Shown piece after piece: positions 1 through 50,126 of a stretch of 50,126 nucleotides of DNA (within the stretch, counting starts at the first letter, position 1; each line of letters starts with the position of its first letter). Source of the DNA: Escherichia phage AugustePiccard. The notes beneath the pieces were generated by a model that saw only the letters and a list, made by a program, of their open reading frames with translations, was not told where the DNA came from and did not search any database. Made by a program: the position numbers and the translations under genes. Where the stretch lies: sequence record MZ501051; one strand, written 5' to 3'.

Positions 1-507
1 ATGAGCAAAGCAGCATTAAAGATGGGCGAGGGAAATTTCAAGGCGCTCTACAACAAGAAGTATGGCGACATTGCTATGGTGGCAATCAACCGCAAGTACA
101 CGCCTGAGGAGGTATTTGACTTTGCCGTTCGATACTTCTCATGGGCCGAGAGTGAGGCAATAAAAGCAATTGAGACGGCAGCATTTCAAGGCGTGGTTAG
201 TGAAAGCCTGGTACATAAACCTCGAGTGTTCACATTAACCGGGCTGGCGCTCTTCATGGGTGTTAATATCAATAGATTCGCTCGCTGGCGTACTGAGGCT
301 GGATACTCTGATGTGATGGAATTTATTGATAACGTAATTTACGAGCAGAAATACCAACTTGGCGTTGCGGGTATCATCAACTCTACCATTGTCGGTAAAG
401 AGCTAGGCATTGATAAGCCGCAGGAAATCACTATTAGCAACAACTCCACCGCTAACGACGTTGATAGCATGAAGGAAGCGCTGGAGTCTGTGATTAGTAA
501 GCTGTAA
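1..507 (+). CDS. terS: terminase small subunit (putative)
   Basis: 168-aa ORF immediately upstream of the large terminase; a promoter and RBS AAGGAGG at the window end feed the ATG at position 1. Call by position and size. Confidence 0.55.
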   Translation: MSKAALKMGEGNFKALYNKKYGDIAMVAINRKYTPEEVFDFAVRYFSWAESEAIKAIETAAFQGVVSESLVHKPRVFTLTGLALFMGVNINRFARWRTEAGYSDVMEFIDNVIYEQKYQLGVAGIINSTIVGKELGIDKPQEITISNNSTANDVDSMKEALESVISKL

Positions 508-608
508 AAATATGAGGGTATAACAATGAAAGGCTTTATTAAATTATTCATTTGGTATTATTTATTAACGAGCATATCTCTTTGTGTCTTTATGTTGGTG
601 GTTAAGCT

Positions 609-2177
609 ATGGCTAATTTAATCTGGGAAGAAATGACAAGTCAGGAGAAATTAGCCGTTAAAGCTATCTCAGAGCATAGTTTTGAGGGCTTTTTAAGGTG
701 TTGGTTTTCAATAACACAAGGCGAGCGATACATACCTAACTGGCATCACAAGTACCTGTGTAGAATCATTGACGAGATTATCGCAGGGGAACGTAAGGAC
801 ACCATCATCAACATAGCGCCGGGCAGCGGAAAGACAGAAATCGCTTCAATCCACTTCCCTGCCTACTCTATGGTTAAGCTGAAGAAGGTGCGGAACCTTA
901 ACATCTCCTTTGCTGACTCACTGGTTAAGCGTAACTCGAAGCGCGTACGTGACCTTATCAAATCTCAAGAATTTCAATCACTCTGGCCATGCAAGTTTGG
1001 AACGTGCAAAGACGATGAACTTCAGGTTCTTGATGAGAATGGCAGGGTTAGATTTGAGTCAATATCAAAGGCGGCGGGAGGTCAGATTACAGGCGCTCGA
1101 GGTGGCTATATAACAGAAACATACAGCGGGGCCGTTCTATTGGATGATTTCGACAAGCCGGCTGACATGCTTTCTCAGGTTTATCGAACGAATAATCACG
1201 TAATGCTCAAGAACACAATTCGCTCACGTCGAGCTAGCTCTGTGAAAGGCAAGGCAACGCCAATAATTTCTATACAGCAGCGACTCCATGTGAATGATAG
1301 CACTTGGTTCATGATGGAAGGTGGTATGGGTATTGACTTCGACTTGATTAAGATACCGGCATTGGTTACTGAGGATTACATTGATTCACTTCCTGACTGG
1401 ATTAAAGAGCAGTTTGCTGATGACGTACTAAGTAGCGAATATATTGAGCGAGATGGCGTAAAATACTACAGTTATTTCCCTAAAAAGGAATCTGTAAACG
1501 ACCTAGTGGCAATGTGGGATAGTGACCCGTACACATTCCTTAGCCAGTATCAGCAGGAACCTGTAGCGCTCGGCGGCAATCTGATTAACGTGGATTGGTT
1601 CCAGAGAATCAGCGATACGTTCAGACCTCCAGCTAAATATGACTATCGATTCATAACTTGCGACACTGCGATGACTACAAAGAGTTATAGTGACTTCTCT
1701 GTACTTCAATTGTGGGGCTATAAAGATGCCAAGATTTACCTGATAGACCAGCGTAGAGGTAAGTGGGAGGCGCCGGAGTTGGAATCTGAACTACTGGATT
1801 TCGAGAGGAAATCAAGAGCAACCAGTCAGACGGATGGTATCCTTAGAAAGATTATCATCGAGAAGAAGGCTTCCGGAATTGGCCTAATTCAATCCGCAGG
1901 TAGAGTTATGCGAACACCGATAGAGCCATATGTTCCGGATAACGACAAGCTAACCAGGATAATGAGCGCCCTGCCGCAGATTAAGGCTGGTAACGTCGTT
2001 CTTCCAGAATCAGCACCGTGGCTAAATGGATTGCTTACGGAGGTTGCGGCTTTCACCGCGGATGACTCTCATAAGCACGACGACCAAATTGACTGTCTAA
2101 CAATGGCGGTAAACCTTGTTCTCAATATAGCAGATGATCCAAAATCAAGAATGCTTCGCCTTGCCGGAATAAAATAG
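609..2177 (+). CDS. terL: terminase large subunit
   Basis: 522 aa; Walker-A-like NIAPGSGKTEIAS; C-terminal nuclease-like acidic residues; first gene of the morphogenesis block. Confidence 0.8.
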   Translation: MANLIWEEMTSQEKLAVKAISEHSFEGFLRCWFSITQGERYIPNWHHKYLCRIIDEIIAGERKDTIINIAPGSGKTEIASIHFPAYSMVKLKKVRNLNISFADSLVKRNSKRVRDLIKSQEFQSLWPCKFGTCKDDELQVLDENGRVRFESISKAAGGQITGARGGYITETYSGAVLLDDFDKPADMLSQVYRTNNHVMLKNTIRSRRASSVKGKATPIISIQQRLHVNDSTWFMMEGGMGIDFDLIKIPALVTEDYIDSLPDWIKEQFADDVLSSEYIERDGVKYYSYFPKKESVNDLVAMWDSDPYTFLSQYQQEPVALGGNLINVDWFQRISDTFRPPAKYDYRFITCDTAMTTKSYSDFSVLQLWGYKDAKIYLIDQRRGKWEAPELESELLDFERKSRATSQTDGILRKIIIEKKASGIGLIQSAGRVMRTPIEPYVPDNDKLTRIMSALPQIKAGNVVLPESAPWLNGLLTEVAAFTADDSHKHDDQIDCLTMAVNLVLNIADDPKSRMLRLAGIK

Positions 2178-2217
2178 CACTTTATGCAAAGAATAAAGCT
2201 CACGGATGAGCTAACAT
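2173..2217 (+). promoter_or_regulatory. degenerate box promoter upstream of HNH copy 1
   Basis: AATAGCACTTTATGCAAAG; the TAG is the terL stop codon; weak -10. Confidence 0.3.
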
Positions 2218-2239
2218 AATCAAAACAAGAGTGGGTGTT

Positions 2240-2716
2240 ATGAATTGGGCTGAATTTTTTAGATACGAAGATGGAAATCTGGTAAGGGTTACCACAACCT
2301 CAAGTAGAGCTATTGAGGGCATGGTTGCTGGAAGCTTGTCTGGCAATGGCTATCTGCACATAAGAATAGGCGACAGGCGTGTAAAAAACCATCTCATAAT
2401 TTGGGAGATGCACAATGGAAGGATACCAGAAGGGATGGAGATAGATCATATCAATCACATAAAGACAGATAACAGGATCGAGAATTTAAGGCTCGTAAGT
2501 CACAAACAGAACCTATCAAACGCATCTCTTAGGTCAGACTCGTCAACTGGTGCGAGTGGCGTTAGTTGGAACAGAAACAGGCAGAAGTGGCACGCTTATA
2601 TAAAGTCTAACTACAAGAGGATGCACATAGGATTTTTTGATTCCTTTGATGATGCCGTAGCAGCAAGAAAGAAAAAGGAGATTGAATTGGGATTTCATGA
2701 GAATCACGGAAAATAG
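2240..2716 (+). CDS. HNH homing endonuclease with AP2-like DNA-binding domain (copy 1)
   Basis: Motif IDHINHIKTDNRIENLR plus SGVSW..W.AYI; starts MNW like copies 2 and 3 (track ORF begins at GTG 2231). Confidence 0.8.
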   Translation: MNWAEFFRYEDGNLVRVTTTSSRAIEGMVAGSLSGNGYLHIRIGDRRVKNHLIIWEMHNGRIPEGMEIDHINHIKTDNRIENLRLVSHKQNLSNASLRSDSSTGASGVSWNRNRQKWHAYIKSNYKRMHIGFFDSFDDAVAARKKKEIELGFHENHGK

Positions 2717-2756
2717 CACGAATTGCTAAACGACTAGGCCACGGATGGCGTATAGT
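2711..2756 (+). promoter_or_regulatory. box promoter (palindromic box + 22 nt + -10)
   Basis: AAATAGCACGAATTGCTAAA, 22-nt spacer, TATAGT; leader CAAAACGAGAGGAG. Confidence 0.6.
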
Positions 2757-2787
2757 TACCTTACCAAAACGAGAGGAGAAAAGATAA

Positions 2788-3168
2788 ATGACAAAAAAAT
2801 CAAAGGCTGTATATCTTGGCAACACCGAAGGAGAGTATTATGGTTTCACTGTAGGGAATGAATATGATGTTCACAATTATGAAACTGAAGATAACTTCAT
2901 TGGTACTTTTGGTGATGATGGTGGTTATCGTCACATCAAGAACGGAGCATTCCACAAGTTCGAACTCCTCGAGGATTATGATTTCGTAACTGAAAGCGAA
3001 TGCGCAGTCATGCCCCTTAGTTCCGATAAACAACCAGAGCTTAGATATTTCATAAACGGTCATGAGTTTAATAAGATTGAGTTCGAAAATGTGCGCTATA
3101 CTGTAAATCAACTTGATGAGGGCGGCGTAAAATGCGACACAATCAAGTTCGAAGTAAAATTCGAGTAA
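2788..3168 (+). CDS. hypothetical small protein (moron; paralogue of 17915..18232)
   Basis: Own box promoter and conserved leader; shares GEY.FT.G..Y pattern with ORF 17915..18232; followed by a terminator. Confidence 0.6.
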   Translation: MTKKSKAVYLGNTEGEYYGFTVGNEYDVHNYETEDNFIGTFGDDGGYRHIKNGAFHKFELLEDYDFVTESECAVMPLSSDKQPELRYFINGHEFNKIEFENVRYTVNQLDEGGVKCDTIKFEVKFE

Positions 3169-3189
3169 CCACAAAAGCTATGATAAACT

Positions 3190-3212
3190 AGCCCCCACAT
3201 GGGGCTTTTTTA
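3190..3212 (+). terminator. rho-independent terminator
   Basis: Hairpin GCCCC-ACAT-GGGGC plus T6. Confidence 0.7.
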
Positions 3213-3225
3213 TTGGAGAAACACA

Positions 3226-4488
3226 ATGGTAAAAACAGACAGCTACGCCAATATCTTTCTCGGCGGCAGTGATGGCAGTGAGATTTACGGGAGCTTACAG
3301 AATCAGGAACCTACTATTCTGGCTTCGCTTTATGCGGATAATGCCCTGGTGCGTCGAATTATTGACACAATCCCGGAAACAGCATTAGCGGCAGGATTCA
3401 ACATTGATGGTGTTGATGATGAATCTGCATTCTGGTCGCGCTGGGATGATTTGGAGATGACGCAGAATATTAACGACGCTTGGTCATGGGCAAGGTTATT
3501 CGGTGGAGCAGCAATTGTCGCTATCGTTAAGGACAATAGAGCGCTAACAAGTCCGGTCAGAGAAGGCGCCGAGCTTGAAACGGTTCGCGTTTACGACCGC
3601 ACACAGGTAAAAGTACAAACCCGCGAGGAAAATCCAAGAAACTCGCGATTTGGTAAGCCCCTAACCTATCGCATCACCACTAATGAGAGCGATATGTTCT
3701 TCGATGTGCACTACAGCCGTATTCACGTCATTGACGGAGAGCGAGTCCCTAACGTAATGCGCAGGCAGAATGATGGCTGGGGCCGCAGCGTTCTATCTAG
3801 TGACATTCTTGACTCGATTAAGGATTACACCAACTGTGAACGACTTGCCACGCAATTACTGAAGCGTAAGCAGCAAGCGGTGTGGAAAGCAAAAGGTCTG
3901 GCTGAGTTATGTGATGATAGCGAAGGATTCGGCGCGGCAAGATTAAGGCTTGCACAGGTAGATAATAACAGTGGCGTTGGTCAGGCGATTGGCATTGACG
4001 CGGAATCGGAAGAGTACAGCGTACTCAACTCTGATATTGGCGGGATTGATGCATTCCTGGATAAGAAGTTCGACAGAATCGTTGCGCTGAGCGGCATCCA
4101 TGAAATCATCCTGAAGAACAAGAACGTTGGCGGCGTGTCATCAAGCCAGAATACGGCACTGGAGACATTCCATAAGCTAGTTGACCGCAAGCGTAATGCT
4201 GAGCTACTTCCTATTCTTGAGTTCTTAATCCCGTTCATCGTTAACGTATCGGAATGGTCAGTTGAGTTTAACGCCCTCGCTCAGGAGTCCAGCAAGGATA
4301 AAGCCGAGATTCTTGAGAAGAACGTAAACAGTATCGCAGCACTAATTGCAGCTGGAGCTATGGATACTAACGAAGCCCGTGATACACTACGAACTATCGC
4401 GCCAGAGATTAAGATTGGTGAAGGTGATATTGAGGTTGAAGAACCAACTCAGGAAGTAATCGCGCAGACAGAGGAACCTAATGAATGA
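3226..4488 (+). CDS. portal protein
   Basis: About 420 aa, follows the terminase; acidic C-terminus; RBS GGAG before ATG 3226 (the track start at 3199 lies inside the terminator hairpin). Confidence 0.65.
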   Translation: MVKTDSYANIFLGGSDGSEIYGSLQNQEPTILASLYADNALVRRIIDTIPETALAAGFNIDGVDDESAFWSRWDDLEMTQNINDAWSWARLFGGAAIVAIVKDNRALTSPVREGAELETVRVYDRTQVKVQTREENPRNSRFGKPLTYRITTNESDMFFDVHYSRIHVIDGERVPNVMRRQNDGWGRSVLSSDILDSIKDYTNCERLATQLLKRKQQAVWKAKGLAELCDDSEGFGAARLRLAQVDNNSGVGQAIGIDAESEEYSVLNSDIGGIDAFLDKKFDRIVALSGIHEIILKNKNVGGVSSSQNTALETFHKLVDRKRNAELLPILEFLIPFIVNVSEWSVEFNALAQESSKDKAEILEKNVNSIAALIAAGAMDTNEARDTLRTIAPEIKIGEGDIEVEEPTQEVIAQTEEPNE

Positions 4489-4521
4489 TGAATTTGATGG
4501 CTTTTAGTGAGGAGAATTGGG

Positions 4522-5613
4522 ATGTCTAAAATCCGCTATGACAGCGCAAAGGTGAAAGCCCGATTTGATGAAAACGGTTTTCTGGTTGATACCCCGATTG
4601 TTGCTCGCGTCGGGGTGCAAACATACTACCTTCCGGACGGTACAGAACGCAGAGAATTTAGACCAGCCTCAGAGGTCTTTAAATCTGATTCTCTGGCTAG
4701 TTATCAGGGTAAGCCAATTACCTTAGGTCATGTGTTTGTTAACGCAGACAATGCTAAAGAGGTTGTTGTGGGTGCAGTATCTGGCTCAGCAATGCGCGAA
4801 GATTCAAGCGTGATTGTTCCGCTAACCATTTACGATAAGGAGTCAATCGAGAAGGCCAGAAATGGGATCGCTGGTGAGTTGTCGGTTGGGTACCACACTG
4901 TTGATGTTGAGTCCAAAGGCTGGGGTAGCAACGAAACCGGTGAATATAAGCTGGATGGAGAGTATGGCTCACAAGATGAGATTCCTTCTGACTGGGTTAG
5001 ATTTGATGCTCTACAAACCGAAATCAAGGTAAACCACGTCGCTCTTGTTTATAAAGGTCGCGCCGGTGTGGCCAAACTTAACTTTGACGCTCATCAGGAA
5101 AACCCGTATACTACTGACGTTGATATCAATAAAGAGGATAAACAGGAAATGACAGTTAAAATTAAACTCGACGGCGCGCAGGAATTTGAAGTCGCACCGG
5201 AAATCGCTTCTCACATCGAAGCACTGAACGCAAAGGCTGACACCGCAATCGCTGAACGCGACGCACTGAAAGCTAAAGTAGATGCAATTCCATCTGAAAT
5301 CGAAGCTGCCGTTGCCAAAGCGAAAGCTGATGCTGATGCCCTGGCCGCTCTGGTTGCTGTTGCTGCTGAAGCTGGTGTTAAGGCTGACGGTCTGGATGCT
5401 AAAGGCATTAAAGTGGCTTACGTTAAAGAAGTCTCCGGACTTGATGTTTCCGAGAAATCCGACGCGTACATCGACGCGGCGTTCGACATTGCCAAAGAAT
5501 CTGATAAAATGGCTGAAGTACGTAAAGCGACTACCGCTTCCGACAAATCTGACAGCGCCGATGAGCCTAAGAAATTAGACCCGCGTGCTCGTTTAGCTAA
5601 AATTAAGAAATAA
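4522..5613 (+). CDS. prohead protease / scaffold-like protein
   Basis: Follows the portal; C-terminal Ala/Lys/Glu-rich coiled-coil region (EALNAKADTAIAERDALKAKVDA...) typical of scaffolds; RBS GAGGAG before ATG 4522. Confidence 0.55.
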   Translation: MSKIRYDSAKVKARFDENGFLVDTPIVARVGVQTYYLPDGTERREFRPASEVFKSDSLASYQGKPITLGHVFVNADNAKEVVVGAVSGSAMREDSSVIVPLTIYDKESIEKARNGIAGELSVGYHTVDVESKGWGSNETGEYKLDGEYGSQDEIPSDWVRFDALQTEIKVNHVALVYKGRAGVAKLNFDAHQENPYTTDVDINKEDKQEMTVKIKLDGAQEFEVAPEIASHIEALNAKADTAIAERDALKAKVDAIPSEIEAAVAKAKADADALAALVAVAAEAGVKADGLDAKGIKVAYVKEVSGLDVSEKSDAYIDAAFDIAKESDKMAEVRKATTASDKSDSADEPKKLDPRARLAKIKK

Positions 5614-5625
5614 GGAGTTATAAAC

Positions 5626-6132
5626 ATGGCAATTCGTTCCGTAGCACTGGCTGGTATGGTTTCTGATACCTCTCTGTACAACATCGACGGCGCTTGTGTA
5701 GTTGGTGGCATTGCTGCAATTCCAGTTGGCACTGCAGTTCGCGTAACAACAGCTCAGCCTATTGATGGGCACAAGGTTGTAGTTAACACTGGCATCTCAG
5801 CAGATGAAACACCGTATGGTGTTGTAATTCGCTCCCATTATGAAACTCCTGATGGAACCGCTAAGGCACAGGAAGCAGTTAACGTAATGACTCATGGCCG
5901 AGTGTGGATGCGCGCAGCGAGCAACGTAACCGCTGAGTCTGTAAAGGTTGGTGCGGCTGTTAGTATTAGCGCATCTGGTCTCGTTGATACTGGCGGCGTT
6001 GGCAAGCCTAACTGGACTTACGCAGGTGGTTTTATTTCTAATGCCGTAACCAACCCTCAAGCCAATGACTTCGATCAGCAGGATACTAGCGTTGATGGCG
6101 CCCTGGTTGAAGTGCAGATTCGTCAGGCATAA
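5626..6132 (+). CDS. head-associated protein (possible decoration protein)
   Basis: 168 aa, Gly/Val/Thr-rich, strong RBS AAGGAG; sits between scaffold and capsid genes. Function by position only. Confidence 0.35.
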   Translation: MAIRSVALAGMVSDTSLYNIDGACVVGGIAAIPVGTAVRVTTAQPIDGHKVVVNTGISADETPYGVVIRSHYETPDGTAKAQEAVNVMTHGRVWMRAASNVTAESVKVGAAVSISASGLVDTGGVGKPNWTYAGGFISNAVTNPQANDFDQQDTSVDGALVEVQIRQA

Positions 6133-6165
6133 TCAACTGTTGCAGCTTAATAATTAAGATACATA

Positions 6166-6190
6166 AAGCCTCCTTCGGGAGGTTTTTTTA
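6166..6190 (+). terminator. rho-independent terminator
   Basis: CCTCC-TTCG-GGAGG plus T7. Confidence 0.75.
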
Positions 6191-6243
6191 CGCCTATAAT
6201 CTGTTAACATGGGGTTCCATAAACGCATAAAGGAAACTTAATA

Positions 6244-7533
6244 ATGAACTTTTTAGATTTAGTCAGAAAGCAATACGATAGCGGAAAGGTTAGTCTTTCA
6301 GGAGTAAAGGTTAGCACTGACTTCACAACCACTTCATTAATTCAAGCAGCAACGACAATAGCTAACCCAGTCACTCACACCCGCAAGGATGAAACTAAAT
6401 TTAAGTTTACCACTTACGGGCTGGCTGATGTTTCCGGCGGCTCCTATACTGGGCAGTCGCCAAATGGCGTGCAAATGAAAATTGAGTTCATGACTGACGC
6501 GCTTGTCTTTGAGTTCAAGACTATCGGCTCTATCGGTACGTACTCTGTATTTGTTGATGGAGAGCTAACCAATATTGATGCAATCTCAACTCCTAACGGT
6601 CAAGCCGTTACTTACGTAAGAACCGAAGCCTCAGATGGCGTAATTAAGAGAATGAGACACGTCGAGATTTATGGGGTGAACACTTCATTCGGCGGGTTGT
6701 TTACCGACGCTGCGGATACGGTAACCAGCGAAATCACCATCGATCCAAAACCTTTTATCTACCAGATGGGTGACAGTTACACGTACGGCACTGGCGCAGG
6801 CTACGTAACTCAGGCATACGGCTCATCCCCAGCGATTAACGATTTCTACGTGTTCAGAAATGCGCTAGGCATGGACGGCATCGCGGAAGGTATCGGTGGT
6901 AGCGGATGGAACAGCACGGGCGGGCAAGTTCCGGCCTCAAGGTTGCAAAACAGACTGCTTAAGATGAATCGCAAGCCAGATGTTGTTAGTTTCGCTCTCG
7001 CATACAATGACGCTGCGGCTATTAACACTGGAACTAACGCAAGCAAACTAGTTACCTCGATGGGTGACGCGCTAAAGGTTGTCCGAGATGCAATGCCTGG
7101 CGTTCCTGTTATTCATGTTAGCTGTGCCACGCCAAAAGGAATCACCACGCAAATTCAGAGAGTCATAGACCTTACTCATGATTTTTGCGCAAGAAATGAC
7201 ATTCCCGTGATTGGGATTAGTAACTACGTGACTGCGGCGAACAGCATTTCATACACTGGAACGGATAACGTCCACCCAAACCCTCTGGGGCACGAATTCC
7301 GCGGTTTAGCTATGGCAAGGGAGTCATTAATGGCGGCGCTGGAAGGTCGTAGCCTGGTGCCAGAAATCAAACCCAGCGGTTTCACTGTAACTTACATTGA
7401 GCGACTCCGCTTCGCGGTTGATGTTAAGCGTGAGGTTGTTCAAGCTAAAACCGCAGATGAGGCATACTGGATGGTTAAATCTCGGGAGTACAGCAATCCA
7501 GACTTGAGAATCGAAATCATTTCTGTAGCATAA
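6244..7533 (+). CDS. SGNH/GDSL-family hydrolase (esterase) domain protein
   Basis: GDS block [11 protein letters not shown] and catalytic DxxH block [12 protein letters not shown] in the C-terminal half; flanked by terminators inside the head module. Confidence 0.6.
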
Positions 7534-7537
7534 CAAC

Positions 7538-7562
7538 AAGCCTCCTTCGGGAGGTTTTTTAT
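7538..7562 (+). terminator. rho-independent terminator
   Basis: CCTCC-TTCG-GGAGG plus T7; near-identical to the terminator at 6166. Confidence 0.75.
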
Positions 7563-7615
7563 TAACCTTAACTCTGTTAGACTTATTAGGTCTATTAACC
7601 AATCAGGAGATTAAG

Positions 7616-9049
7616 ATGGCTAGCGAATTAAGAGCAGTAACCGCTGGGACTGCCCACGCCCTAAAGCAAAAAATCATGGAATACATTGCTGATGGTTGGC
7701 AGCCTTATGGAAGAATCCTTAACGCTGGAGCGACTAGCGTTGGTATCATCATGGCGAAAGGTACTACAGCAAGCATTAATGATGTTGATGTTATTACCGC
7801 AGATTCAAGGGCTTCTTTAGTTTCTAAGATTAACTCATCCATCGAAAATGGGTTTGAGATGTTCGGAGAGCAGGAAGTGAACGCAAGTAGATTTATCGCC
7901 TTCATGACTAAGGGTTCTCAAGGTTCATCTGGTGGCGGTGGAGAACCTGGACCAATTGGGCCTAAGGGTGAGAAGGGTGACAAGGGCGACAAGGGAGATG
8001 TTGGTGAGCGCGGACCCGCTGGCCTAGCTGGTGCGGCTGGCGCTACTGGTCCATCTGGCCCTCAAGGTTTAACTGGCCCCGCCGGCGCTAAAGGTGATAC
8101 TGGTGAGCAGGGACCAATGGGTCCAACTGGCGCTACTGGACCTAAAGGTGATACTGGCGAAACTGGTCCCGCCGGACCGCAGGGCCCAAGAGGATTGCAA
8201 GGTGAGCAGGGGGTTCCGGGCGAGGTTGGTCCTGCTGGATTGACATTCCAGGGCGCATGGGATTCTGCTGCGACATATGTGAAGGATGACACTGTAGTTT
8301 ATGATGGGTCTACTTGGTTTGCTCCAGATGCTGTAGCTGCTGGATTAGTCCCTGGAGTTGCTACTGAGTGGATTCTTTTAGCTGCGCAAGGCGCAAGGGG
8401 CGAGGATGGTCCGCAGGGTCCGGTTGGCCCTCAGGGTTTACAGGGTGCCACTGGCCCAGCGGGTCCTACTGGTGCTACTGGTGCTACAGGCCCGCAAGGC
8501 CCTAGAGGTATACAAGGTCAAACTGGCCCGGCAGGCCCAGCAGGTCCTCAGGGTGAGGCTGGTCCTCAGGGTATTCAGGGTCCGCAGGGTGTCGCTGGGC
8601 CTCAGGGATTAACTGGTCCTCAGGGTCCAAAAGGTGATAAAGGCGATGCTCCTTACACATTATTTAACTCGCAGAACGTTACATCAACATACATTGAAAT
8701 CCCTATTCCGCAAGTAACCAACACTGTACTTAGGGTTAGGCTTTCAGGTGCCAACTTTGAATATAGCGTTTTAAGCAAAGGCGGCGCCAATAGATATGTT
8801 GACTTTTACACATTCATCCCGTCATTAACTAGCTCAACGGGTAACATCTATACCGGAGGAACTACCTTGACACCAACTGGTAGCCTCTTTTTGGGTAACT
8901 CCCCCGTGGCTCTTGGATTGAGGGAGTTGACAATAACACTCAAGGAATGGGGCGACAGAACGCTAACTACAATAAAGGCGATACATCACGGCAGATCAGG
9001 TGACACAACAAGACCTTTGCAGATAACTATGTTTAGTAATAAGTATTAA
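7616..9049 (+). CDS. collagen-like (Gly-X-Y repeat) structural protein
   Basis: Two long Gly-X-Y tracts ([23 protein letters not shown]... and [20 protein letters not shown]...) between globular N- and C-terminal domains. Confidence 0.75.
7933..8643 (+). repeat. Gly-X-Y coding repeats (GGN-NNN-NNN periodicity)
   Basis: Repetitive GGT/GGC-CCN triplets inside the collagen-like gene. Confidence 0.7.
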
Positions 9050-9129
9050 CAAAAAGCCCACCATTGCGTGGGCTAAAAACTCGTGTATAATGAACCCGTA
9101 GACACCTAACTGAAAAGGAACAATAAAGA

Positions 9130-10074
9130 ATGGCCATTAAATTTGATGCAGAACAAGCTAAAATCACCGCTCACCTTGAGCAAATGGGCGTAGAAAAGGC
9201 CGATGCCGCTGGTATCTGGACTGTTAAGCAGCTGACCGCTACTCTGAATCGCGCTTACGAAAAAGAATATGCAGACAACTCTGTTGTTAACATCTTCCCT
9301 GTAACCAATGAAATCCCTGGTCATGCGAAGTATTTCGAATATCCAGAGTTTGATGGTGTTGGCATTGCTCAGATTATCGCTGATTACTCTGACGACCTTC
9401 CGTTGGTTGACGCCTTCATGACTGAGAAGCAAGGTAAAGTGTTCCGTTTCGGTAACGCATTCCTAATTTCTACTGATGAAATCAAAGCAGGCGCCGCAAC
9501 TGGTCAGTCACTGTCAACTCGCAAACAAGCACTGGCATTCGAAGCGCACGACAATCTGCTTGATAAACTGGTTTGGTCTGGCTCCGCTCCGCATGGTATC
9601 GTAAGCGTATTCGACCAGCCGAACATCAACAACGTTGTCGCAACTCCAGACTGGAGTGAGCCGCTGAACGCAATTAATGACGTCACCGCGATGATTGATG
9701 CAGTTGAGACTTCAACTCAGGGTTTCCATCACGTGACTGATATTCTGCTTCCGGCATCTGCTCGCCGAGTAATGCAGCAACTGGTTCCGAATACTACCCT
9801 GAGTTACGGTGAACTGTTCACTCGTAACAACCCGGGTCTGACTATTCGCTTTATGCAGTTCCTGGACAACTACGATGGCGCAGGTGGCAAGGCTGCTCTG
9901 GCGTTTGAGAAGAATCCATTGAATATGTCTATCGAGATTCCGGAAGCTACTAACGTTCTTCCGGCTCAACCTAGAGATCTGCATTTCCGCTACCCTGTAA
10001 CATCAAAAGCGACAGGTTTGATTGTTTATCGTCCTCTGACGATGGCTGTAATCAAAGGCATTACCTTCGCTTAA
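9130..10074 (+). CDS. major capsid protein (putative)
   Basis: 314 aa with strong RBS, followed by a strong terminator; position in head module. No motif confirmation. Confidence 0.55.
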   Translation: MAIKFDAEQAKITAHLEQMGVEKADAAGIWTVKQLTATLNRAYEKEYADNSVVNIFPVTNEIPGHAKYFEYPEFDGVGIAQIIADYSDDLPLVDAFMTEKQGKVFRFGNAFLISTDEIKAGAATGQSLSTRKQALAFEAHDNLLDKLVWSGSAPHGIVSVFDQPNINNVVATPDWSEPLNAINDVTAMIDAVETSTQGFHHVTDILLPASARRVMQQLVPNTTLSYGELFTRNNPGLTIRFMQFLDNYDGAGGKAALAFEKNPLNMSIEIPEATNVLPAQPRDLHFRYPVTSKATGLIVYRPLTMAVIKGITFA

Positions 10075-10078
10075 TAAA

Positions 10079-10103
10079 TCGCCCTCTTCGGAGGGCTTTT
10101 TTA
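10079..10103 (+). terminator. rho-independent terminator after the capsid gene
   Basis: GCCCTC-TTCG-GAGGGC plus T6. Confidence 0.75.
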
Positions 10104-10166
10104 CGTCTGTACCAAATGGATTTGTTCGGTTATAATCACTCAATCAGATAAACAAAGGAGAAAAAA

Positions 10167-10412
10167 ATGATTCGTTTAGAACACACTGGCGCCTGCCTTA
10201 TCGTTTACAAGGGTGAGAAATATCTGCCTGGTGATGCTTTCGAGGTTGATGTAATTTGCGACGGACTTAAGCGTTTAATCGCAGAGGGTAAACTCACCAT
10301 CGAGGGTGATGCCAAAGCAACCAAACAAATCTCGCAGGAAATTGTTAGCAAGAAAAAGCGCAAAGAACCTAAAACCATCTCCGAAGCTGAGACTGGTAAC
10401 GAGTACAAATAA
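10167..10412 (+). CDS. hypothetical protein
   Basis: 81 aa, RBS AAAGGAG, followed by a terminator. Confidence 0.5.
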   Translation: MIRLEHTGACLIVYKGEKYLPGDAFEVDVICDGLKRLIAEGKLTIEGDAKATKQISQEIVSKKKRKEPKTISEAETGNEYK

Positions 10413-10453
10413 CAAACAGGGCGCTTCGGCGTCCTTTATTGTATGGAGCTAAT

Positions 10454-10855
10454 ATGAATGATGCAATTCTGGCGTTTATGCGATCGCTTGTTCCTGCGCT
10501 CAAAGCAGTGGATGACGAATCAATTAATGTATGGATCGATTTGGCGCGTCTCTACGTATGTGAGAGTAAGTTTGGTAATGATGCAGATCGCGCTGTGGGC
10601 CTATATGCGTTACACCTGATGCTTTCTGATGGCGCATTCAAGGGTGAGAGTGAAGGGCTGGAAACATACAGTCGAAGAATGGCAAGCTACGCACTGAGCG
10701 GTGAGTTCTCTATCACTTATGATAACCAATCAGCAATCCAGGGTGATTTGTCATCTTCCTCTTGGGGTCGTATGTACAAAGCACTTCTCCGCAAGAAAGG
10801 TGGTGGTTTTGGATTGATTACTTCCGCTCGTGGCGGTGGGTGCGGTTGCCGATGA
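10454..10855 (+). CDS. head-tail connector/adaptor protein (putative)
   Basis: Position between capsid and tail genes; ATG 10454 with RBS; stop overlaps the next start (ATGA). Confidence 0.4.
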   Translation: MNDAILAFMRSLVPALKAVDDESINVWIDLARLYVCESKFGNDADRAVGLYALHLMLSDGAFKGESEGLETYSRRMASYALSGEFSITYDNQSAIQGDLSSSSWGRMYKALLRKKGGGFGLITSARGGGCGCR

Positions 10856-11223
10856 ACTACAACGAAATAGAATCAATCACTCGCGCTGGAATTAACTTCT
10901 TTAGTGATGTCAATGGCGTTTATGAGATGAGCACTGGCGCTGGATATGTTGAAATCGTTAACGGCGTTGAGGTTGAGGTTCCTTCGCAGACATTCCAGCT
11001 AAAAGGCTTGGTGCGAGAAATAAAGACGCGCGATATCGATGGTGAGTTTATCCAGTTTGGCGATAAGCGCGGAATATTCACGGCTCAGGTGGAAATTAAG
11101 CAGGGCTATCAGATTAAAGTAGATGGTGAGACTTTCGTTGTTGTTGACCCGCGCCCCGTCAAACCAACTGGTACAGTTGTTGGCTACAGGCCTATTCTTC
11201 GTAGGGTGGCTACTTATGGCTAG
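10852..11223 (+). CDS. head closure / neck protein (putative)
   Basis: Translationally coupled (ATGA overlap at 10852-10855); position. Confidence 0.4.
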   Translation: MNYNEIESITRAGINFFSDVNGVYEMSTGAGYVEIVNGVEVEVPSQTFQLKGLVREIKTRDIDGEFIQFGDKRGIFTAQVEIKQGYQIKVDGETFVVVDPRPVKPTGTVVGYRPILRRVATYG

Positions 11224-11653
11224 AAATATTGGAAGCGTGGCCACTTTTGAGAAATCTATTGCTGACTGGGCTGATAGAGCAGATAAGGGGTTTGAGATTG
11301 TAGTAGCTAATACGGTTACCAAGACAGCTAACGCTATTGTAGACCTTTCCCCTGTCGACACTGGTAGATTCAAAGCTAACTGGCAAATAACCGCAAACTC
11401 ACCAGCCCAACAGTCGCTAAATGAATACGATCAGACGGGTGGGCAAACAAAAACATATCTCGCAAGACAGGCTCGGGCAGTTGCCAATTCAAAGGCTACT
11501 AGTGTTATTTATATAACCAACCGACTTGATTACGCGGCCGATCTTGAATATGGAGCGTCAAACCAAGCTCCGGCTGGTGTTTTAGGCGTGGTGCAAGCGA
11601 GGCTTGGTAGGTATTTTCAGGAAGCAGTAGAGGAGGCTCGTCGTGCAATATGA
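11216..11653 (+). CDS. tail completion / neck protein (putative)
   Basis: Start ATG 11216 overlaps the upstream stop; position in the head-tail joining block. Confidence 0.4.
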   Translation: MARNIGSVATFEKSIADWADRADKGFEIVVANTVTKTANAIVDLSPVDTGRFKANWQITANSPAQQSLNEYDQTGGQTKTYLARQARAVANSKATSVIYITNRLDYAADLEYGASNQAPAGVLGVVQARLGRYFQEAVEEARRAI

Positions 11654-12044
11654 ATTATCATTAGCCGCAAGGAAATTCGTCGACGATTTGTTGGTAAATG
11701 AATTTCCGGTCAGATATCCAGTTGCTTGGGAGAACTGTAAGTTTACTCCTCCTGCCGACGGCTCAATCTGGCTTAAGTACGACTACACAGAAGTTGATAC
11801 CGTAACCTACGGATTAAGCAGGAAGTGCAAATACTACGTAGGCATGGTGCAGATTTCAGTATTCTTAAGTCCTGGTACTGGAATTGATAAGCCGAGACAG
11901 ATTGCTAATCAATTGGCAGAATCTATCGTTGATGGTACAATGCTTGACAGCGGGACCATTTATGAGTCTGGAGTTGTTAACCCGGTTATCAAATCCAAGT
12001 CTGGGTGGTTTATCCCGGTTCGTTTTTATGTTCGTCTAGACTAA
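11643..12044 (+). CDS. tail terminator protein (putative)
   Basis: GTG start preceded by RBS GAGGAGG; directly upstream of the major tail protein. Confidence 0.4.
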   Translation: MQYELSLAARKFVDDLLVNEFPVRYPVAWENCKFTPPADGSIWLKYDYTEVDTVTYGLSRKCKYYVGMVQISVFLSPGTGIDKPRQIANQLAESIVDGTMLDSGTIYESGVVNPVIKSKSGWFIPVRFYVRLD

Positions 12045-12059
12045 CAAAAGGAAAAATAC

Positions 12060-12716
12060 ATGGCCCATCTCAGCAATGGCACTCAGGTCTTCGTAGAAGG
12101 CTCTAGGGGAGCTACAATTGACGTAACTGCAATTTCCAACGCAGTTACCCCTGTTTTAACTGTATCTGACGCCTCTGGCTTGGTTGTTGGTGATTACCTG
12201 CTTTTCACCTCTTCTGCTTCCACGCTTCTGGCTGACAAGCAAGTTCGAGTTACCGAAATCTCTGGCACGTCAGTAACTGTTGAAGGTATTGATACCTCTA
12301 GCACTACAAAGTTCCCAGCCGGTTTAACTGGTGAAGTTGTTAAGATTACTTCTTGGTTCGAAGTTCCGTGCGTTCAGGATGTATCTACTGATGGCGGCGA
12401 ACAGCAGTTCGTTAACTTCCAGTGCCTGTCAGATGACCGTGAACAGCAGATTCCGACTTATAAATCTGCGGTAACTAACACCTTTACCTTTGCTCATGAG
12501 TACACTAACCCGGTTTATCCGGTTCTGCGTAACTATGATGAGTCTGGTCAGGTTGTTGCGATTCGTCTGTTCGTACCTAGAGCCAGCGAAATGCGTTTGC
12601 AGTCCGGCACTATCGCTTTCAACGACACCCCGACCATTGGCGTTAACGAAATCGAAACGGTATCCATCGCAGTATCCATTCGTGGCCGCCTGTCCTCTGT
12701 GGCAGCAGAAGTTTAA
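12060..12716 (+). CDS. major tail protein
   Basis: 218 aa between neck genes and tail chaperones; strong terminator downstream. Confidence 0.55.
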   Translation: MAHLSNGTQVFVEGSRGATIDVTAISNAVTPVLTVSDASGLVVGDYLLFTSSASTLLADKQVRVTEISGTSVTVEGIDTSSTTKFPAGLTGEVVKITSWFEVPCVQDVSTDGGEQQFVNFQCLSDDREQQIPTYKSAVTNTFTFAHEYTNPVYPVLRNYDESGQVVAIRLFVPRASEMRLQSGTIAFNDTPTIGVNEIETVSIAVSIRGRLSSVAAEV

Positions 12717-12721
12717 AACAC

Positions 12722-12747
12722 CAACCCTCTTCGGAGGGTTTTTTATT
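12722..12747 (+). terminator. rho-independent terminator after the major tail gene
   Basis: ACCCTC-TTCG-GAGGGT plus T7. Confidence 0.75.
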
Positions 12748-12749
12748 GC

Positions 12750-12793
12750 ATAGCACTTTTTGCCAAAGATCTTATTCAACTTTGCTGTATAGT
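12750..12793 (+). promoter_or_regulatory. box promoter for the tail-module lipoprotein
   Basis: ATAGCACTTTTTGCCAAAG, 22 nt, TATAGT, leader CATCGAAACGAAATGAGAG. Confidence 0.55.
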
Positions 12794-12826
12794 TACCTCA
12801 TCGAAACGAAATGAGAGATTAAAGAA

Positions 12827-13213
12827 ATGAAAGCAATCATCGCAATTATGGCAACCTTGTTACTCGCTGGCTGTAACTCAGATAAGGTAAAGACACTTAA
12901 CGTTGATCTGGCATCAAACGAATGCAAGAACATCGTATACAACGCGACGGTTAACAATGAATCATTTACTCAGCTTTCATTCAAACACCCAGAGCTCAAA
13001 GATGCCGTTATGTACGTGGCGCACATTGAATGCACGAAATCTGTTAACAATTTTACCCGCGGCGTTGTAGTTGAGCACAACACAACATTGGCAAAAGTAT
13101 CAAAGCCTAGTGACGCTTCAATCGCGATGGTTTATACTAATATCTACAATTTAGAAGGTTTCGCTAAGGAAGTTGGCGAGAAGCTGGCTTACTCACGCGT
13201 TGTTATGAAATAA
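12827..13213 (+). CDS. lipoprotein (moron in tail module)
   Basis: Signal peptide with canonical lipobox LLAGC; own box promoter and leader; inserted between major tail protein and chaperone genes. Confidence 0.65.
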   Translation: MKAIIAIMATLLLAGCNSDKVKTLNVDLASNECKNIVYNATVNNESFTQLSFKHPELKDAVMYVAHIECTKSVNNFTRGVVVEHNTTLAKVSKPSDASIAMVYTNIYNLEGFAKEVGEKLAYSRVVMK

Positions 13214-13230
13214 ATAGAGGATAAAACGAG

Positions 13231-13545
13231 ATGGCAAAGTTCAAACTTTCACTGGCGGCACTGCCAGACTTCAAGCTCCCAGTAAAATTTAAGCTGGCTA
13301 ACGACCAGGATGTAGAGGTTATCTTTACAGTTAAGCATAAGAAGACTTCTGAGCTTCAGGAATTGCTTAACAAGGAAGGCTTGAGCACCAAAGAACTCAT
13401 TATGGCAATTGCTTCTGATTGGGATCTGGAAGAGGAATACAACGAGGATAACGTTAATGAGTTCTCCGACCTGTTCCCGGCTTCAACTGTTGCGCTGACC
13501 ACCGCTTATATGCAAGCACTTGCTGGGCAGCGAGTAAAAAACTAA
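13231..13545 (+). CDS. tail assembly chaperone (G-like)
   Basis: Small ORF just upstream of the tape measure gene; ends at slippery heptamer A AAA AAC. Confidence 0.6.
   Translation: MAKFKLSLAALPDFKLPVKFKLANDQDVEVIFTVKHKKTSELQELLNKEGLSTKELIMAIASDWDLEEEYNEDNVNEFSDLFPASTVALTTAYMQALAGQRVKN
13536..13542 (+). other. -1 programmed ribosomal frameshift slippery site (A AAA AAC)
   Basis: X XXY YYZ heptamer 3 nt before the stop of the G-like chaperone; the -1 frame continues into ORF 13554..13865. Confidence 0.6.
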
Positions 13546-13553
13546 AACGAGCG

Positions 13554-13865
13554 GTGTATCTACAGTACCAGTCAGACCCAACCGATGCCGAACTGGAAGC
13601 TATTGGGATGCGCCGCTCTGATTACGAAGATGAAGAGCCTGAGGTTTTACACTTCGACGACAACATGATGAAGGCGTGGGACATTTATTGTTCAATGGCT
13701 ACACAATGGAGAGTCGGAGCTAACGGAGCTACAGGCTTAGATTACAACGTGCTAAATTTCCTCTTTAGAGTGTATAATGTTTCTGAAGAAGAATTGGTGC
13801 TCAGCGATTTACGCATCCTTGAAGCTAAGGCTCTAGAGATGATGGACAACCTGAGAAAAAAATAA
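13554..13865 (+). CDS. tail assembly chaperone frameshift extension (T-like; G-T fusion by -1 frameshift)
   Basis: ORF in the -1 frame relative to 13231..13545 with no independent RBS; slippery site at 13536-13542. Confidence 0.55.
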   Translation: MYLQYQSDPTDAELEAIGMRRSDYEDEEPEVLHFDDNMMKAWDIYCSMATQWRVGANGATGLDYNVLNFLFRVYNVSEEELVLSDLRILEAKALEMMDNLRKK

Positions 13866-13887
13866 CCCGCTTCGGCGGGTTTTCTAT
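13864..13887 (+). terminator. rho-independent terminator
   Basis: CCCGC-TTCG-GCGGG plus TTTTCT. Confidence 0.6.
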
Positions 13888-13900
13888 TATGGAGGCTTAG

Positions 13901-16663
13901 ATGGCAACAAATGAATTAGCCGGAATCACCCTAGCCGTAGACGTCTCGCAGGTAGACAGGGGTACGCAATCCCTACAGAAGTTCAGGCAAGCTAACCAGC
14001 AAGCCGCTTCCGGCATTAGTGAATTCGTCAATGCCGAGCAGGTTGCAAAGACTCAAGCTAGAGAAACGGCTCGCGCACTGGCTGAACAGCAAGCATCTTT
14101 GGCTAAATTGCAAACAGCGATTGATCCAACTGCGGCAAAGTTCCGTAAACTCCAGGAGGCAGCGGTAGGTCTTGATAAAGCGTTCGCTGCTGGCGCAGTT
14201 CCTGACGAGGAGTTTTTCCGATTAGGTGAAGCACTTGAAACGCAGAACGCAAAACTTGCTCGTTCACGTGCGGCGCTAACTGAAGAGGGAAGAGCGGCAG
14301 CGCAGGCTGCAAAGGATAAGGCAAAAGCAAAGGCTGAAGCGGATAGATTTATTGCGTCACTACAACGACAGGCTCAAGCGGCAACATTGACGCGTGAAGA
14401 GTACTTGAAGTTGCAGGCGGCCCAACTTGGCGTTTCGGCGCAGGCCACCCCATTAATTAACCAGATTGGCACTGCAACCCAGAGAACGGTTGAAAATCTT
14501 GGCAGGCAAGCAGCAGCATTCCAGAAATCAGGGTTAAGCGCGGGTCAATACAAAAACGCGATTTCTCAGTTACCAGCACAGATTACAGATATTGGAACAT
14601 CATTGGCTGGTGGGATTCCGATTTGGCTTATTGCAATTCAGCAGGGCGGGCAGATTAAGGATGCATTTGGCGGCATTGCTAATACTGCGAGATTCCTCCT
14701 TTCTTATCTCAACCCGCTCACGGTAGCTGCTGGAGTTCTTGGTGCTGGCTTTGCTTACGCTGCTTTAAGTATTTATAAGAGCGAGGCGGCAATTAAGGCA
14801 GCAAGAAAGGCTGTTGAGGAAACGCTTGGCGTCACAGATGAGGCAGCTCGACAACTAAGCATTAGCATCGCCAAGATTTCTGAGGCTTCAGGTAAGACTG
14901 CTGAAGACATTGCGAAGTCATTCGTATCAACACGTGACGGAGCGCAAGAAGCAATCCTGAAGCTGATTGATGTTGGTGTGAGTTATGATGAAGCCAGGGA
15001 GCTGGTCGAGCGTTACAAGAATGCATCAAACTTTACCCAAGTTAACGCACAAATCGAGCAGCACAGGCTTGAGGCTGCAAAGATTCAGGACAGCTGGTTC
15101 GAGAACGCGAAGGCTGTAAGCTACTATAATGATGTTGCTGTGCAAGGTCTTGTTAACTCCCCGCTAACAAACGTGGCGGCAAGAAACAGCGCGGCAATTC
15201 AGGAATTTGCGAGCCTTCTAGAAAAGGATGTGAACCAGGCTCTTATCGATGGTAATAGACACGTCGCTGAGCAAGTTGATTTAATCGGGAAGGAGTACTT
15301 AGCCCTTGATCGCGTGGCTGGTGCTGAGAAGTCACTTGCAGACGCCAGGAAGCAAGCAGCAGCAATTGCGAGAAGCGGTAACGCTGAAGCTATCGCTCAG
15401 GCGAACAGAGTAATTCAGTTGCGTCAGCGAGAACTAGATGAAGCCAAGAAGGCTGAGGCAGAGAGAAACAAGCCAGCAAAAACGAAAGCACCAAAGGAAG
15501 CCAGAGACCTTACCATCAATTATGAGTCAGGAGTCCTTGCTCTGGAGGCTCAGTTAAGGCTACTTCAGAACGTTGGAAGTCAGACGAAGGCAATCAGCAC
15601 TGAGCGGAGAAAACTACTTGAGGAAGAAGCTAAGTTTGCAATCCTTGAGGAGCGCCAGGCGGCTGGAACAATAGGCAGGGAGCAAGCAAGGCTTCTTATT
15701 GAGAAGGATAAGGTTCTTCAACTAGCTAGACAGAAGGCAGAATTGGGTGACCAGATTGTTTTGCAGGAGCGAGCTAATAAGTTAGCTGAAGATAACAGGA
15801 AGAAGATTCTTCAGATTAACAATGAGGCAAGTAACATCAGCCTGGGTGCTGGTCTATCCTCTCGGGAGCAGCAAAGACTCAAAGAGATTCAGGCTCTTCA
15901 ATCCAATCAGGAAAATGCTGGTGGTTCTCTTGAAGACGTAGATTTCCAGCAGTTACTGGAAGCAAGAAGGCAATTCTACAGGGATGAGGATGCGCTACGT
16001 GAAAACTGGCTTGCTGGTGTGAATCAATCCTTTGCCAATTGGGCTGAGAGCGCGACGGATGCCTTCTCAATTGCCGGAAGTTTAACCACAACCGTATTTG
16101 AGGGCATTACAGACCAGATTACCAACCTTGTAACCACTGGCGAAACAAACTTCAGAGAGTTTACTGTTAGCATTCTTAAGCAGATTGCTAAGATTGCGGC
16201 CCAGCTTCTTGTTGTCAAGGCAATCGAGTCCAGCTTAAGTAGCTTCGGTGGTACTGGCGGCGCTATTGGTTCAATTGCATCTGCTATAGGTTTCGCTGGT
16301 GGCGGTTACACTGGTGATGGAGGTAAGTATCAGCCGGCTGGCACAGTGCATCGTGGAGAGTTTGTATTCACAAAAGAAGCGACAAGCCGAATTGGTGTTA
16401 AGAACCTTTACGCACTAATGAAGGGTTACGCAAACGGCGGTGTTGTTGGTGGTCCTTCTGGTTATGCTAATGGAGGTTTGGTTTCTGGTGGCACTGATGT
16501 TAATGTTAGTGGTATCACTGTTAACGTAAACTCCGGGGTGGGTAGCGACCCAGAGCAAGCTAAGGCATTGCAAAGTGGAGTCAAGGCAATCGTAGCGGAA
16601 GAGATTGCTCAATCATTCCAGCAGGGTGGCAGGGCTTATCAGTACCTTCGCGGATTCAACTAA
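13901..16663 (+). CDS. tape measure protein
   Basis: 920 aa, Ala/Gln/Glu-rich coiled-coil N-terminal half and Gly-rich C-terminus; position in tail module. Confidence 0.85.
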
Positions 16664-16693
16664 TTAATGGGGCTTCGGCCCCTAAGGATTTTT

Positions 16694-17044
16694 ATGGCTA
16701 TTGAGACTTTTAAATGGTGCACGCAGATTCAGGGCGGGTCCGCATCTTTCAGTAACACGAATAATGTGCGAATCGTTAGCTTTGGCAACGGTTACGAGCA
16801 GCGCGGAACAGGAGGATATCGCAGTAACAAGCGAAGCTACCAGATGACTTACACTAACAAGGACTGGCGCGATGTGATGGACTTTTGCTTCAATCACATA
16901 ATTACCCCGTTCTTCTGGACTACACCTCAGGGTGATACTTCTATGTTTGTGATTCAGCAGGATAGCATTAGCGTTACACCACTCAGCAAGGAAGTTCATA
17001 CTGTAAACATGCAATTCGTGGAAGTATTTAGCTCAATGCGTTAA
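16694..17044 (+). CDS. distal/minor tail protein (lambda gpM-like)
   Basis: First gene after the tape measure; size about 116 aa. Confidence 0.5.
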   Translation: MAIETFKWCTQIQGGSASFSNTNNVRIVSFGNGYEQRGTGGYRSNKRSYQMTYTNKDWRDVMDFCFNHIITPFFWTTPQGDTSMFVIQQDSISVTPLSKEVHTVNMQFVEVFSSMR

Positions 17045-17047
17045 ACT

Positions 17048-17073
17048 AAGCCCCATTAGGGGCTTTTTTTTAT
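17048..17073 (+). terminator. rho-independent terminator
   Basis: AGCCCC-ATTA-GGGGCT plus T8. Confidence 0.7.
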
Positions 17074-17084
17074 TGGAGAAATAT

Positions 17085-17840
17085 ATGTTAAGTCCAAAGT
17101 TTGAAAATCAGTTGCAAAGCCTTTTCCCTGGCGAAATTGTGACACTAATCCAGGTTGATGGCACCTCCTTTGGCGGTCTCGTTTATTCGTTCCATAATGA
17201 GAACATTTCATACACGCCAGAGGAAATCATGCTGGCCCAGATGAATGGCGATCCACTACCAGAGAAGACAATCACATTTCGCGGAGAGGAATATGGACCT
17301 CGCCCATTCGGAATCTCTGGTATCAATATGACCTCTGACGGAAAGGCCAACAAAGTGACGCTAACAGTATCAAACGTAGACCAGCGAATTAGCGCATTGA
17401 TTCGAACATACAATGGACTGGTTAGGGCTAAGGTTACTATCTGGATTACTACGCGAGACAACATCAACGAAGATGGAAGCATTGCTGATGGGGACTATCG
17501 CAGGTTCGTTTACTTCATTGAGAGACCAAAGCAGGTTGATTACAAAACGGCATCATTTGAGCTTAGCTCACCTATGGATATGGATGGAATTTACATTCCT
17601 GCGAGACTTGTTCAGTCTGTTTGCTATTTTGCCTCCAGGGGATGGTATCGAAGTGGTAATGGGTGTTCATATGCTGGTAACAGATACTTTAACAAGGATG
17701 ATGAGCCGGTGGCAGACCCTTCATTAGACTTCTGTGCGGGAACTGTTAACAGCTGCAAGCTTAGATTCGGTGAGAATAATCAGTTGGATTTTGGCGGTTG
17801 CGCGGCGGCAAGCCTTCAGGCAAAAGCGAATCAAAGCTAA
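17085..17840 (+). CDS. minor tail protein (lambda gpL-like)
   Basis: C-terminal Cys cluster (C..SRGWYRSGNGC..C...C), consistent with the gpL Fe-S motif; position. Confidence 0.6.
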   Translation: MLSPKFENQLQSLFPGEIVTLIQVDGTSFGGLVYSFHNENISYTPEEIMLAQMNGDPLPEKTITFRGEEYGPRPFGISGINMTSDGKANKVTLTVSNVDQRISALIRTYNGLVRAKVTIWITTRDNINEDGSIADGDYRRFVYFIERPKQVDYKTASFELSSPMDMDGIYIPARLVQSVCYFASRGWYRSGNGCSYAGNRYFNKDDEPVADPSLDFCAGTVNSCKLRFGENNQLDFGGCAAASLQAKANQS

Positions 17841-17884
17841 ATAGCACGAATTGCTAAACACCAACGCGACGGATGGCGTATAGT
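17839..17884 (+). promoter_or_regulatory. box promoter
   Basis: AAATAGCACGAATTGCTAAA, 22 nt, TATAGT, leader TTCATCGAAACGAGAGGAG. Confidence 0.6.
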
Positions 17885-17914
17885 TACTTCATCGAAACGA
17901 GAGGAGATAAATAA

Positions 17915-18232
17915 ATGAAAGCTAAATTTATTGCAAAATCGGAATGGTACACTGGTGAGTACGAATTTACCACTGGAGAGGATTACGAACTTAGTCACCA
18001 AGGCGGCAACTTCTATTCAACAATAGACAATAACGGTCTTTTGGCTTACTTTGAAAATGGTCGATACTATGAATTTGAGATCCTCAAAAATGAATCAAAA
18101 GAGAAGGAGATGACTTACAGAATGAATGGGGATGTGGTTACTGAATCATTCTTTTATGACAGGCTAATGGAGGCTGAGGCACTTAAGTCCAGAGGGGTTT
18201 CTGTATTTATAGATTTTGAGGTTAGTTTTTAA
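17915..18232 (+). CDS. hypothetical small protein (moron; paralogue of 2788..3168)
   Basis: Own box promoter and leader; YTGEYEFTTGEDYEL motif shared with ORF 2788..3168. Confidence 0.6.
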   Translation: MKAKFIAKSEWYTGEYEFTTGEDYELSHQGGNFYSTIDNNGLLAYFENGRYYEFEILKNESKEKEMTYRMNGDVVTESFFYDRLMEAEALKSRGVSVFIDFEVSF

Positions 18233-18255
18233 TAATCGAAATTGGTGTTAAACTA

Positions 18256-18283
18256 GGTCAATCGATAGATTGGCCTTTTTTAT
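18256..18283 (+). terminator. rho-independent terminator
   Basis: GGTCAATC-GATA-GATTGGCC plus T6. Confidence 0.6.
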
Positions 18284-18293
18284 TGGAGAAAAC

Positions 18294-19052
18294 ATGTTAA
18301 CACCCAAAGTCAAGCTGCAAATCTTCCAGCACGCAAAAGAAGCCTACCCGCATGAGTGCTGTGGAGTTGTTACGCAGAAGGGCAGGGCGCAGAAGTATCA
18401 CAGAATCACAAACTCAAGCAAAGACCCTGAAAACGAGTTCATTCTTGATTCAAATGAGTATGCAAATATCACCTTTAACCTCGCAGATAATGAGTCGATT
18501 GTGTACGTAGCTCACTCTCACACAGGCGACGGCGCCACAACAAGACCTAGCCCAGCGGACATTTGCAGCTGCAATGAATGCGAGATTCCTTATGTTATCG
18601 TAAGCATTCCTGAGGGTGACATGAGAATCCTTGAGCCATCAACCATGCCACTGATTGGTCGCCCGTGGGGTCTGGGTAGCTTTGACTGCTGGGAGTTGGT
18701 GATGGCATTTCACAAGAAATACGGCGTAAAACTGAATGACTACCGCGTCAATTACCCGTGGTGGGAGAAACGGTACAATGAAAATATCTATGATGACAAC
18801 TGGATTAAGGAAGGATTTGAGCTAGTAAAAACTTCAGATATTCCTATTGGCTCCATGATTATGATGCAGGTGCAAAGCGAGGTGACAAACCACGCCGGAA
18901 TCTACATTGGCAACAACAGATTTATTCATCACCTTTATGGTAAAATGAGTTCCGTTGATATCTACTCCGATTACTGGCGAGAGCGCACAGTGCGAATTGT
19001 TCGCCATAAGGATTTACCAGAGGATGTAATTTATGACCCAGAAACTGATTGA
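18294..19052 (+). CDS. tail assembly protein (lambda gpK-like; JAMM/MPN + NlpC/P60-like)
   Basis: JAMM-type motif VAHSHTGDGATTRPSPAD plus a Cys/His region; position after the gpL-like gene. Confidence 0.65.
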   Translation: MLTPKVKLQIFQHAKEAYPHECCGVVTQKGRAQKYHRITNSSKDPENEFILDSNEYANITFNLADNESIVYVAHSHTGDGATTRPSPADICSCNECEIPYVIVSIPEGDMRILEPSTMPLIGRPWGLGSFDCWELVMAFHKKYGVKLNDYRVNYPWWEKRYNENIYDDNWIKEGFELVKTSDIPIGSMIMMQVQSEVTNHAGIYIGNNRFIHHLYGKMSSVDIYSDYWRERTVRIVRHKDLPEDVIYDPETD

Positions 19053-19605
19053 TATTAAGCTAGGCCTGTCTCTAGGCCGTAAGTTTGGAAAGATTCACCA
19101 GATGGCAGTGAATAGTGTTCCCGAGGCGATGAGAGCGCTATGCTCACAGATTCCAGCATTCAAAGAATTCATGAACAGTCATGTTGGTCAGAACACAAGG
19201 TACGCAGTGTTCGTTGATGGCAAAAATGTGAACGAGCATCGAATCTCTGATTTTAGTGCCGTTCAGGAGATACGCATCTTACCAATCCCACAAGGTCGCA
19301 AGTCCGGTGGGTTGTTTCAGACAATTTTAGGTGCTGCGCTTATCACGGTTGGTATCTTTACCGGGCAGATTTATCTTGTTGGCGCTGGTGTGTCTTTAGC
19401 GGCGGGTGGTATTGCTCAGTTACTCTCACCTCAAGCGACTGGATTGAAGACCCAGAACAACCAAACAAGCAACCGAGCATCATACGCATTCGGCTCAGCA
19501 GTAAACACAGTAGCTGCTGGATATCCAGTTTGCTTGCCATACGGCTATAGAACGGTTGGCGGCTCGGTATTTTCGGCCGGTTCATATGCAGAGGACAATG
19601 CTTAA
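19033..19605 (+). CDS. tail assembly protein (lambda gpI-like)
   Basis: 190 aa overlapping the K-like gene, directly upstream of the J-like gene; hydrophobic Gly-rich C-terminal half. Confidence 0.55.
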   Translation: MTQKLIDIKLGLSLGRKFGKIHQMAVNSVPEAMRALCSQIPAFKEFMNSHVGQNTRYAVFVDGKNVNEHRISDFSAVQEIRILPIPQGRKSGGLFQTILGAALITVGIFTGQIYLVGAGVSLAAGGIAQLLSPQATGLKTQNNQTSNRASYAFGSAVNTVAAGYPVCLPYGYRTVGGSVFSAGSYAEDNA

Positions 19606-19612
19606 ATACCAT

Positions 19613-19637
19613 ACCCGCCTAGTGCGGGTTTTTTATT
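19613..19637 (+). terminator. rho-independent terminator
   Basis: CCCGC-CTAGT-GCGGG plus T6. Confidence 0.7.
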
Positions 19638-19646
19638 TAGTGTAGA

Positions 19647-22600
19647 ATGGCACAAATGATCAAAACAAACATGAGGCTTTGTGATATGGCTGAAGAGATT
19701 AAGATTTATGGTGCCAAGGGTGGTAGCCAGAAGCAGCATCAACCAGTAGAGCAGGAAGATAACCTGATTTCGTTAAACAAGGTTAAGGTTCTTTTGGCGG
19801 TTGCTGACGGAGAGGTGGATCCAAACTTCTCAATGAAGGATTTATACCTTGCTGACGTTCCAGTACAAAATCAGAATGGCACCTACAACTATGAAGGAGT
19901 TCGAGCTGAGTTCCGCTCTGGTACGCAGTATCAGGATTACATCGCTGGGCTTGACGGTGCTAACTCAGAGATTCAGGCTTCACGTGAAATCACGAACGAC
20001 ACCCCGTACATTATTGCGGTTAACAATACTCAGCTATCAGCAATTAGAGTTAAGCTATTTTGGCCTCGGCTGGTTAAGCAAGAAAGCAACGGAGACCTGA
20101 ACGGAACTACTTGCGAGTACGCAATTGACCTTTCTGTTAATGGTGGCGCTTATCAGGAATACACTCGCGGAGTTGCAAACGGGAAGACAACTACGGGTTA
20201 CGACCGCAGTATTCGTGTAAACCTTCCAGCTGAATTTGATAGCGCACTGGTTCGAATTCGCAAGATTACAGCAGATTCAACAAGTAGCACGCTGGTTAAT
20301 GGAATGCAGATTACAACCTATCAGGAAGTAATTGACGCTAAATTCCGCTACCCGCTTACTGCTCTGGTTTATGTTGAGTTCGGATCTGACCTGTTCCCTA
20401 ACGGCATCCCGACAATCTCTATAAAGAAGCGCTGGAAGTTGATTCAAGTCCCGACAAACTACGACCCGGAGACCAGGACTTACAGCGGCACATGGAATGG
20501 CCTGTTCAAAATGGCGTGGTCAAACAACCCGGCCTGGGTTCTCTATGACTTAGTGACAAATCGCCGCTACGGCCTTGACCAGCGAGAGTTGGGTGTAGAG
20601 ATTGATAAGTGGGGGCTATATGAAGCTGCGCAATTCTGTGACCAGATGGTGCCGGATGGTAAGGGTGGTATGGAGCCGCGCTACCTGTGCGATATGGTTG
20701 TGCAGAATAAAGTTGAGGCCTACACGCTAATTCGTGACATCTGCTCAATCTTCCGTGGACTGACTTTCTATGATGGCGAAAAGATTGGTATCGTGGTTGA
20801 TAAGCCTCGAAATACATCTTACATCTTCACGAATGATAACGTTGTAAACGGATTATTCAGCCGAACTTTTGCCAGTGATAAGAGCCTTTACACTACGGCA
20901 AACGTTCAGTTCGATGATGTGGAAAACAACTATCAGCAAGATGTAGAGCCGGTATTCGAGTTGGAGGCTACTCGCAGATTTGGATTCAATCCAGTCGACC
21001 TTACGGCAATCGGATGTACGCGAAGAAGTGAAGCAAACAGGCGCGGCAGATGGCTCCTGAAAACCAACCTGAGAAGCGAAACTATCAGCTTCACTACCGG
21101 GTTGGAAGGCATGATTCCGATGATTGGCGAGGTGATTGCGGTTAATGATGCCGCATGGTCTAGCAACTATCAGCTGAACCTTTCCGGTCGTATTGAGTCA
21201 GTTCAGGGATTGCAGGTTTTTACACCGTTCAAAGTTGACGCTGCGCCGGGCGACAGAATTCTTCTAAACAAGCCTGACGGAAGCCCAGAGGCAAGAACTA
21301 TTGCCAGCGTTTCGGAAGATGGTAGAACAATCAACCTTAACACTGCTTTCAGCTTTGTGGCTCAACCTGATACTGTTTTTGCAATTGATAAGGACAATCT
21401 AGCGCTTCAGCAATATGTTGTGACAGGGATTCAAAAAGCAGACTCTGACGGTTCGGATTCTTTCCAGTATACGATTACCGCAGTAGAGTATGACCCGAAC
21501 AAGTACGACGAGATTGACTACGGCGTTAACATTGCTGACCGTCCAACTTCAATTGTTGAACCTGACAGATTGTCGCCGCCTGAGAATTTAACAGTATCAA
21601 GCTACAGCAAGATTGTTCAGGGCTTATCAGTTGAGACGATGGTTATCGGATGGGATAAGGCGCCATACGCTAAAACTTACAACGTTCAATGGAGGAAAGA
21701 AAATGGCAACTGGATTAACGTACCCAGAACAGCAAGCACAGAGGTTGATATCGAGGGTATTTACGCAGGAATCTACGACGTTAGGATTCGCAGCGTATCA
21801 GATACTGAAAACGTGTCCGCCTGGTCTGGCATTGTAACCAAAAGCCTCACCGGAAAGATTGGTAAGCCACCAAAGCTGCAGGTTATAACGGCGAGTGATG
21901 ATGAGGTTTTCGGAATTCGAGTTAAATGGGGGTTTGCTGACGGATCTGGTGATACTGCTTACACTGAGCTTCAGCAAGTGGCTGATAATGGTGATGGTAC
22001 ATACAACCCAGACAGTGCTAGCCTGTTAACTTTGGTCCCATATCCTCAGTATGAATACTGGCACACGCCGATTCAACCCGGCAATGTTATATGGTATCGC
22101 GCAAGGATTATAGATAGGATTGGTAATACATCTGATTGGACGGACTTCGTCAGAGGGATGAGTACTGATGACGCTCAGAAGATCGCTGAATATATCAAGG
22201 TTGATATCGAGCAGTCTGAAGGATTTAAATACCTACAGCAGAATGCAATTGATAAAAACCAAGACATTCAGAATCAAGCTGAGGCAATAATCGAGAACGC
22301 ACTAGCAAATGACTCAGATGTAAGGCGCCAGTCTGTTAAGAATGGGAAATTTACAGCTTCAATAACCGAAAGTCTTCAGTTGATTGCTGACGAGCAGCAA
22401 GCCAGGGTAACTCAGATATCTCAGCTTGAGGCGGATTTTGACGGAAGGGTTAATTCTTTAAACACTGAACTAAGAGAGGTAATAACAACTGGTGATAGCG
22501 CTCTATCAAGATCAATTGATGATTTAAGGGTTGAGATTGACGAGAACATATCATCACAAATAACAAACATAAACACGGCTTTAGTAACAGAAGCAGAAGC

Positions 22601-23156
22601 AAGAGCCACGGCTGACACAGCTTTGTCTGCAAGGCTTGGTCAGAACGAGGCGGCACTAAACCAGAAGCTGGATGCTTTCTCTAATGCCACATCAACTGGC
22701 GTACAGTACGGAATTAGTCTTGGCCTGAAATACAACGGGCAGACTTATTCATCCGGTATGAGCATGGAGCTCGTTGGCACTGGTGGCAATGTTCGCAGTC
22801 AATTCATTTTTGACGCAAACAGATTCGCAATCAGTAACGGAATTGGTTCTGGTTCCGGTCAGTGGCAACTCCCCTTTGTTGTTGAGAATGGAAACGTAAT
22901 CATCCAAAGCGCAGTAATCGGTGATGGATCAATCAGTAACGCGAAGATTGGTAACTTCATTCAGTCCAATAACTACGTGGCAGGAAGCAGAGGTTGGAGG
23001 ATTGATAAGAGTGGTAATGCTGAGATCCGAGGAAAACTTTACGCCAACAGTGGTGAGTTCGCTTTTAACGGAACAAACAATACGGTACAGATTAACGGGA
23101 ACGGAATTACGGTAAACTTACCTGGAGGTGGTAGGGTTGTTGTAGGCACGTTTTAA
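19647..23156 (+). CDS. tail tip / host specificity protein (lambda gpJ-like central fibre)
   Basis: 1169 aa; block NPAWVLYDLVTNRRYGL is characteristic of the gpJ family; true start may be ATG 19686. Confidence 0.75.
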   Translation: MAQMIKTNMRLCDMAEEIKIYGAKGGSQKQHQPVEQEDNLISLNKVKVLLAVADGEVDPNFSMKDLYLADVPVQNQNGTYNYEGVRAEFRSGTQYQDYIAGLDGANSEIQASREITNDTPYIIAVNNTQLSAIRVKLFWPRLVKQESNGDLNGTTCEYAIDLSVNGGAYQEYTRGVANGKTTTGYDRSIRVNLPAEFDSALVRIRKITADSTSSTLVNGMQITTYQEVIDAKFRYPLTALVYVEFGSDLFPNGIPTISIKKRWKLIQVPTNYDPETRTYSGTWNGLFKMAWSNNPAWVLYDLVTNRRYGLDQRELGVEIDKWGLYEAAQFCDQMVPDGKGGMEPRYLCDMVVQNKVEAYTLIRDICSIFRGLTFYDGEKIGIVVDKPRNTSYIFTNDNVVNGLFSRTFASDKSLYTTANVQFDDVENNYQQDVEPVFELEATRRFGFNPVDLTAIGCTRRSEANRRGRWLLKTNLRSETISFTTGLEGMIPMIGEVIAVNDAAWSSNYQLNLSGRIESVQGLQVFTPFKVDAAPGDRILLNKPDGSPEARTIASVSEDGRTINLNTAFSFVAQPDTVFAIDKDNLALQQYVVTGIQKADSDGSDSFQYTITAVEYDPNKYDEIDYGVNIADRPTSIVEPDRLSPPENLTVSSYSKIVQGLSVETMVIGWDKAPYAKTYNVQWRKENGNWINVPRTASTEVDIEGIYAGIYDVRIRSVSDTENVSAWSGIVTKSLTGKIGKPPKLQVITASDDEVFGIRVKWGFADGSGDTAYTELQQVADNGDGTYNPDSASLLTLVPYPQYEYWHTPIQPGNVIWYRARIIDRIGNTSDWTDFVRGMSTDDAQKIAEYIKVDIEQSEGFKYLQQNAIDKNQDIQNQAEAIIENALANDSDVRRQSVKNGKFTASITESLQLIADEQQARVTQISQLEADFDGRVNSLNTELREVITTGDSALSRSIDDLRVEIDENISSQITNINTALVTEAEARATADTALSARLGQNEAALNQKLDAFSNATSTGVQYGISLGLKYNGQTYSSGMSMELVGTGGNVRSQFIFDANRFAISNGIGSGSGQWQLPFVVENGNVIIQSAVIGDGSISNAKIGNFIQSNNYVAGSRGWRIDKSGNAEIRGKLYANSGEFAFNGTNNTVQINGNGITVNLPGGGRVVVGTF

Positions 23157-23158
23157 AA

Positions 23159-23186
23159 CAAAAGCCCCGAAAGGGGCTTTATCTTT
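23159..23186. terminator. bidirectional terminator between convergent genes
   Basis: AGCCCC-GAAA-GGGGCT flanked by A-run and T-rich tract. Confidence 0.6.
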
Positions 23187-24120
23187 AATACATATCAGGA
23201 AGGTAAGGAAGAGGAATGCCAAGTGTAACGTCTGGCCTATTTCCAATTTCATATCTAACTATCCTTGTGCCCGTGCCGCTCCTTACATTACCACCAGACA
23301 TTACCACACCTTTGTTTCTTAGCTCCTTGTATGCAGGTATTGCTCTTGTGTTAAACCCACACCTAAGTATTGGAAAGTATGAGTTTCCTATACTCTGGTT
23401 TGAGCTCGTCAAGGTCCTGAACCCAGAAACAACAAGAGGCCTTGTTAATGTTGAAAAAGTACACTGATTGTTAGAGTTGAATATGTTTATGCCAGGCCCT
23501 GGGGTTGGAGCAACCTGCTGAAATATTATTAGATCAAGAGTTACGCTACCAGGGGTATCTCCAGTATCTTCTGTATTTATATTCGTGCAATATAGAGTTC
23601 TGTCACCATCAAACTCAACTGAGACACCTGAGTTATTCCACTTCCCAAAAGGTATTCCAGCTATTGGCATTGTATAGCTGTTTGTGAATGATACGGTTGC
23701 TGAAAATTTGCAAGTAAGAAGCCTATCCCTTGTTGTTATAGAGGCGAAATCAGTACTATCAGCAACGTATATACCTTGCCCAGTTGACGCTCTCAATACT
23801 TCCACTACAGTTCCAGAGAACTGCGTAATACGGTCATTATAAGCATTCTCCCCACCAATAGTTATCGTCCCCTGAGTATTGGTTGCTGAAAATCCATTTA
23901 TATAATAAATCTCAACCCCCCTATCAAGTTCAAAGCTATAGGCACCATTTCTTGGTAGTAAGAATTTTGATGAGCCATCGCTACCAGTTATTGGGAATGT
24001 CTTTGTAAATCCTCCGCTAGAAACGTTGAAGTTACCAGCAAAAGACAACCCCCTCATCCCTGAGGTTATCATCATTGGGTTTCTACCATCATTCAGATCT
24101 ATATATATACCTTGGGCCAT
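23185..24120 (-). CDS. hypothetical protein (possible receptor-binding or tail-associated)
   Basis: About 311 aa, convergent with J; start ATG 24120 overlaps the upstream lipoprotein stop (TAATG); Gly/Ser/Thr/Asn-rich. Confidence 0.35.
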   Translation of the reverse strand: MAQGIYIDLNDGRNPMMITSGMRGLSFAGNFNVSSGGFTKTFPITGSDGSSKFLLPRNGAYSFELDRGVEIYYINGFSATNTQGTITIGGENAYNDRITQFSGTVVEVLRASTGQGIYVADSTDFASITTRDRLLTCKFSATVSFTNSYTMPIAGIPFGKWNNSGVSVEFDGDRTLYCTNINTEDTGDTPGSVTLDLIIFQQVAPTPGPGINIFNSNNQCTFSTLTRPLVVSGFRTLTSSNQSIGNSYFPILRCGFNTRAIPAYKELRNKGVVMSGGNVRSGTGTRIVRYEIGNRPDVTLGIPLPYLPDMY

Positions 24121-24350
24121 TAATTCCACTCCTTAGAGCCATGATCACGAACAGATCCGCTAGAGCCTTTAATTCCATCGTAACGAACATCAACCTCGCC
24201 AGCCGGAACAACTACACCACCCTTCCATTTAGCTACGCATACGCCGTTAGCTTGAGTTGCACACCAACCATCCGGGCGAGGACCCGATGAACAACCTACT
24301 GTCATGATTACTACTGCGGCGATGATTGCTGATTTGATTAAGTTAGTCAT
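24120..24350 (-). CDS. small lipoprotein (Cor/Llp-like superinfection-exclusion candidate)
   Basis: 76 aa; signal peptide ending in lipobox-like ..MTVGC; own box promoter; coupled to the downstream gene. Confidence 0.5.
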
Positions 24351-24390
24351 TTTGTATTCCTTAGTAAGTTCGTTTCGTTTCGATGGAGTA

Positions 24391-24436
24391 ATAGTATCGC
24401 ATCCTTGCGATCAGTGTTTAGCAATTCGTGCTATTC
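24391..24436 (-). promoter_or_regulatory. box promoter for the Cor-like lipoprotein
   Basis: Minus strand: GAATAGCACGAATTGCTAAA, 22 nt, TACTAT, CCATCGAAACGAAACG; the box encodes the methyltransferase C-terminus N-S-T-N-C-stop. Confidence 0.6.
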
Positions 24437-25107
24437 GCCAAGAATACAGCTCTTGCAAATCCACGAGGTGTAAGGCTGCGAATTACCTTTGTCTTCTTGC
24501 TCTTGCCGCCAAGTTTCTTGTATTGGTCAGAGAAACCACCATCAACCTCCACAGGAATCGCCTCAGGCCATCTAAACCCATTACCAGACCAAATACATGT
24601 CTTTTTAGGGTATGCATCTCTTGGCTTTATTAGGTCTCTAAAAAACGGGTGTAAATCATCTTCCGGCAAATATCCACCGTACTCATATGGATGGAAAGTG
24701 TTATCAGGTTTTCGCCAAAGTGATGAAAGTACGCTGATTGGGTTTTCAATCATGTATGGCACCTCGTACTTTTCAGCCAGGTTGAAAGCAAACTTGCAAG
24801 TCTCTGCCGCCTCAATTTGAAAATTAGGATTGGCAAGACGCTTACGCTCGAAGTGTCTTGAGCCGCTCACCGCTAAATCCGTACAAGGCGGGAATGCTAA
24901 AATGAAATCAGGCTTCACATCGAAATCGAAGTCAGCATCTATCCAGGTGTTAACGTAGGTAATATTCTCATGCTCAACTTTTGCGTTTAAGTCACCGTAG
25001 CTCCCGTGGTCTGACTCATCAAAGTTGAAGCAGTAGCAAGTGTGACCAGCTTCAGCCCAATCTTTTACCGCCAGACCAGAACCATCAAATAAAGACCAGA
25101 TAACCAT
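24418..25107 (-). CDS. compact DNA (cytosine-5)-methyltransferase-like protein
   Basis: Motif I LFDGSG, motif IV FPPCT (Pro-Cys), motif VI ENP, C-terminal R.LTPRGFARA; only 229 aa, so no room for a typical target-recognition domain. Confidence 0.55.
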   Translation of the reverse strand: MVIWSLFDGSGLAVKDWAEAGHTCYCFNFDESDHGSYGDLNAKVEHENITYVNTWIDADFDFDVKPDFILAFPPCTDLAVSGSRHFERKRLANPNFQIEAAETCKFAFNLAEKYEVPYMIENPISVLSSLWRKPDNTFHPYEYGGYLPEDDLHPFFRDLIKPRDAYPKKTCIWSGNGFRWPEAIPVEVDGGFSDQYKKLGGKSKKTKVIRSLTPRGFARAVFLANSTNC

Positions 25108-25136
25108 ATTAAAACCCCTCTCGTTAAAGTGCGGCG

Positions 25137-25181
25137 ATTATACCGCGCAAAATTTATTGTTCTTTGGCAATTCGTGCCATA
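25137..25181 (-). promoter_or_regulatory. box promoter for the methyltransferase-like gene
   Basis: Minus strand: GGCACGAATTGCCAAAG, 22 nt, TATAAT, leader AACGAGAGGGG. Confidence 0.55.
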
Positions 25182-25388
25182 TCAGATTTTAAATTCTTCA
25201 TAGTTGTTGTTGATAATCAGGCAGTGATAACGGATCAATTCAATGCGTCTCTCTCCGTGATTTAAAGCATTCTCGGCGCATCTTTCCTGATACTCAGCCC
25301 AAGCCTTATCTCGGTCTATTGTTGGCTCCGTGGCGATTCTGAGGCCCTTTGGTGTGGTGATTACTACCTGATAGAGTAAGTTGCTCAT
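25182..25388 (-). CDS. hypothetical protein
   Basis: 68 aa, RBS AAGGAG. Confidence 0.45.
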   Translation of the reverse strand: MSNLLYQVVITTPKGLRIATEPTIDRDKAWAEYQERCAENALNHGERRIELIRYHCLIINNNYEEFKI

Positions 25389-25399
25389 TTCATATCTCC

Positions 25400-25669
25400 T
25401 TAATGGATATTTTCGCAGCCAGGTAGGGACTTAACATTGTAATGTCGATAAGCGAATATCAAGTTAAGGGCTTGCTCGCCTGTGCACTTAAGAGCGCCAG
25501 AGATAATCAGTGAAGACTCAGCAATGTGATTCATTAACTCATTTCTGACAGGGTCGTCATCTGCCATTAACTCTGCGTGCTTAACAAAAAGAGCGTTGTT
25601 TACCAGGATGGTCACAACCTTTTCATTGAGTTCTTTCTTCGCTTTCGCAATCTCTTTCTCGTAGTTCAT
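25400..25669 (-). CDS. hypothetical protein
   Basis: 89 aa, RBS AAGGTGG. Confidence 0.45.
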   Translation of the reverse strand: MNYEKEIAKAKKELNEKVVTILVNNALFVKHAELMADDDPVRNELMNHIAESSLIISGALKCTGEQALNLIFAYRHYNVKSLPGCENIH

Positions 25670-25670
25670 C

Positions 25671-26348
25671 TTATACCACCTTATTTTCGATTTGCATTAC
25701 GTTATTAACTGCCAGCATAACATTTCGATTCTGCTGCTGCGTTGTAACTACAAAAGACTCCATCTTAATCCGATCTAAATCTTTTTCCGCACCCTCTCGG
25801 GTTAATTGCATTACCCGGTCATGGTTATATTTTTCCAATTCCGTCAACCCCACCTTATCTTCAAGCTTCCAGCAGTACACCTGCATTTCACTATATATTT
25901 TAGAGTTTACAGCCATTTGGCCTTGCATGCTATGAATGTGGTTATCTTTCTCTTTAATGATTTTCTCGTAATGTGCCACGATGTTTAGATTTCCAACAGC
26001 TTCGATCTTTGACTCAAGTTCATGAAGCCTTCGGATTACTTTATGGCGAAGTGCGACGCTGTATCCGGTGATTAGCGTTTCGGTAAGTTCCTTGTTAAGC
26101 AAAATCTCTGATGTATAGCCACGAACGTCAGTAAGTACTTGATAATCATCATGACTCAAATCTGAGTCATCGTTATAATGTAACAATTCATCGATCATTT
26201 CTTGAGCGTCCCTCACGACGTTGCCATGTCGCTTTCCGGTTAATTCGGCAACTTCCTTTGTGCTCATCATTGCTTTTGGTTGTTCTTTGTACACTTTAAT
26301 ATTCATTTTCATCTCTCTTCTGTTTTTCATGACCCAAATCTGGATCAT
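25671..26348 (-). CDS. Rha-family phage regulatory protein (antirepressor-like)
   Basis: N-terminal block MSTKEVAELTGKRHGNVVRDAQEMI matches the Rha domain signature; coiled-coil C-terminus; start codon uncertain. Confidence 0.55.
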   Translation of the reverse strand: MIQIWVMKNRREMKMNIKVYKEQPKAMMSTKEVAELTGKRHGNVVRDAQEMIDELLHYNDDSDLSHDDYQVLTDVRGYTSEILLNKELTETLITGYSVALRHKVIRRLHELESKIEAVGNLNIVAHYEKIIKEKDNHIHSMQGQMAVNSKIYSEMQVYCWKLEDKVGLTELEKYNHDRVMQLTREGAEKDLDRIKMESFVVTTQQQNRNVMLAVNNVMQIENKVV

Positions 26349-26408
26349 GATTTGATGTTCGGCCTGAAATTCAGGTTGGATGACGACACCATTGCCGCCA
26401 TGCGCCTA

Positions 26409-26455
26409 AATATAACTAAAGATACCCAGTTGTCTTTAGCAATTAGTGCTATTTA
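26409..26455 (-). promoter_or_regulatory. box promoter for the Rha gene
   Basis: Minus strand: AAATAGCACTAATTGCTAAA, 22 nt, TATATT. Confidence 0.5.
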
Positions 26456-26576
26456 TCGCCAATTCCACCATAAATCACAGTTACACGTAACCGATGTAAC
26501 TCGATGTATACAATCTCGTCCGCGGAAAATGGTATACGCCCTGTTACGCCTGGTTACGCTATAGTTACATTAAAAT

Positions 26577-26624
26577 ATCTATATATATCAACCTTTTACT
26601 CTTATTATTATTATTATATATATT
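26577..26624. repeat. microsatellite (AT)n-(TTA)5-(TA)n in divergent region A
   Basis: atctatatatatatc...cttattattattattatatatatt. Confidence 0.8.
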
Positions 26625-26939
26625 ACTATGTATATCATGTAACTACTTCTATGGAGTGTTCCGGTTGTAATTTTAATATCATGTGGATTTATACAGTATC
26701 TAACAATCAGCATAGCAACGCACCCTCCTTGAAGAATGGTATACACGATATACACGCTGGTTACATTGAGCTATAGCTGGTCTGGGGTGCCAAAAAGCGT
26801 AACTAGTGGCAGTGCCTACACGGAATTACAAGGATTCACGCGTAAACTTAATAAATTGATAGGCACAAACGATATGACTTATCACCTCCTAGTGCATATA
26901 GTTATCTCATCGAAAGCAAACAACCAGAGAGATAAAGAA

Positions 26940-27134
26940 ATGACCTACTACATTATCAAAGAGAAAAACAACGCACTGTTCGGTGACTGCTACTTTGGTG
27001 GCCCTGCCGGATACACAACGGATAAGAACGAGGCTGACAGATTCGAGACTAAAGAAGAAGCCCGAGATGTGCTGACTGGTTACTTCACAGTAGAAGATAT
27101 GAAATCGGTTAAGGTTGTTGAGGTGAAGGAATAA
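26940..27134 (+). CDS. hypothetical small protein
   Basis: ATG preceded by the conserved leader (CATCGAAAGC...AGAGAGATAAAGAA); track ORF extends upstream without support. Confidence 0.45.
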   Translation: MTYYIIKEKNNALFGDCYFGGPAGYTTDKNEADRFETKEEARDVLTGYFTVEDMKSVKVVEVKE

Positions 27135-27137
27135 AAT

Positions 27138-28103
27138 ATGAGCTTTAAAGTTTTTACGCGAGAGGAACTAAGCAACGAGGCTTATCATAACGAGACTGAG
27201 CATATATCAGGCAGTTCAATTGTCGAGATTATCCAGGGCTCTCCGGCTAAGTGGAAGTTTAAACAGCGTAATAATGATAGCAAGGCTCTTAAGTTCGGAA
27301 CGCTGAGTCACACATACATCCTAGAGGGTGACGTGTTTGATAAAGAATACCTGAGAGCAACTGACCTTGACTCAATTGAAGGATTGATTACCAGCCAAAC
27401 CGGTTTGGCTGCGGCACTTAAGAAAGTTGGTGTGGCTGGCACGTCAGGGAAGGGGTATGGCGAGCTTGTAGAGATGATGTATCGCTCTGGTGAGGATTGG
27501 CCTGTTAAATGGCTAATTGAGCAGAAGGAGAGCGCTCAGGCGCTTGTGGAGGGTAAGGAGTTAGTTAGCGCAGCGGACTACGACAAAGTGGTGGCGATGC
27601 GTGAGGTTCTTTGCAATATTCCGGCATACGATAAGATTGTTAATAGTGAGACGGCGCAGAAGGAGTTATCAATCTTCGGTGAGATTCTAGGCGTTGGCGT
27701 TAAGATTCGAATCGACCATGTTGACGTTATTGATGGAGTCGTTCGGATCACAGACTATAAAACGACAGCGGACGCAAGCCCTGAGGGATTTGGCAAATCG
27801 GCATTCTCGCACGGGTACCTTGCAAAAATGTCGCTTCAGCGCGATCTGTTTGTGAAGGCATTCAACGAGAAGCGAAAGGTTGTTGTGGGATTGTTAGCAC
27901 AGGAGAAGGTAGAGCCATACTTACCAATGCTTTACACCTTGACGGACGAGCAGTTACGAATTGGTAGGTTGCAGTATCTTGAGGCGTTGGCCACTTATAA
28001 GAAGTGCAAGGAGCTAGATATCTGGCCGGGGTACTCGAATGGGATTACAGAGCAAGAGCTACTAGTTCCTGAGTGGGCACTGAAACAATACAAAGAAATA
28101 TAA
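27138..28103 (+). CDS. PD-(D/E)XK-family exonuclease (recombination exonuclease)
   Basis: Motif IDHVDVIDGVVRITDYKTT (D...D-x-K core); directly upstream of erf and ssb. Confidence 0.5.
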   Translation: MSFKVFTREELSNEAYHNETEHISGSSIVEIIQGSPAKWKFKQRNNDSKALKFGTLSHTYILEGDVFDKEYLRATDLDSIEGLITSQTGLAAALKKVGVAGTSGKGYGELVEMMYRSGEDWPVKWLIEQKESAQALVEGKELVSAADYDKVVAMREVLCNIPAYDKIVNSETAQKELSIFGEILGVGVKIRIDHVDVIDGVVRITDYKTTADASPEGFGKSAFSHGYLAKMSLQRDLFVKAFNEKRKVVVGLLAQEKVEPYLPMLYTLTDEQLRIGRLQYLEALATYKKCKELDIWPGYSNGITEQELLVPEWALKQYKEI

Positions 28104-28147
28104 ATAGCACGAATTGCTAAAGACAAAATTAACGAGTGGGGTATGAT
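28103..28147 (+). promoter_or_regulatory. box promoter upstream of erf
   Basis: AAATAGCACGAATTGCTAAA, 22 nt, TATGAT; box starts right after the exonuclease stop. Confidence 0.6.
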
Positions 28148-28264
28148 TGCCCCATCAACAACGAACGAGGTTAAAATTATGAATCTTCACCCATTTACAT
28201 ATATCCACATTACTGCTTGGATCGGTTTGTTCATTTACTTATTCAATCGATAAGGATTTTAAAG

Positions 28265-28915
28265 ATGCAAATTTCAGAATCATTTAAGTCAATTTTAAGC
28301 GCTCTTCACACTGCTAAGTCGATGTTTGCTAAAGCAGAGAGGTCACAGCAAAACACACACCTTAAGAACAGGTACGCTAAATTAGAAGATGTTTTAGCTG
28401 CTGTTGAGCCAGGACTTGATGAGTGCGGATTAGTTATGTTCCAAAGCGTAATTGACGATGAGTCAACTAACAGATTAAAGGTTGAGACAAAAATATTCCA
28501 TGCCGAATCTGGAGAGTGGGTTAGCTTCTTAATGATCGTCCCAATCAGTAAGAATGATGCGCAGGGTTACGGCTCAGCTTTAACATACGCTCGACGTTAC
28601 GGAATAACGGCAGCTTTAGGCCTTAGCCAGGCAGATGATGATGGTAATCTCGCAGCGAAAGGCGTTAAAGACTTTAAGCGTGAACTTGAGAAGTGCAATA
28701 CTCTTGATGAACTACGTAACGTCTGGAAAGAAGCAAAGCAGTCACTTGACGCGGCAGGTTGGAAGGTTTTCGAACCTCACATTATCGAACGCAAGGCAGA
28801 GATTGAGGCAAACGCGATGACTGGCTTCAACCCAGCAACACCAAAGAAAGTCGCAGAAAAAAGTAGTCATGAAGAAAAGATTGAAGTAGAATCACAACAA
28901 ATCGAAACATTCTAA
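28265..28915 (+). CDS. erf: ERF-family single-strand annealing protein
   Basis: Blocks NRYAKLEDVLAAVEP and GSALTYARRYGITAALGL are typical of the ERF superfamily; ATG 28265 with RBS. Confidence 0.65.
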   Translation: MQISESFKSILSALHTAKSMFAKAERSQQNTHLKNRYAKLEDVLAAVEPGLDECGLVMFQSVIDDESTNRLKVETKIFHAESGEWVSFLMIVPISKNDAQGYGSALTYARRYGITAALGLSQADDDGNLAAKGVKDFKRELEKCNTLDELRNVWKEAKQSLDAAGWKVFEPHIIERKAEIEANAMTGFNPATPKKVAEKSSHEEKIEVESQQIETF

Positions 28916-28956
28916 TTTAAGAGGGGCTTCGGCCCCAGACAACAGAGGAATAAGGT

Positions 28957-29364
28957 ATGCACGTAATTACTGGTAAGATTAGTCGCGCTCCGTTCACTAA
29001 AGAAGGCGCTAACGCTAACGGTAACTGGAAAATGTTCGCAGTTGATTTGAGTGAGCGATACAAGGATAAAGATGGGAAAACTCAGTACACCAACTACCGC
29101 GCTGTGCTTTTCGCTAAAGAGTCGATGCTAGATTGGTACAATGAGGCATTTCAAGAGGGTAAAGTTGTTAGCATTAGCGCAGAAAGCCTGGCTGTTGATG
29201 TTCGGGATAAAGATGGCAAGACTTACGTTACTGTCAATATGAATAATCCTAGGCTTGAGTTTAGTCAGCGTGGCGATTCACAACCACAGAAAAATAATAG
29301 ACAGCAGCAACAGCAGCATCCTCAGCAACAGCAGCAACAGTTCAATGACGACATTCCATTCTGA
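28957..29364 (+). CDS. ssb: single-stranded DNA-binding protein
   Basis: Gln-rich linker and canonical acidic C-terminal tail DDIPF. Confidence 0.7.
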   Translation: MHVITGKISRAPFTKEGANANGNWKMFAVDLSERYKDKDGKTQYTNYRAVLFAKESMLDWYNEAFQEGKVVSISAESLAVDVRDKDGKTYVTVNMNNPRLEFSQRGDSQPQKNNRQQQQQHPQQQQQQFNDDIPF

Positions 29365-29366
29365 TA

Positions 29367-29399
29367 ATAAAAAACCCCGCTTCGGCGGGGTTAGTTTTA
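29367..29399. terminator. bidirectional terminator between ssb and the tail fibre gene
   Basis: CCCCGC-TTCG-GCGGGG flanked by A6 and T-rich tract. Confidence 0.7.
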
Positions 29400-29404
29400 G
29401 ATGA

Positions 29405-31924
29405 TTACCCAGTTGCTCCAGTAACTATATTTTTCCATCCAGTCCCTGTCGCAAAAGCAATTAATCCAGTACCCGTACCAAACGATGCATTATTGTTAGT
29501 GCATGATTGATTTCCGGTGCGCTGGAGATTTGCAGCATCTACAGTTAAACCAAATCCATAGGCACGATAGTTGAAGCCACTTTTTGCATTTGATGGGATG
29601 AGCGAGTTACCATAGTTTATTGCACCGTAGATATCAACAATCCCTGCTGCGGTCGTTTCAATTGGATTTCCCGAAGTGGAAATAAGCGTTACGTTACTTG
29701 CCGTTACCATTCCTCCAGAATAAAACAGGGCAAGTTTTCCACTGTTCGCACCTGTAACATTACTCAGTATCACTCTTGGTGATGAGGCGTCTGCATTGGC
29801 AGCGAATTGCCTGAACAGATGGCCGTTAGAATAAACCATATCAGAAATGTTTATATTTTTTAACGTTCCTCCACGAATTTGGCAGAGTGTTGCCTCTGTT
29901 TTATGATCTACCGACCCTTTTATAGTTACGTTGTCAACAACACCTCTCGTAACCAGGCACAATGAACTGTACTGGTCACCACTTAACAAAGTATTTTTTG
30001 ACTTGATATTAACGTTAAGGATTCTTGACTTATCATTTCCAGATCCTTCACCACATGCGAATCCAAACTTAGAATTTCTTGGCGCATCCATGTCTAAGTT
30101 ATAGACTGTGACACCAACAGACCCCCTAACGTCAACAACAGGAGTTGATATATTAGTTAAGTTAGTGGATACGCCTTCCACTACCACTTGATCAGCAAAC
30201 ACCTCGCCCAGGCCACGGTCGTAAATTTCACACAGTGCATGGCCCGCTCCAGGAATAGCGGATATATCATCAAATATTGCATATTTAACCGTTGTTTTTG
30301 TTAGGTTATGATCAGCCCAAATTCTTACCGGAGCATGTTGGCAGGTGCCATGTATTCCCCGTACAGATACATGCTTAAACTCAACACCATCGTTACCTGC
30401 AAGCTTTACAGCACACAGAGTTGTGTCATTAAATAACCCTTCAACATCGATAAATGTGAAATTTCCTCGAGTCCCTAAGTCATATGATGCGTAATCTCCA
30501 CCGGTCATTGCGAATAAGTCGTCTCCGGTATGACCACGTAGATTCCTTACATACGCATGGTAGATGGGTGGTTGCAAGTGAAGACCATCAGAGTGATTGT
30601 CAAACTCAAGACCCTGAGCATCAAGGTAATCAATATTCGCTACAAGATAGGCATACTTGAACGCCCCACCAACTTTAAGTCCACCACCAAGTTTTAGCCT
30701 TTTAACACCAGCTATACAGATGGCATGGGTATTAAGCCCTCCTGGAGCAGTACCGGATTTGTTATAATTTATAATTCCACCACCACGAATTCCAAGATAA
30801 TCAGATTTTTTAGTCAGGTCCGAAGGGTTTGATATGGTATCAAACCAATACTCACTAATAAATAAAGGCATGTTTGTGCCTTCTACGTTTCTAATCTCTG
30901 TTCCTGCGTGAATCAATACATCCATATTGTTTTTTAGCAGTAAAGAACCATTTACCAACACAACTCCTTTGCAGTCAAAAACAAATTGAGAAATGAAAGA
31001 TTGTCCTCCTAGCGACGAAAATACCGAGTTAATCCTTGCAGTATTCTCTTCTGCCGTAGAAGATGGGGATACACCATAATCAGACATAAAATAAGTTTGC
31101 CCAACGCGCACATCCAAAGGCATAGGAACCCCAGGGCCATTTGGATTTGTGTATGTGACTAGTGACGAACCAGATCCAGAAGCTAAGTTAGCTCTTAATG
31201 ATGTATCACTAGCTCTAACCCATGCACCAGGACCAATACCACCAGATGATTCAGGAGTTGATCCAGCTGGAACAACCTTAGGTAACGTTCCTGACCAAAG
31301 GAACTGTACGGCATAACCATCAATGAATTGAATTATCACTTGGTTTTTTGACTGAAGAGTTACTCCATCATCAAAGTTACCAACCAGGGCTCCGGATACT
31401 GATTCAGCGGCACTCTGAGCGACGATTGCAGAATTGCTTGCAGATGACGCGGAACTAGAAGCTGAATCCTTGTCTGCTGATACCTGAGATGCATCAGATG
31501 ATACCTGAGAAGCAATAGTAACAATTTCTCCAAACTGTGTGTTAACTTGGTTTACATCAGTTGAGAATTTATCATGATCAAAATCCTTGAAAACATCAAC
31601 CGCCTCTGCAATCGCAGTTTCACGCGACTGATAGTGACGAAGTGTTTCCGCAACATCTTGAGCTAAACCCTGAACGGTAATTCCATCATGCGCAAGGATT
31701 GCGTAACCAGTACCAGCAGGAACGGTTTCAGAATTAGGGTTGTAAACATTAATCTGCGTATCGCTGATAATTTCTGAGATGGTGTAAATTTTTACTGGTT
31801 CAGTTTTGAAAACAATGGTAGCACCTACGCGAATCAGTGTAAGCGGTGCTTTCCATGTAGTTCCCACGCCGGTCACCTCGCCATTTGCGGATAACGACGC
31901 CGTTCCTAAGTCATAAATTGCCAT
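29405..31924 (-). CDS. tail fibre / tailspike-like protein
   Basis: About 840 aa; Ser-rich linker (SSDASQVSADKDSASSSASSASNS) and long Gly/Asn/Thr-rich body; start taken as MAIYDLGT (ATG 31924). Confidence 0.45.
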   Translation of the reverse strand: MAIYDLGTASLSANGEVTGVGTTWKAPLTLIRVGATIVFKTEPVKIYTISEIISDTQINVYNPNSETVPAGTGYAILAHDGITVQGLAQDVAETLRHYQSRETAIAEAVDVFKDFDHDKFSTDVNQVNTQFGEIVTIASQVSSDASQVSADKDSASSSASSASNSAIVAQSAAESVSGALVGNFDDGVTLQSKNQVIIQFIDGYAVQFLWSGTLPKVVPAGSTPESSGGIGPGAWVRASDTSLRANLASGSGSSLVTYTNPNGPGVPMPLDVRVGQTYFMSDYGVSPSSTAEENTARINSVFSSLGGQSFISQFVFDCKGVVLVNGSLLLKNNMDVLIHAGTEIRNVEGTNMPLFISEYWFDTISNPSDLTKKSDYLGIRGGGIINYNKSGTAPGGLNTHAICIAGVKRLKLGGGLKVGGAFKYAYLVANIDYLDAQGLEFDNHSDGLHLQPPIYHAYVRNLRGHTGDDLFAMTGGDYASYDLGTRGNFTFIDVEGLFNDTTLCAVKLAGNDGVEFKHVSVRGIHGTCQHAPVRIWADHNLTKTTVKYAIFDDISAIPGAGHALCEIYDRGLGEVFADQVVVEGVSTNLTNISTPVVDVRGSVGVTVYNLDMDAPRNSKFGFACGEGSGNDKSRILNVNIKSKNTLLSGDQYSSLCLVTRGVVDNVTIKGSVDHKTEATLCQIRGGTLKNINISDMVYSNGHLFRQFAANADASSPRVILSNVTGANSGKLALFYSGGMVTASNVTLISTSGNPIETTAAGIVDIYGAINYGNSLIPSNAKSGFNYRAYGFGLTVDAANLQRTGNQSCTNNNASFGTGTGLIAFATGTGWKNIVTGATG

Positions 31925-31947
31925 AATTTCAACTCCTATTTTTATTG

Positions 31948-31965
31948 ATAGCACGAATTGCTAAA
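31948..31965. promoter_or_regulatory. palindromic box copy upstream of the tail fibre gene (orientation ambiguous)
   Basis: ATAGCACGAATTGCTAAA only about 25 nt from ATG 31924, with no correctly spaced -10 on the gene side. Confidence 0.35.
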
Positions 31966-31988
31966 GTGGATTGTATCATCTTTAGGGC

Positions 31989-32012
31989 ATAAAAAAACCT
32001 CCCGAAGGAGGT
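31989..32012 (-). terminator. rho-independent terminator (minus strand)
   Basis: CCTCC-TTCG-GGAGG followed by T7 on the minus strand. Confidence 0.7.
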
Positions 32013-32935
32013 TAGTTTAGTAGTTCGCTTGCCTTATAGATTCTCTTTCTTATTCCTGACTTGAAAAAATTATCATCATTTGGCATTACCACATCAATAT
32101 TGCGATCGTCAGCAACGGCGAGTAAATCAAGATCGTGGCGAGTACAAGCGATGCGTAACTTGTATTTTCTAAGCGCGTAAGCAACCATTTCCATGTTGTA
32201 GATGGAGTAGCAAACAAGCACGCAGCGGTTGCCAGTAGCAATGTGAACACGATAGCCGTCAATGAGATTATCGACCAGATAAGCGTAATCATCATCCTTA
32301 AAGGAACCAATAACAGAAACAGATTGGCGAGTATAATCTTTTGCAGCATAACTAACACCTCCATATTCATTGATAAACATTACATTACACATTTCTTCTG
32401 ATATGCCGTCACTATAAGCCATAAAGCACGGCACTGCGTGTATTAGTTCGCCTGATTTTGTTCTGCCAACATCAAAGCCAAACTCGCTATAGATTCCCTC
32501 GTATGTACTGAGCGGAGTTGATTCTACTCTTTCAGTCCTTTCCATTATCTCTAAGCATCTTTCGTGGTCAATCTGAGCGCCCATTTTGTAGATCTGGGTT
32601 CTTGATGCTTGCTTGTTTGCTTTAACTATAACCTCAATTGGTGTTAAGTTCAGCCAGTCACCAAGCAAATTTACTGAATCGGCGAAGGACGATCCAGTGC
32701 ACTTCATGACCCATCCTATACCGGAGTCACTCCCGCATTTCGAACAAACTGCCGCGCCATTTCCTTTTTCACTGCCTATTTCGTCGGTAAATCTGAATCT
32801 GTCAGTGCCAAAGCAGTATGGGCATGGTCCGTGCTTCTTACTTAGGTGTCTATCATTCCAACCAAGTTCCTTTGCATAAAATGATTTCCACAATCCGGCC
32901 ATCTTAGGTATAACTTCATTCTTATCGTAATTCAT
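32012..32935 (-). CDS. DNA primase (zinc-ribbon type, putative)
   Basis: N-terminal zinc-ribbon HGPCPYCFGTDRFRF...CSKCG; position beside helicase and HNH. Confidence 0.5.
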   Translation of the reverse strand: MNYDKNEVIPKMAGLWKSFYAKELGWNDRHLSKKHGPCPYCFGTDRFRFTDEIGSEKGNGAAVCSKCGSDSGIGWVMKCTGSSFADSVNLLGDWLNLTPIEVIVKANKQASRTQIYKMGAQIDHERCLEIMERTERVESTPLSTYEGIYSEFGFDVGRTKSGELIHAVPCFMAYSDGISEEMCNVMFINEYGGVSYAAKDYTRQSVSVIGSFKDDDYAYLVDNLIDGYRVHIATGNRCVLVCYSIYNMEMVAYALRKYKLRIACTRHDLDLLAVADDRNIDVVMPNDDNFFKSGIRKRIYKASELLN

Positions 32936-33411
32936 TTGCTTAACCCGTGATTTTCGTGAAAGTTGTATTTTCTCTCTGCTTCAATTCTTACTTTATACGC
33001 CTGCTCTGGAGTATCGAAGTTCCCAAGGTGTAACTGCTTACCGTCAACCTTGATGTGAGCCTTAAATTTTCCGTGATTTAGCTTTGCCACTCCACAATAA
33101 CCAGTTGTTGATAAAACGCTAAGCCTGCAATTTCTTGAGTTACCTTGATTTGTTGTTACTCTTAGGTTTTCTATTCTGTTATCTAATTTGTTATGGTTTA
33201 TATGATCAATGTAGTCGCCATTTTGAAGTTCTCCATTAAACATCTCCCACACAACTCTATGTACGTAAGTCCTAAAGCCATTAACAGACACTTTGTAATA
33301 GCCAGATGTAGATAGTGAGTTGCACTCATCGCCAACCTTAACACGTCTTGCAGTGCTAATCTTCCAATGCAATTTGCCATCTACATAGTAAAAATAATCA
33401 TGCCAGTTCAT
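32932..33411 (-). CDS. HNH homing endonuclease with AP2-like domain (copy 2)
   Basis: Motif IDHINHNKLDNRIENLR; N-terminus MNWHDYFYY paralogous to copies 1 and 3; stop overlaps primase start (ATGA). Confidence 0.8.
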   Translation of the reverse strand: MNWHDYFYYVDGKLHWKISTARRVKVGDECNSLSTSGYYKVSVNGFRTYVHRVVWEMFNGELQNGDYIDHINHNKLDNRIENLRVTTNQGNSRNCRLSVLSTTGYCGVAKLNHGKFKAHIKVDGKQLHLGNFDTPEQAYKVRIEAERKYNFHENHGLSK

Positions 33412-33424
33412 TTTCTTCTCTCCA

Positions 33425-33457
33425 ATAAAAAAGGATGTACCGATTATGGCACATCCA
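33425..33457 (-). terminator. rho-independent terminator (minus strand)
   Basis: GGATGT...ACATCC hairpin followed by T6 on the minus strand. Confidence 0.55.
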
Positions 33458-33462
33458 ATCCT

Positions 33463-33936
33463 TTAATCTTTAGCTTTTCGTGCTGCTTCGTTAGCTGCCT
33501 TAATCTTGCGCCACGATCGACACTCTGGCTTGGTGGCCAGTTCAGCCTCAGTTACCACACGCAGCATGTGACGTTTTTTGCAGCGTAGAGTTAGTGGTTT
33601 TCCGTTACCGTCGAATTGCAGGTCTGGTCTACAGAATGTGGCGCGAAAACCTTCTCCGGTTCGTTTGTAGTAGTTGTGCGACAGTTGAGCGCCACGTGCA
33701 GAAATCATACCACGCTTAAACCACTCTTCTACAGCCTGCGGCGTTACCTTTAACTGCTTTGCGATATTCGCCTTTGTGCCGAAGAAATCAAGAATCATCT
33801 CTAACCTTGCGCGTAACCCAGCCCTTACCTCATCTTTCAAAACGTAGTAACCTGAAGGTCGCTTTCGCTGCTTTTTATCTTCAGTGCGGATGGTTCCGTT
33901 ATTGCCGTTAATGGTTCGCTTGTCAATTGTACTCAT
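33463..33936 (-). CDS. HTH DNA-binding protein (putative transcriptional regulator)
   Basis: Helix-turn-helix-like segment TKANIAKQLKVTPQAVEEWFKRGMIS; basic protein; first gene of a leftward block. Confidence 0.5.
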   Translation of the reverse strand: MSTIDKRTINGNNGTIRTEDKKQRKRPSGYYVLKDEVRAGLRARLEMILDFFGTKANIAKQLKVTPQAVEEWFKRGMISARGAQLSHNYYKRTGEGFRATFCRPDLQFDGNGKPLTLRCKKRHMLRVVTEAELATKPECRSWRKIKAANEAARKAKD

Positions 33937-34037
33937 TTCATTACCTCGATAGCATTTTTTGTTAAAAGTCATTCTGATTTGATGGTAGTATTGTACTCAA
34001 TTAAACGCTACAAGACAATTTTTATAGGAATTTAGAT

Positions 34038-36032
34038 ATGTTGCCTATCGAGAAACTGGTTGCCAACTTTGATAAAGAAAGAATTAAACAGATTCAGAAA
34101 GACTATCAGTTTGGCGAGATAACCCCTTACGAGTTCCAGTGCGTCACATTTGATGCAATCGGAAAGGCCATTGGAAAGTACGAGGCACCATTTATCGCGG
34201 ACCTTTCCGTGTCTGCTGGTAAGACAATCATTCTGGCTATGATTGGTAAGCGCATGGAGCAGCTTGGGCTTCCTTATATGGTTCTCTCTCGCCAGTCAGA
34301 AATTATCAGTCAGAACTCAGAAGAGCTTCGTAATTTCGGTATCCGTAACAGCGTCTATTGCGCCGGCCTCAACGTTAAATCGGTTTACTACCCAACCATA
34401 GTTGCTAGCGAGGGTACGGCAGCTAACGGCTTGTTTAAGGGTCTTGGTGACTACGTTCCTGCTGTTATAGCTATTGATGAGTGTCATATGGTGGACCATA
34501 TGGATATCGTGGAAGCTGAAGAGAACGAAGAAACATTTGAGCAAATGAGCACAAAGAAAGGCGAGATGGTTTTCAAGGATGGTGTTAACACTGGATTGAT
34601 AGGCACAGGGCGAGCGCAGTACACACTAATTATCACTGAGATGAAACGTCGCTGCCGCGAGAAGTACGGTCGTGAGCTTCGTATATTCGGTCTAACTGGC
34701 AGCCCGTATCGTAACAACGATCATATCGTCGTTAGCAACCCAAACATCCGTGGATTTTGGCGCAAGACGGTTATTCAGGTTCCAACCAATTACCTGGTTG
34801 ATTTAGGTTTCGTTGTTCCCACAGTTTACGGTGAAGTTGGCGATCTGGGATATGACCTTGCGGAGTTTGCGCCGGATGGCAGTGATGGCGTGAAAGACTT
34901 TAGCAAGAAAGAAATGGAAGCGATGCAGGAAAAAATTCATCAAAACCAGTCCATGACTCAAAAGATTATGGGTTTTGTTGTAAAAATACTAGAGACTCGT
35001 AACGCCGCATTGGTAACGTGTGCTGGTAAACTTCACTGCGAAGAAGCTGCTGCAGCGCTACCAGATGGATACCCTTACGCCATCATCACAGACTCTACTG
35101 GTGAGAGGAAGCGCAGAGAGATTCTTGACGATTGCCAGACAGGGAAGTATAAAATAATATTCCAGATTGGTTGTCTAACTACGGGGGTGTCGGTTCCACC
35201 GTGGGATACAAGCGTTATACTTAGAAAGATCGGCAGCCTTACACTACTGATCCAGCTACTTGGTAGGGGTATGCGAATACTCAAGAAGAAACATAAAGAA
35301 CTTGGAATGGTTAAGGACGATCATTTGGTTCTTGATTTCGCTGGTGCGCTTGATGACATGGCGGAGCTTTACTTTGACCCAATTATTGAAGAGATTCAGG
35401 CTGAGAAGTTTAAATCATCAAGAAAAGGTGGCGATGAGGTTCGCCAGTGTCCGCAATGTGGTTATGAGAACTCTCCGTTCGCTCGCAGGTGTGGTAACAA
35501 GATTGATGGAAAGCGTTGTGAGCACTTTTTCAGCTTTACGGTTTGTGAAGATATTACTGACCCGCAAACAAAGGCTGTTATAAAGAAAGGCTGCGGTACT
35601 CGCAATGACATAGCAGCAAAGGTTTGCAGGGAATGCGGAGAGATGCTTAAAGACCCAAATGCTAACCTGACTGGCAAGATGTATCGTCGTGGTGATTACC
35701 TTCGTGTTTATGATTTTCAAGTTGGGTTAAGTAAGAATCAGACAGGCATTGTAGTTAAGTACAACATCATGGCGCATAACGGAGAGAGGTTTAATGCTTG
35801 GGAGTTCTTTAATCCAGAATCAGACCATAGAGTTTGCAGTGTGCTTTGGAAGAACTTCTGCCTTGCTCATATTGAGAATCGAACTGAGGCCGCGCGAATT
35901 GGAAGACTGAAGAATGCCAGAATGATTATGACTAACTTGGATAAGTTCCGTGCGCCAGTTCAGGTTACACACCGAAGGAATGGCAAAGGAAAGGACGTGA
36001 TCGCTTTTAAGAATTTTGGAGAATTGCTATGA
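34038..36032 (+). CDS. SF2 helicase (DEAD/DEAH-box) with C-terminal zinc-ribbon
   Basis: Walker A SVSAGKT, Walker B/DECH AIDECHMV, and Cys clusters CPQCG...C...C / CRECG. Confidence 0.8.
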   Translation: MLPIEKLVANFDKERIKQIQKDYQFGEITPYEFQCVTFDAIGKAIGKYEAPFIADLSVSAGKTIILAMIGKRMEQLGLPYMVLSRQSEIISQNSEELRNFGIRNSVYCAGLNVKSVYYPTIVASEGTAANGLFKGLGDYVPAVIAIDECHMVDHMDIVEAEENEETFEQMSTKKGEMVFKDGVNTGLIGTGRAQYTLIITEMKRRCREKYGRELRIFGLTGSPYRNNDHIVVSNPNIRGFWRKTVIQVPTNYLVDLGFVVPTVYGEVGDLGYDLAEFAPDGSDGVKDFSKKEMEAMQEKIHQNQSMTQKIMGFVVKILETRNAALVTCAGKLHCEEAAAALPDGYPYAIITDSTGERKRREILDDCQTGKYKIIFQIGCLTTGVSVPPWDTSVILRKIGSLTLLIQLLGRGMRILKKKHKELGMVKDDHLVLDFAGALDDMAELYFDPIIEEIQAEKFKSSRKGGDEVRQCPQCGYENSPFARRCGNKIDGKRCEHFFSFTVCEDITDPQTKAVIKKGCGTRNDIAAKVCRECGEMLKDPNANLTGKMYRRGDYLRVYDFQVGLSKNQTGIVVKYNIMAHNGERFNAWEFFNPESDHRVCSVLWKNFCLAHIENRTEAARIGRLKNARMIMTNLDKFRAPVQVTHRRNGKGKDVIAFKNFGELL

Positions 36033-36448
36033 ACATAACAGATAAAGAAGATTACATTGAGTTTTACCCGGGCCCGGTTAAGTATTGCCCTAAAGAGGAT
36101 GACGAGCAAATCTTTTGCTCTGATTGGGTTAAGTATCATTACCCTCAGATTGTTTACTGGCACACGGTTAATGAATCGATGAAGACCATTGGACAGGCAA
36201 GAAAAGACCAGGCCAAAGGTTTGCTTAAGGGGGTTTCGGACTGCTTATTCCTGATACCTGAATCACTTCGTGGTAAATACCCTTTTGGAGCCATAGAGCT
36301 AAAAAGGGCCGGGAAGACGCAGGCGAGTCCAGTCAGCGACGAACAGAAGTCCTTCCTTAAGAGCGTCAGAGAATCGGGCGGCTTCGGGGCTGTAGCTTAC
36401 GGACGTGAGGGTTTTCTTGCGGCATTCAAAGAAATGATTTCAAAATAG
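36029..36448 (+). CDS. VRR-NUC domain nuclease
   Basis: Motif DCLFLIPE...GAIELKRAGK (D..E.K core); overlaps helicase stop (ATGA). Confidence 0.55.
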   Translation: MNITDKEDYIEFYPGPVKYCPKEDDEQIFCSDWVKYHYPQIVYWHTVNESMKTIGQARKDQAKGLLKGVSDCLFLIPESLRGKYPFGAIELKRAGKTQASPVSDEQKSFLKSVRESGGFGAVAYGREGFLAAFKEMISK

Positions 36449-36488
36449 CACGAATTGCTAAAGACGTTTCGGTGAGTTGGTGTATTAT
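36443..36488 (+). promoter_or_regulatory. box promoter
   Basis: AAATAGCACGAATTGCTAAA, 22 nt, TATTAT, leader TTCATCGAAACGAAACG; the TAG is the VRR-NUC stop. Confidence 0.6.
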
Positions 36489-36526
36489 CTATTCATCGAA
36501 ACGAAACGCACAAAGAGAGAAACAAA

Positions 36527-36817
36527 ATGGCTACTATCTATACTGGTAAATTCTACGAATCACGCAAAACTGGTTATGAGTATGAATTAGTAATAACCCC
36601 AGAAGGTTATGTACTTGATGATGGTGAAGGGTACGCATTCGAAGTTAGCCCGACTTACAAAGATGATTTAGAAACTGTTAAAAACGCATTTGGCGAAAAA
36701 TTTGATGTTATTGATGATGGTGATGGCTACGCATTCGAAGTTAGCCCAACCTACAAAGATGATTTAGAAACTGTTAAAAACGCATTTGGCGAAAAAATTG
36801 ATGAGGTATCAGAGTAA
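36527..36817 (+). CDS. hypothetical small acidic protein with internal 32-aa tandem duplication
   Basis: Box promoter and leader; DDG(E/D)GYAFEVSPTYKDDLETVKNAFGEK occurs twice. Confidence 0.6.
   Translation: MATIYTGKFYESRKTGYEYELVITPEGYVLDDGEGYAFEVSPTYKDDLETVKNAFGEKFDVIDDGDGYAFEVSPTYKDDLETVKNAFGEKIDEVSE
36618..36809 (+). repeat. 96-bp tandem duplication (2 copies) inside ORF 36527..36817
   Basis: Two near-identical units starting gatgatggtga(a/t)gg(g/c)tacgcattcgaagttagccc... Confidence 0.75.
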
Positions 36818-37038
36818 TGGCAATTTTTACACTTGAAAAACAATGGGAAGTTTTCCAGTCGATGGTGGATCAGGAGTTGCATAAAGCTGGGTATAAACAT
36901 GAAGGCTGGGATATGGCTTGGTGCCTGGATATGAGCTTTGAAGAAGACTACCTGAATACTGATATCGAAACGTGGCGCGACCGCATGGTTGCAGACATTG
37001 AAGAAATGAAGAAAGATTGCCCGGAGGATTTCTTATGA
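36817..37038 (+). CDS. hypothetical protein
   Basis: 73 aa, overlaps upstream stop (TAATG). Confidence 0.45.
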   Translation: MAIFTLEKQWEVFQSMVDQELHKAGYKHEGWDMAWCLDMSFEEDYLNTDIETWRDRMVADIEEMKKDCPEDFL

Positions 37039-37226
37039 TTGGAATCTGCGTAAAAACAAATGGACGCTTTACACTGCTCGAGGATTACGAAATCAACTTT
37101 GATTCAGGCGGCGCAATAACAGTAAAAGGAGAAGATGAATTACATTGGTTCCTTAGTTATCAAGGTGATGGCTACTACGGTTGCACGGATTGCTACGGAA
37201 AAGAAGTTAGCTTCTTAGTAGAATAG
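37035..37226 (+). CDS. hypothetical protein
   Basis: ATG 37035 with RBS GGAGGA; ATGA overlap with upstream stop. Confidence 0.45.
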   Translation: MIGICVKTNGRFTLLEDYEINFDSGGAITVKGEDELHWFLSYQGDGYYGCTDCYGKEVSFLVE

Positions 37227-37266
37227 CACTTTTTGTTAAAACTCAAATCCAGGGATGGATTATATT
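37222..37266 (+). promoter_or_regulatory. box promoter (variant box)
   Basis: ATAGCACTTTTTGTTAAA, 22 nt, TATATT. Confidence 0.5.
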
Positions 37267-37296
37267 AAGCACATAAACAACGAAGAGGGTTAAGAG

Positions 37297-37422
37297 ATGA
37301 AAATTGTAGACAAAGAGATGTTCGAGATCGCACAAGCATACGCAAATGACGCAGTTAAAACTGGTTCGGAATACTGCTGGATGTGCGCTAAAGAATACCT
37401 GAAAATGGCTTACGGGTTATGA
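37297..37422 (+). CDS. hypothetical small protein (41 aa)
   Basis: Downstream of a box promoter; RBS AAGAGGG; ATGA overlap with next gene; below the ORF-track size cutoff. Confidence 0.35.
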   Translation: MKIVDKEMFEIAQAYANDAVKTGSEYCWMCAKEYLKMAYGL

Positions 37423-37667
37423 TAGTTGAAACCGGTCGCGCCGCAGTTTGGGCGCACTGTGGAGAGGCTGGTTTGCAAGATGACATTAAGCAGATATCCC
37501 GCTTCTTTGACATAAAAGATATCAGTGTCGTGTTCAATGGTAAATTCTCTTACATGGATGAGCGCCCAAGAAAATACGTAAGAGTTAAGCCAGGTGTCAG
37601 GATTGATGTTAATGAGTTCCTTAAATCTGAGGGATTCAAGTTTAAGATAACGAAGCCTAAGGATTGA
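37419..37667 (+). CDS. hypothetical protein
   Basis: 82 aa, translationally coupled. Confidence 0.45.
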   Translation: MIVETGRAAVWAHCGEAGLQDDIKQISRFFDIKDISVVFNGKFSYMDERPRKYVRVKPGVRIDVNEFLKSEGFKFKITKPKD

Positions 37668-37669
37668 GT

Positions 37670-37921
37670 ATGTTGGGTTTAGATTTCCAGCCAGAGCATT
37701 ACGATTTAGTGCACGGGAAAAGTGGTGCAAAGTTTAGGTCGATACCTATCTCTGACTGGTTCCCTCCTGATTATGTGGATGTGAACGCAAAAACTAAAGG
37801 CGGGAAGTGGGTGCAGATTTACTACTCCCCAGCATGCGGAAACCTTTGCATGACTGACCTTGACAAAAAATTAGCAATTAGTGCGGAAGTGATCGACTAC
37901 TGGTTGAAAGAAGTTGAATGA
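37670..37921 (+). CDS. hypothetical protein
   Basis: ATG 37670 with RBS AAGGA. Confidence 0.45.
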   Translation: MLGLDFQPEHYDLVHGKSGAKFRSIPISDWFPPDYVDVNAKTKGGKWVQIYYSPACGNLCMTDLDKKLAISAEVIDYWLKEVE

Positions 37922-38004
37922 CTAGCCTAATACTAGTAGCATCGTTACCACTGTTTAGCTTTACTATCTTATACTTTATCGTAATGAATTAAGGAACTTA
38001 TATA

Positions 38005-39135
38005 ATGGCAACTGCAAAAATCACCAACGAACAATTGCGCGAAGAGCTAGCAAATGGCATGACCAACAAGGCAATCGCAGAGAAGTACGGAATGAACATT
38101 CGCAACGTTGAATTGCGTCGCAGTAAATTAGCGAAGAGTGGAGAATTGCACGGAAACCCGGGAATCAAGAAGTTAGTTCCTGACGGCTATTTGGTCAAAG
38201 GGACGTCAACGATGATTGACGCTGAGGGCAACGAAAAGATTCGCTGGGTTAAGACCTCTGTAGATAATGAGCGCCTTGAGGTTTTGATGGAACAGGCTCG
38301 AGAGGCATTCTGCTCTGAGTTGCCAAAGGCAGATTCGGTCACCCACTCAGGCAATGAGGTCAACTCTGAATTAATGACTCTTTACCCTATTTTCGATATC
38401 CATATCGGCATGATGGCTCATCGACATGAGTCTGGTGAAAATTATGACACCAATACCGCAGAGAAATTAATGGAATCATATTTCGATCATGCAATTTCTG
38501 TATCGCCATCCTCAGAGAAAGCTGTGATTTTAGTTGGCGGCGACTTCCTTCACTCTGACGGATTGGAAGCTGTAACCCCAGCAAGCGGACACTGCCTTGA
38601 TCAGGATAGTAGGTATGCTAAGTTAGTTTATGTTGCGATTCGCTCAATTCGTGGTGCCGTAGAGAAGATGCTTAAGAAGCATAAGAATGTCGAGATTCAG
38701 ATTATAGAGGGAAATCATGACCAGAGTGGTATGATTTGGCTCCGTGCGGCAATGGCTGCATTTTATGAAAACGAGAGTCGCGTCTTTGTTGATACCAGTC
38801 CGGCAATCATGCACAAAACTAGATTTGGCTCAACATTACTTGGTTACACACACGGCCACACAATGAAGAAGGCAGAAGGCAGGCTTGCAGCTATGGCAAC
38901 TGATTACAGGAAAGATTTTGGTGAGTGTGAATTTGTTTATTGCCATTCCGGGCATTTTCACCACGCAACTGTTACAGAGTGCACACTTGGGATTGATGAG
39001 GTTCACCCAGCCCTGGCTAGCAAGGATGCATATGCCGCTCGCGGAGGGTGGCGATCATATCGCCAAGCGGCTGCAATTGTTTACCACAAGAATTTTGGCG
39101 AGGTTGGTCGACACATTTATCGCCCCGGTATGTAA
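38005..39135 (+). CDS. metallophosphoesterase (calcineurin-like) with N-terminal HTH domain
   Basis: N-terminal HTH-like segment (MTNKAIAEKYGMNIRNVELRRSKL); phosphoesterase motifs DIHIG, GGDFLHSD, GNHD, THGH, GHFHH. Confidence 0.6.
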   Translation: MATAKITNEQLREELANGMTNKAIAEKYGMNIRNVELRRSKLAKSGELHGNPGIKKLVPDGYLVKGTSTMIDAEGNEKIRWVKTSVDNERLEVLMEQAREAFCSELPKADSVTHSGNEVNSELMTLYPIFDIHIGMMAHRHESGENYDTNTAEKLMESYFDHAISVSPSSEKAVILVGGDFLHSDGLEAVTPASGHCLDQDSRYAKLVYVAIRSIRGAVEKMLKKHKNVEIQIIEGNHDQSGMIWLRAAMAAFYENESRVFVDTSPAIMHKTRFGSTLLGYTHGHTMKKAEGRLAAMATDYRKDFGECEFVYCHSGHFHHATVTECTLGIDEVHPALASKDAYAARGGWRSYRQAAAIVYHKNFGEVGRHIYRPGM

Positions 39136-39179
39136 ATAGCACCTTTTGTTAAAACAGTAGCCGCGAAAGCGGCTATTAT
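39133..39179 (+). promoter_or_regulatory. box promoter upstream of HNH copy 3
   Basis: AAATAGCACCTTTTGTTAAA, 22 nt (contains hairpin GCCGCGAAAGCGGC), TATTAT. Confidence 0.55.
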
Positions 39180-39207
39180 TGTTTTATACAAACGATAGGA
39201 GATTGAA

Positions 39208-39693
39208 ATGAATTGGCATGATATTTTTGAATACAACGATGGCATTCTTTATCATAAAGTTAAGTTATGTATAAGAAATGATGTTAACGTTGGTGATATT
39301 GCTGGGGGGGGCGTTAGGCAAAACGGCTATCACTACGTGAATTACAAAAATAAGTTTTACAAAAGGTCAAGGGTTGTATGGGAGATGTTTAATGGAGATA
39401 TACCTGAGGGATTTGTCATTGATCACGTCAACCATGACGCGACAGATGACAGGATAGAAAACCTAGAGTGCAAGGAGCGCAGGGATAACATGGTTAATGT
39501 AAAGCTAAGGATTGATAGCTCCTCTGGTGTAACTGGTGTAGCAAGAAAGAGCGGTAATAAGTGGAGGGCATACATAACAATCATGGGTAAGCAGAAGTCC
39601 AAGAGCTTTAACACGTTTGAGGATGCTTGCGCACAGAGGATTGAATGGTCGGTAACTCATGATTTTCACCCAAATCACGGTGGAAAATACTAA
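39208..39693 (+). CDS. HNH homing endonuclease with AP2-like domain (copy 3)
   Basis: Motif IDHVNHDATDDRIENLE; N-terminus MNWHDIFEY; own box promoter. Confidence 0.75.
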   Translation: MNWHDIFEYNDGILYHKVKLCIRNDVNVGDIAGGGVRQNGYHYVNYKNKFYKRSRVVWEMFNGDIPEGFVIDHVNHDATDDRIENLECKERRDNMVNVKLRIDSSSGVTGVARKSGNKWRAYITIMGKQKSKSFNTFEDACAQRIEWSVTHDFHPNHGGKY

Positions 39694-39737
39694 ATAGCAC
39701 TTTTTGCCTAACCCATGCCGTAGAAATGCGGCATAAT
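39693..39737 (+). promoter_or_regulatory. box promoter (variant)
   Basis: AAATAGCACTTTTTGCCTAA, CATAAT, leader CACATCGAAACGAG. Confidence 0.5.
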
Positions 39738-39778
39738 CACCACATCGAAACGAGATTAACTAAACGAGGAAACGCAAG

Positions 39779-39955
39779 ATGACTAAAATGATTTATTGCA
39801 CCAAGAACAACTCCAAGACTCTGCCATTTACAGTCAACAATCCGTATAACGCAGAGTACCAGGGTGATGGATATTACAAGATTTATGGCGACGATATGAC
39901 GCACATCTTAGCACCGATTGATGGTTCGCTGGTTGAATTTATTATCGCAGACTAG
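39779..39955 (+). CDS. hypothetical small protein (58 aa)
   Basis: Box promoter and conserved leader upstream; below the ORF-track cutoff. Confidence 0.4.
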   Translation: MTKMIYCTKNNSKTLPFTVNNPYNAEYQGDGYYKIYGDDMTHILAPIDGSLVEFIIAD

Positions 39956-39980
39956 CACAGAAAAAACATAGCGTTAAGCA

Positions 39981-40008
39981 AGGGGGGCCTTTTGGCTCCC
40001 CTTTTTTA
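39981..40008 (+). terminator. rho-independent terminator before the lysis cassette
   Basis: G-rich/C-rich hairpin plus T6. Confidence 0.6.
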
Positions 40009-40085
40009 TGCTTCTTTTCCGAGAGGCGCTAATGTATGATTATTTTACTAACTTAAACATTGACAAATAGATAAAGGTGGGTCAC

Positions 40086-40301
40086 ATGAGGGAAGTAATT
40101 AACGCCGCTACGGCATCAACTGGCGGTGCCGCAGTAACTGGCGCAGCAACTGGTCAGATGACCATAGCAATAATCAGCCTTATCGCTTTAATTATTTTTG
40201 GTGCCTGGGGCGCTTACTGGAAGTTCAAAGATAGCCAGGCGATTCGCAGGGCGCTTGAGTCGGGAGACTTAAAAACAGCAATCAAGATAAGGAGCAAGTA
40301 A
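40086..40301 (+). CDS. holin (single transmembrane domain, putative)
   Basis: One hydrophobic helix (MTIAIISLIALIIFGAWGAYW) and charged C-terminus; immediately upstream of the endolysin. Confidence 0.6.
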   Translation: MREVINAATASTGGAAVTGAATGQMTIAIISLIALIIFGAWGAYWKFKDSQAIRRALESGDLKTAIKIRSK

Positions 40302-40787
40302 ATGAAGCAGAAGCTGGTAGTTGGTGCCGCGACCGCTGCAGCGATATACATCGCAGCGCCTCTTATTGAGCTTGTGGAGGGTGTCGAATACAATCCATAC
40401 ATGGATATTGCTGGAATCCCTACAGTCTGTTCTGGCATTACTGGTCCTGACGTTGTTTGGGGTAAAAAATACAGCAAGAGGGAATGCCGAAACCTGCTTG
40501 AGAAACACATTCAGATTCATGGAAAGCATGTTCATGATGCAGTTACCTACCCAATTTCACCGCAGACAAGGGCAGCGTTAATCAGCTTTAGCTACAACGT
40601 TGGTGGTCATGCCATGAAGAACTCAACGGCAATTCGCCTTATCAACCAGGGTAAGATTGAGCAGGGTTGTAAGGCTCTCGGGATGTGGACGAAGGCCACC
40701 GTTAATGGCAAGAAGGTTGTCGTTAAGGGGTTAGTGAATCGCAGGAATGAGGAGATTAAGTTATGCTTAAGTGGATTGCAGCGTTAG
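40302..40787 (+). CDS. SAR endolysin (T4-lysozyme-like muramidase)
   Basis: N-terminal signal-anchor VVGAATAAAIYIAAPLI followed by catalytic E-x8-D-x5-T (EGVEYNPYMDIAGIPT). Confidence 0.75.
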   Translation: MKQKLVVGAATAAAIYIAAPLIELVEGVEYNPYMDIAGIPTVCSGITGPDVVWGKKYSKRECRNLLEKHIQIHGKHVHDAVTYPISPQTRAALISFSYNVGGHAMKNSTAIRLINQGKIEQGCKALGMWTKATVNGKKVVVKGLVNRRNEEIKLCLSGLQR

Positions 40788-41161
40788 TGATGTGCGCGGC
40801 TTTATCTGGATGTTCAGCAACAGATGCACTGACCGGATTGATTGGCAGTAAGCCAGAGATTAGTGCACAGGCTGGCGCCGAGAACAACAAGGTTGGGGTT
40901 GGGTTAACAAATAAGGTTGATTCCAGTAACTCCAGTGAAGCCACGGTTAAAGACTCTAAGGTTGGGTCACTAGATAGCTCGAGCGGTAAAAAGACTGCCG
41001 ACAACTCGATTAGGGCCTCTACAATCACCGCGGAAAGGATTGAGATTACCAATAATGACTCATTCAGCATTTATGAAATACTGGCATTGATTGGATTTCC
41101 TCTGCTCATTATTTTTAATGGCTGCTATGTGCTTTACAGGGCAAACAAAAAAGCCTCCTAA
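40763..41161 (+). CDS. unimolecular spanin (lipoprotein with C-terminal TMD)
   Basis: Lipobox LSGC at the N-terminus and a C-terminal hydrophobic helix (ILALIGFPLLIIF); overlaps the endolysin 3' end. Confidence 0.65.
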   Translation: MLKWIAALVMCAALSGCSATDALTGLIGSKPEISAQAGAENNKVGVGLTNKVDSSNSSEATVKDSKVGSLDSSSGKKTADNSIRASTITAERIEITNNDSFSIYEILALIGFPLLIIFNGCYVLYRANKKAS

Positions 41162-41178
41162 TGGAGGCTATATTTTTA
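41148..41178. terminator. bidirectional terminator overlapping the spanin 3' end
   Basis: AGCCTCC-TAAT-GGAGGCT flanked by A6 and T5. Confidence 0.6.
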
Positions 41179-41511
41179 GCTAAATAACTCGTCGTCAGTC
41201 ATTCTTCCTATGTTCATCATCTCTTTTATGTATTTGCTTTCATACCCGTTAAGTGCCTCGAAGTTAAACCCAAATGGCCTCTTCAAGCTACCCTTGCTAA
41301 CGAACTCTCCGCACTTACCATCAATGTACCCCATGCTAAGCATCTTCGCGCAAAACTCCTTTGAAGCAGCGCTGCAAAACTCTCTATGCGACAATCCCGC
41401 CGCCTTGCTGAATCTCTGAGAGTCCTTATGTTGGTAGATGAATCGCGCCAAATGCTGGCGCGTGAAAAAGCTATAGGATTCGCAGAACTTAAATATATCG
41501 AGCAGGAACAT
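41176..41511 (-). CDS. hypothetical protein
   Basis: 111 aa, immediately downstream of the 527-aa gene on the minus strand. Confidence 0.45.
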   Translation of the reverse strand: MFLLDIFKFCESYSFFTRQHLARFIYQHKDSQRFSKAAGLSHREFCSAASKEFCAKMLSMGYIDGKCGEFVSKGSLKRPFGFNFEALNGYESKYIKEMMNIGRMTDDELFS

Positions 41512-41514
41512 TCA

Positions 41515-43098
41515 TCACCCCAGCAGTCGTGGATTAATGTAAACTTTATCACCAATCAGGCATGTATAGTTTTTCTCATCTAACATCGGCAGCAAGTGGT
41601 CTTTAATCTTTGTCATCACTCCAGCCTGAGACTCGAACGGCTTAACCTTGCGCGCAGCCTCATACAATGAACGAATGCCAACTACGCCTTTCCCGTTCTT
41701 TCCTTGCTTGATAAGGATATCAATCAGCTTATTCATCTCGGCATTGTCGCCAGCGTGACCAGCGGCGTTAGCAGATGACAGATAAGTCTTGCTAAGCTCC
41801 TGGAACATGATTACAGCCTCTTGCATTGTGTCCAGTCCAATCTCTCTGGACTTCTGCGGGCTTCCGCCATTTGGGTTAAACCAGTTACGGACAGTGTGAA
41901 TAACTGCGGCAATCCTGATAGCCTGCTTATCGAACTTGCCCAGCGCGCCGCGCAACATAGTATGTGAATACTTACCGCCATCAGCAAGATGGGGCTCCAT
42001 TTCCTGACGTGCACGGTTGAGATATTTCATCGCTGAGTTACTCACTGTCAGCTTTACTTCCTGCTCGCTCATGATTTCGTGAACCAAGCGGAAGTAGTCA
42101 GCCTTCAGTCCGCTGTCAATTGGCTCGTATGTTGACTCTCCATTCTCATCAACGAATACACGTTCGCCCAGGAAGGACTTTTCACGCACAAGCAGAAAAC
42201 GCTCCGACACACCGATACCACGCGCACCAGCATTCATAATGGCGTTGATTGTTTCGTCCTGCGCAATTACCGAGATGCAACCCATAGCAACGAAACTCAT
42301 GTTGTTCTCTGCGTTCGCACGCGCGATAGATACGTTACCAGCATCCCATGCTTTAAGCACGAGTTCACTGTTTGTTTTCTTTGAGCCATCTCCATAGGTC
42401 ATGCCCAGAAGTGAGTTCACGCTCGTCGCCTCATCCGAGATTACTGCGAAGTTTCCCTGGCGGTTGTTTATTCGCGCAAGTCCCTCAGGCGTGGTGTCGG
42501 ATACGGGGAAAACGATATCGCATAGCTTCTCGAGTTTCTCCTCCAACTCCTCTTTCTCTTCAAAAAGTGAAGCCATCTCTGAAGGAGATTTTTCCTGCTT
42601 CATCTCTTTGGATAATGCAGATAGTTTGGCCATAATCTTTTTGCGCTCGCGTTTTCGCAATTCATTTAGTCGCTCAGTCTCGGCAATCATCGGGGCAATA
42701 GAAAGTGAGTTAATCGCTGATTTACCGGTCGATGGAGGTTGACTTGTAACTACGTAAAGAGATGTTGGCTGCTGCGTTCCGTGATACTCAACAGTAAAGC
42801 GGCCCAGCATAGCAGCGGAAATGCAACCCAAAAAGTGCATATAAGCTGAAGACTCCGGGAACTGAACAGAACGAGCAATGTTGGCTGACAGTCTACCAAC
42901 AACGTCAACATCATTTCCGAGCGAGATTACAGGATACTTGTCATTGGCCGCATCAATCTCGACCGGTGCTTTCCAGAATGACTGAGACTGGCGATAGCCA
43001 TTAGCATTGATAGCCACGCGCAGGGGTGGGAGGTTTTCTGCGGCAGCTATTGCCATAACTTGTTCAACAGATAGTTTATCTTCGTTGAAATCAAACAT
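41515..43098 (-). CDS. large hypothetical protein with deviant P-loop (replication-associated?)
   Basis: 527 aa; P-loop-like PPSTGKS; N- and C-terminal segments paralogous to ORF 45945..46469; RBS GGAGAG. Confidence 0.55.
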   Translation of the reverse strand: MFDFNEDKLSVEQVMAIAAAENLPPLRVAINANGYRQSQSFWKAPVEIDAANDKYPVISLGNDVDVVGRLSANIARSVQFPESSAYMHFLGCISAAMLGRFTVEYHGTQQPTSLYVVTSQPPSTGKSAINSLSIAPMIAETERLNELRKRERKKIMAKLSALSKEMKQEKSPSEMASLFEEKEELEEKLEKLCDIVFPVSDTTPEGLARINNRQGNFAVISDEATSVNSLLGMTYGDGSKKTNSELVLKAWDAGNVSIARANAENNMSFVAMGCISVIAQDETINAIMNAGARGIGVSERFLLVREKSFLGERVFVDENGESTYEPIDSGLKADYFRLVHEIMSEQEVKLTVSNSAMKYLNRARQEMEPHLADGGKYSHTMLRGALGKFDKQAIRIAAVIHTVRNWFNPNGGSPQKSREIGLDTMQEAVIMFQELSKTYLSSANAAGHAGDNAEMNKLIDILIKQGKNGKGVVGIRSLYEAARKVKPFESQAGVMTKIKDHLLPMLDEKNYTCLIGDKVYINPRLLG

Positions 43099-43172
43099 TA
43101 TTTCTCTCCGTGCTGATTCTGAGCGGTCATTATATCAACGACCGCTTATAATTCATTATCAATTTTTGCTAT

Positions 43173-43523
43173 TTACAGGTATTTCGCTTCAAATAGGTAA
43201 GTCTGACACAGGGTGTAAAAACCAACATCTTCACTGCGGTAAAGCTGCCAAGCATTGCCATCCTCATCGTAAATGTAACCGGCAGATTGACCAAGACCCG
43301 CGTGAAGATTTACCTGGTAACGTTTATTTTCTTTAAAGTCTTTTTTAACTCCTGACTTGTGGTTAACCTTTGTGCAGTAAAGCGTTTTGGTCTTAATGTA
43401 TTTGCCACGCTCTTCGAGGTTAATCCATTTGCCATCTTTCTTGATTTGCTCTGCACCATCCTTAACGCGAGCTTTGTACAATACGTTTTCGTTGCTAATC
43501 CAGTTTTTAGTTGTTGTTGTCAT
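43173..43523 (-). CDS. hypothetical protein
   Basis: 116 aa; box promoter and conserved leader upstream on the minus strand. Confidence 0.5.
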   Translation of the reverse strand: MTTTTKNWISNENVLYKARVKDGAEQIKKDGKWINLEERGKYIKTKTLYCTKVNHKSGVKKDFKENKRYQVNLHAGLGQSAGYIYDEDGNAWQLYRSEDVGFYTLCQTYLFEAKYL

Positions 43524-43560
43524 TTTATTTACCTTTCGTTATTTCGTTTCGATGAGATGA

Positions 43561-43607
43561 ATATACAGGAAAAGCCCCCGAAGGGCTTTATCAATTAGTG
43601 CTATTTC
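43561..43607 (-). promoter_or_regulatory. box promoter with terminator hairpin in the spacer
   Basis: Minus strand: AATAGCACTAATTGATAAA, 22-nt spacer holding hairpin AGCCCTTCGGGGGCT, TATATT, leader CATCTCATCGAAACGAAAT. Confidence 0.5.
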
Positions 43608-43748
43608 GAGCCTTTTCTATCGCCTTGAGCATAATCTCATGGCTCTCAAGCAAGTCCTCGCGGAACCAGTCCCCACAAGGCCAGCCCTTTCCGCTGTAGG
43701 CGCTTATTATTTCAAGATCGAAATAATTTATCTCAGATGGTAATAGCA

Positions 43749-43988
43749 TCATTTCACCTCATCAAAAGTTGCGATACCAGGAATAAACATCCCAAACTTC
43801 CAGCCAGCAATGGCAATCCATCCAGAATCGTGCTTGTGTGGTCGCTCAGCGCCATTAATTAACCATTCGTTCGGGATTGTCTTGCCGTTAATGATTAGCG
43901 GCTCAGCGTCGTATACAGAGCCTTTGACGAATGGTGTTAGAATCTTCTTGTCAGTGCTTGTAATGCAGTTAGTGCAGCGAATTTTCAT
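43749..43988 (-). CDS. hypothetical protein
   Basis: 79 aa, N-terminal CTNC. Confidence 0.4.
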   Translation of the reverse strand: MKIRCTNCITSTDKKILTPFVKGSVYDAEPLIINGKTIPNEWLINGAERPHKHDSGWIAIAGWKFGMFIPGIATFDEVK

Positions 43989-44179
43989 AACTGAATCTCC
44001 ACCTCATCCTCGAATAAGTTAATTGGTTCCCGTATTGAGTTGATAACGGTAAATGTTCTAATCCCCATCGCAATATCTCTGTCAACCACATCGTAGACAT
44101 TGCCAATGAAAAGGCCATAATCAGTTTCATTTGACCCGTCCATGTCAATATCTTTAAACTTAACTAACTTAATTTTCAT
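43985..44179 (-). CDS. hypothetical acidic protein
   Basis: 64 aa, overlaps downstream start. Confidence 0.4.
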   Translation of the reverse strand: MKIKLVKFKDIDMDGSNETDYGLFIGNVYDVVDRDIAMGIRTFTVINSIREPINLFEDEVEIQL

Positions 44180-44359
44180 ATCTCAATCCTCACCAGGGTA
44201 AACATTCTTCGCAGCCAAGCCCATCGCAGCACAGGAATTCATCTTCTGACTGGAATTGCTTCGCCAGGTCAATATCGATTCGTCCGCGCAAAACCATGTC
44301 TGTATACATCTCATTTAATCCAATCAGTGCAGATTCGTGGCGTAATTCATCTTTCTTAT

Positions 44360-44617
44360 TCATACCTTTTCCATCTCCGCAATAAAGCAGTTGACAACAA
44401 TCAACTTATCTTCGGTGTCCAGCTTCGATGCCTTAAGTGCCTCGACAAGGTTTTTAATGTCGATGCCGTCATGGAACAACTCGGCGCCAATGTTGCACAA
44501 CTGAACGCTATTGATCGTCGGCGTGCTAACACTAACTTTAATCGTGTCCGCCTTAGCAAATCCAATACCAGATGCCAGGACTGCCGCGATGTATCCAATG
44601 GTGATTAACTTTTTCAC
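44360..44617 (-). CDS. small secreted protein (signal peptide)
   Basis: N-terminal signal peptide MKKLITIGYIAAVLASGIGFAKA. Confidence 0.5.
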   Translation of the reverse strand: MKKLITIGYIAAVLASGIGFAKADTIKVSVSTPTINSVQLCNIGAELFHDGIDIKNLVEALKASKLDTEDKLIVVNCFIAEMEKV

Positions 44618-44796
44618 AAATCATTACCCTTTAAGCTGTCATATCTGATGGCGTCTCTGTTGCACTTTCTGGTCTTGCCATGAAGCACCTGCTTAAACTC
44701 AATTGTACCTTGCTGCCTTAGCTTTTTATATCTTCCTTGCGACTTACTTATTTCTTCAATCTTTTGTTGCGCTTTCAATTCCGGTCTCTGCTTCAT
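44614..44796 (-). CDS. hypothetical basic protein
   Basis: 60 aa, Lys/Arg/Gln-rich; first gene downstream of box promoter at 44824..44870. Confidence 0.45.
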   Translation of the reverse strand: MKQRPELKAQQKIEEISKSQGRYKKLRQQGTIEFKQVLHGKTRKCNRDAIRYDSLKGNDL

Positions 44797-44823
44797 ATCT
44801 ATACCCTCGTTGTTGATGAGCTA

Positions 44824-44870
44824 ACTATACCCTCAACAGCCGCGCTTGTCTTTAGCAAAAAGTGCTATTC
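44824..44870 (-). promoter_or_regulatory. box promoter for the leftward small-gene block
   Basis: Minus strand: GAATAGCACTTTTTGCTAAAG, about 23 nt, TATAGT, leader CATCAACAACGAGGG. Confidence 0.55.
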
Positions 44871-44895
44871 GTTAGATTTATGGATTGTTGCGGAT

Positions 44896-44939
44896 ATTGC
44901 AATGATTCCCATGATTATTGCACATATAGCAATATTGCT
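44896..44939. promoter_or_regulatory. cluster of short palindromes (ATTGCAAT, AGCAATATTGCT) in divergent region B
   Basis: Perfect palindromes sharing the TTGC/GCAA half-site with the promoter box. Confidence 0.4.
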
Positions 44940-45150
44940 TCAGATGCAATGATGTTTTTGATTGTTGCGAAATGAGCAATAAAGTAGTGAGTGAGTGAAT
45001 GAAAGATGGATGGACTACCATACAAGTTGATTTTGATTCTGCTAATCCATTTTCACGCTTACACGTAACGCCCGTAGCGCGATGTAAGCCAACGCCTATC
45101 GTTACGCGAGTTACGCGCAGCTACGCCTAGACTTACACTATAAGTGCCTA

Positions 45151-45200
45151 ATATATATATATATCTTCTTTCTATTATTATTATTATTATTATTATTATT
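45151..45200. repeat. microsatellite (AT)7 ... (ATT)9 in divergent region B
   Basis: atatatatatatat then (att) x9. Confidence 0.85.
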
Positions 45201-45405
45201 GTATGTAAGTCATGTAACGGGGTTTCCGGCGATATCTATATGTTTTTTCCTATCAGTTATAGCCTTGGCTATAATTTAAGGTATGGAGTGGGTGTTTTGG
45301 GGCCATTTGCCTCGTTACACGCACGACACGCCACTTACATTAAGCTATAGCTGGGCTAGCATACCATTTCGCGTAACGACCCCCAAAAGTTACCAAAAAT
45401 TACAC

Positions 45406-45434
45406 TTGACTACATGTGTAAGTCGGGATATGAT
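45406..45434 (+). promoter_or_regulatory. canonical sigma70-like promoter (TTGACT-17-TATGAT)
   Basis: TTGACT 45406-45411, 17-nt spacer, TATGAT 45429-45434, then leader AAACGAGAGGAG. Confidence 0.5.
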
Positions 45435-45465
45435 GGACTCAACTTAAACGAGAGGAGTGATAGAG

Positions 45466-45945
45466 ATGAACGAGAAAGTAACATTGGGCCAAGTGATTCG
45501 TGAGATGGTGAAAGCAGCGCTTAAGTCTGAGGACAAGCAGATCAGCGTGACACTCAACAAGATTGAGAGCCTTATCGGCGCCGAGGAGGGTGGTCTAAAT
45601 AAGCTTAAGAGCTCATACATCTACAATACAACGGCTCGCATGCCTGAGTTGAGAGATGCCGGACTGAAGGCGACTCACCACTATGATGAAGAAAGGGGTG
45701 TTAATGAATATACTGGGAGTGAGATACTTGGAGACAAAAAGCTTGTTATTAAACTAATTCCAGGCTCGGCAAACATTGGAATCAGGAAGAAGACCAACGA
45801 CGCGATCAAGGATGAGGCAATCACTGAGTTCAAAGCCAGGATTTCTAAGGTGATGCCAGACCTTTCTGCGTATGAAGGTGAGGCCCTTGCAGCCGCTATG
45901 AAGGCCATTAAGGATTACCGTTTGATTATTGAGGAGATTAAGTGA
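45466..45945 (+). CDS. hypothetical protein
   Basis: ATG 45466 after leader AAACGAGAGGAG; canonical sigma70-like promoter upstream. Confidence 0.5.
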   Translation: MNEKVTLGQVIREMVKAALKSEDKQISVTLNKIESLIGAEEGGLNKLKSSYIYNTTARMPELRDAGLKATHHYDEERGVNEYTGSEILGDKKLVIKLIPGSANIGIRKKTNDAIKDEAITEFKARISKVMPDLSAYEGEALAAAMKAIKDYRLIIEEIK

Positions 45946-46469
45946 TGTTTGACTTTAACGAGGATAAACTGACAGAAGAGCAGGTAATTGAGATAGCCAA
46001 GCAAGATGGGCTGCCGCCGCTGCGAATTGCAATCAATGCTAACGGGTATCGACAGTCAACGGCGTTTTGGGGCTCGATTGATACCTCAGGGGTGTATAGT
46101 GGTGATGAGCTTGGTGTAATGATTAAAATCATCAGGAAAATGGGAGTTAACGGCAAAGGAGTTGTTGGCGTCAGGTCTCTATATGAAGGTGCTCGCAAGC
46201 TGAAACCATTTGCGGGGCGCGATGGGATGATGCTACTGATTAAGGATAAGCTAATTCCAGAGCTCGACAAGATGAATATCACGTGCCTCATTGGCGATAA
46301 GATTTACGTCAACCCTGCCTTGACGGATTTAAGCTGGCATCCTAACTTCAAAACTTACGAAGGTGAGCACGCTAGTAGACTACCATACCACTTGCGGTAC
46401 ACTGAGGAAGAGGTGGAGAAGGCTATTGAGTTCTATCGGAAAGCTAAATCACTAATTATCGCCAAATAG
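45945..46469 (+). CDS. truncated paralogue of the 527-aa protein (N- and C-terminal modules only)
   Basis: N-terminus MFDFNEDKLTEEQV...LPPLRIAINANGYRQS and the segment NGKGVVGVRSLYEGARKLKPF...NITCLIGDKIYVNP align to the termini of ORF 41515..43098. Confidence 0.6.
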   Translation: MFDFNEDKLTEEQVIEIAKQDGLPPLRIAINANGYRQSTAFWGSIDTSGVYSGDELGVMIKIIRKMGVNGKGVVGVRSLYEGARKLKPFAGRDGMMLLIKDKLIPELDKMNITCLIGDKIYVNPALTDLSWHPNFKTYEGEHASRLPYHLRYTEEEVEKAIEFYRKAKSLIIAK

Positions 46470-46509
46470 CACGAATTGCTAAACAATGGATCGGGTAGTC
46501 AGCTATGAT
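46464..46509 (+). promoter_or_regulatory. box promoter
   Basis: AAATAGCACGAATTGCTAAA, 22 nt, TATGAT, leader TTCATCGACAACAAAGAGG. Confidence 0.6.
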
Positions 46510-46533
46510 TACTTCATCGACAACAAAGAGGAA

Positions 46534-46746
46534 ATGAAGATGAAAAACGTTATTATTGAAGATATTCACTTTGACCAAGCTGAGGTAGGAATCGCAAAAA
46601 GCGTTCGCGGAAACGTTGTATATCTGAACTTCGATCCAGATAACTACGGGGACGGCCAGACACTGATGCAGTACAGTCCTGAGCAAGCACGCAAACTGGC
46701 GGCGGCGTTAATCATGGCAGCGGACGAGGCGGAGAAGCAGCGATAG
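46534..46746 (+). CDS. hypothetical small protein
   Basis: ATG after box promoter and leader (CATCGACAACAAAGAGGAA). Confidence 0.45.
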   Translation: MKMKNVIIEDIHFDQAEVGIAKSVRGNVVYLNFDPDNYGDGQTLMQYSPEQARKLAAALIMAADEAEKQR

Positions 46747-46786
46747 CACGAATTGTTAAAAAGGGATTCATCCTGACTGGTATAAT
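46743..46786 (+). promoter_or_regulatory. box promoter upstream of the long kinase leader
   Basis: ATAGCACGAATTGTTAAA, 22 nt, TATAAT. Confidence 0.6.
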
Positions 46787-47001
46787 CCCCACATCAACAA
46801 CGAGACACTACTTATCAGGTATGTGACTATGGCGATAAAGTCCATGCCGGACTAGGTTCGCACGGCGTCGATAATAAGTGACAATATACGAACATAAATT
46901 CAGCAGCAGGGGTATTGATATGCTCCTGCACTATTTAGACGAAAAATACGCAAATCTCATGCTTAAGACGCATGGTGGCAAAATAACGAGGATTAACATA
47001 A

Positions 47002-47616
47002 ATGGCTAAAATCATCATTCTTAATGGACCAGCTGGAGTGGGCAAAGACACTATCGGAAACGCGTTACACTATGATTACCGATGTATACAAACAAGCTTT
47101 AAGCGTCCAATGTTTGAAATTGCCGAGTCAATCCTGGGGGCCGGGGCGTTCAGTAAGTTCATCACGGCTTATGATGACCGAGATCAGAAAGAGATGCCTC
47201 AGAGCTTCCTTGGTGGCAAGACGTGCCGCGAGTTCATGATCTGGATTAGCGAGTCGGTAGTCAAGCCGCTATTTGGCAATCAGCAGTTCGGTAAGCTAAT
47301 GAGCGAACATATCAAGCTGTGTGACGAAGGATTAACGTTCGTTTGCACTGATGGCGGTTTCGCTGATGAAGTTATCCAGCTTGTTGAAGATGGTCACGAT
47401 GTTACGCTGGTGCGACTTTTTATGGAAGGCAAGACCTTCGCAGGCGATAGCCGTAATTACATCCGAATCAAGGAATCGCACTTCCCTGATTATAAAAAGT
47501 ATCAGGAGCATAGCGTTCGCCTGGTTAATGGTGACATTGGTGGCGGCGTATTGGCGGTGGCTGAGGCTTGCGGACTAACCTCAGATTACGAATGGGTAGA
47601 CGATATTCCCTGGTAA
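47002..47616 (+). CDS. P-loop nucleotide kinase (dNMP-kinase-like)
   Basis: N-terminal P-loop IIILNGPAGVGKDT, as in phage dNMP kinases; about 200 aa. Confidence 0.5.
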   Translation: MAKIIILNGPAGVGKDTIGNALHYDYRCIQTSFKRPMFEIAESILGAGAFSKFITAYDDRDQKEMPQSFLGGKTCREFMIWISESVVKPLFGNQQFGKLMSEHIKLCDEGLTFVCTDGGFADEVIQLVEDGHDVTLVRLFMEGKTFAGDSRNYIRIKESHFPDYKKYQEHSVRLVNGDIGGGVLAVAEACGLTSDYEWVDDIPW

Positions 47617-47660
47617 ATAGCACGAATTGCTAAACCCGCTCCGGCGGGTTTTGTTATAGT
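47615..47660 (+). promoter_or_regulatory. box promoter with terminator-like hairpin in the spacer
   Basis: AAATAGCACGAATTGCTAAA, spacer CCCGCTCCGGCGGGTTTTG, TATAGT. Confidence 0.6.
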
Positions 47661-47689
47661 TAGTTCACACCAAACGAGAGGTAAGAGAA

Positions 47690-47908
47690 ATGATTACGAT
47701 TAACCTGTCAGACAAGCAAGCCGCCGAACTCAAGTCCATGTTGTCAATATTTGAGAAGCCAAATGACCGAGCAATTGCAAAAGAGGTCATGACTCAAATC
47801 AATAATCAGCAGTTCGACGTAAGTGACTTCGAGTCATCACGGCAGTACGAGGCGCTTAGTGTTAATGCGGCATACCTGACCAACTGGGATAAGGCGACTA
47901 AGAAATGA
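47690..47908 (+). CDS. hypothetical protein
   Basis: 72 aa after box promoter and leader. Confidence 0.45.
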   Translation: MITINLSDKQAAELKSMLSIFEKPNDRAIAKEVMTQINNQQFDVSDFESSRQYEALSVNAAYLTNWDKATKK

Positions 47909-48042
47909 TTTACATCCACACGTACTACACTGGCAAGTTTAACAGTGTTAAGCACATTAGTGTTCACGATACGTACGATAGCGCAAAGGCTCAGTGGTTG
48001 GTTCTTGGCGGCGATATTAATTCATATAGAGTTGCTGAATAG
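47905..48042 (+). CDS. hypothetical small protein (45 aa)
   Basis: ATGA overlap with upstream stop; its stop TAG is part of the next box. Confidence 0.3.
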   Translation: MIYIHTYYTGKFNSVKHISVHDTYDSAKAQWLVLGGDINSYRVAE

Positions 48043-48082
48043 CACTAATTGATAAAACAGCATTGGGGTAATTTGCTATAGT
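48038..48082 (+). promoter_or_regulatory. box promoter (variant)
   Basis: ATAGCACTAATTGATAAA, 22 nt, TATAGT, leader CCCCATCGAAACGAGCGAGG. Confidence 0.55.
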
Positions 48083-48112
48083 TACCCCATCGAAACGAGC
48101 GAGGTCAAAGAG

Positions 48113-48292
48113 ATGAGATTCACCCAATCAGAGCCAAAGCTACAGGCCAACCACTTCGATGGCTACGCAACATTCATCATTGCCCAAGCCTGCGGAATGC
48201 GAGACGAGCCTCAGGTTCACACCATTCACTTGACCGAAGAGCAGGCTCGAGAGTTGTCTTACGAAATTCTAGAGCAATTGAATAGAATTTAA
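48113..48292 (+). CDS. hypothetical small protein (59 aa)
   Basis: Box promoter and leader (CATCGAAACGAGCGAGG) directly upstream. Confidence 0.4.
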   Translation: MRFTQSEPKLQANHFDGYATFIIAQACGMRDEPQVHTIHLTEEQARELSYEILEQLNRI

Positions 48293-48343
48293 CGCGTCTA
48301 AAACGCATTCTAACGAACAATAATTTAAGCGAGGTGATTCATC

Positions 48344-48469
48344 ATGGGAGCACAAGAAAGCCCCGTAGAGTGGTGCAAGCGAATGCAGGACGAAGCTAAA
48401 ACTGGCGAAGAGGCGATGGCCTACTACGAGCTGGCGCAAATGTGGATGCAACGGGAGAAGAAACAATGA
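48344..48469 (+). CDS. hypothetical small protein (41 aa)
   Basis: RBS GAGGTG; stop overlaps next ATG (ATGA). Confidence 0.3.
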   Translation: MGAQESPVEWCKRMQDEAKTGEEAMAYYELAQMWMQREKKQ

Positions 48470-48609
48470 GCTTCACTGAATATGTTATAGCATGTGAACG
48501 ACTGGTCTTTGATATGAAAACTTTCCACTGGTTCATAATTAAAGACTTAATAAAGCCTTACAAGCAGGGCGTTACCCCAGAGGCGTTTGTTAAGTCATTC
48601 TACAAATAG
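48466..48609 (+). CDS. hypothetical small protein (47 aa)
   Basis: Translationally coupled; its stop TAG is the TAG of the next box. Confidence 0.3.
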   Translation: MSFTEYVIACERLVFDMKTFHWFIIKDLIKPYKQGVTPEAFVKSFYK

Positions 48610-48649
48610 CACGAATTGCTAAACGAAGTCGCCACGGATGGCATATAAT
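48604..48649 (+). promoter_or_regulatory. box promoter
   Basis: AAATAGCACGAATTGCTAAA, 22 nt, TATAAT. Confidence 0.6.
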
Positions 48650-48681
48650 TACCCTATCAATACAAAGAGAGAGATTGAGAA

Positions 48682-48921
48682 ATGTTCGGACTAGAGGATT
48701 CATACTTCAACGCAGTAAAGCGACAGGCTGACAAGCTTAACGATGAGTACAGCAAGCTGACACCAAAGCAGCGAAAAGACAACCATGTTGTTGCCGCACT
48801 AATCACGCAAGTCTGGGGTCCTGTATCGACGCTAATTAGTCGAGATAAATTTACCTGGATAGCAGGGTACAGGCGCGGTCGTGTTGGTCATGACGAGAAT
48901 GGGAATAGCCTTTATGAGTGA
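48682..48921 (+). CDS. hypothetical protein
   Basis: 79 aa after box promoter and leader. Confidence 0.45.
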   Translation: MFGLEDSYFNAVKRQADKLNDEYSKLTPKQRKDNHVVAALITQVWGPVSTLISRDKFTWIAGYRRGRVGHDENGNSLYE

Positions 48922-48978
48922 GTTAACAATCTGGTTTATCTCAGGTCTGATTACTTGGGCTTACTTTATGGTGGCGGC

Positions 48979-49215
48979 ATGAGAACATTGAGACAGATTT
49001 TACACGGCTGCAAGAAGCATCATTACACCTACTTTCGTGATATTAAATGGTTCGAGGATGCTTGTTGTATAGATGGTTGCAAAACGAAGCTAGTATGCAA
49101 GAAATGCCATCATGTTGAGAATAGCAAGGTAGATATGATGATTTGCCGCAGCGCACTTGATTACATTGCGTATGAAAAGCTCAAGACGCTCAAAAAACTA
49201 ACAACTAAACCGTAA
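48979..49215 (+). CDS. Cys/His-rich zinc-finger-like small protein
   Basis: C..C...C / C..C.H pattern (CCIDGCKTKLVCKKCHH). Confidence 0.4.
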   Translation: MRTLRQILHGCKKHHYTYFRDIKWFEDACCIDGCKTKLVCKKCHHVENSKVDMMICRSALDYIAYEKLKTLKKLTTKP

Positions 49216-49229
49216 TTGTTAAAAAGAGC

Positions 49230-49258
49230 TTGCATCACTGACCGGAATTATCTAATAT
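49230..49258 (+). promoter_or_regulatory. sigma70-like promoter (TTGCAT-17-TAATAT) for the ncRNA/tRNA transcript
   Basis: -35 TTGCAT at 49230-49235, 17-nt spacer, -10 TAATAT at 49253-49258. Confidence 0.45.
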
Positions 49259-49264
49259 TAACCA

Positions 49265-49557
49265 CGTAGACAAAAGAGGCCACCGAGTGGCAACGGCGCG
49301 CGGAGCGCACTACACGGCAAGTCCGCTGCTCATTAAGTAGCGTATGCGGCGCATCTGGTCCATGAGGATAAGGCGTAAACCTCAATCAACTTCCCAGTAT
49401 GGGCTTTATTCCCTTAGGGACTTGTAAGACCTAGCGCAAATAGGCCGACATGGTCCAAGTCGAAAAAACTGACCAGACCTGAGCATGTCACTAAACGAGC
49501 TTTCTGTAAATCGGTCGTTTCAGGCGACCCCGGAGCCGTAACCGGGACTCATTCTAA
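49265..49557 (+). ncRNA. candidate structured non-coding leader RNA upstream of tRNA-Arg
   Basis: About 290 nt without a credible ORF, between a promoter and the tRNA; contains local hairpins (GGCCACCGAGTGGC, GGTCGTTTCAGGCGACC). Confidence 0.3.
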
Positions 49558-49635
49558 GCTCTGCTAGCTCAATTGGACAGCAGCAACGACCTTCTAAGTC
49601 GTAGGTTACTGGTTCGAATCCAGTGCGGAGCGCCA
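49558..49635 (+). tRNA. tRNA-Arg (anticodon TCT)
   Basis: Cloverleaf: acceptor GCTCTGC/GCGGAGC, anticodon stem ACGAC/GTCGT, loop CTTCTAA, T-arm ACTGG-TTCGAAT-CCAGT, encoded CCA; D-arm slightly irregular. Confidence 0.75.
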
Positions 49636-49662
49636 AATTAAACCAATGATCCTGGGGGATTT

Positions 49663-49845
49663 ATGAAAACTGTAACATTCATCGTAAAAGATTGCGGGAC
49701 TGGCACCGTTCAGAAGTTTAACGCGAAATTAACCTACAACAAAGGCGACAGCAAAGAAGTTAAAGGCTCTCTGGGCGGAGTAATGGTTGAGGCTCGACTC
49801 CCAATTATCTACCCTGATGACGAGCGCCGCAATGTGGGACGTTAA
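49663..49845 (+). CDS. hypothetical protein
   Basis: 60 aa downstream of the tRNA. Confidence 0.4.
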   Translation: MKTVTFIVKDCGTGTVQKFNAKLTYNKGDSKEVKGSLGGVMVEARLPIIYPDDERRNVGR

Positions 49846-50014
49846 ACTTTCAATTAGATTAATGGGGCGCAGTTGCAAGAATTGCACTCAAGATTATATC
49901 GCGTCAGTTGCCGCAATCAGCGCTGAGGATGCGGTAGCGAAAGTAAAAGAGTTGTCAGGCGCTGACCCTGATACTCACAAATTCCTGGTAGCTTACGTTC
50001 GTGAGCGAAAGTAA
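49832..50014 (+). CDS. hypothetical protein
   Basis: ATG 49832 overlapping upstream stop; track ORF starts earlier at a non-ATG codon. Confidence 0.35.
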   Translation: MWDVKLSIRLMGRSCKNCTQDYIASVAAISAEDAVAKVKELSGADPDTHKFLVAYVRERK

Positions 50015-50048
50015 AAAGTGTTATACCCTCGTTAAGTTTCGTTTCTCT

Positions 50049-50074
50049 CGTTGTTTTTAGCCCTCGCTTGAGGG
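50049..50074 (+). terminator. rho-independent terminator
   Basis: AGCCCTC-GCTT-GAGGGCT plus T7. Confidence 0.75.
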
Positions 50075-50084
50075 CTTTTTTTCG

Positions 50085-50093
50085 TCTGTAATA
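50085..50093 (+). promoter_or_regulatory. extended -10 promoter (TGgTATAAT) feeding the terminase genes
   Basis: TG-n-TATAAT after a terminator, followed by RBS AAGGAGG and the window end. Confidence 0.35.
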
Positions 50094-50126
50094 TGGTATA
50101 ATCTTGCTTCAACAAAGGAGGATAAC

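Follow-up and report, generated by a model that had tools for sequence, protein, structure and literature searches.

The gene at 38005-39135 of the window (the whole stretch of 50,126 nucleotides from Escherichia phage AugustePiccard that was analysed; record MZ501051) encodes a predicted stand-alone binuclear metallophosphoesterase with an N-terminal helix-turn-helix (HTH) domain, and we consider it somewhat better than an even chance that this protein acts as an HTH-tethered DNA phosphodiesterase in DNA breakdown or end processing. The window is an essentially complete genome of an Rtp-like Drexlerviridae coliphage; its best DNA matches are JulesPiccard/Bas03, SU57, BEK2/3 and Rtp (87-90%), and its gene order agrees with that of JulesPiccard. 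The gene and the parts of its product are as follows.

37991..37995, plus strand: Shine-Dalgarno-like AAGGA, 9 nt 5' of the ATG, read from the sequence
38005..39135, plus strand: open reading frame of 376 aa with an ATG start, from the ORF list; ortholog of T1 gp16, Rtp61 and TLS gp66
38005..38154, plus strand: predicted N-terminal three-helix HTH, aa 1-50, with helices at 8-16, 21-28 and 32-44 and the recognition helix IRNVELRRSKLAK
38200..38319, plus strand: family-specific beta-hairpin (aa 67-81) and long helix (aa 85-103), pLDDT 52-72
38362..39132, plus strand: binuclear metallophosphoesterase core, aa 120-376, with core strands at its end and no capping domain
38395..38409, plus strand: motif I, DIHIG, aa 131-135 (D131, H133)
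38539..38553, plus strand: motif II, GDFLH, aa 179-183 (D180; H183 nearly invariant)
38554..38619, plus strand: signature loop after motif II, aa 184-205, TPASGHCLDQDSR
38710..38721, plus strand: motif III, GNHD, aa 236-239
38851..38859, plus strand: motif IV, HGH, aa 283-285 (H283 invariant)
38950..38961, plus strand: motif V, GHFH, aa 316-319 (H317, H319)

An earlier note on this DNA had described an HTH domain fused to a metallophosphoesterase. The coordinates that it gave for the reading frame proved exact; the full calcineurin-like motif set, the N-terminal HTH-like segment, and the HNH gene and lysis cassette that it placed downstream were likewise borne out, and structure prediction, which it had proposed as a check, returned a three-helix HTH together with an alpha/beta-sandwich phosphoesterase core.

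All five calcineurin-like motifs are present in the canonical order, DxH, GDxx(D/H), GNH(D/E), H and GHxH. Across 103 homologs with identities of 27-98%, residues D131, H133, G179, D180, G236, N237, H238, D239, H283, G316, H317 and H319 are invariant, and in 120 representatives at 31-58% identity D131, H133, G179, D180, N237, H238, H283, G316 and H319 are still invariant. Against PHROG 704 ('DNA repair exonuclease') the match is full-length, with E 4.7e-152 and aa 4-376 aligned to positions 2-388 of the 390-position profile, and the motif set in this 376-aa frame is far beyond chance. The Pfam Metallophos model (PF00149) scores it at 14.4 bits against a cut-off of 21.5, which is passed by the homologs P0256 (27.0 bits) and P0262 (25.1 bits); 29 of 120 family representatives match the model at E < 0.01. 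Conservation along the protein is highest in the core, and the most conserved segment of all is the signature loop (entropy 1.10 and 1.77 bits, the core as a whole having 1.32 and 2.08), which has the family consensus TPxSGHxLDxDxR and in which T191, L198, D201 and R203 are invariant in the 103 homologs. The binuclear centre is predicted to be catalytically competent and of the Mn2+/Mg2+ type.

The AlphaFold2 model, for which the 103 homologs (27-98% identity) served as input, has a mean pLDDT of 79.8, with most of the core above 90. The phosphoesterase core runs from residue 120 to the C-terminus, its last strands being 355-361 and 365-372, and adopts the alpha/beta sandwich fold of calcineurin-like metallophosphoesterases. 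No membrane or signal segment is seen in the model. The three-helix bundle at aa 8-44 is modelled at pLDDT 85-90 and is joined by a poorly ordered linker to the hairpin-helix module, in which G75 and W81 are nearly invariant and for which there was no database match.

The N-terminal segment is predicted to be an HTH on the basis of the model and of Pfam HTH matches in the homologs. It is basic (pI 9.7, rising to 11.7 in the recognition helix). In the protein itself a GerE match at aa 13-41 is sub-threshold in Pfam (13.7 bits; cut-off 23.5), and GerE is also the best PDB profile match for the N-terminus (E 0.059). Among 120 diverse representatives, Pfam matches were to HTH_1 (25), HTH_8 (21), HTH_50 (13), Sigma70_r4_2 (10), HTH_30 (10) and HTH_23 (9), and the best matches of homologs reached E 2.4e-8 for GerE and E 1.5e-9 for Sigma70_r4_2; no single HTH subfamily (LuxR/GerE, sigma-70 region 4 or Fis type) is favoured among the homologs. 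A divergent marine clade of the family has precomputed HTH matches, and in T1-like orthologs R33, V35, E36, R38 and A43 of the HTH are invariant. A minority of family members have no HTH or have extra winged-helix domains. The longer members, checked for extra N-terminal domains, showed only more HTH or winged-helix matches, or nothing, and therefore give no new functional clue. Because the HTH is found family-wide and a median of 141 residues precedes motif I across the family, the HTH-phosphoesterase fusion is, to judge from sequence, the ancestral architecture of the family.

This family is widespread and already catalogued. Homologs were found by tblastn in 2,017 phage records that span Drexlerviridae, Guernseyvirinae, Dhillonvirus, Eracentumvirus, N4-like Vibrio phages, roseophages and Campylobacter phages, and when the representatives of 50%-identity clusters were searched exhaustively, 4,704 clusters matched at E <= 1e-3, with 1,066 of them reaching E <= 1e-30. 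In a published pangenome the gene is 'persistent', being present in 508 of 522 Drexlerviridae, and in 508/522 genomes it is the last gene before the (SH3)-holin-endolysin-spanin module (PMC13164509). The window gene fits this position, as do those of T1, Rtp, TLS and JulesPiccard. T1 gp16 (65% identity) is annotated "exonuclease", with a record note of an HHpred match of 99% to SbcD; Rtp61 is 71.5% identical to the window protein, and TLS gp66, at the matching genome position, is annotated "proof-reading exonuclease". With these three proteins the window protein shares full-length orthology, the HTH and phosphoesterase architecture, a site upstream of the lysis cassette and a terminator after the gene, and nothing essential differs. 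The allele in the window is of the BEK2/SU57 type (98% identity to the BEK2/3 and SU57 homologs) and not of the Rtp type (71.5%). Deposited proteins 96-98% identical carry the names "hypothetical protein", "DNA repair exonuclease", "DNA binding protein" and "putative phosphatase", and elsewhere in the family the labels "proof-reading exonuclease", "phosphoesterase" and "oxidoreductase" are found; these names rest only on remote similarity. Membership of PHROG 704 and the near-identical deposited proteins thus mark the feature as real yet already catalogued, with its function at annotation level. No specific NCBIfam model exists for the family. Full-text literature searches found no experimental data on T1 gp16 or its homologs, on escape mutants or on phage HTH-phosphoesterases. 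Papers on PUA-Cal-HAD, on ApeA and on an escaper screen were considered and are unrelated to the phosphoesterase gene.

The catalytic core probably works like that of Mre11/SbcD. As modelled, it has an Mre11/SbcD-type nuclease-domain fold with metallophosphoesterase motifs, and its closest resemblance appears to be to the Mre11/SbcD and PolD-DP1 nuclease domains. Searches of PDB chains, with the single protein and with the family profile, gave only non-significant matches, so that no close template exists; the best marginal matches for the core were T. maritima Mre11 (E 0.2 with the family profile) and P. putida Nuclease MPE. Motif II of the window protein, GDFLH, compares with GDLFH/GDLLH in Mre11 and with GDFLH in Nuclease MPE. 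Identity to Mre11/SbcD is ~13%, with 188-200 residues aligning to chains of 319-386 aa. Unlike Mre11/SbcD, the window protein has the N-terminal HTH, the hairpin-helix module and the conserved loop after motif II; it lacks the C-terminal Rad50/SbcC-binding region and, in the model, the capping domain, since the chain stops after the last core strands, at aa 376. No SMC-like Rad50/SbcC gene is present among the 17 window ORFs of at least 250 aa, and none is annotated in JulesPiccard or in the examined regions of T1, Rtp and TLS. The SbcD-type NCBIfam models were unmatched, the best related one being TIGR00024 at 12.3 bits (cut-off 115). With neither a capping domain nor a Rad50/SbcC gene, the protein is best kept out of the SbcD/Mre11 orthologs. 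The earlier note had suggested a DNA-binding domain on an Mre11/SbcD-type catalytic core, an interpretation that is partly supported.

The nearest viral structures are phage phosphoesterases of 370-500 aa, mostly unnamed or auto-labelled "DNA polymerase II small subunit". The OB-fold of PolD DP1 is absent from the model of the window protein, whose N-terminus is instead predicted to be the HTH and hairpin-helix. A DP1-like role as a polymerase subunit was rejected, and the label is implausible, because the annotation of JulesPiccard, a close relative, contains no DNA polymerase.

PdeM and Nuclease MPE (PDB 6nvo) provide the sole solved protein and the sole NCBIfam model matched by sequence. 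The match covers GDFLH and the region around GNHD; the PdeM model, TIGR04123, a ligase-associated DNA damage response endonuclease, is the best NCBIfam match, at 19 bits (cut-off 150). PdeM/Nuclease MPE is a small stand-alone metallo-nuclease that is Rad50-independent, and its genes associate with those for a helicase and a ligase. In T4, gp46/47, the Rad50/Mre11 homologs, serve both host-DNA breakdown to nucleotides, feeding the phage dNMP kinase, and recombination. We propose gp46/47 as a functional analogy for the window protein; T4 gp47 needs the Rad50-like gp46, whereas the window phage has no equivalent, and the tools used detected no sequence relationship between the window protein and gp47. 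A further precedent is the phosphoesterase of Cluster A mycobacteriophages (A10ZJ24 Gp48, Bxb1 gp47), which was shown to have phosphodiesterase and DNase activity, is expressed early and destroys the DNA of the host at an early stage of infection (PMC12287305). Like the window protein, it is a phage-encoded stand-alone metallophosphoesterase of the replication region. It belongs to phrog_221 and not to 704, and it has no HTH, because it is 255 aa long with motif I at residue 10. Homology was rejected (hhalign probability 0.67%, over 17 columns that cover GNHD only); since the family is different, Gp48 and Bxb1 gp47 serve as a functional precedent only.

We propose that the basic N-terminal HTH would tether the phosphoesterase to DNA, in which case the enzyme would most likely be a phosphodiesterase of DNA, acting as exo- and/or endonuclease. 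In this way the HTH would stand in for Rad50/SbcC and the capping domain, from which Mre11/SbcD has its affinity for DNA. The enzyme would degrade host DNA to nucleotides, which the phage dNMP kinase would re-phosphorylate, and/or it would trim DNA ends for recombination-dependent replication. According to a 2024 re-annotation, T1 and TLS break down the genome of the host and recycle the nucleotides, by means of early gene products that have not been pinned down (PMC11447400). As a tentative extension, the T1 gp16-type HTH-phosphoesterase might be the nuclease that T1-like phages use on the host chromosome, a reading to which we give a minority chance. Its products would then feed a 3'-phosphatase/dNMP-kinase salvage route, and no Rad50-like partner would be needed because the HTH would hold the enzyme on DNA.

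The surroundings of the gene in the window bear on these proposals and on the alternatives to them.

34038-36032: helicase, at the start of the rightward region that ends in the phosphoesterase gene
36029-36448: VRR-NUC nuclease, in the same rightward region as the helicase and the phosphoesterase gene
39156..39177, plus strand: terminator-like hairpin with a T-run, directly 3' of the phosphoesterase stop codon
39208-39693: HNH endonuclease (phrog_99, E 5e-50)
39779-39955: small T1-gp14-type open reading frame, 58 aa
40077-40301: holin
40302-40787: endolysin
40763-41161: spanin
47002..47613, plus strand: dNMP kinase homolog (phrog_139, E 1.3e-37; 43% identity by tblastn to the K1ind1 'ATP-binding protein')

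The phosphoesterase gene is the final gene of the rightward helicase/VRR-NUC early-middle region of the window. The hairpin at 39156-39177 has a degenerate ATAGCAC box (39136-39154) on one side and a TATTAT hexamer on the other, both of them 5' of the HNH gene, and by its terminator-like sequence it would end the transcription unit of the phosphoesterase gene; T1 has an annotated rho-independent terminator after gp16 at the matching position. Unlike the T1-type locus, the window has an HNH homing-endonuclease cassette inserted between the phosphoesterase gene and the SH3-like gene. The dNMP kinase homolog is unlinked to the phosphoesterase gene in the window; its homolog adjoins the phosphoesterase gene in K1ind1 and phiEa100, and the window kinase is possibly a pathway partner of the phosphoesterase.

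In a survey of about 15 lineages, the recurrent neighbours of the gene were nucleic-acid or nucleotide-processing genes and lysis genes. The first kind is seen in K1ind1 (phosphoesterase, HAD/PNKP-type 3'-phosphatase, dNMP kinase), SU57 (phosphoesterase, PNK, ATPase), phiEa100 (exonuclease, endonuclease VII, phosphoesterase, PNK, dNMP-kinase homolog, ligase), BUCT_49532 (PNK, one gene, phosphoesterase), Campylobacter phage PC5 (ligase, phosphoesterase) and an N4-like contig, where the phosphoesterase lies between PolA and a primase-type gene. Likewise, according to the KanT1 paper, the genes found most often downstream in Drexlerviridae without an SH3 gene are those for PNK and dNMP kinase (PMC13164509). 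Lysis genes adjoin the phosphoesterase in six lineages (Drexlerviridae, Dhillonvirus EP23, Sulfitobacter NYA-2014a, an Aerobium prophage, an SU10-like contig and Vibrio phage 95E33-2), and in PEAT2 and BUCT_49532 terminase is the next module after the phosphoesterase region. The adjacency to lysis genes may mean no more than that the phosphoesterase gene closes the DNA-metabolism module.

The PNK and/or ligase genes adjacent in several lineages would also suit an end-healing or repair phosphoesterase, which removes a 3'-phosphate, a 2',3'-cyclic phosphate or other blocked ends from phage DNA or RNA and works with a PNKP-type phosphatase/kinase and a ligase against damage by host nucleases, by analogy with the bacterial Lhr/PdeM/ligase damage-response cluster or with Pnkp-type RNA repair. 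The sequence-level matches, weak as they are, were best to PdeM and Nuclease MPE, and the gene shares its region with the helicase and the VRR-NUC nuclease, both of which are consistent with such a role. The score of TIGR04123, however, is far below its cut-off, the recurrent third neighbour, dNMP kinase, fits nucleotide salvage better than repair, and the window phage and most T1-like phages have no ligase (the window has no PNK either). We regard end healing as unlikely.

It is improbable that the protein is a second-messenger or dinucleotide phosphodiesterase, acting on cAMP, cyclic oligonucleotides or Ap4A in host takeover or counter-defence, with the HTH serving for autoregulation or protein contacts. 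Both the best fold matches and motif II in its GDxxH form are indicative of nucleases, and the HTH is kept family-wide. The gene is near-universal in Drexlerviridae, unlike typical counter-defence genes; a PADLOC search gave no match, and nothing ties the family to a defence system.

The HTH could also belong to a bifunctional transcription regulator that binds the ATAGCAC...TTGCTAAA boxes preceding most T1-like transcription units, as the earlier note had raised in pointing to a palindromic box. Boxes of the ATAGCACGAATTGCTAAA type are strongly over-represented in the window (20 matches, 1.6 expected) and have already been described in print for TLS, T1, Rtp and Rogue1 as a direct repeat of 21 nt. 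The palindromic box is placed ~22 nt upstream from -10-like hexamers, T1-like orthologs have a fairly conserved recognition helix (0.79), and the N-terminus has weak matches to PHROGs of phage transcription regulators. Against this, phages that have the box in common show free variation at recognition-helix positions 34, 37 and 39, the phosphoesterase gene itself has no box ahead of it, and none was found in the Jerseyvirus, N4-like Vibrio and Sulfitobacter loci (of 8-11 kb only) that carry the phosphoesterase family. The genome also has dedicated HTH regulators, for example at 33463-33972 on the minus strand. Box distribution, position relative to the gene and recognition-helix conservation thus gave no support for a link between HTH and box, and we consider a regulator of this kind very improbable.

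A lysis-associated role away from DNA, such as LpxH-like hydrolysis of a nucleotide-linked envelope precursor, would account for the frequent adjacency to holin and endolysin genes, but it is hardly credible given an HTH that argues for DNA, a terminator between the phosphoesterase gene and the lysis cassette in both T1 and the window, an adjacency explicable by the last-gene position in a DNA-metabolism module, and the lack of a membrane or signal segment in the model.

The family will not surprise a specialist, yet it is a reasonable candidate for the enzyme of host-DNA breakdown in T1-like phages. The gene is among the most conserved non-structural genes of these phages and has homologs in about 2,000 sequenced phages of several families. 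If the Mre11-like core works alone, with the HTH replacing Rad50 and the capping domain, it would offer the nuclease field a useful comparison. Together with the 3'-phosphatase and dNMP kinase encoded next to it in related phages, the protein is a concrete candidate for host-genome degradation that can be tested by knockout. If the proposal is true, a knockout would stop the breakdown of host DNA and increase generalized transduction, the phenotype known from classical T1 mutants not mapped to any open reading frame, and T1-type contaminant or therapy phages with altered host-DNA degradation would change in their transduction behaviour.

The palindromic box AAATAGCACGAATTGCTAAA, whose inverted arms read TAGCA/TGCTA, has 20 matches in the window against 1.6 expected, and in every case the location is intergenic. 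Some 22 nt downstream of the box there is a TATAGT/TATAAT-like hexamer together with a CATCGAAACGA element, and at several copies in the window a short hairpin separates the box from the hexamer. The 21-nt repeat of TLS, T1 and Rtp that is already in print (PMC11447400) is the same element. The window positions of the copies are as follows.

2709, 17837, 28100, 31944, 36441, 46462, 46739, 47613, 48035 and 48602, plus strand: box copies
24412, 25158, 26430, 43154, 43582 and 44846, minus strand: box copies
2170, 12748, 37219, 39132 and 39690: degenerate box copies

Comparison of window positions 39136-39790 with the Rtp locus (L002:6105-6220) identified the HNH gene at 39208-39693 as extra relative to Rtp and JulesPiccard, i.e., as an insertion. 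A separate box, hairpin and –10-like unit is present on each of its two flanks, and the downstream flank is a near-exact match to the rtp61-rtp62 spacer of Rtp. Judged by these flanking units and the spacer match, it appears that the HNH gene entered as a cassette, with the regulatory unit either duplicated or brought along. Another inserted HNH gene, with the primase on one side and an HTH regulator gene on the other, shares the N-terminus MNWHD... with the 39208 copy:

32932-33411, minus strand: second HNH endonuclease, 159 aa, paralog of the 39208 copy

Two small ORFs lie near the phosphoesterase gene:

37664-37921, plus strand: 85-aa ORF of the T1 gp17 family (phrog_4596)
39779-39955, plus strand: 58-aa ORF of the T1 gp14 / Rtp62 family (phrog_4788)

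In the window phage, as in T1 and Rtp, the phosphoesterase gene always has the phrog_4596 ORF as its immediate upstream neighbour, and the product of this ORF could be a partner protein. The position of the ORF at 39779-39955 is that of the stand-alone SH3-like protein (DUF7244), which a recent paper (PMC13164509) describes as part of the lysis module in Drexlerviridae. Across the homolog-bearing loci L001, L002, L005, L007, L008, L011, L012 and L015, holin or endolysin genes were found within a few genes of the HTH-phosphoesterase gene, in six otherwise unrelated lineages of the ~15 sampled; this closeness may be a module-boundary effect only.

Elsewhere in the window, a 96-nt tandem duplication with copies 93% identical (36609-36800) doubles one domain of the phrog_6031 protein encoded by ORF 36527-36817, in which the PHROG profile matches two stretches. 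The interval that separates the prohead protease gene from the major capsid gene holds ORF 7616-9049 (477 aa), with collagen-like Gly-X-Y repeats at 8030-8626. This ORF is preceded by ORF 6244-7533 (429 aa); neither ORF has a counterpart at that position in JulesPiccard.

The GenBank records MG065688 (labelled Campylobacter phage A110b) and PP134917 (labelled Pseudomonas phage PsgS01F) contain T1/Rtp-like coliphage sequence, as do MG065671 and MG065638, likewise under Campylobacter/Pseudomonas phage labels. Proteins in this set show 97-98% identity, and the PsgS01F record is equal in length to an E. coli phage record. The four records probably represent wrong host assignments or contaminating coliphages.

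The phosphoesterase itself (38005-39135) is 98% identical to the BEK2/3 and SU57 proteins and just 71.5% identical to Rtp61, while the DNA flanking its gene is ~87% identical to that of Rtp. This mosaicism suggests that the phosphoesterase gene underwent allelic replacement among Rtp-like phages.

Follow-up and report, generated by a model that had tools for sequence, protein, structure and literature searches.

The 174-residue product of a short open reading frame in the genome of Escherichia phage AugustePiccard is a paralogue of the two ends of the phage's replicative helicase, and the explanation that we tentatively prefer is that it serves as a helicase-derived, non-catalytic accessory factor engaging whatever the helicase termini bind; its role is probably to tune or mimic the helicase and not to unwind DNA. 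The window, the whole 50,126-nucleotide stretch analysed here (sequence record MZ501051), looks like the complete genome of a T1-like coliphage of the Drexlerviridae, close to the Loudonvirus DTL. No DNA polymerase is encoded by the phage, and its primase gene (32012-32935) lies at a different place in the genome from that of the helicase. Both reading frames were confirmed, the helicase at positions 41515-43098 on the minus strand and the short gene at 45945-46469 on the plus strand. They are separate genes on opposite strands, 2.8 kb apart, and their coordinates, together with the sequence of the intervening region, bear out the sequence-only reading in which the two flank a divergent non-coding region.

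On sequence grounds the long ORF, of 527 residues, is a DUF3987/SF6 (MCM-related) ring ATPase and the replicative helicase of the phage, with ATP-dependent 5'-3' DNA unwinding as its predicted activity. Residues 81-430 match Pfam PF13148 (E = 2.8e-41; 142.4 bits against a gathering cut-off of 27), the protein matches the phrog_2373 'DNA helicase' profile (E = 2.9e-258), and it is 96-98% identical to proteins annotated as DNA helicases in phages DTL and PCEc3. A Walker A (P-loop) segment, PPSTGKS, occupies residues 121-127 (42718-42738, minus strand) and a Walker-B-like VISDE lies at residues 219-223; Walker A and Walker B ATPase motifs have been described for the DUF3987 family, of which a distant PriCT-DUF3987 member is a 5'-3' helicase that binds its own primase-polymerase (PMC11724360). 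DUF3987 proteins are reported to be SF6 helicases that end in a wHTH (PMC4889955), and here a basic winged helix (pI 9.3; winged-helix HMM E = 5e-32) forms residues 448-527 (41518-41757, minus strand), and the first 45 residues (42964-43098, minus strand) form an N-terminal module (N-module HMM E = 8.5e-27). The long ORF is thus a member of the DUF3987/SF6 helicases of phages and mobile elements (for example AgaPH, with MCM a distant relation), with core, Walker motifs and C-terminal winged helix; the short ORF has the N-terminal and winged-helix modules in common with it and lacks the core. The PDB yielded no significant match, by sequence or by profile, to the helicase, the short form, a 123-sequence profile or the neighboring DUF7174 protein.

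Pairwise BLASTP aligned residues 1-42 of the two proteins with 31 of 42 positions identical (74%; E = 4e-20), and residues 436-525 of the helicase with 38-126 of the short form with 49 of 91 identical (54%; E = 2e-21); across short-form residues 51-126 the identity to the helicase winged helix is 54-62%. Beyond these two segments no BLASTP similarity between the proteins was significant, and helicase residues 43-435 were skipped. The PHROG profiles also cross-match, helicase residues 439-526 to phrog_7327 and short-form residues 53-126 to phrog_2373, and both PPSTGKS and VISDE were sought in the short form and found absent. The segment missing from it corresponds to helicase residues of about 43-447, the ~400-residue ATPase core. 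The terminal similarities proposed from the letters of the sequence are therefore significant, and the accompanying claim that the short form lacks the NTPase core is upheld by the BLASTP gap, the PHROG cross-matches and the missing Walker motifs. Without a DUF3987 core or Walker motifs, the short ORF, though paralogous to the helicase termini, is not itself a helicase; with the ring-forming ATPase core gone, it probably does not enter the hexamer either. At the DNA level the parts in common reach only about 65-70% identity, with many synonymous differences, and no long inverted DNA repeat linking the two genes was found, indicating that the resemblance of the paralogues has been preserved at the protein level.

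The short protein, which starts at ATG 45945 (a GTG lies one codon upstream, at 45942), belongs to PHROG 7327, a family with no assigned function; its residues 1-171 match positions 1-176 of the 179 in the phrog_7327 profile (E = 6.9e-79), which is a full-length match. AlphaFold with a 123-sequence alignment gave a model (pLDDT 86.9, pTM 0.74) in which an N-module of three helices is followed by a winged helix and by a new C-terminal helix that is conserved; a single-sequence model (pLDDT 40) was discarded. The N-module, residues 1-45 (45945-46079, plus strand), consists of the peptide MFDF.E.KL and helices 11-21, 25-33 and 36-41, with a pLDDT of 93-94 for residues 11-40. Residues 52-126 (46098-46322, plus strand) have the H1-S1-H2-H3-S2-wing-S3 topology of a winged helix and winged-helix structural matches. 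The N-module and winged helix are predicted by the model to pack as a single compact domain. A tail of residues 127-174 (46323-46466, plus strand), ending in helix 154-172 (..AIEFYRKAKSL..), has no helicase counterpart; it is conserved across homologues (...FYRKAK...) and does not occur elsewhere in the window. The sequence-only reading, which gave the short form two terminal modules only, was right about both modules and overlooked this third, and its 'interaction-type termini' can be refined to a module of three helices plus a basic winged helix. A BFVD model of the DTL homologue, obtained independently, superposes on ours with a TM score of 0.95. A Foldseek search of the PDB returned nothing at E ≤ 0.001; by structure comparison the short-form winged helix most resembles those of ORC/Cdc6 and kleisins, modules that are attached to ATPases and bind partners and DNA. 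A structural match to JK_55P of phage JK06 was set aside, since this entry is only a piece of a helicase whose annotation is frameshifted; the true JK06 short form is JK_46.

In the window, an HMM search confined the N-module and winged helix to the helicase and the short gene. The short ORF had no Pfam match at E ≤ 0.1, and searches of Pfam at E ≤ 10 and of NCBIfam were likewise negative for the N-module, for the short form and for its divergent members; the N-module is not a PriCT domain and matches no Pfam model. A profile search of 1.84 billion representative proteins found the N-module almost confined to these helicases and short forms, and a Rosetta-stone search of the same set for other architectures carrying the modules yielded only 48 representatives. 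P0260, P0263 and P0280 seem to be helicase parts joined in scrambled or chimeric order, and P0271, from a eukaryote-like protein, is a weak match spread over several repeats; none of these four is informative. Homologues of the short form fall into 333 and 358 clusters, mostly of 170-190 residues, with several hundred clusters being metagenomic, and about 100-112 records of Escherichia/Shigella phages, from the Braunvirinae and Rogunavirinae, encode the protein at full length.

The short gene follows a DUF7174 gene (45466-45945, plus strand; Pfam PF23796, E = 6.7e-46; phrog_4841) with a TGATG overlap that, as read from the sequence, implies translational coupling, and with a strong GAGGAG ribosome-binding site at 45932-45937; JK06 has the same pair (JK_47/JK_46). 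A candidate sigma-70-like promoter for this operon, TTGACT-17-TATGAT at 45406-45434 (plus strand), was identified by consensus match only (10 of 12 positions) and is followed by a GAGGAG ribosome-binding site at 45450-45455. Upstream of the helicase, at 43129-43173 on the minus strand, lies a promoter-like cassette, read from the sequence, in which an AATAGCA..TTGATAAT box has a TATAAT 22 nt downstream; the box occurs in 18 copies against 0.1 expected by chance, and this is one of the 18. Between the two operons, the divergent non-coding region (44870-45405) contains (AT)7 and (ATT)9 tracts with repeats of the TTAC(A/G)C type on their flanks, and another divergent region, at 26440-26830, shares homology with it across about 390 nt; the two regions hold 11 TTAC(A/G)C motifs against 1.3 expected. 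DTL, Rtp and JK06 have (ATT)n tracts at two comparably spaced loci. The windows richest in TTAC(A/G)C are those loci in DTL and both divergent regions in T1, and the physical genome end falls at this divergent region in the T1, Rtp and ESCO41 records.

This setting bears on an alternative that we regard as unlikely, albeit worth weighing, in which the short form is a neofunctionalized, stand-alone DNA-binder whose basic winged helix acts on the repeat-rich divergent regions, independently of the helicase, as a regulator of transcription, origin use or packaging. The gene adjoins iteron-like TTAC(A/G)C repeats and AT-rich tracts that are duplicated at 26.5 kb and recur in relatives, and the protein has a winged-helix fold of pI 9.6 in which R84 and K119 are nearly invariant. 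Furthermore, the short-form winged helix has drifted from that of the helicase. In some phages the divergence is strong (29% identity in e4/1c), which argues against both winged helices always binding one site and counts against the accessory-factor explanation. However, the best structural matches are often protein-binding winged-helix domains (kleisin-SMC, ORC/Cdc6), and the most helicase-like part of the short form is the acidic N-module, not the winged helix.

The short gene is real, conserved and, judged from its substitution pattern, under purifying selection, with a dN/dS of about 0.2 across eight genomes; the value for the helicase is about 0.02-0.04, so that the short protein evolves about ten times faster, and no pair exceeds 0.5. 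The N-module is its best-conserved part (68% mean identity, dN/dS 0.15) and is 64-76% identical to that of the helicase in every genome, even though dS between the paralogues is saturated; selection, and not gene conversion, thus maintains the resemblance. The saturated dS, with no sign of gene conversion, indicates that the duplication is old, and a recent duplication or gene conversion was rejected given this saturation, the heavy synonymous change and the lack of a long inverted repeat. All Drexlerviridae helicases examined, that of T1 among them, carry the N-module and winged helix, while the short form occurs in a subset only, which makes duplication followed by internal deletion, as first proposed from the sequence, the most parsimonious origin; the event is ancient. 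That the gene is instead a functionless, decaying remnant of a duplicated helicase gene is highly improbable: its alleles are disrupted in several isolates and it has been replaced in Rtp, but the dN/dS of about 0.2 is maintained over saturated dS, several hundred clusters conserve its length and novel tail, the predicted fold is compact and confident, and its ribosome-binding site and translational coupling are intact.

The gene is also dispensable. T1 does not have it; in Rtp a 19-codon remnant stands beside a helicase of 96% identity; and four isolate genomes carry stops or frameshifts in it, disrupted alleles being present in DTL, CEB_EC3a, IME542 and the 44,219-bp vB_EcoS isolates, with nonsense alleles at codon 141 removing the tail in DTL and the 44,219-bp isolates. 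All of these isolates were propagated as phages. These observations point to an accessory and not a core role. Each of the roles suggested in the sequence-only reading (decoy, regulator or adaptor) is conceivable, but an obligatory adaptor or loader of the Cdt1 or DnaC kind, binding the helicase by like-with-like contacts between modules, is disfavored by the same observations, and we give this proposal very little credence. It could appeal to the ORC/Cdc6 type of the short-form winged helix, to probable co-expression with the helicase from a shared control region, and to the winged helices of Cdt1, which bind the MCM subunits Mcm2, 4 and 6 during loading (PMC5490006). The short form has, however, no sequence homology to Cdt1 or ORC, proteins whose winged helices make contacts in MCM loading; it can be dispensed with and descends from the helicase itself.

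Fast evolution, recurrent loss and location in a variable block are explained by an arms-race or host-specific role no less well than by the accessory role that we prefer. The short gene sits in the variable left-end gene block next to the genome end, where Rtp has a T4 Stp-like gene and a lipoprotein gene instead and T1 has unrelated genes. An anti-defense decoy or host-specific counter-measure, in which the helicase terminal surfaces titrate a host sensor or inhibitor or interfere with the helicases of co-infecting relatives, is a minority reading, about as improbable as the stand-alone DNA-binder. It draws on the roughly tenfold faster evolution of the protein, the repeated loss or inactivation of its gene among isolates, and two independent stops at adjacent codons 140/141 that cut the tail only, as if it were a liability in some hosts. 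Against it, dN/dS never exceeds 0.5 in any pair, our literature search found no defense system that senses T1-like DUF3987 helicases, and the helicases of related phages are 91-97% identical, such that a competitor's enzyme would be hard to discriminate. A more pointed version, which we hold to be somewhat less probable still, casts the short form as a helicase-mimicking 'microprotein' in conflict, absorbing a helicase-directed immune sensor or inhibitor or sabotaging helicase recruitment by competing T1-like phages; it would account for the fast evolution, the recurrent loss and the repeated clipping of the tail.

Under the accessory-factor explanation, the short form would go back to a single origin in an ancestor of the T1-like phages that make up the Braunvirinae and Rogunavirinae: the helicase gene would have been duplicated, the copy would have lost codons of about 43-447, and it would then have acquired its new C-terminal helix. 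The retained 'handles' would be the acidic three-helix N-module, with its conserved, flexible MFDF..KL tip, and the winged helix, which is basic in both paralogues. Expressed from the control region that may also drive the helicase operon in the opposite direction, the protein would occupy ligands normally bound by the helicase termini: origin or fork DNA, or an ATPase surface, for the winged helix, and the phage primase or a host replisome factor for the N-module. The outcome may be that helicase/primase recruitment is tuned, most likely restrained or timed, early in infection.

Motor-less or shortened replication proteins are known in other viruses. In HSV-1, OBPC (UL8.5) is a separately produced protein that corresponds to the DNA-binding C-terminus of UL9, the origin-binding helicase, and is thought to modulate origin-dependent replication through competition; like the short form, it is a derivative of a viral initiator/helicase that retains a binding module without the motor, but it comes in frame from the helicase gene itself and contains the C-terminus only, whereas the short form is a separate, diverged paralogue with both termini and a new tail. 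T7 gp4B, phiX174 A* and AAV Rep52/40 are shortened replication proteins of which the smaller modulates the larger. They resemble the phage pair in that related proteins of differing domain content serve one replication function, and differ in that internal starts or splicing give rise to them and the motor is mostly retained, while the short form is a duplicate from which the motor was deleted. Eukaryotic microProteins, such as the Id proteins and LITTLE ZIPPER, are small paralogues that consist of an interaction domain only and act by sequestration; they come from a different kingdom and belong with transcription factors, and the likeness to the short form is one of logic only. Our literature search found no description of a helicase-termini paralogue, of DUF7174 or of a Drexlerviridae origin or transcriptome.

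Common in the laboratory and relevant to therapy, T1-like coliphages have a replication that is poorly understood, and they encode a helicase and a primase without a polymerase or a recognized initiator. A 'handles-only' copy of the helicase marks the interaction surfaces of the enzyme and offers a ready probe for the ligands of its termini, be they the origin, the primase or the host replisome, and the previously unannotated PHROG 7327 gains a structural identity. If the short form is a regulator or decoy, it would be a clear case from a bacterial virus of a domain-deleted paralogue that controls or mimics its parent enzyme; if the conflict reading is true, it would represent a new class of phage counter-defense or inter-phage weapon made from a hollowed-out essential enzyme.

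Pairwise BLASTP of the long open reading frame (41515-43098, (-) strand, 527 aa) against the short one (45945-46469, (+) strand, 174 aa) returned two significant, collinear segments. The N-terminal segment pairs residues 1-42 of both proteins at 74% identity (E 4e-20) and the C-terminal segment pairs residues 436-525 of the long protein with 38-126 of the short form at 54% identity (E 2e-21), which bears out the similarity of both termini proposed in the sequence-only reading; cross-matches of PHROG profiles repeat this pattern. Profile searches place the long protein in Pfam DUF3987 (E 2.8e-41) and in phrog_2373, 'DNA helicase' (E 2.9e-258), and its Walker A (PPSTGKS, 121-127) and Walker B (VISDE, 219-223) motifs lie within the part missing from the short form, which lacks the P-loop core as had been claimed. 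The further claim that the short ORF keeps only two terminal modules stands in that both termini are present, but not in the word 'only', as residues 127-174 form a 48-residue tail without counterpart in the helicase. Having no ring-forming ATPase core, the short form is unlikely to become part of the helicase hexamer. The termini that it keeps are the partner- and DNA-contacting parts of characterized MCM-type and DUF3987 helicases (PMC11724360, PMC4889955, PMC5490006), and a PriCT-DUF3987 protein is a 5'-3' helicase that binds its own primase-polymerase (PMC11724360). The most economical model, which we hold tentatively and rate somewhat short of probable, is that the short form is a non-catalytic accessory factor modulating helicase/primase recruitment.

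The short form belongs to phrog_7327, a family without assigned function (E 6.9e-79), and matches nothing in Pfam or NCBIfam. Two word-indexed searches gave 333 and 358 homologous clusters, with lengths of 170-190 aa in almost all of the best 120 of each, and tblastn located a full-length short form in 100-112 of about 770-880 matching phage records, the carriers being exclusively Escherichia or Shigella phages. The family is narrow, as its profile matched no more than 48 proteins among 1.84 billion cluster representatives, and the N-module (residues 1-45) is nearly confined to these helicases and short forms. The AlphaFold2 model of the short form (123-sequence alignment; mean pLDDT 86.9, pTM 0.74) has three short helices in the N-module (11-21, 25-33 and 36-41), a canonical winged helix (H55-69, E73-75, H76-83, H95-109, hairpin 113-122) and a terminal helix at 154-172. 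A BFVD model of the DTL homologue, built independently, agrees with it (TM 0.95 on superposition), which supports the prediction that N-module and winged helix pack into a single compact unit. The N-module is acidic (pI 4.4-4.9) and the winged helix basic (pI 9.3-9.6) in the helicase and the short form alike. Two database proteins carry N-module-like segments in other settings. The 633-aa, eukaryote-like P0271, with a DnaJ C-terminus, repeats five times a motif, (M/I)TAEEA(L/I)AAAEAEGLPL(I/V)RSAxxSSGY(K/R)HV, that resembles N-module residues 8-38 (combined E 6e-8), each repeat being followed by an AP2-type-looking segment to which Pfam gave no AP2 match; the likeness could be remote homology or convergence. 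In the 114-aa metagenomic protein P0276, helicase residues 1-66 are fused to the C-terminal portion of a phrog_2684 protein, which the window encodes at 43173-43523, just upstream of the helicase; P0276 is either a true rearrangement or a chimera produced in assembly.

Among eight genomes carrying both genes, helicases are 91-98% identical and short forms 41-88%. By the Nei-Gojobori method, dN/dS is 0.013-0.042 for the helicase and 0.12-0.47, typically 0.2, for the short form, with comparable, mostly saturated dS; within the short form it is 0.15 in the N-module, 0.19 in the winged helix, 0.46 in the tail and 0.56 in the linker. These selection data disfavor a reading of the short gene as a remnant. 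Between same-genome paralogues dS is saturated or incomputable, and the N-modules retain 64-76% identity in every genome while winged-helix identity varies between 67% and 29%. The duplication is thus an old one, not followed by recent gene conversion, and the likeness of the N-module to that of the helicase is maintained by selection.

Conservation of the short gene is not universal. In T1 (Tunavirinae) the helicase is the sole carrier of N-module and winged helix; JK06 (Rogunavirinae) has a short form, JK_46, coupled as in the window to a DUF7174 gene, JK_47. In Rtp (Braunvirinae; L028 1052-1383) only the first 19 codons of the short gene are left, annotated rtp2, although the helicases of Rtp and the window are 96% identical; rtp3, which follows this remnant, is lipoprotein-like, with a signal peptide and Cys lipobox, which shows that genes are replaced at this position. 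In four isolate genomes the short gene is disrupted within otherwise intact sequence: codon 141 is changed from GAG to TAG in DTL (L004 8001-8540), the codon next to it in the alignment is changed from a glycine codon to TGA in the 44,219-bp vB_EcoS group (L008 8001-8540), codon 37 is TAA in CEB_EC3a, and IME542 has a stop and a frameshift. The in-frame stops of DTL and the vB_EcoS group are independent and remove the C-terminal tail only, with the downstream sequence still conserved; such adjacent stops might have arisen by chance, through growth on suppressor hosts or because the tail was selected against. A 140-aa allele, the database protein P0080, is found on 18 contigs. The absence in T1, the Rtp remnant and the four disrupted alleles indicate that the short gene, though conserved, is dispensable; this speaks against an obligatory role as a loader, and an essential loader is thus disfavored by the distribution. 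The fast evolution and recurrent loss of the gene, and its location in a variable block adjoining the genome end, would suit an anti-defense or inter-phage decoy, a reading that fits about half as well as the accessory factor.

The window starts with the terminase small-subunit ORF and is collinear with T1-like coliphages of 44-51 kb. Megablast with 41000-47000 matched 149 phage records, the top ones at 88% identity (PsgS01F/PCEc3, DTL), and the gene order is that of the annotated DTL genome (Drexlerviridae; Braunvirinae; Loudonvirus). As a repeat-family scan found no terminal direct repeat, the window is most likely a single complete genome copy. Going by the annotations of its relatives DTL, T1 and Rtp, the phage has further replication genes for a separate primase, an SNF2-type helicase, Erf, an exonuclease VIII homologue and an SSB-like protein, but none for a DNA polymerase. 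Free-standing HNH endonuclease genes (39208-39693 and 32932-33411), one with an AP2-like SSSGVTGV...KW motif, are dispersed through the replication/lysis region and differently placed in relatives, as in T1, immediately upstream of the helicase. ORF 36527-36817 contains a 96-nt tandem duplication in perfect register (36609-36800, 93% identical), and ORF 7616-9049, in the head/structural region, has collagen-like Gly-X-Y repeats at 8036-8626, visible as GGT-CCT-CAG-type units of 9/18 nt.

The short-ORF ATG, which is preceded at seven bases by a GAGGAG of its own, overlaps the stop codon of the DUF7174 gene (TGATG); a GAGGAG ribosome-binding site also precedes the DUF7174 gene, upstream of which lies a predicted promoter, TTGACT-17-TATGAT (45406-45434), all of these being consensus matches only. 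One 0.5-kb non-coding region separates this pair from the helicase operon, which leaves in the opposite direction. The divergent intergenic regions 26440-26830 and 45020-45405 are homologous over about 390 nt; both have TTAC(A/G)C / GTAAC repeat clusters (11 found against 1.3 expected) surrounding (AT)n and (ATT)n tracts, and a conserved AGCTATAGCTGG block. DTL, Rtp and JK06 have (ATT)n tracts at two loci with comparable spacing, and the TTAC(A/G)C-richest windows are those loci in DTL and the two divergent regions in T1. Both regions are candidate origins or shared control regions. With its basic winged helix and a gene adjoining this repeat-rich region, the short form might instead be an independent DNA-binding regulator, which fits to a degree similar to the decoy.

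A 19-nt box, AATAGCAC(G)AATTGCTAAA, occurs in 18 copies in the window against 0.1 expected by chance, at 2712, 17840, 28103, 31947, 36444, 37222, 39135, 46465, 46742, 47616, 48038 and 48605 and, on the (-) strand, at 24417, 25163, 26435, 43155, 43587 and 44851. Its orientation is that of transcription of the flanking genes in at least 17 of the 18. In the copies read through, a TATAGT-like hexamer follows TTGCTA after 22 nt, then a conserved CATCGAAACGA leader and a ribosome-binding site; since this spacing is non-canonical for sigma-70, the box may represent a class of promoters or operators specific to the phage. The short-gene stop codon lies inside one copy, and the box is absent at the DUF7174/short-form operon.

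Among viral replication proteins, HSV OBPC, T7 gp4B and phiX174 A* are known examples of motor-less or shortened derivatives, and the short form resembles them in this respect. The searchable literature yielded no separate paralogous gene that retains both termini of an SF6 helicase, fused into one domain, and has gained a new tail. Acting as an accessory factor, the short protein would engage ligands shared with the helicase termini and, through them, could modulate recruitment of the helicase and primase.

Follow-up and report, generated by a model that had tools for sequence, protein, structure and literature searches.

A four-site dyad array in the control region of a T1-like phage as a candidate operator for a Cro-fold helix-turn-helix protein

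Which protein reads the cluster of short palindromes in the longest noncoding interval of Escherichia phage AugustePiccard, and what would its binding control? The window, i.e., the whole stretch of 50,126 nucleotides that we analyzed (record MZ501051), is the complete genome, about 50 kb in length, of a T1-like siphovirus (Drexlerviridae) whose nearest relatives are Guelphvirus- and Rtp-like Braunvirinae, e.g., PCEc3, DTL, CEB_EC3a, and BEK2/3. It starts at the small terminase gene (positions 1 to 507; Pfam GP3_package), followed by that of the large terminase, and its largest intergenic region, a 660-bp control region at 44797 to 45456, contains the cluster. To the left of this region is a leftward unit of small ORFs and the DUF3987 helicase gene (41515 to 43098), and on the right, small early genes make up a rightward unit that continues into the terminase genes. 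T1-like phages, long known as pests in laboratories and industry, are also candidates for phage therapy. Definition of the early control region, the origin, and the pac site of these phages belongs to the kind of questions listed in the reannotation of phage TLS (PMC11447400).

The elements on which a preliminary description had based an operator array are where it had placed them: the palindromes ATTGCAAT (44896 to 44903) and AGCAATATTGCT (44928 to 44939), two copies of GATTGTTGCG (at 44883 and 44960), and a GTGA repeat (44987 to 44998). The cluster indeed lies upstream of a leftward promoter, with a promoter-like AAGACA-17-TATAGT at 44852 to 44824 and a box at 44851 to 44868, both on the minus strand. 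On close inspection, the cluster resolves into four 17-bp dyad sites, S1 to S4, with the consensus RTTGC-N7-GCAAT (Table 1). Their centers are spaced 30, 17, and 30 bp apart, and the whole array is symmetric about 44933.5, the center of the 12-bp perfect palindrome AGCAATATTGCT, which is the junction of S2 and S3 (AGCAAT abutting ATTGCT). ATTGCAAT arises where a further ATTGC overlaps the right half of S1, and each GATTGTTGCG copy corresponds to an extended left half, one of S1 and the other of S4; thus, the short palindromes first noticed are by-products of the dyad-site architecture. A repeat search independently returned a 26-nt unit in three copies, at 44878, 44908, and 44955.

Table 1. 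Positions of the dyad sites, the neighboring promoter and packaging elements, and the genes of candidate reader proteins in the window
Feature	Position	Strand	Description
Dyad site S1	44887..44903	n/a	GTTGC-GGATATT-GCAAT, center 44895
Dyad site S2	44917..44933	n/a	ATTGC-ACATATA-GCAAT, center 44925; perfect ATTGC-N7-GCAAT match
Dyad site S3	44934..44950	n/a	ATTGC-TTCAGAT-GCAAT, center 44942; abuts S2
Dyad site S4	44964..44980	n/a	GTTGC-GAAATGA-GCAAT, center 44972; weakest of the four
Promoter box ATAGCACTTTTTGCTAAA	44851..44868	-	One copy of the 21-nt Drexlerviridae repeat; in leftward promoter cassette
Sigma-70-like core AAGACA-17-TATAGT	44824..44852	-	Consensus match only; predicted to drive ORF 44614-44796 and the operon beyond
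C-poor segment beside pac, with GTGA repeat 44987-44998	44981..45035	+	Packaging start of relatives maps here
Small terminase (TerS), P22 gp3 family	1..507	+	Pfam GP3_package; rival dyad reader, likely reader of 44981-45015
DUF3987 helicase	41515..43098	-	93% identity in CJ19; co-inherited with array; rival reader, or partner if the array is an origin
Cro-fold HTH protein gene (T1 gp23 family, phrog_2856)	33463..33972	-	Candidate dyad reader; HTH KANIAKQLKVTPQAVEEWF

The array region is 65% AT and close to microsatellites, in keeping with low-complexity sequence that arose by chance or with an RNA structural element, but we regard either explanation as next to negligible, and shuffle statistics together with the conservation described below rule out chance. 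The density of ATTGC/GCAAT at the array is 7 per 100 bp, compared to a genome mean of 0.375, and is the maximum of the 50-kb window. The genome contains six copies of TTGC-N7-GCAA where dinucleotide-preserving shuffles predict 1.43 ± 1.14 (none of 100 reached six), and four of the six fall within 94 bp, for which a Poisson estimate gives about 1e-13. As to an RNA element, the region has no Rfam match, and its folding z-scores of -1.4 and -1.7 are not significant. The array is the single instance of its kind in the genome, and, searched for in IMG/VR, the S2-S3 double-dyad core is confined to T1-like genomes save for two chance matches. Text searches of the accessible literature returned no description of the dyads.

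Conservation of the array follows its architecture. In an alignment with 10 T1-like relatives (MSK, CJ19, phiEB49, a 12210I-type phage, e4/1c, ESCO41, Sf12, CEB_EC3a, a metagenomic contig, and DTL), the half-sites vary in 3 of 40 columns, whereas the spacers and linkers vary in 31 of 54 (Fisher p = 3e-7), with the spacers alone accounting for 18 variable columns of 28. The half-sites of S1 are invariant while its first three spacer bases vary; TTGC and GCAAT of S2 are likewise invariant around a spacer that varies at several positions; and the right half of S4 is GAAAT or GCGAT in some relatives. No indels occur among the 10 relatives in the interval from the promoter box to S4, and homology to the Nouzillyvirus genomes (the CJ19 group) stops exactly at 44980, the end of S4. 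Invariant half-sites, free spacers, and rigid spacing together constitute the footprint of a sequence-specific, oligomeric DNA-binding protein. The sites have the anatomy expected of an operator array, i.e., dyads within the 14- to 18-bp range with conserved half-sites and a free center, and they are multiple and at fixed spacing, such that cooperativity is possible. A 17-bp dyad whose half-site centers are 12 bp apart fits a helix-turn-helix (HTH) dimer, as in the operators of Cro and repressor proteins, and dyad operators for an HTH protein are a familiar kind of element.

The proposal of an operator array stands as far as its anatomy and the footprint of a dimeric DNA-binding protein are concerned, but the accompanying proposal that the array shares the reader protein of the promoter box finds no support. 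The box belongs to a 21-nt intergenic repeat, aaATAGCACnnnTTGnTAAAA, of TLS and T1-like phages, the function of which is given as unknown (PMC11447400). Searching the window for the box yields 24 matches, compared to 6.4 expected; there are about 20 good copies, and each is followed, after 19 to 20 nt, by a TATAGT-like -10 element and a conserved leader of the CATCGAAACGAG type. The recurrence of box, -10 element, and leader at every copy identifies the boxes as promoter cassettes. Near the array, only 44851 to 44868 matches ATAGCACnnnTTGnTAAA with a -10 element at 19 to 20 nt; none of the four dyads does, and no promoter-like sites were found within the array. S1 starts 19 bp past the box and 35 bp past the -35-like hexamer, and the overlap with the -35 or -10 element of a regulated promoter that marks Cro- or repressor-type operator arrays is not seen here.

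Nor is there support for a half-site common to dyads and box, as had been proposed, although the two share TTGC/GCA tetramers and one copy of the repeat (44851 to 44868) adjoins the array. The layout of the box is ATAGCAC-N3-TTGCTAAA, an everted GCA..TGC, and the repeat occurs about 20 times per genome in all Drexlerviridae, whereas the half-sites of the dyads are arranged the opposite way and the dyads are confined to a single, lineage-specific cluster. The box is kept in T1, TLS, KLPN1, ECH1, and NBD2, the last four of which are without dyads and all five of which have other HTH helices. Because the box persists without dyads and alongside differing HTH helices, a shared reader for box and dyads is unlikely, and the box is most likely read by something other than the dyad reader.

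The preliminary description left out that the array adjoins the packaging start (pac), and hence a role in terminase recognition or as an origin. PhageTerm analysis of phage MSK placed its forward headful packaging start at 36862 (PMC8421802), which corresponds to 45018 of the window in a pairwise alignment that is gap-free across this position, MSK being 91% identical over the region. The record end of SU57, chosen by PhageTerm and a read-coverage step (PMC7718038), maps to about 45035. The packaging start, as mapped from these relatives and not from this phage, thus lies at about 45018 to 45035, some 40 bp to the right of the array. The pac site of TLS was restriction mapped to the homologous region (PMC11447400), and GTAGTGAGTGAGT is common to TLS and positions 44985 to 44997 of the window.

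Since the packaging start adjoins the array, a terminase-recognition role needed testing. If the dyads were the pac recognition array of TerS, the first cut would fall 40 to 60 bp rightward, like at SPP1 pacL or lambda cosB. The array, unique in the genome, resembles SPP1 pacL/pacR, the R-sites of lambda cosB, and the pac hexamers of P1 in being a unique cluster of short motifs within about 130 bp of the packaging cut, with packaging running away from the cluster. Moreover, the starts of the T1, ESCO41, and Rtp records fall within the array, the first base of T1 being the left edge of its first dyad and that of Rtp matching 44928, and the T1 RefSeq record annotates a repeat_region at 1..2800. 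However, most record starts are apparently set by homology to T1 rather than by experiment, as is stated outright in the KanT1 paper and suggested by the order of ESCO41 locus tags, and they are heterogeneous; they therefore carry little weight as evidence for pac.

A fifth perfect dyad lies inside terS (70 to 86), and P22-family pac sites are located within the terS gene. This dyad is kept in eight Braunvirinae, but it is in coding sequence with two informative synonymous positions, is within the range of chance (about 0.09 expected), and is missing from CJ19, Sf12, and T1. We rejected it as a real site; it is probably a chance occurrence.

What separates the dyads from the known terminase arrays is their lack of co-variation with the small-terminase DNA-binding domain, in contrast to the neighboring 35 bp. 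Three very different predicted TerS recognition helices are found among dyad-bearing phages (NINRFARW, GPNAIAKW, and TSGAIQSW/TASSIQSW, at 56 to 65% TerS identity), and the dyad half-sites are invariant across all of them, making TerS an unlikely reader of the dyads. By comparison, the approximately 35 bp to the right of S4 (44981 to 45015, including the GTGA repeat) switch type along with the TerS type: the window version is present in all seven phages of the NINRFARW/NINRFASW type, and CJ19 and ESCO41, whose TerS proteins are 93% identical to each other, share their right segment over the first ~36 bp only. This makes 44981 to 45015 a better candidate for pac recognition than the dyads, and a terminase-recognition role for the segment from 44981 to 45035 is likely, judging from its position and its variation with TerS. 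The GTGA repeat, which had been counted as a member of the array, belongs to this separate segment and is variable among relatives.

T1 reportedly initiates packaging in lambda DNA between genes P and Q (Drexler, 1984). Our scan of lambda, a weak test that depends on this reported position, found no TTGC-N7-GCAA in the P-Q interval and lends the terminase reading no support; outside the interval, its sole hits were a dyad within gene D and an N8 variant beyond Q. Overall, we consider it improbable that the dyads themselves serve as the recognition array of the terminase.

Attention thus returns to the operator reading and to the three proteins that the preliminary description had put forward as binders. 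One of them, the HTH protein encoded at 33463 to 33972, has the properties of a Cro-like DNA reader. It matches Pfam P22_Cro at 4.7e-6, which is sub-threshold against the curated cutoff, and its PHROGs family is that of a transcriptional regulator. Its sole sequence match in the PDB is P22 Cro (1rzs; E = 1.1, not significant alone). The best fold matches of its AlphaFold model (pLDDT of 88.5) are all-alpha Cro proteins, Xfaso1 Cro (3bd1) and the N15 Cro-operator complex (6on0), at probabilities of 0.99 to 1.0 and weak E values of 0.03 to 0.2. Across 67 members of the family, the recognition helix is hypervariable and the remainder conserved, as expected of a DNA reader in which this helix determines specificity.

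Mosaicism among T1-like phages shows that the array and this protein travel together. Most proteins of the Nouzillyvirus phages CJ19 and ESCO41 are 45 to 60% identical to those of the window (TerS, 56%; TerL, 49%), for an overall protein identity of about 50%, but at the nucleotide level their array is about 90% identical. The HTH protein, which is unlinked to the array, is about 91% identical, with the genes flanking the HTH gene at 45 to 57%. Other islands of high identity in Nouzillyvirus are the DUF3987 helicase (93%), two small neighboring ORFs (85 to 90% in CJ19), and a few scattered others. The dyads are intact in Sf12 (and Rogunavirinae), with TerS at 65% and the helicase at 93%, and the HTH proteins of the Rogunavirus phages e4/1c and AKS96 are 84 to 87% identical to that of the window. 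Conversely, in the clade of ECH1, ACG-M12, MM01, and SCS31, structural proteins are 90 to 98% identical to those of the window, the HTH protein is 64 to 65% identical with another helix, and the dyads are absent; the five records with the ECH1-type HTH protein are precisely those with intergenic DNA of the ECH1 type. ECH1 might seem to uncouple TerS cleanly from the array, but we rejected this reading because the predicted helix of its TerS has changed as well, so this clade does not separate the candidate readers.

A signature spanning helix 2, the turn, and helix 3 of the HTH protein, LKV[ST]xQ[AT][VI], sorts the 12 phages examined by the presence of dyads. It is found in all eight that bear dyads (the window, CEB_EC3a, CJ19, ESCO41, e4/1c, AKS96, T1, and PHB17), where the dyads were read directly in seven and, in AKS96, were inferred from a BLAST match, and it is absent from all four that lack them (ECH1, KLPN1, TLS, and NBD2). 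T1 carries the signature despite an HTH protein that is only 49% identical, and its dyads are of the same type: GTTGCatggtgtGCAAC and GTTGCttagaatGCAAT, 30 bp apart at positions 2 and 32, and a third at 165. A prediction set beforehand from the signature also held: PHB17 (Tempevirinae), which has it, contains three GTTGC-N7-GMAAN sites at the equivalent position, and NBD2, which does not, contains none. Because the phages are related, these 8/8 and 4/4 scores equal perhaps three to four independent contrasts, and the co-variation of the recognition helix with the sites is a correlation only. Record counts (132 for the array, 128 for the HTH protein at ≥80% identity, and 127 for the helicase at ≥90% identity) were discarded as a discriminator, as they do not separate the HTH protein from the helicase. 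Among the three proteins named at the outset, then, the HTH protein retains its candidacy through the co-variation of its helix with the sites, but Rha and the protein encoded at 38005 to 39135 do not, neither being co-distributed with the array.

Co-inheritance of the helicase raises the main rival to the operator reading, which is an origin role for the same dyads. The dyads would then be iterons bound by the Cro-fold protein, or else by the helicase's terminal domains, for loading of the helicase at the adjacent C-poor, AT-rich tract. Array, HTH protein, and DUF3987 helicase are co-inherited as islands in Nouzillyvirus; the divergence of the ECH1 helicase is specific to its N-terminal (61%) and C-terminal (67%) domains, the core being at 80 to 98%; the genes for primase and helicase are on either side of the HTH gene; and a hypervariable HTH helix would suit a set of origin-specificity types. 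No origin is known for T1-like phages, according to the TLS paper (PMC11447400). The four dyads would supply the three to four or more repeated initiator sites of an iteron origin and lie beside a strand-asymmetric tract of 35 bp that is C-poor and about 65% AT, an arrangement that may resemble that of the lambda origin, in which an AT-rich region is next to the iterons (four lambda iterons are annotated). Other points of resemblance to the lambda iterons and O protein are the dyad symmetry of the repeats, co-inheritance with a helicase, and pairs of site and protein specificities that differ between related phages. However, the lambda iterons are inside the O gene whereas the dyads here are intergenic, and the candidate reader has a Cro fold that is not O-like, matching Cro regulators and no known initiators. 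The TLS reannotation reports that lambda-type iterons are absent from the counterpart of the lambda ori gene and from the rest of the TLS genome (PMC11447400).

The surroundings and the distribution of the helicase also weigh against an origin at the dyads. A more classical iteron/AT structure lies 80 to 450 bp to the right, at 45058 to 45425, where eight VTTACRC heptamers (0.75 expected), repeats of a different kind, flank a tract of 93% AT that is about 175 bp from the array. Scans of the intergenic region for DnaA, IHF, and GATC consensus sequences returned no sites. Beyond the core group, helicase similarity does not follow the dyads, the helicase being 73% identical in TLS, which lacks them, and 57% identical in T1, which has them. 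We therefore rate an origin role for the dyads as possible, though unlikely.

The control region also offers some grounds for supposing that the array is bound by a host protein or by some further phage protein. AGACCGATTGGTCT palindromes are present in TLS and NBD2, and TTCCA-type sites occur in the control regions of T1, KLPN1, and NBD2; as neither family follows the HTH helix, more than one reader acts in the control region. A host factor, however, would not explain why the dyads are present or absent by lineage among phages of the same host, and we know of no Escherichia coli regulator with an RTTGC-N7-GCAAT consensus. On the phage side, the distribution of the array is not matched by that of DUF7174, the 175-aa helicase paralogue, Rha, or the 38005-39135 protein, and the adjacent ORFs at 44360 to 44796, for which no homologue was found in any array-bearing relative, are not co-inherited with it. 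Either kind of reader is, in our estimation, highly improbable.

We hold with moderate confidence that the array is an operator for the phage's own Cro-fold HTH protein, which would likely tune the leftward helicase operon. Located directly upstream of the box-type leftward early promoter, at about -70 to -160 from the predicted start, each dyad site would be bound by one dimer of the HTH protein, and four dimers on rigidly spaced sites could assemble into a single nucleoprotein complex. This complex may tune the leftward operon, including the DUF3987 helicase gene, and our best guess is that it shuts down or modulates the operon after the early phase. The segment with the GTGA repeat is a separate element.

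The closest known counterparts of such a system are the operators of lambdoid Cro and CI proteins (OR1-3 and OL1-3 of lambda and the targets of P22 and N15 Cro), in which several 17-bp dyads are likewise placed side by side within a divergent early control region, half-sites are conserved and central bases free, and readers include the all-alpha Cro fold. The hypervariable recognition helix matching types of site recalls immunity groups. Unlike these operators, the sites here are upstream of the promoter and do not overlap it; the candidate regulator gene is in the replication module rather than nearby; the protein, at 157 to 169 aa, has conserved N- and C-terminal extensions that set it apart from lambdoid Cro; and the phage is virulent, without a repressor, with its four sites in a symmetric 30/17/30 layout. 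Several observations count against the operator reading. Repressors of the Cro type do not usually have sites placed, as here, off the -35 and -10 elements and the box; the HTH gene lies at a distance of 11 kb, not beside the sites as regulator genes commonly are (the ORFs that do adjoin them not being co-inherited), and a genome scan found no dyad near its own promoter; the DUF3987 helicase is also co-inherited, with its terminal domains diverged in ECH1; the TerS helix of ECH1 changes as well; and T1 has dyads even though its HTH protein is so distant in sequence.

With these results, the 660-bp control region splits into three parts: an operator-like dyad array linked to the HTH protein, a stretch at the packaging start that is tied to the terminase, and, apart from these, an iteron/AT tract resembling an origin. 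They also name a concrete pair of protein and DNA, for which the helix signature foretold the presence of sites in an unrelated subfamily. Should the pairing be true, it would explain the variable recognition helix of the family's so-called transcriptional regulator and provide a handle for engineering or blocking T1-like phages. More speculatively, and as a tentative suggestion, virulent T1-like phages might possess a lineage-specific specificity module composed of the array, the Cro-fold protein with its hypervariable helix, and the helicase's terminal domains. Such a module could be a set of origin, initiator, and helicase or an immunity-like control switch placed against pac; its parts would pass horizontally together, as seen between Braunvirinae, Rogunavirinae, and Nouzillyvirus, and it would sort phages without lysogeny into compatibility groups.

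As a minor observation, looser matches to the dyad (≤2 mismatches) number 64 genome-wide against 35 expected and are scattered in coding DNA; we set them aside as uninformative, since they probably reflect Ile-Ala and Ala-Ile codons.

At the position equivalent to S1, one of the four dyad sites of the array, just past the 21-nt box, other lineages have palindromes or repeats of different kinds, as listed for four relatives in the table below. These palindrome families do not track the recognition helix of the Cro-fold protein that is the candidate reader of the dyads, a mismatch that argues for further DNA readers at this position, which would act in the control region in addition to the helix-turn-helix protein.

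The box itself forms one piece of a longer promoter cassette that is repeated at about 20 sites in the window and whose elements follow a constant order: the box, a gap of 19 to 20 nt, a TATAGT-like -10 element, a conserved transcribed leader (CATCGAAACGAG-like), and a ribosome-binding site. In these cassettes TTGCTA and the -10 element are 22 nt apart, too far for TTGCTA to serve as a normal -35, which suggests that the box cassettes constitute an activator-dependent class of promoters. Directly after the leftward promoter, AugustePiccard carries a private insertion, as judged from a megablast search with positions 44300-45500 as the query, in which all 92 matches begin at or past 44790. The two ORFs closest to the array lie in this segment, and neither has a homologue among the relatives compared.

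Coordinates of features in the window and of palindromes in related phages (L-handles denote the relatives' sequences)
Feature	Sequence	Position	Strand	Description
Promoter cassettes, examples	window	2713, 17841, 28104, 36445, 46466, 47617, 48606	+	box repeat
Promoter cassettes, examples	window	24434, 43604, 44868	-	box repeat
ORFs closest to array	window	44360-44796	-	85 aa and 60 aa; 60-aa product very basic
AT tract	window	45157-45196		93% AT; (TA)n and (ATT)n microsatellites, VTTACRC heptamers on its flanks
Fifth dyad	window	70-86		perfect ATTGC-N7-GCAAT (ATTGCTATGGTGGCAAT) within terS
Palindrome, TLS	L006	~1092-1122		AGACCGATTGGTCT, two tandem copies
Palindromes, NBD2	L042/L041			ATTATTCCA, 4-5 copies, and a single AGACCGATTGGTCT
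Palindrome, KLPN1	L022, record end	48949-48968		TATTCCACCGATTCGGAATA
Palindrome, T1	L005	1160-1195		TTCCA-N7-TGGAA

The small terminases of ECH1 (L031, 3877-4383) and the window (1-507), each of 168 aa, show 15 differences, 5 of which cluster within 12 residues of the predicted recognition helix (NINRFARWRTEA versus KIGSFARWRSEP). The pac-proximal sequence is wholly different between the two, coinciding with these helix changes. The window's terS gene contains a fifth exact dyad, kept in eight Braunvirinae terS genes with a sole change in the spacer; with about 0.09 expected, chance could account for its occurrence, and since it is also located in coding sequence, it is probably coincidental.

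Right of the array, positions 45058-45425 have the appearance of a replication origin, with eight VTTACRC heptamers in both orientations (0.75 expected) and an AT tract; related TTACGC-type repeats are present at the equivalent position in T1, CJ19, Rtp, and ECH1. Farther right, a 175-aa ORF (45942-46469, + strand; phrog_7327) is paralogous to the DUF3987 helicase (41515-43098, - strand); it retains only the N-terminal ~43 aa and C-terminal ~75 aa, without the ATPase core, and its identity among close relatives ranges from 35% to 87%.

Among the matches to the window or array, several near-identical T1-like coliphage sequences are filed in public records under improbable hosts. One is Pseudomonas phage PsgS01F, whose 44,679 bp equal the length of PCEc3, a phage of E. 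coli; others are several "Campylobacter" phages and a T1-like segment of the 143-kb Enterococcus phage vB_EfeBG-143. These records likely reflect contamination or chimeric assembly.

Follow-up and report, generated by a model that had tools for sequence, protein, structure and literature searches.

The Locus and Its Transcription Unit

The DNA analyzed here (the window, 50,126 nt) is the complete genome of AugustePiccard, an Rtp-like coliphage of the Drexlerviridae (Braunvirinae), and begins at terS, whose ATG is position 1. Directly upstream of terS, and upstream of the plus-strand structural genes, sits a transcription unit composed, in order, of a strong promoter, a leader, zero to three tRNA genes, one or more small ORFs including phrog_2919, and a strong intrinsic terminator; terS has a promoter-like site of its own. 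All features described below lie on the plus strand.

The putative sigma-70 promoter (49230..49258) consists of a -35 hexamer TTGCAT (49230-49235), a 17-nt spacer that includes the conserved CACTGACCGG, and a -10 hexamer TAATAT (49253-49258). The initial annotation had described it as sigma70-like; the letters are present and the position is conserved in relatives, but agreement with the consensus is limited to 7/12 positions and our consensus promoter scan, which found one site in the region against 2.6 expected from shuffles, did not report TTGCAT-17-TAATAT. Support for the promoter therefore comes from conservation and from an upstream repeat. At the homologous position other Drexlerviridae carry TTGACA, TTGACG, or TTGACT, then 17 nt and a -10-like hexamer. 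The promoter-associated upstream element TTGTTAAAA (49216..49224) is half of the phage's ATAGCACnnnTTGnTAAAA repeat, which has been reported for phage TLS (PMC11447400). The repeat also lies 5' of five other promoter-like sites in the AugustePiccard genome; TTGNTAAAA occurs eight times, always on the plus strand (3.8 expected), with five of the eight copies accompanied by ATAGCAC and a downstream -10-like hexamer. Transcription would start at about 49264-49265. Our scan detected neither a terminator nor a promoter-like site within 49258-49558, and judging from the sequence the leader and the tRNA are probably cotranscribed as one precursor.

The tRNA-Arg with anticodon UCU (49558..49635) is called by ARAGORN as tRNA-Arg(tct), the single tRNA in the whole window, and matches Rfam RF00005 over the full model (56.9 bits; gathering score 29). 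It ends in an encoded CCA (49633-49635), as had been proposed from inspection, and is ~80% identical to the chromosomal tRNA-Arg of Escherichia coli. The codon-usage check suggested at the same time also agreed: AGA reaches 12.1 per 1000 codons (AGG, 8.6) and makes up 25% of the Arg codons of the phage. The tRNA-Arg(UCU) is a real gene that fits this heavy use of AGA. From established tRNA maturation, RNase P is predicted to cleave at 49557/49558.

Downstream lie a variable small ORF, orf60 (phrog_16862; 49663..49845), present in only 7 phage records, and the small conserved phrog_2919 ORF (49832..50014; KLxIRLMGRxCxxC; E = 8e-29; 788 phage records). The latter is the constant protein-coding member of the unit and directly follows the leader where a tRNA is absent. 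We considered its product as an obvious RNA-binding partner and dropped the idea, since its AlphaFold model (pLDDT 83, fair) had no PDB match with E <1 and the protein no Pfam match. The terminator scan places the intrinsic terminator AGCCCUCGCUUGAGGGCU plus U7, which closes the unit, at 50059..50085; an equivalent is kept in 15/15 lineages examined. Just 3' of it, the extended -10 promoter-like TGGTATAAT (50094..50102), putatively serving terS, is conserved as TGGTATAAT, TGCTATAAT, TGGTACAAT, or TGATACAAT at 10 loci. Conserved terminator and promoter-like site insulate the unit from the late genes, and so the unit's own products appear to be its purpose. A replication origin was also sought by GC skew, which shows no switch near the leader locus.

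The Leader Is Non-Coding and Matches No Known RNA Family

The leader (49265-49557, ~293 nt) is, on the grounds of covariation and lack of an ORF, a non-coding structured RNA. The earlier view of some 290 nt without a plausible ORF holds: ORFs overlapping 49259-49557 are all ≤45 aa, and indels among relatives are large and not multiples of three (e.g., 50, 58, and 72 columns). A leader peptide after the Shine-Dalgarno-like AAGAGG was discarded, its frame and start codon being unconserved: some relatives have the start codon, while others, such as TR2, KOX1, and Tempevirinae, lack it. Searched against the 4227 models of Rfam 15, among them models for riboswitches, ribozymes, RNase P, 6S, tmRNA, Y-like RNAs, GOLLD, and ROOL, the leader of the window gave no match, whether with the gathering score or with E ≤10 as cutoff, and the leaders of nine other variants gave none at E ≤1. 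In the literature we found neither a description of this leader RNA nor transcript data on the phages concerned; the 10,006 candidates left unnamed in PMC10690425 may include it.

The initial annotation offered three identities for the upstream RNA. The degenerate tRNA remnant fails: the tRNA covariance model found nothing at E ≤10 in 49150-49557, ARAGORN recognizes one tRNA only, and compensatory changes preserve the hairpins, something not expected of a remnant in decay. The other two, a processed leader and a small RNA, are both possible for a non-coding RNA that stands behind a conserved promoter and is probably made within one precursor.

Several further identities were tried and rejected. 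For a mimic of RNase P RNA, the best local alignment score to M1 RNA, whose hallmarks are the conserved regions CR-I to CR-V and a long-range P4 helix, was reached by 75/500 shuffles and Rfam gave no RNase P match; the two RNAs do have short words in common (CUGACCAGAC, CAAAUAGG, and, with a bulged U, AAGUCCG), located in part within the variable insert. A CsrA sponge of the CsrB/RsmZ type was set aside because GGA is exposed only in the P2 loop (GCGGA), other GGAs having their G's in stems. As to a host origin, blastn against 5,426 E. coli genomes gave no match. The terminal module was also sought in bacterial genomes: the 13 exact 19-nt matches to P5 fall in unrelated bacteria and outside any module context, and model R2 gave one weak match only (E = 0.16).

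Architecture of the Leader

The leader is modular, with a 5' motif, hairpins P1-P3, zero to four optional hairpins, and a terminal two-hairpin module, P4-P5. The single-stranded 5' motif CGUAGACAAAAGAG (49265..49278) lies at, or adjoins, the predicted transcription start. Its consensus is CGURRACAnAMGAG; among 17 variants parsed by hand, which represent at least six lineages, G3, U4, C8, A9, A11, and A14 never change. The motif covers +1 to +15 and shares its conservation with the promoter spacer; it could instead act as DNA, as an operator or through an initial-transcribed-sequence effect. As for an antisense target of the motif in the phage, 4 matches were found versus 5.5 expected, and the idea was abandoned.

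P1 (GCCAC-CGA-GUGGC, 49279..49291) shows double changes in 4/5 pairs within Braunvirinae, and family-wide its stem occurs in 13 distinct complementary versions. P2 (GCGC-GCGGA-GCGC, 49296..49308; loop RCGGA) is invariant within Braunvirinae; other lineages provide nine distinct complementary stems, with a loop that is mostly GCGGA or GCGAUA. In P3 (49321..49350) an outer helix, G(U)CCGC/GCGGC with a bulged U, encloses UGCUCAUUAAGUAGCG and overlaps the family-wide AAGUCS motif (49319-49325). One pair of this outer helix has double changes (GC:16, AU:4) and another occurs as UG, CG, and UA; the inner 3-bp helix has one-sided changes only. A long-range helix GUAG/CUAC (49266-49269 with 49310-49313) is predicted to close this part of the leader; LF82-11 and Tempevirinae have equivalents, but the TR2 type, Rogunavirinae, and Webervirus lack it, and it is proposed here tentatively.

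The variable region (49351..49513) contains optional hairpins, Va to Vd, defined by presence and absence in alignments A1 and A2. Va (49365-49384, loop AUAAGGCGUAAA), Vb (49393-49403), Vc (49411-49419), and Vd (CCUA-GCGCAAA-UAGG, 49430-49444) were read from the sequence, Vd without covariation. The segment 49445-49509 is common only to AugustePiccard, JulesPiccard, and Rtp, and the shortest Braunvirinae leaders dispense with the variable region except Vd, or with all of it (IMM-001, AN_ECEAS). A conserved flank, AAUCGG, then runs into P4 and overlaps its first base.

P4 (GUCGU-UUCAG-GCGAC, 49514..49528) has double changes in 3/5 pairs within Braunvirinae, and family-wide its pairs vary as UA/CG/GC/AU at position 2, CG/UA/AU/GC at position 3, and UG/AU/CG/GC at position 5. 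Abutting it, P5 (CCCGG-AGCCGUAA-CCGGG, 49529..49546) has double changes in 2/5 pairs; in every module-bearing lineage its loop ends 3' in CCGUAA, rarely GCGUAA or CAUAA. With model R2 the window yields exactly one P4-P5 copy (72 bits), and JulesPiccard and A110b each yield two in tandem. We examined and rejected a kissing contact of RCGGA in the P2 loop with UCCGU in the P5 loop: the loops are complementary in some lineages, but changes are uncompensated in TR2, DTL, and Tempevirinae. The tail ACUCAUUCUAA (49547..49557) ends at the predicted RNase P site, and AUU stands 4 nt past P5 in nearly all lineages. After cleavage this 11-nt tail would be exposed to 3' exonucleases.

Evidence for a Conserved Fold

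Over 31 proposed pairs and 20 relatives, 97.6% of 595 cells are paired, versus 87.8% in shuffles. Compensatory double changes occur in 11 pairs (58 cells), against ≤3 when control structures are slid by 1-3 columns. G-U pairs are tolerated on the plus strand only, and thus the folded strand is the plus-strand transcript. Folding stability was uninformative (z-score -0.15 for the whole leader, -0.05 to -0.93 for its parts), which is why covariation was needed: the local hairpins noticed at the outset are confirmed by it, while stability z-scores cannot detect them. Judged by these comparisons, the structure of the leader is under selection, and the leader is a structurally conserved, previously unannotated RNA, the Braunvirinae version of a Drexlerviridae-wide family.

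Distribution and Probable tRNA Cargo

Versions of the leader occur across Drexlerviridae at one fixed locus and are conserved in >130 records across subfamilies. They measure 60-370 nt, the longest (290-370 nt) being those of tRNA-bearing lineages, and precede tRNA-Arg(CCU), Trp+Arg, Arg+Val, Ser, three tRNAs, or no tRNA at all. Leader and tRNA occur together in 91 records and the downstream orf60 in 7; by this count the leader is better conserved than its coding neighbors. Tempevirinae leaders end in a terminator (7-bp stem plus U7-U8), those of Webervirus weakly so. Of the leader, Webervirus has retained no more than the 5' motif, P1, and a single hairpin; its parts may therefore differ in function. 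The minimal form, in L080 and L082, is a promoter followed by P4-P5 and the tail. Since some lineages lack a tRNA and others end in a hairpin and U-tract, the tRNA genes look like later cargo, inserted behind an older leader.

Proposed Role of the Leader

Our preferred interpretation, which we consider quite possible if short of probable, is that the leader is an autonomous stable RNA, here freed by RNase P, that binds a partner. Host sigma-70 RNA polymerase would start near 49264-49265 and make one precursor; RNase P would cut at 49557|49558, creating the 5' end of the tRNA and freeing a leader RNA of ~293 nt, a product in its own right instead of a spacer. The freed RNA would persist through its compact fold (a 5' domain of P1-P3, the optional hairpins, and coaxial P4-P5) and act in trans on a host or phage partner, with the invariant unpaired elements (CGURRACAnAMGAG, the P2 loop RCGGA, and the P5 loop CCGUAA) as likely contact surfaces. 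Where there is no tRNA, the 3' end would come from a hairpin and U-tract (Tempevirinae, Webervirus) or from a cut in the tail (4 nt, then AUU). The tRNA genes themselves would have been inserted later, behind the leader and ahead of the phrog_2919 ORF, into a slot that is highly transcribed but not translated. In some lineages promoter, structured RNA, and hairpin plus U4-U8 form the layout of a small-RNA gene; unlike that layout, the window has no terminator between leader and tRNA.

A narrower version, which we regard as unlikely, is that the leader represents a new class of compact phage RNA acting on host machinery. Its possible forms are a decoy or inhibitor of a tRNA-directed host enzyme or of an anti-phage anticodon nuclease, or else an RNA that binds RNA polymerase or cleaves itself; these were suggested by tRNA-like details (CGUAA with a stem, a P5 resembling the T arm) and by the linkage to tRNA cargo.

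Rather unlikely, by our estimate, is that the leader is only a cis-acting expression element, a structured 5' region that serves the other products of the operon and is inactive once released. It might protect a long untranslated transcript from Rho and nucleases, offer the 5' end of the tRNA to RNase P or the tail to RNase E, or stabilize the downstream mRNA. In every lineage the leader lies between promoter and cargo, P4-P5 and the tail always precede the first tRNA by 9-12 nt or lie immediately upstream of the ribosome-binding site, the minimal form of L080 and L082 retains precisely promoter and P4-P5, and tRNA genes have repeatedly landed behind the leader, as if in a good expression slot. 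A passive element of this kind nevertheless leaves unexplained why loops and linkers stay invariant across subfamilies while the stems covary, and why leaders have expanded to 290-370 nt and P4-P5 has duplicated in tandem; furthermore, E. coli tRNA genes are not known to require a leader of such a kind. A role solely in translational control in cis is also opposed by the tRNA-bearing lineages, in which the leader persists and is longest even though RNase P has to cut it away from the mRNA. Against action in trans, we count that in lineages without a tRNA the leader is just the untranslated 5' region of an mRNA, as would equally be expected of an element acting in cis.

Processive antitermination, in which nascent P4-P5, alone or with a phage protein, modifies RNA polymerase as put or nut sites do, seems improbable. 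It would provide read-through of the terminator at 50059 and of the many terminators of the 23-kb late region. The unit does lie upstream of the plus-strand structural genes, its two adjoining stem-loops come just after the promoter (L080) or ~250 nt downstream (window), recalling putL/putR of HK022, and the P3 loop UGCUCAUUAAG resembles boxA. The late region of T1 has been reported to consist of terminator-flanked modules (PMC11447400). Yet in all lineages a strong terminator is followed immediately by a conserved extended -10 promoter-like site for terS, a layout of insulation; there is one copy per genome versus two in HK022, the stems are of 5 bp, unlike the long bulged put stems, Webervirus has no P4-P5 module, and the boxA-like sequence is found in Braunvirinae only.

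We give still less credence to a riboswitch or attenuator, whose core would sense a ligand, protein, or tRNA and control a downstream terminator or ribosome-binding site. A conserved core with a variable 3' end suits this reading, as do the Tempevirinae, where a hairpin containing CCGUAA is followed by U4-U8 and then a ribosome-binding site, and Webervirus, where a GC hairpin adjoins one. The tRNA-bearing lineages and the window, however, have neither terminator nor ribosome-binding site after the leader, RNase P would uncouple the ORF, and no Rfam riboswitch matched.

It is very improbable that the locus works at the DNA level (as operator, pac site, or origin) or is a relic without function, for example of tRNA genes in decay. 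The proximity to terS and the conservation of the promoter spacer and of +1 to +15 would agree with it, and resemblances to tRNAs can be read from the sequences: CGUAA with its stem corresponds to positions 34-38 of a tRNA-Thr(CGU) loop, UAAGUCG to part of the anticodon arm of the neighboring tRNA-Arg, and the CUGG/CCAG stem of P5 in some lineages to the T stem of a tRNA. For the hairpins the idea is largely refuted by compensatory changes and strand-specific G-U pairs, which indicate a folded plus-strand RNA; neither the tRNA model nor ARAGORN scored any part of the leader, and a relic would not persist in >130 records across subfamilies. Finally, a new self-cleaving ribozyme that cuts ahead of the tRNA or ORF is hardly credible: a ~50-nt core of P4-P5 and conserved tail, with invariant loop and tail nucleotides, in a non-coding phage RNA beside tRNAs, and a minimal form made of just these parts, would suit one, but no known ribozyme class matched, there is no supported pseudoknot or long-range pairing (the kiss between the P2 and P5 loops shows no covariation), and RNase P already supplies the cut.

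Significance

Among coliphages and Klebsiella phages, those of the T1-like group (Drexlerviridae) rank with the most often isolated, and both therapy cocktails and the BASEL reference collection make use of them. To our knowledge, no regulatory RNA has been described for the family, and its gene-expression program is poorly understood. What is new here is an RNA family supported by covariation, at a fixed and strongly transcribed locus, and absent from Rfam. Its invariant single-stranded motifs look like recognition sites, and the slot behind it offers an explanation of where T1-like phages acquire tRNAs of differing identity. If the leader did act on host machinery, most T1-like phages would be producing it in large amounts as soon as infection begins; if it only aids expression, it would still be a compact natural cassette for high-level tRNA expression. 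The RNA family can be tested directly in phages available to any laboratory: Bas02 (JeanPiccard) and Bas03 (JulesPiccard) carry leader and tRNA, and Bas10 (IsaakIselin) the terminator-ended form.

Comparison with Known Systems

The put sites of HK022, one copy of which lies downstream of each early promoter, suppress termination through binding of their RNA to the beta' zinc-binding domain of RNA polymerase. They are ~70 nt long, fold into two long bulged stem-loops plus a triplex, occur twice per genome (putL and putR), and need no protein cofactor (PMC9378689). They lie just after the promoter or ~270 nt downstream of it, are untethered to the polymerase, and precede terminators that are read through (PMC9378689). 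P4-P5 likewise consists of two adjacent, covariation-supported stem-loops; unlike put, these have 5 bp each, span ~33 nt plus the tail, and are present in one copy in the window, in a unit closed by a conserved terminator, with a new promoter-like site behind it.

The lambda PR' leader (6S RNA) and the rrn leaders with boxA also join a strong constitutive promoter to an untranslated leader ahead of late or stable-RNA genes, and Stx phages carry tRNA genes in a PR'-type leader. BoxA acts as single-stranded RNA with the consensus YGCUCUUUA. The P3 loop of Braunvirinae resembles it in UGCUCAUUAAG, with one mismatch; this boxA-like sequence is partly paired in our model and lineage-restricted, being absent from other lineages, and terS has its own promoter-like site.

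In E. coli 3'ETS-leuZ, and in the 3' ends of the MALAT1/mascRNA type formed by RNase P, the end of a functional RNA is set by tRNA processing instead of a terminator. Those are spacer or trailer pieces, or eukaryotic, unlike the leader described here, a long 5' leader whose release is predicted only.

GOLLD and ROOL often adjoin tRNA genes. They are large phage and prophage ncRNAs of 500-800 nt, are represented in Rfam, and form multimeric cages (PMC12286853). At 60-370 nt and with no Rfam match the leader differs from them; like them it is conserved, modular, phage-borne, and located beside a tRNA.

A further parallel is provided by the stable RNAs C and D of T4 (species 1 and 2), which are untranslated and structured, are made in one precursor with tRNAs, and are matured by the tRNA-processing enzymes of the host. 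RNAs C and D lie among and after the tRNAs of their cluster and are partly tRNA-like; the leader, in contrast, is 5' of its tRNA, is not tRNA-like by model score, and also exists without a tRNA. Compared by features, it is nonetheless like them a phage-encoded, untranslated, and structured RNA that is probably made in one precursor with a tRNA.

Leader Structure

With 50,126 bases, the window represents the complete genome of an Rtp-like coliphage (Drexlerviridae, Braunvirinae); its nearest relative, Escherichia phage JulesPiccard (Bas03), is 93-95% identical across the region considered here. The terS ATG is at window position 1; the leader/tRNA locus is situated some 500 bases 5' of terS and closes a block of small + strand ORFs. 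The stretch 49259-49557, which includes the leader (49265-49557), is non-coding, since it holds no ORF longer than 45 aa and indels between the leaders of relatives have lengths that are not multiples of three. By blastn, 91 phage records contain the leader, almost all of them from Braunvirinae coliphages, whereas the ORF just 3' of the leader and tRNA is in only seven. Single-sequence folding gave no stability signal (z = -0.15 for the whole leader, -0.05 to -0.93 for individual parts). When 20 leaders are aligned, conserved blocks stand out, between which whole hairpins are gained or lost, and RNAalifold predicts five core hairpins, with compensatory double changes in 11 of 27 predicted pairs. 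In a 31-pair structure scored over the 20 leaders, 97.6% of 595 cells are paired, compared with 87.8% in column shuffles, and both sides have changed at 11 pairs (58 cells); none of 500 shuffles equals the real alignment in paired percentage, double-change counts, or covariation score, and sliding the register by 1-3 columns leaves at most three double-change pairs and 24-41% pairing. Thus, the absence of a plausible ORF and the hairpins noted in the initial annotation are both corroborated. The folded molecule is the + strand transcript, given that its G-U pairs (e.g. columns 74/94 and 266/272) would be A-C mismatches on the other strand. All on the + strand, it comprises a 5' motif (49265-49278), hairpins P1 (49279-49291), P2 (49296-49308), and P3 (49321-49350), then a variable stretch (49351-49513) that can form as many as four small hairpins, hairpins P4 (49514-49528) and P5 (49529-49546), and a tail (49547-49557). 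The P3 loop, UGCUCAUUAAG (49327-49337), is one position off the boxA UGCUCUUUAA of rrn and lambda nut sites, in Braunvirinae only. The window leader matched no Rfam family, by gathering score or at E<=10.

Putative Promoter and tRNA-Arg

A promoter had been proposed at 49230-49258 (TTGCAT-17-TAATAT). The letters are present, although just 7 of their 12 positions fit the consensus and a consensus promoter scan does not list the site. At the homologous site, other subfamilies carry TTGACA, TTGACG, or TTGACT, 17 nt, and then a -10-like hexamer; moreover, TTGTTAAAA, upstream of the leader promoter, corresponds to one half of the repeat ATAGCACnnnTTGTTAAAA. This repeat stands ahead of five further promoter-like sites in the genome and was described in phage TLS as a 21-nt direct repeat (PMC11447400). 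Conservation of the site and this association with promoter-like sites make the putative leader promoter credible; its activity, its start site, and co-transcription with the tRNA are inferred. The five + strand copies of the repeat, ATAGCA(C/T)nnnTTG(T/A)TAAAA (33949-33967, 37223-37241, 39136-39154, 46743-46761, and 48039-48057), each have a -10-like hexamer about 25 nt further on, and the repeat probably marks a phage promoter class; the leader promoter has the TTGTTAAAA half only. Directly 5' of it lies a Cys/His-rich 78-aa ORF (48979-49215, +) with no PHROG match and no above-threshold Pfam match, present among the relatives examined only in JulesPiccard besides the window phage; the ORF in its place is annotated as "transcriptional repressor" in TR2 and IMM-001. 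The window also has a hydrophobic 33-aa ORF (MSELTIWFISGLITWAYFMVAA...; 48881-48982, +), which Rtp, SU57, and Sf12-like phages likewise encode just 5' of their leader promoter.

The proposed tRNA-Arg(TCT) gene is sound: ARAGORN calls it at 49558-49635 (+), it scores 56.9 bits with Rfam RF00005 (threshold 29), and its CCA is encoded at 49633-49635. It is about 80% identical to chromosomal E. coli tRNA-Arg. Across 69 non-overlapping window ORFs, the frequencies per 1000 codons are 12.1 for AGA (up to 14.2 within structural genes) and 8.6 for AGG; of all Arg codons, 25% are AGA. Because AGA stands at roughly 2 per 1000 codons in E. coli, codon supply for AGA is a reasonable reading of this tRNA.

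Distribution across Drexlerviridae

Family members were sought from the divergent ESCO41 leader, by exact-pattern scans, and through the downstream small ORF. Versions occur in Nouzillyvirus, Rogunavirinae (Sf12, phiEB49, Phagiculus, Sd1), LF82-11, Sauletekiovirus (Pantoea phage AAS23), Tempevirinae (IsaakIselin and relatives), Webervirus (Klebsiella phages), and uncultivated contigs, all within one unit: strong promoter, leader, cargo, phrog_2919 ORF, strong intrinsic terminator, and terS. The cargo differs by lineage, being tRNA-Arg(UCU), tRNA-Arg(CCU), Trp plus Arg, Arg plus Val, Ser, three tRNAs, or none (AAS23, Tempevirinae, Webervirus, and loci L087 and L101/L102); the family is not tied to tRNA-Arg. 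The 5' motif, CGURRACAnAMGAG, is single-stranded, and six of its positions are invariant in 17 variants. Family-wide, P1 is formed by 13 different complementary stems and P2 by nine, the latter with a loop that is mostly RCGGA, and an AAGUCS motif is common to the family. The terminal module consists of two hairpins that abut each other: P4, which covaries freely and shows four pair types at each of two positions, and P5, whose loop always has CCGUAA at its end, then 4 nt, then AUU. The minimal, metagenomic form is P4-P5 alone, directly 3' of the promoter (L080, L082). The window has one P4-P5 copy, whereas JulesPiccard and A110b have two in tandem (L001 1832-1955 and L006 894-1017, respectively), the second-copy loop being AAUCAUAA, not AGCCGUAA. 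In Tempevirinae, U4-U8 follows the CCGUAA-bearing hairpin, resembling an intrinsic terminator; in Webervirus, the leader is reduced to the 5' motif, P1, AAGUC, and one GC hairpin. Relatives with TerS at 45% identity yielded no leader with search model R1 and no tRNA; nine further leader variants matched no Rfam family.

An unusually long second tRNA-like gene lies directly 3' of tRNA-Arg in PCEc3 (L003 1816-1917, annotated as tRNA-Ile, 102 nt) and ESCO41 (L020 about 1182-1241, and L089), the latter a partial, sub-threshold tRNA-model match (26 bits). A leader and tRNA typical of Braunvirinae coliphages are present in "Campylobacter phage A110b" (L006, MG065688.1, UNVERIFIED), and the phrog_2919 ORF is also found in 21 "Campylobacter" records; the host labels of such records appear doubtful.

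In the window, the phrog_2919 ORF (49832-50014, +; 60 aa) belongs to a group found in 788 phage records and overlaps orf60 by 14 nt. Its invariant residues are G-R-x-C-x-x-C, A, A, and K, and its AlphaFold model is beta-beta-alpha-beta (pLDDT 83); no PDB match had E below 1, and the top hits, T7 Gp2 and the epsilon subunit of RNA polymerase, were weak. In every lineage examined, the unit closes with a canonical terminator (5-6 G+C-rich pairs plus U6-U7), and a conserved terS promoter-like site of the extended -10 type (TGGTATAAT and variants) follows within about 10 nt, just upstream of the gene. This couple (50059-50102 here; likewise in L003-L005, L010, L011, L020, and L071-L073) is kept across subfamilies, which argues that the unit is insulated from the late genes and that its own products are its purpose.

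Possible Function of the Leader

In tRNA maturation, RNase P cuts a leader from the tRNA 5' end. The longest and most elaborate leaders belong to lineages with a tRNA downstream; as RNase P must there sever the leader from the downstream mRNA, a role limited to translation control in cis cannot be what is conserved. Two options are left: an RNA important in itself, or one important during transcription and processing of the unit. We tentatively favor, short of an even chance, the former: the leader would be a stable RNA product in its own right, its 3' end set here by RNase P and elsewhere either by cleavage within the conserved tail or by a hairpin with a U-tract, and would bind a partner through its invariant unpaired motifs. 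Release by the RNase P cut, stability once released, and any binding partner are inferred properties, and the tRNA genes look like cargo repeatedly placed in a highly transcribed, untranslated slot. The main rival, a cis-acting expression or processing element, is less likely. Improbable, in turn, is put-like antitermination: genuine parallels exist to HK022 put (PMC9378689), namely two adjacent stem-loops that lie close to the promoter or some 270 nt beyond it and require no tether, but the conserved terminator and terS promoter-like site insulate the unit, which speaks against put-like and nut-like action alike. A riboswitch or attenuator is more doubtful still, a DNA-level element or relic very unlikely, and a new ribozyme the least probable of all.

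Comparison with Known Systems

Overall, the initial annotation is upheld for the tRNA and the non-coding RNA, for the promoter through conservation only, and in part for its interpretation. The leader family is spread widely through a heavily used family of phages and immediately testable, and hence of moderate to high interest. By working principle, its closest counterparts include the stable RNAs encoded in the tRNA cluster of T4 and RNAs freed from tRNA precursors, and it is a member of neither. The same applies to HK022 put (PMC9378689) and to GOLLD/ROOL, tRNA-adjacent phage RNAs (PMC12286853). Kinship with M1 RNA was rejected, the resemblance being at chance level. The leader departs from the defining context of put in having one copy, followed by a terminator and then the terS promoter-like site; with this, the failed model-based tests, and the chance-level M1 RNA likeness, it falls outside the compared systems. 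Our literature search found no paper describing the leader RNA, which may be one of the unnamed candidates from a large virome screen (PMC10690425). The leader defines a new RNA family within a general kind that is already known, the phage non-coding RNA in a tRNA operon.
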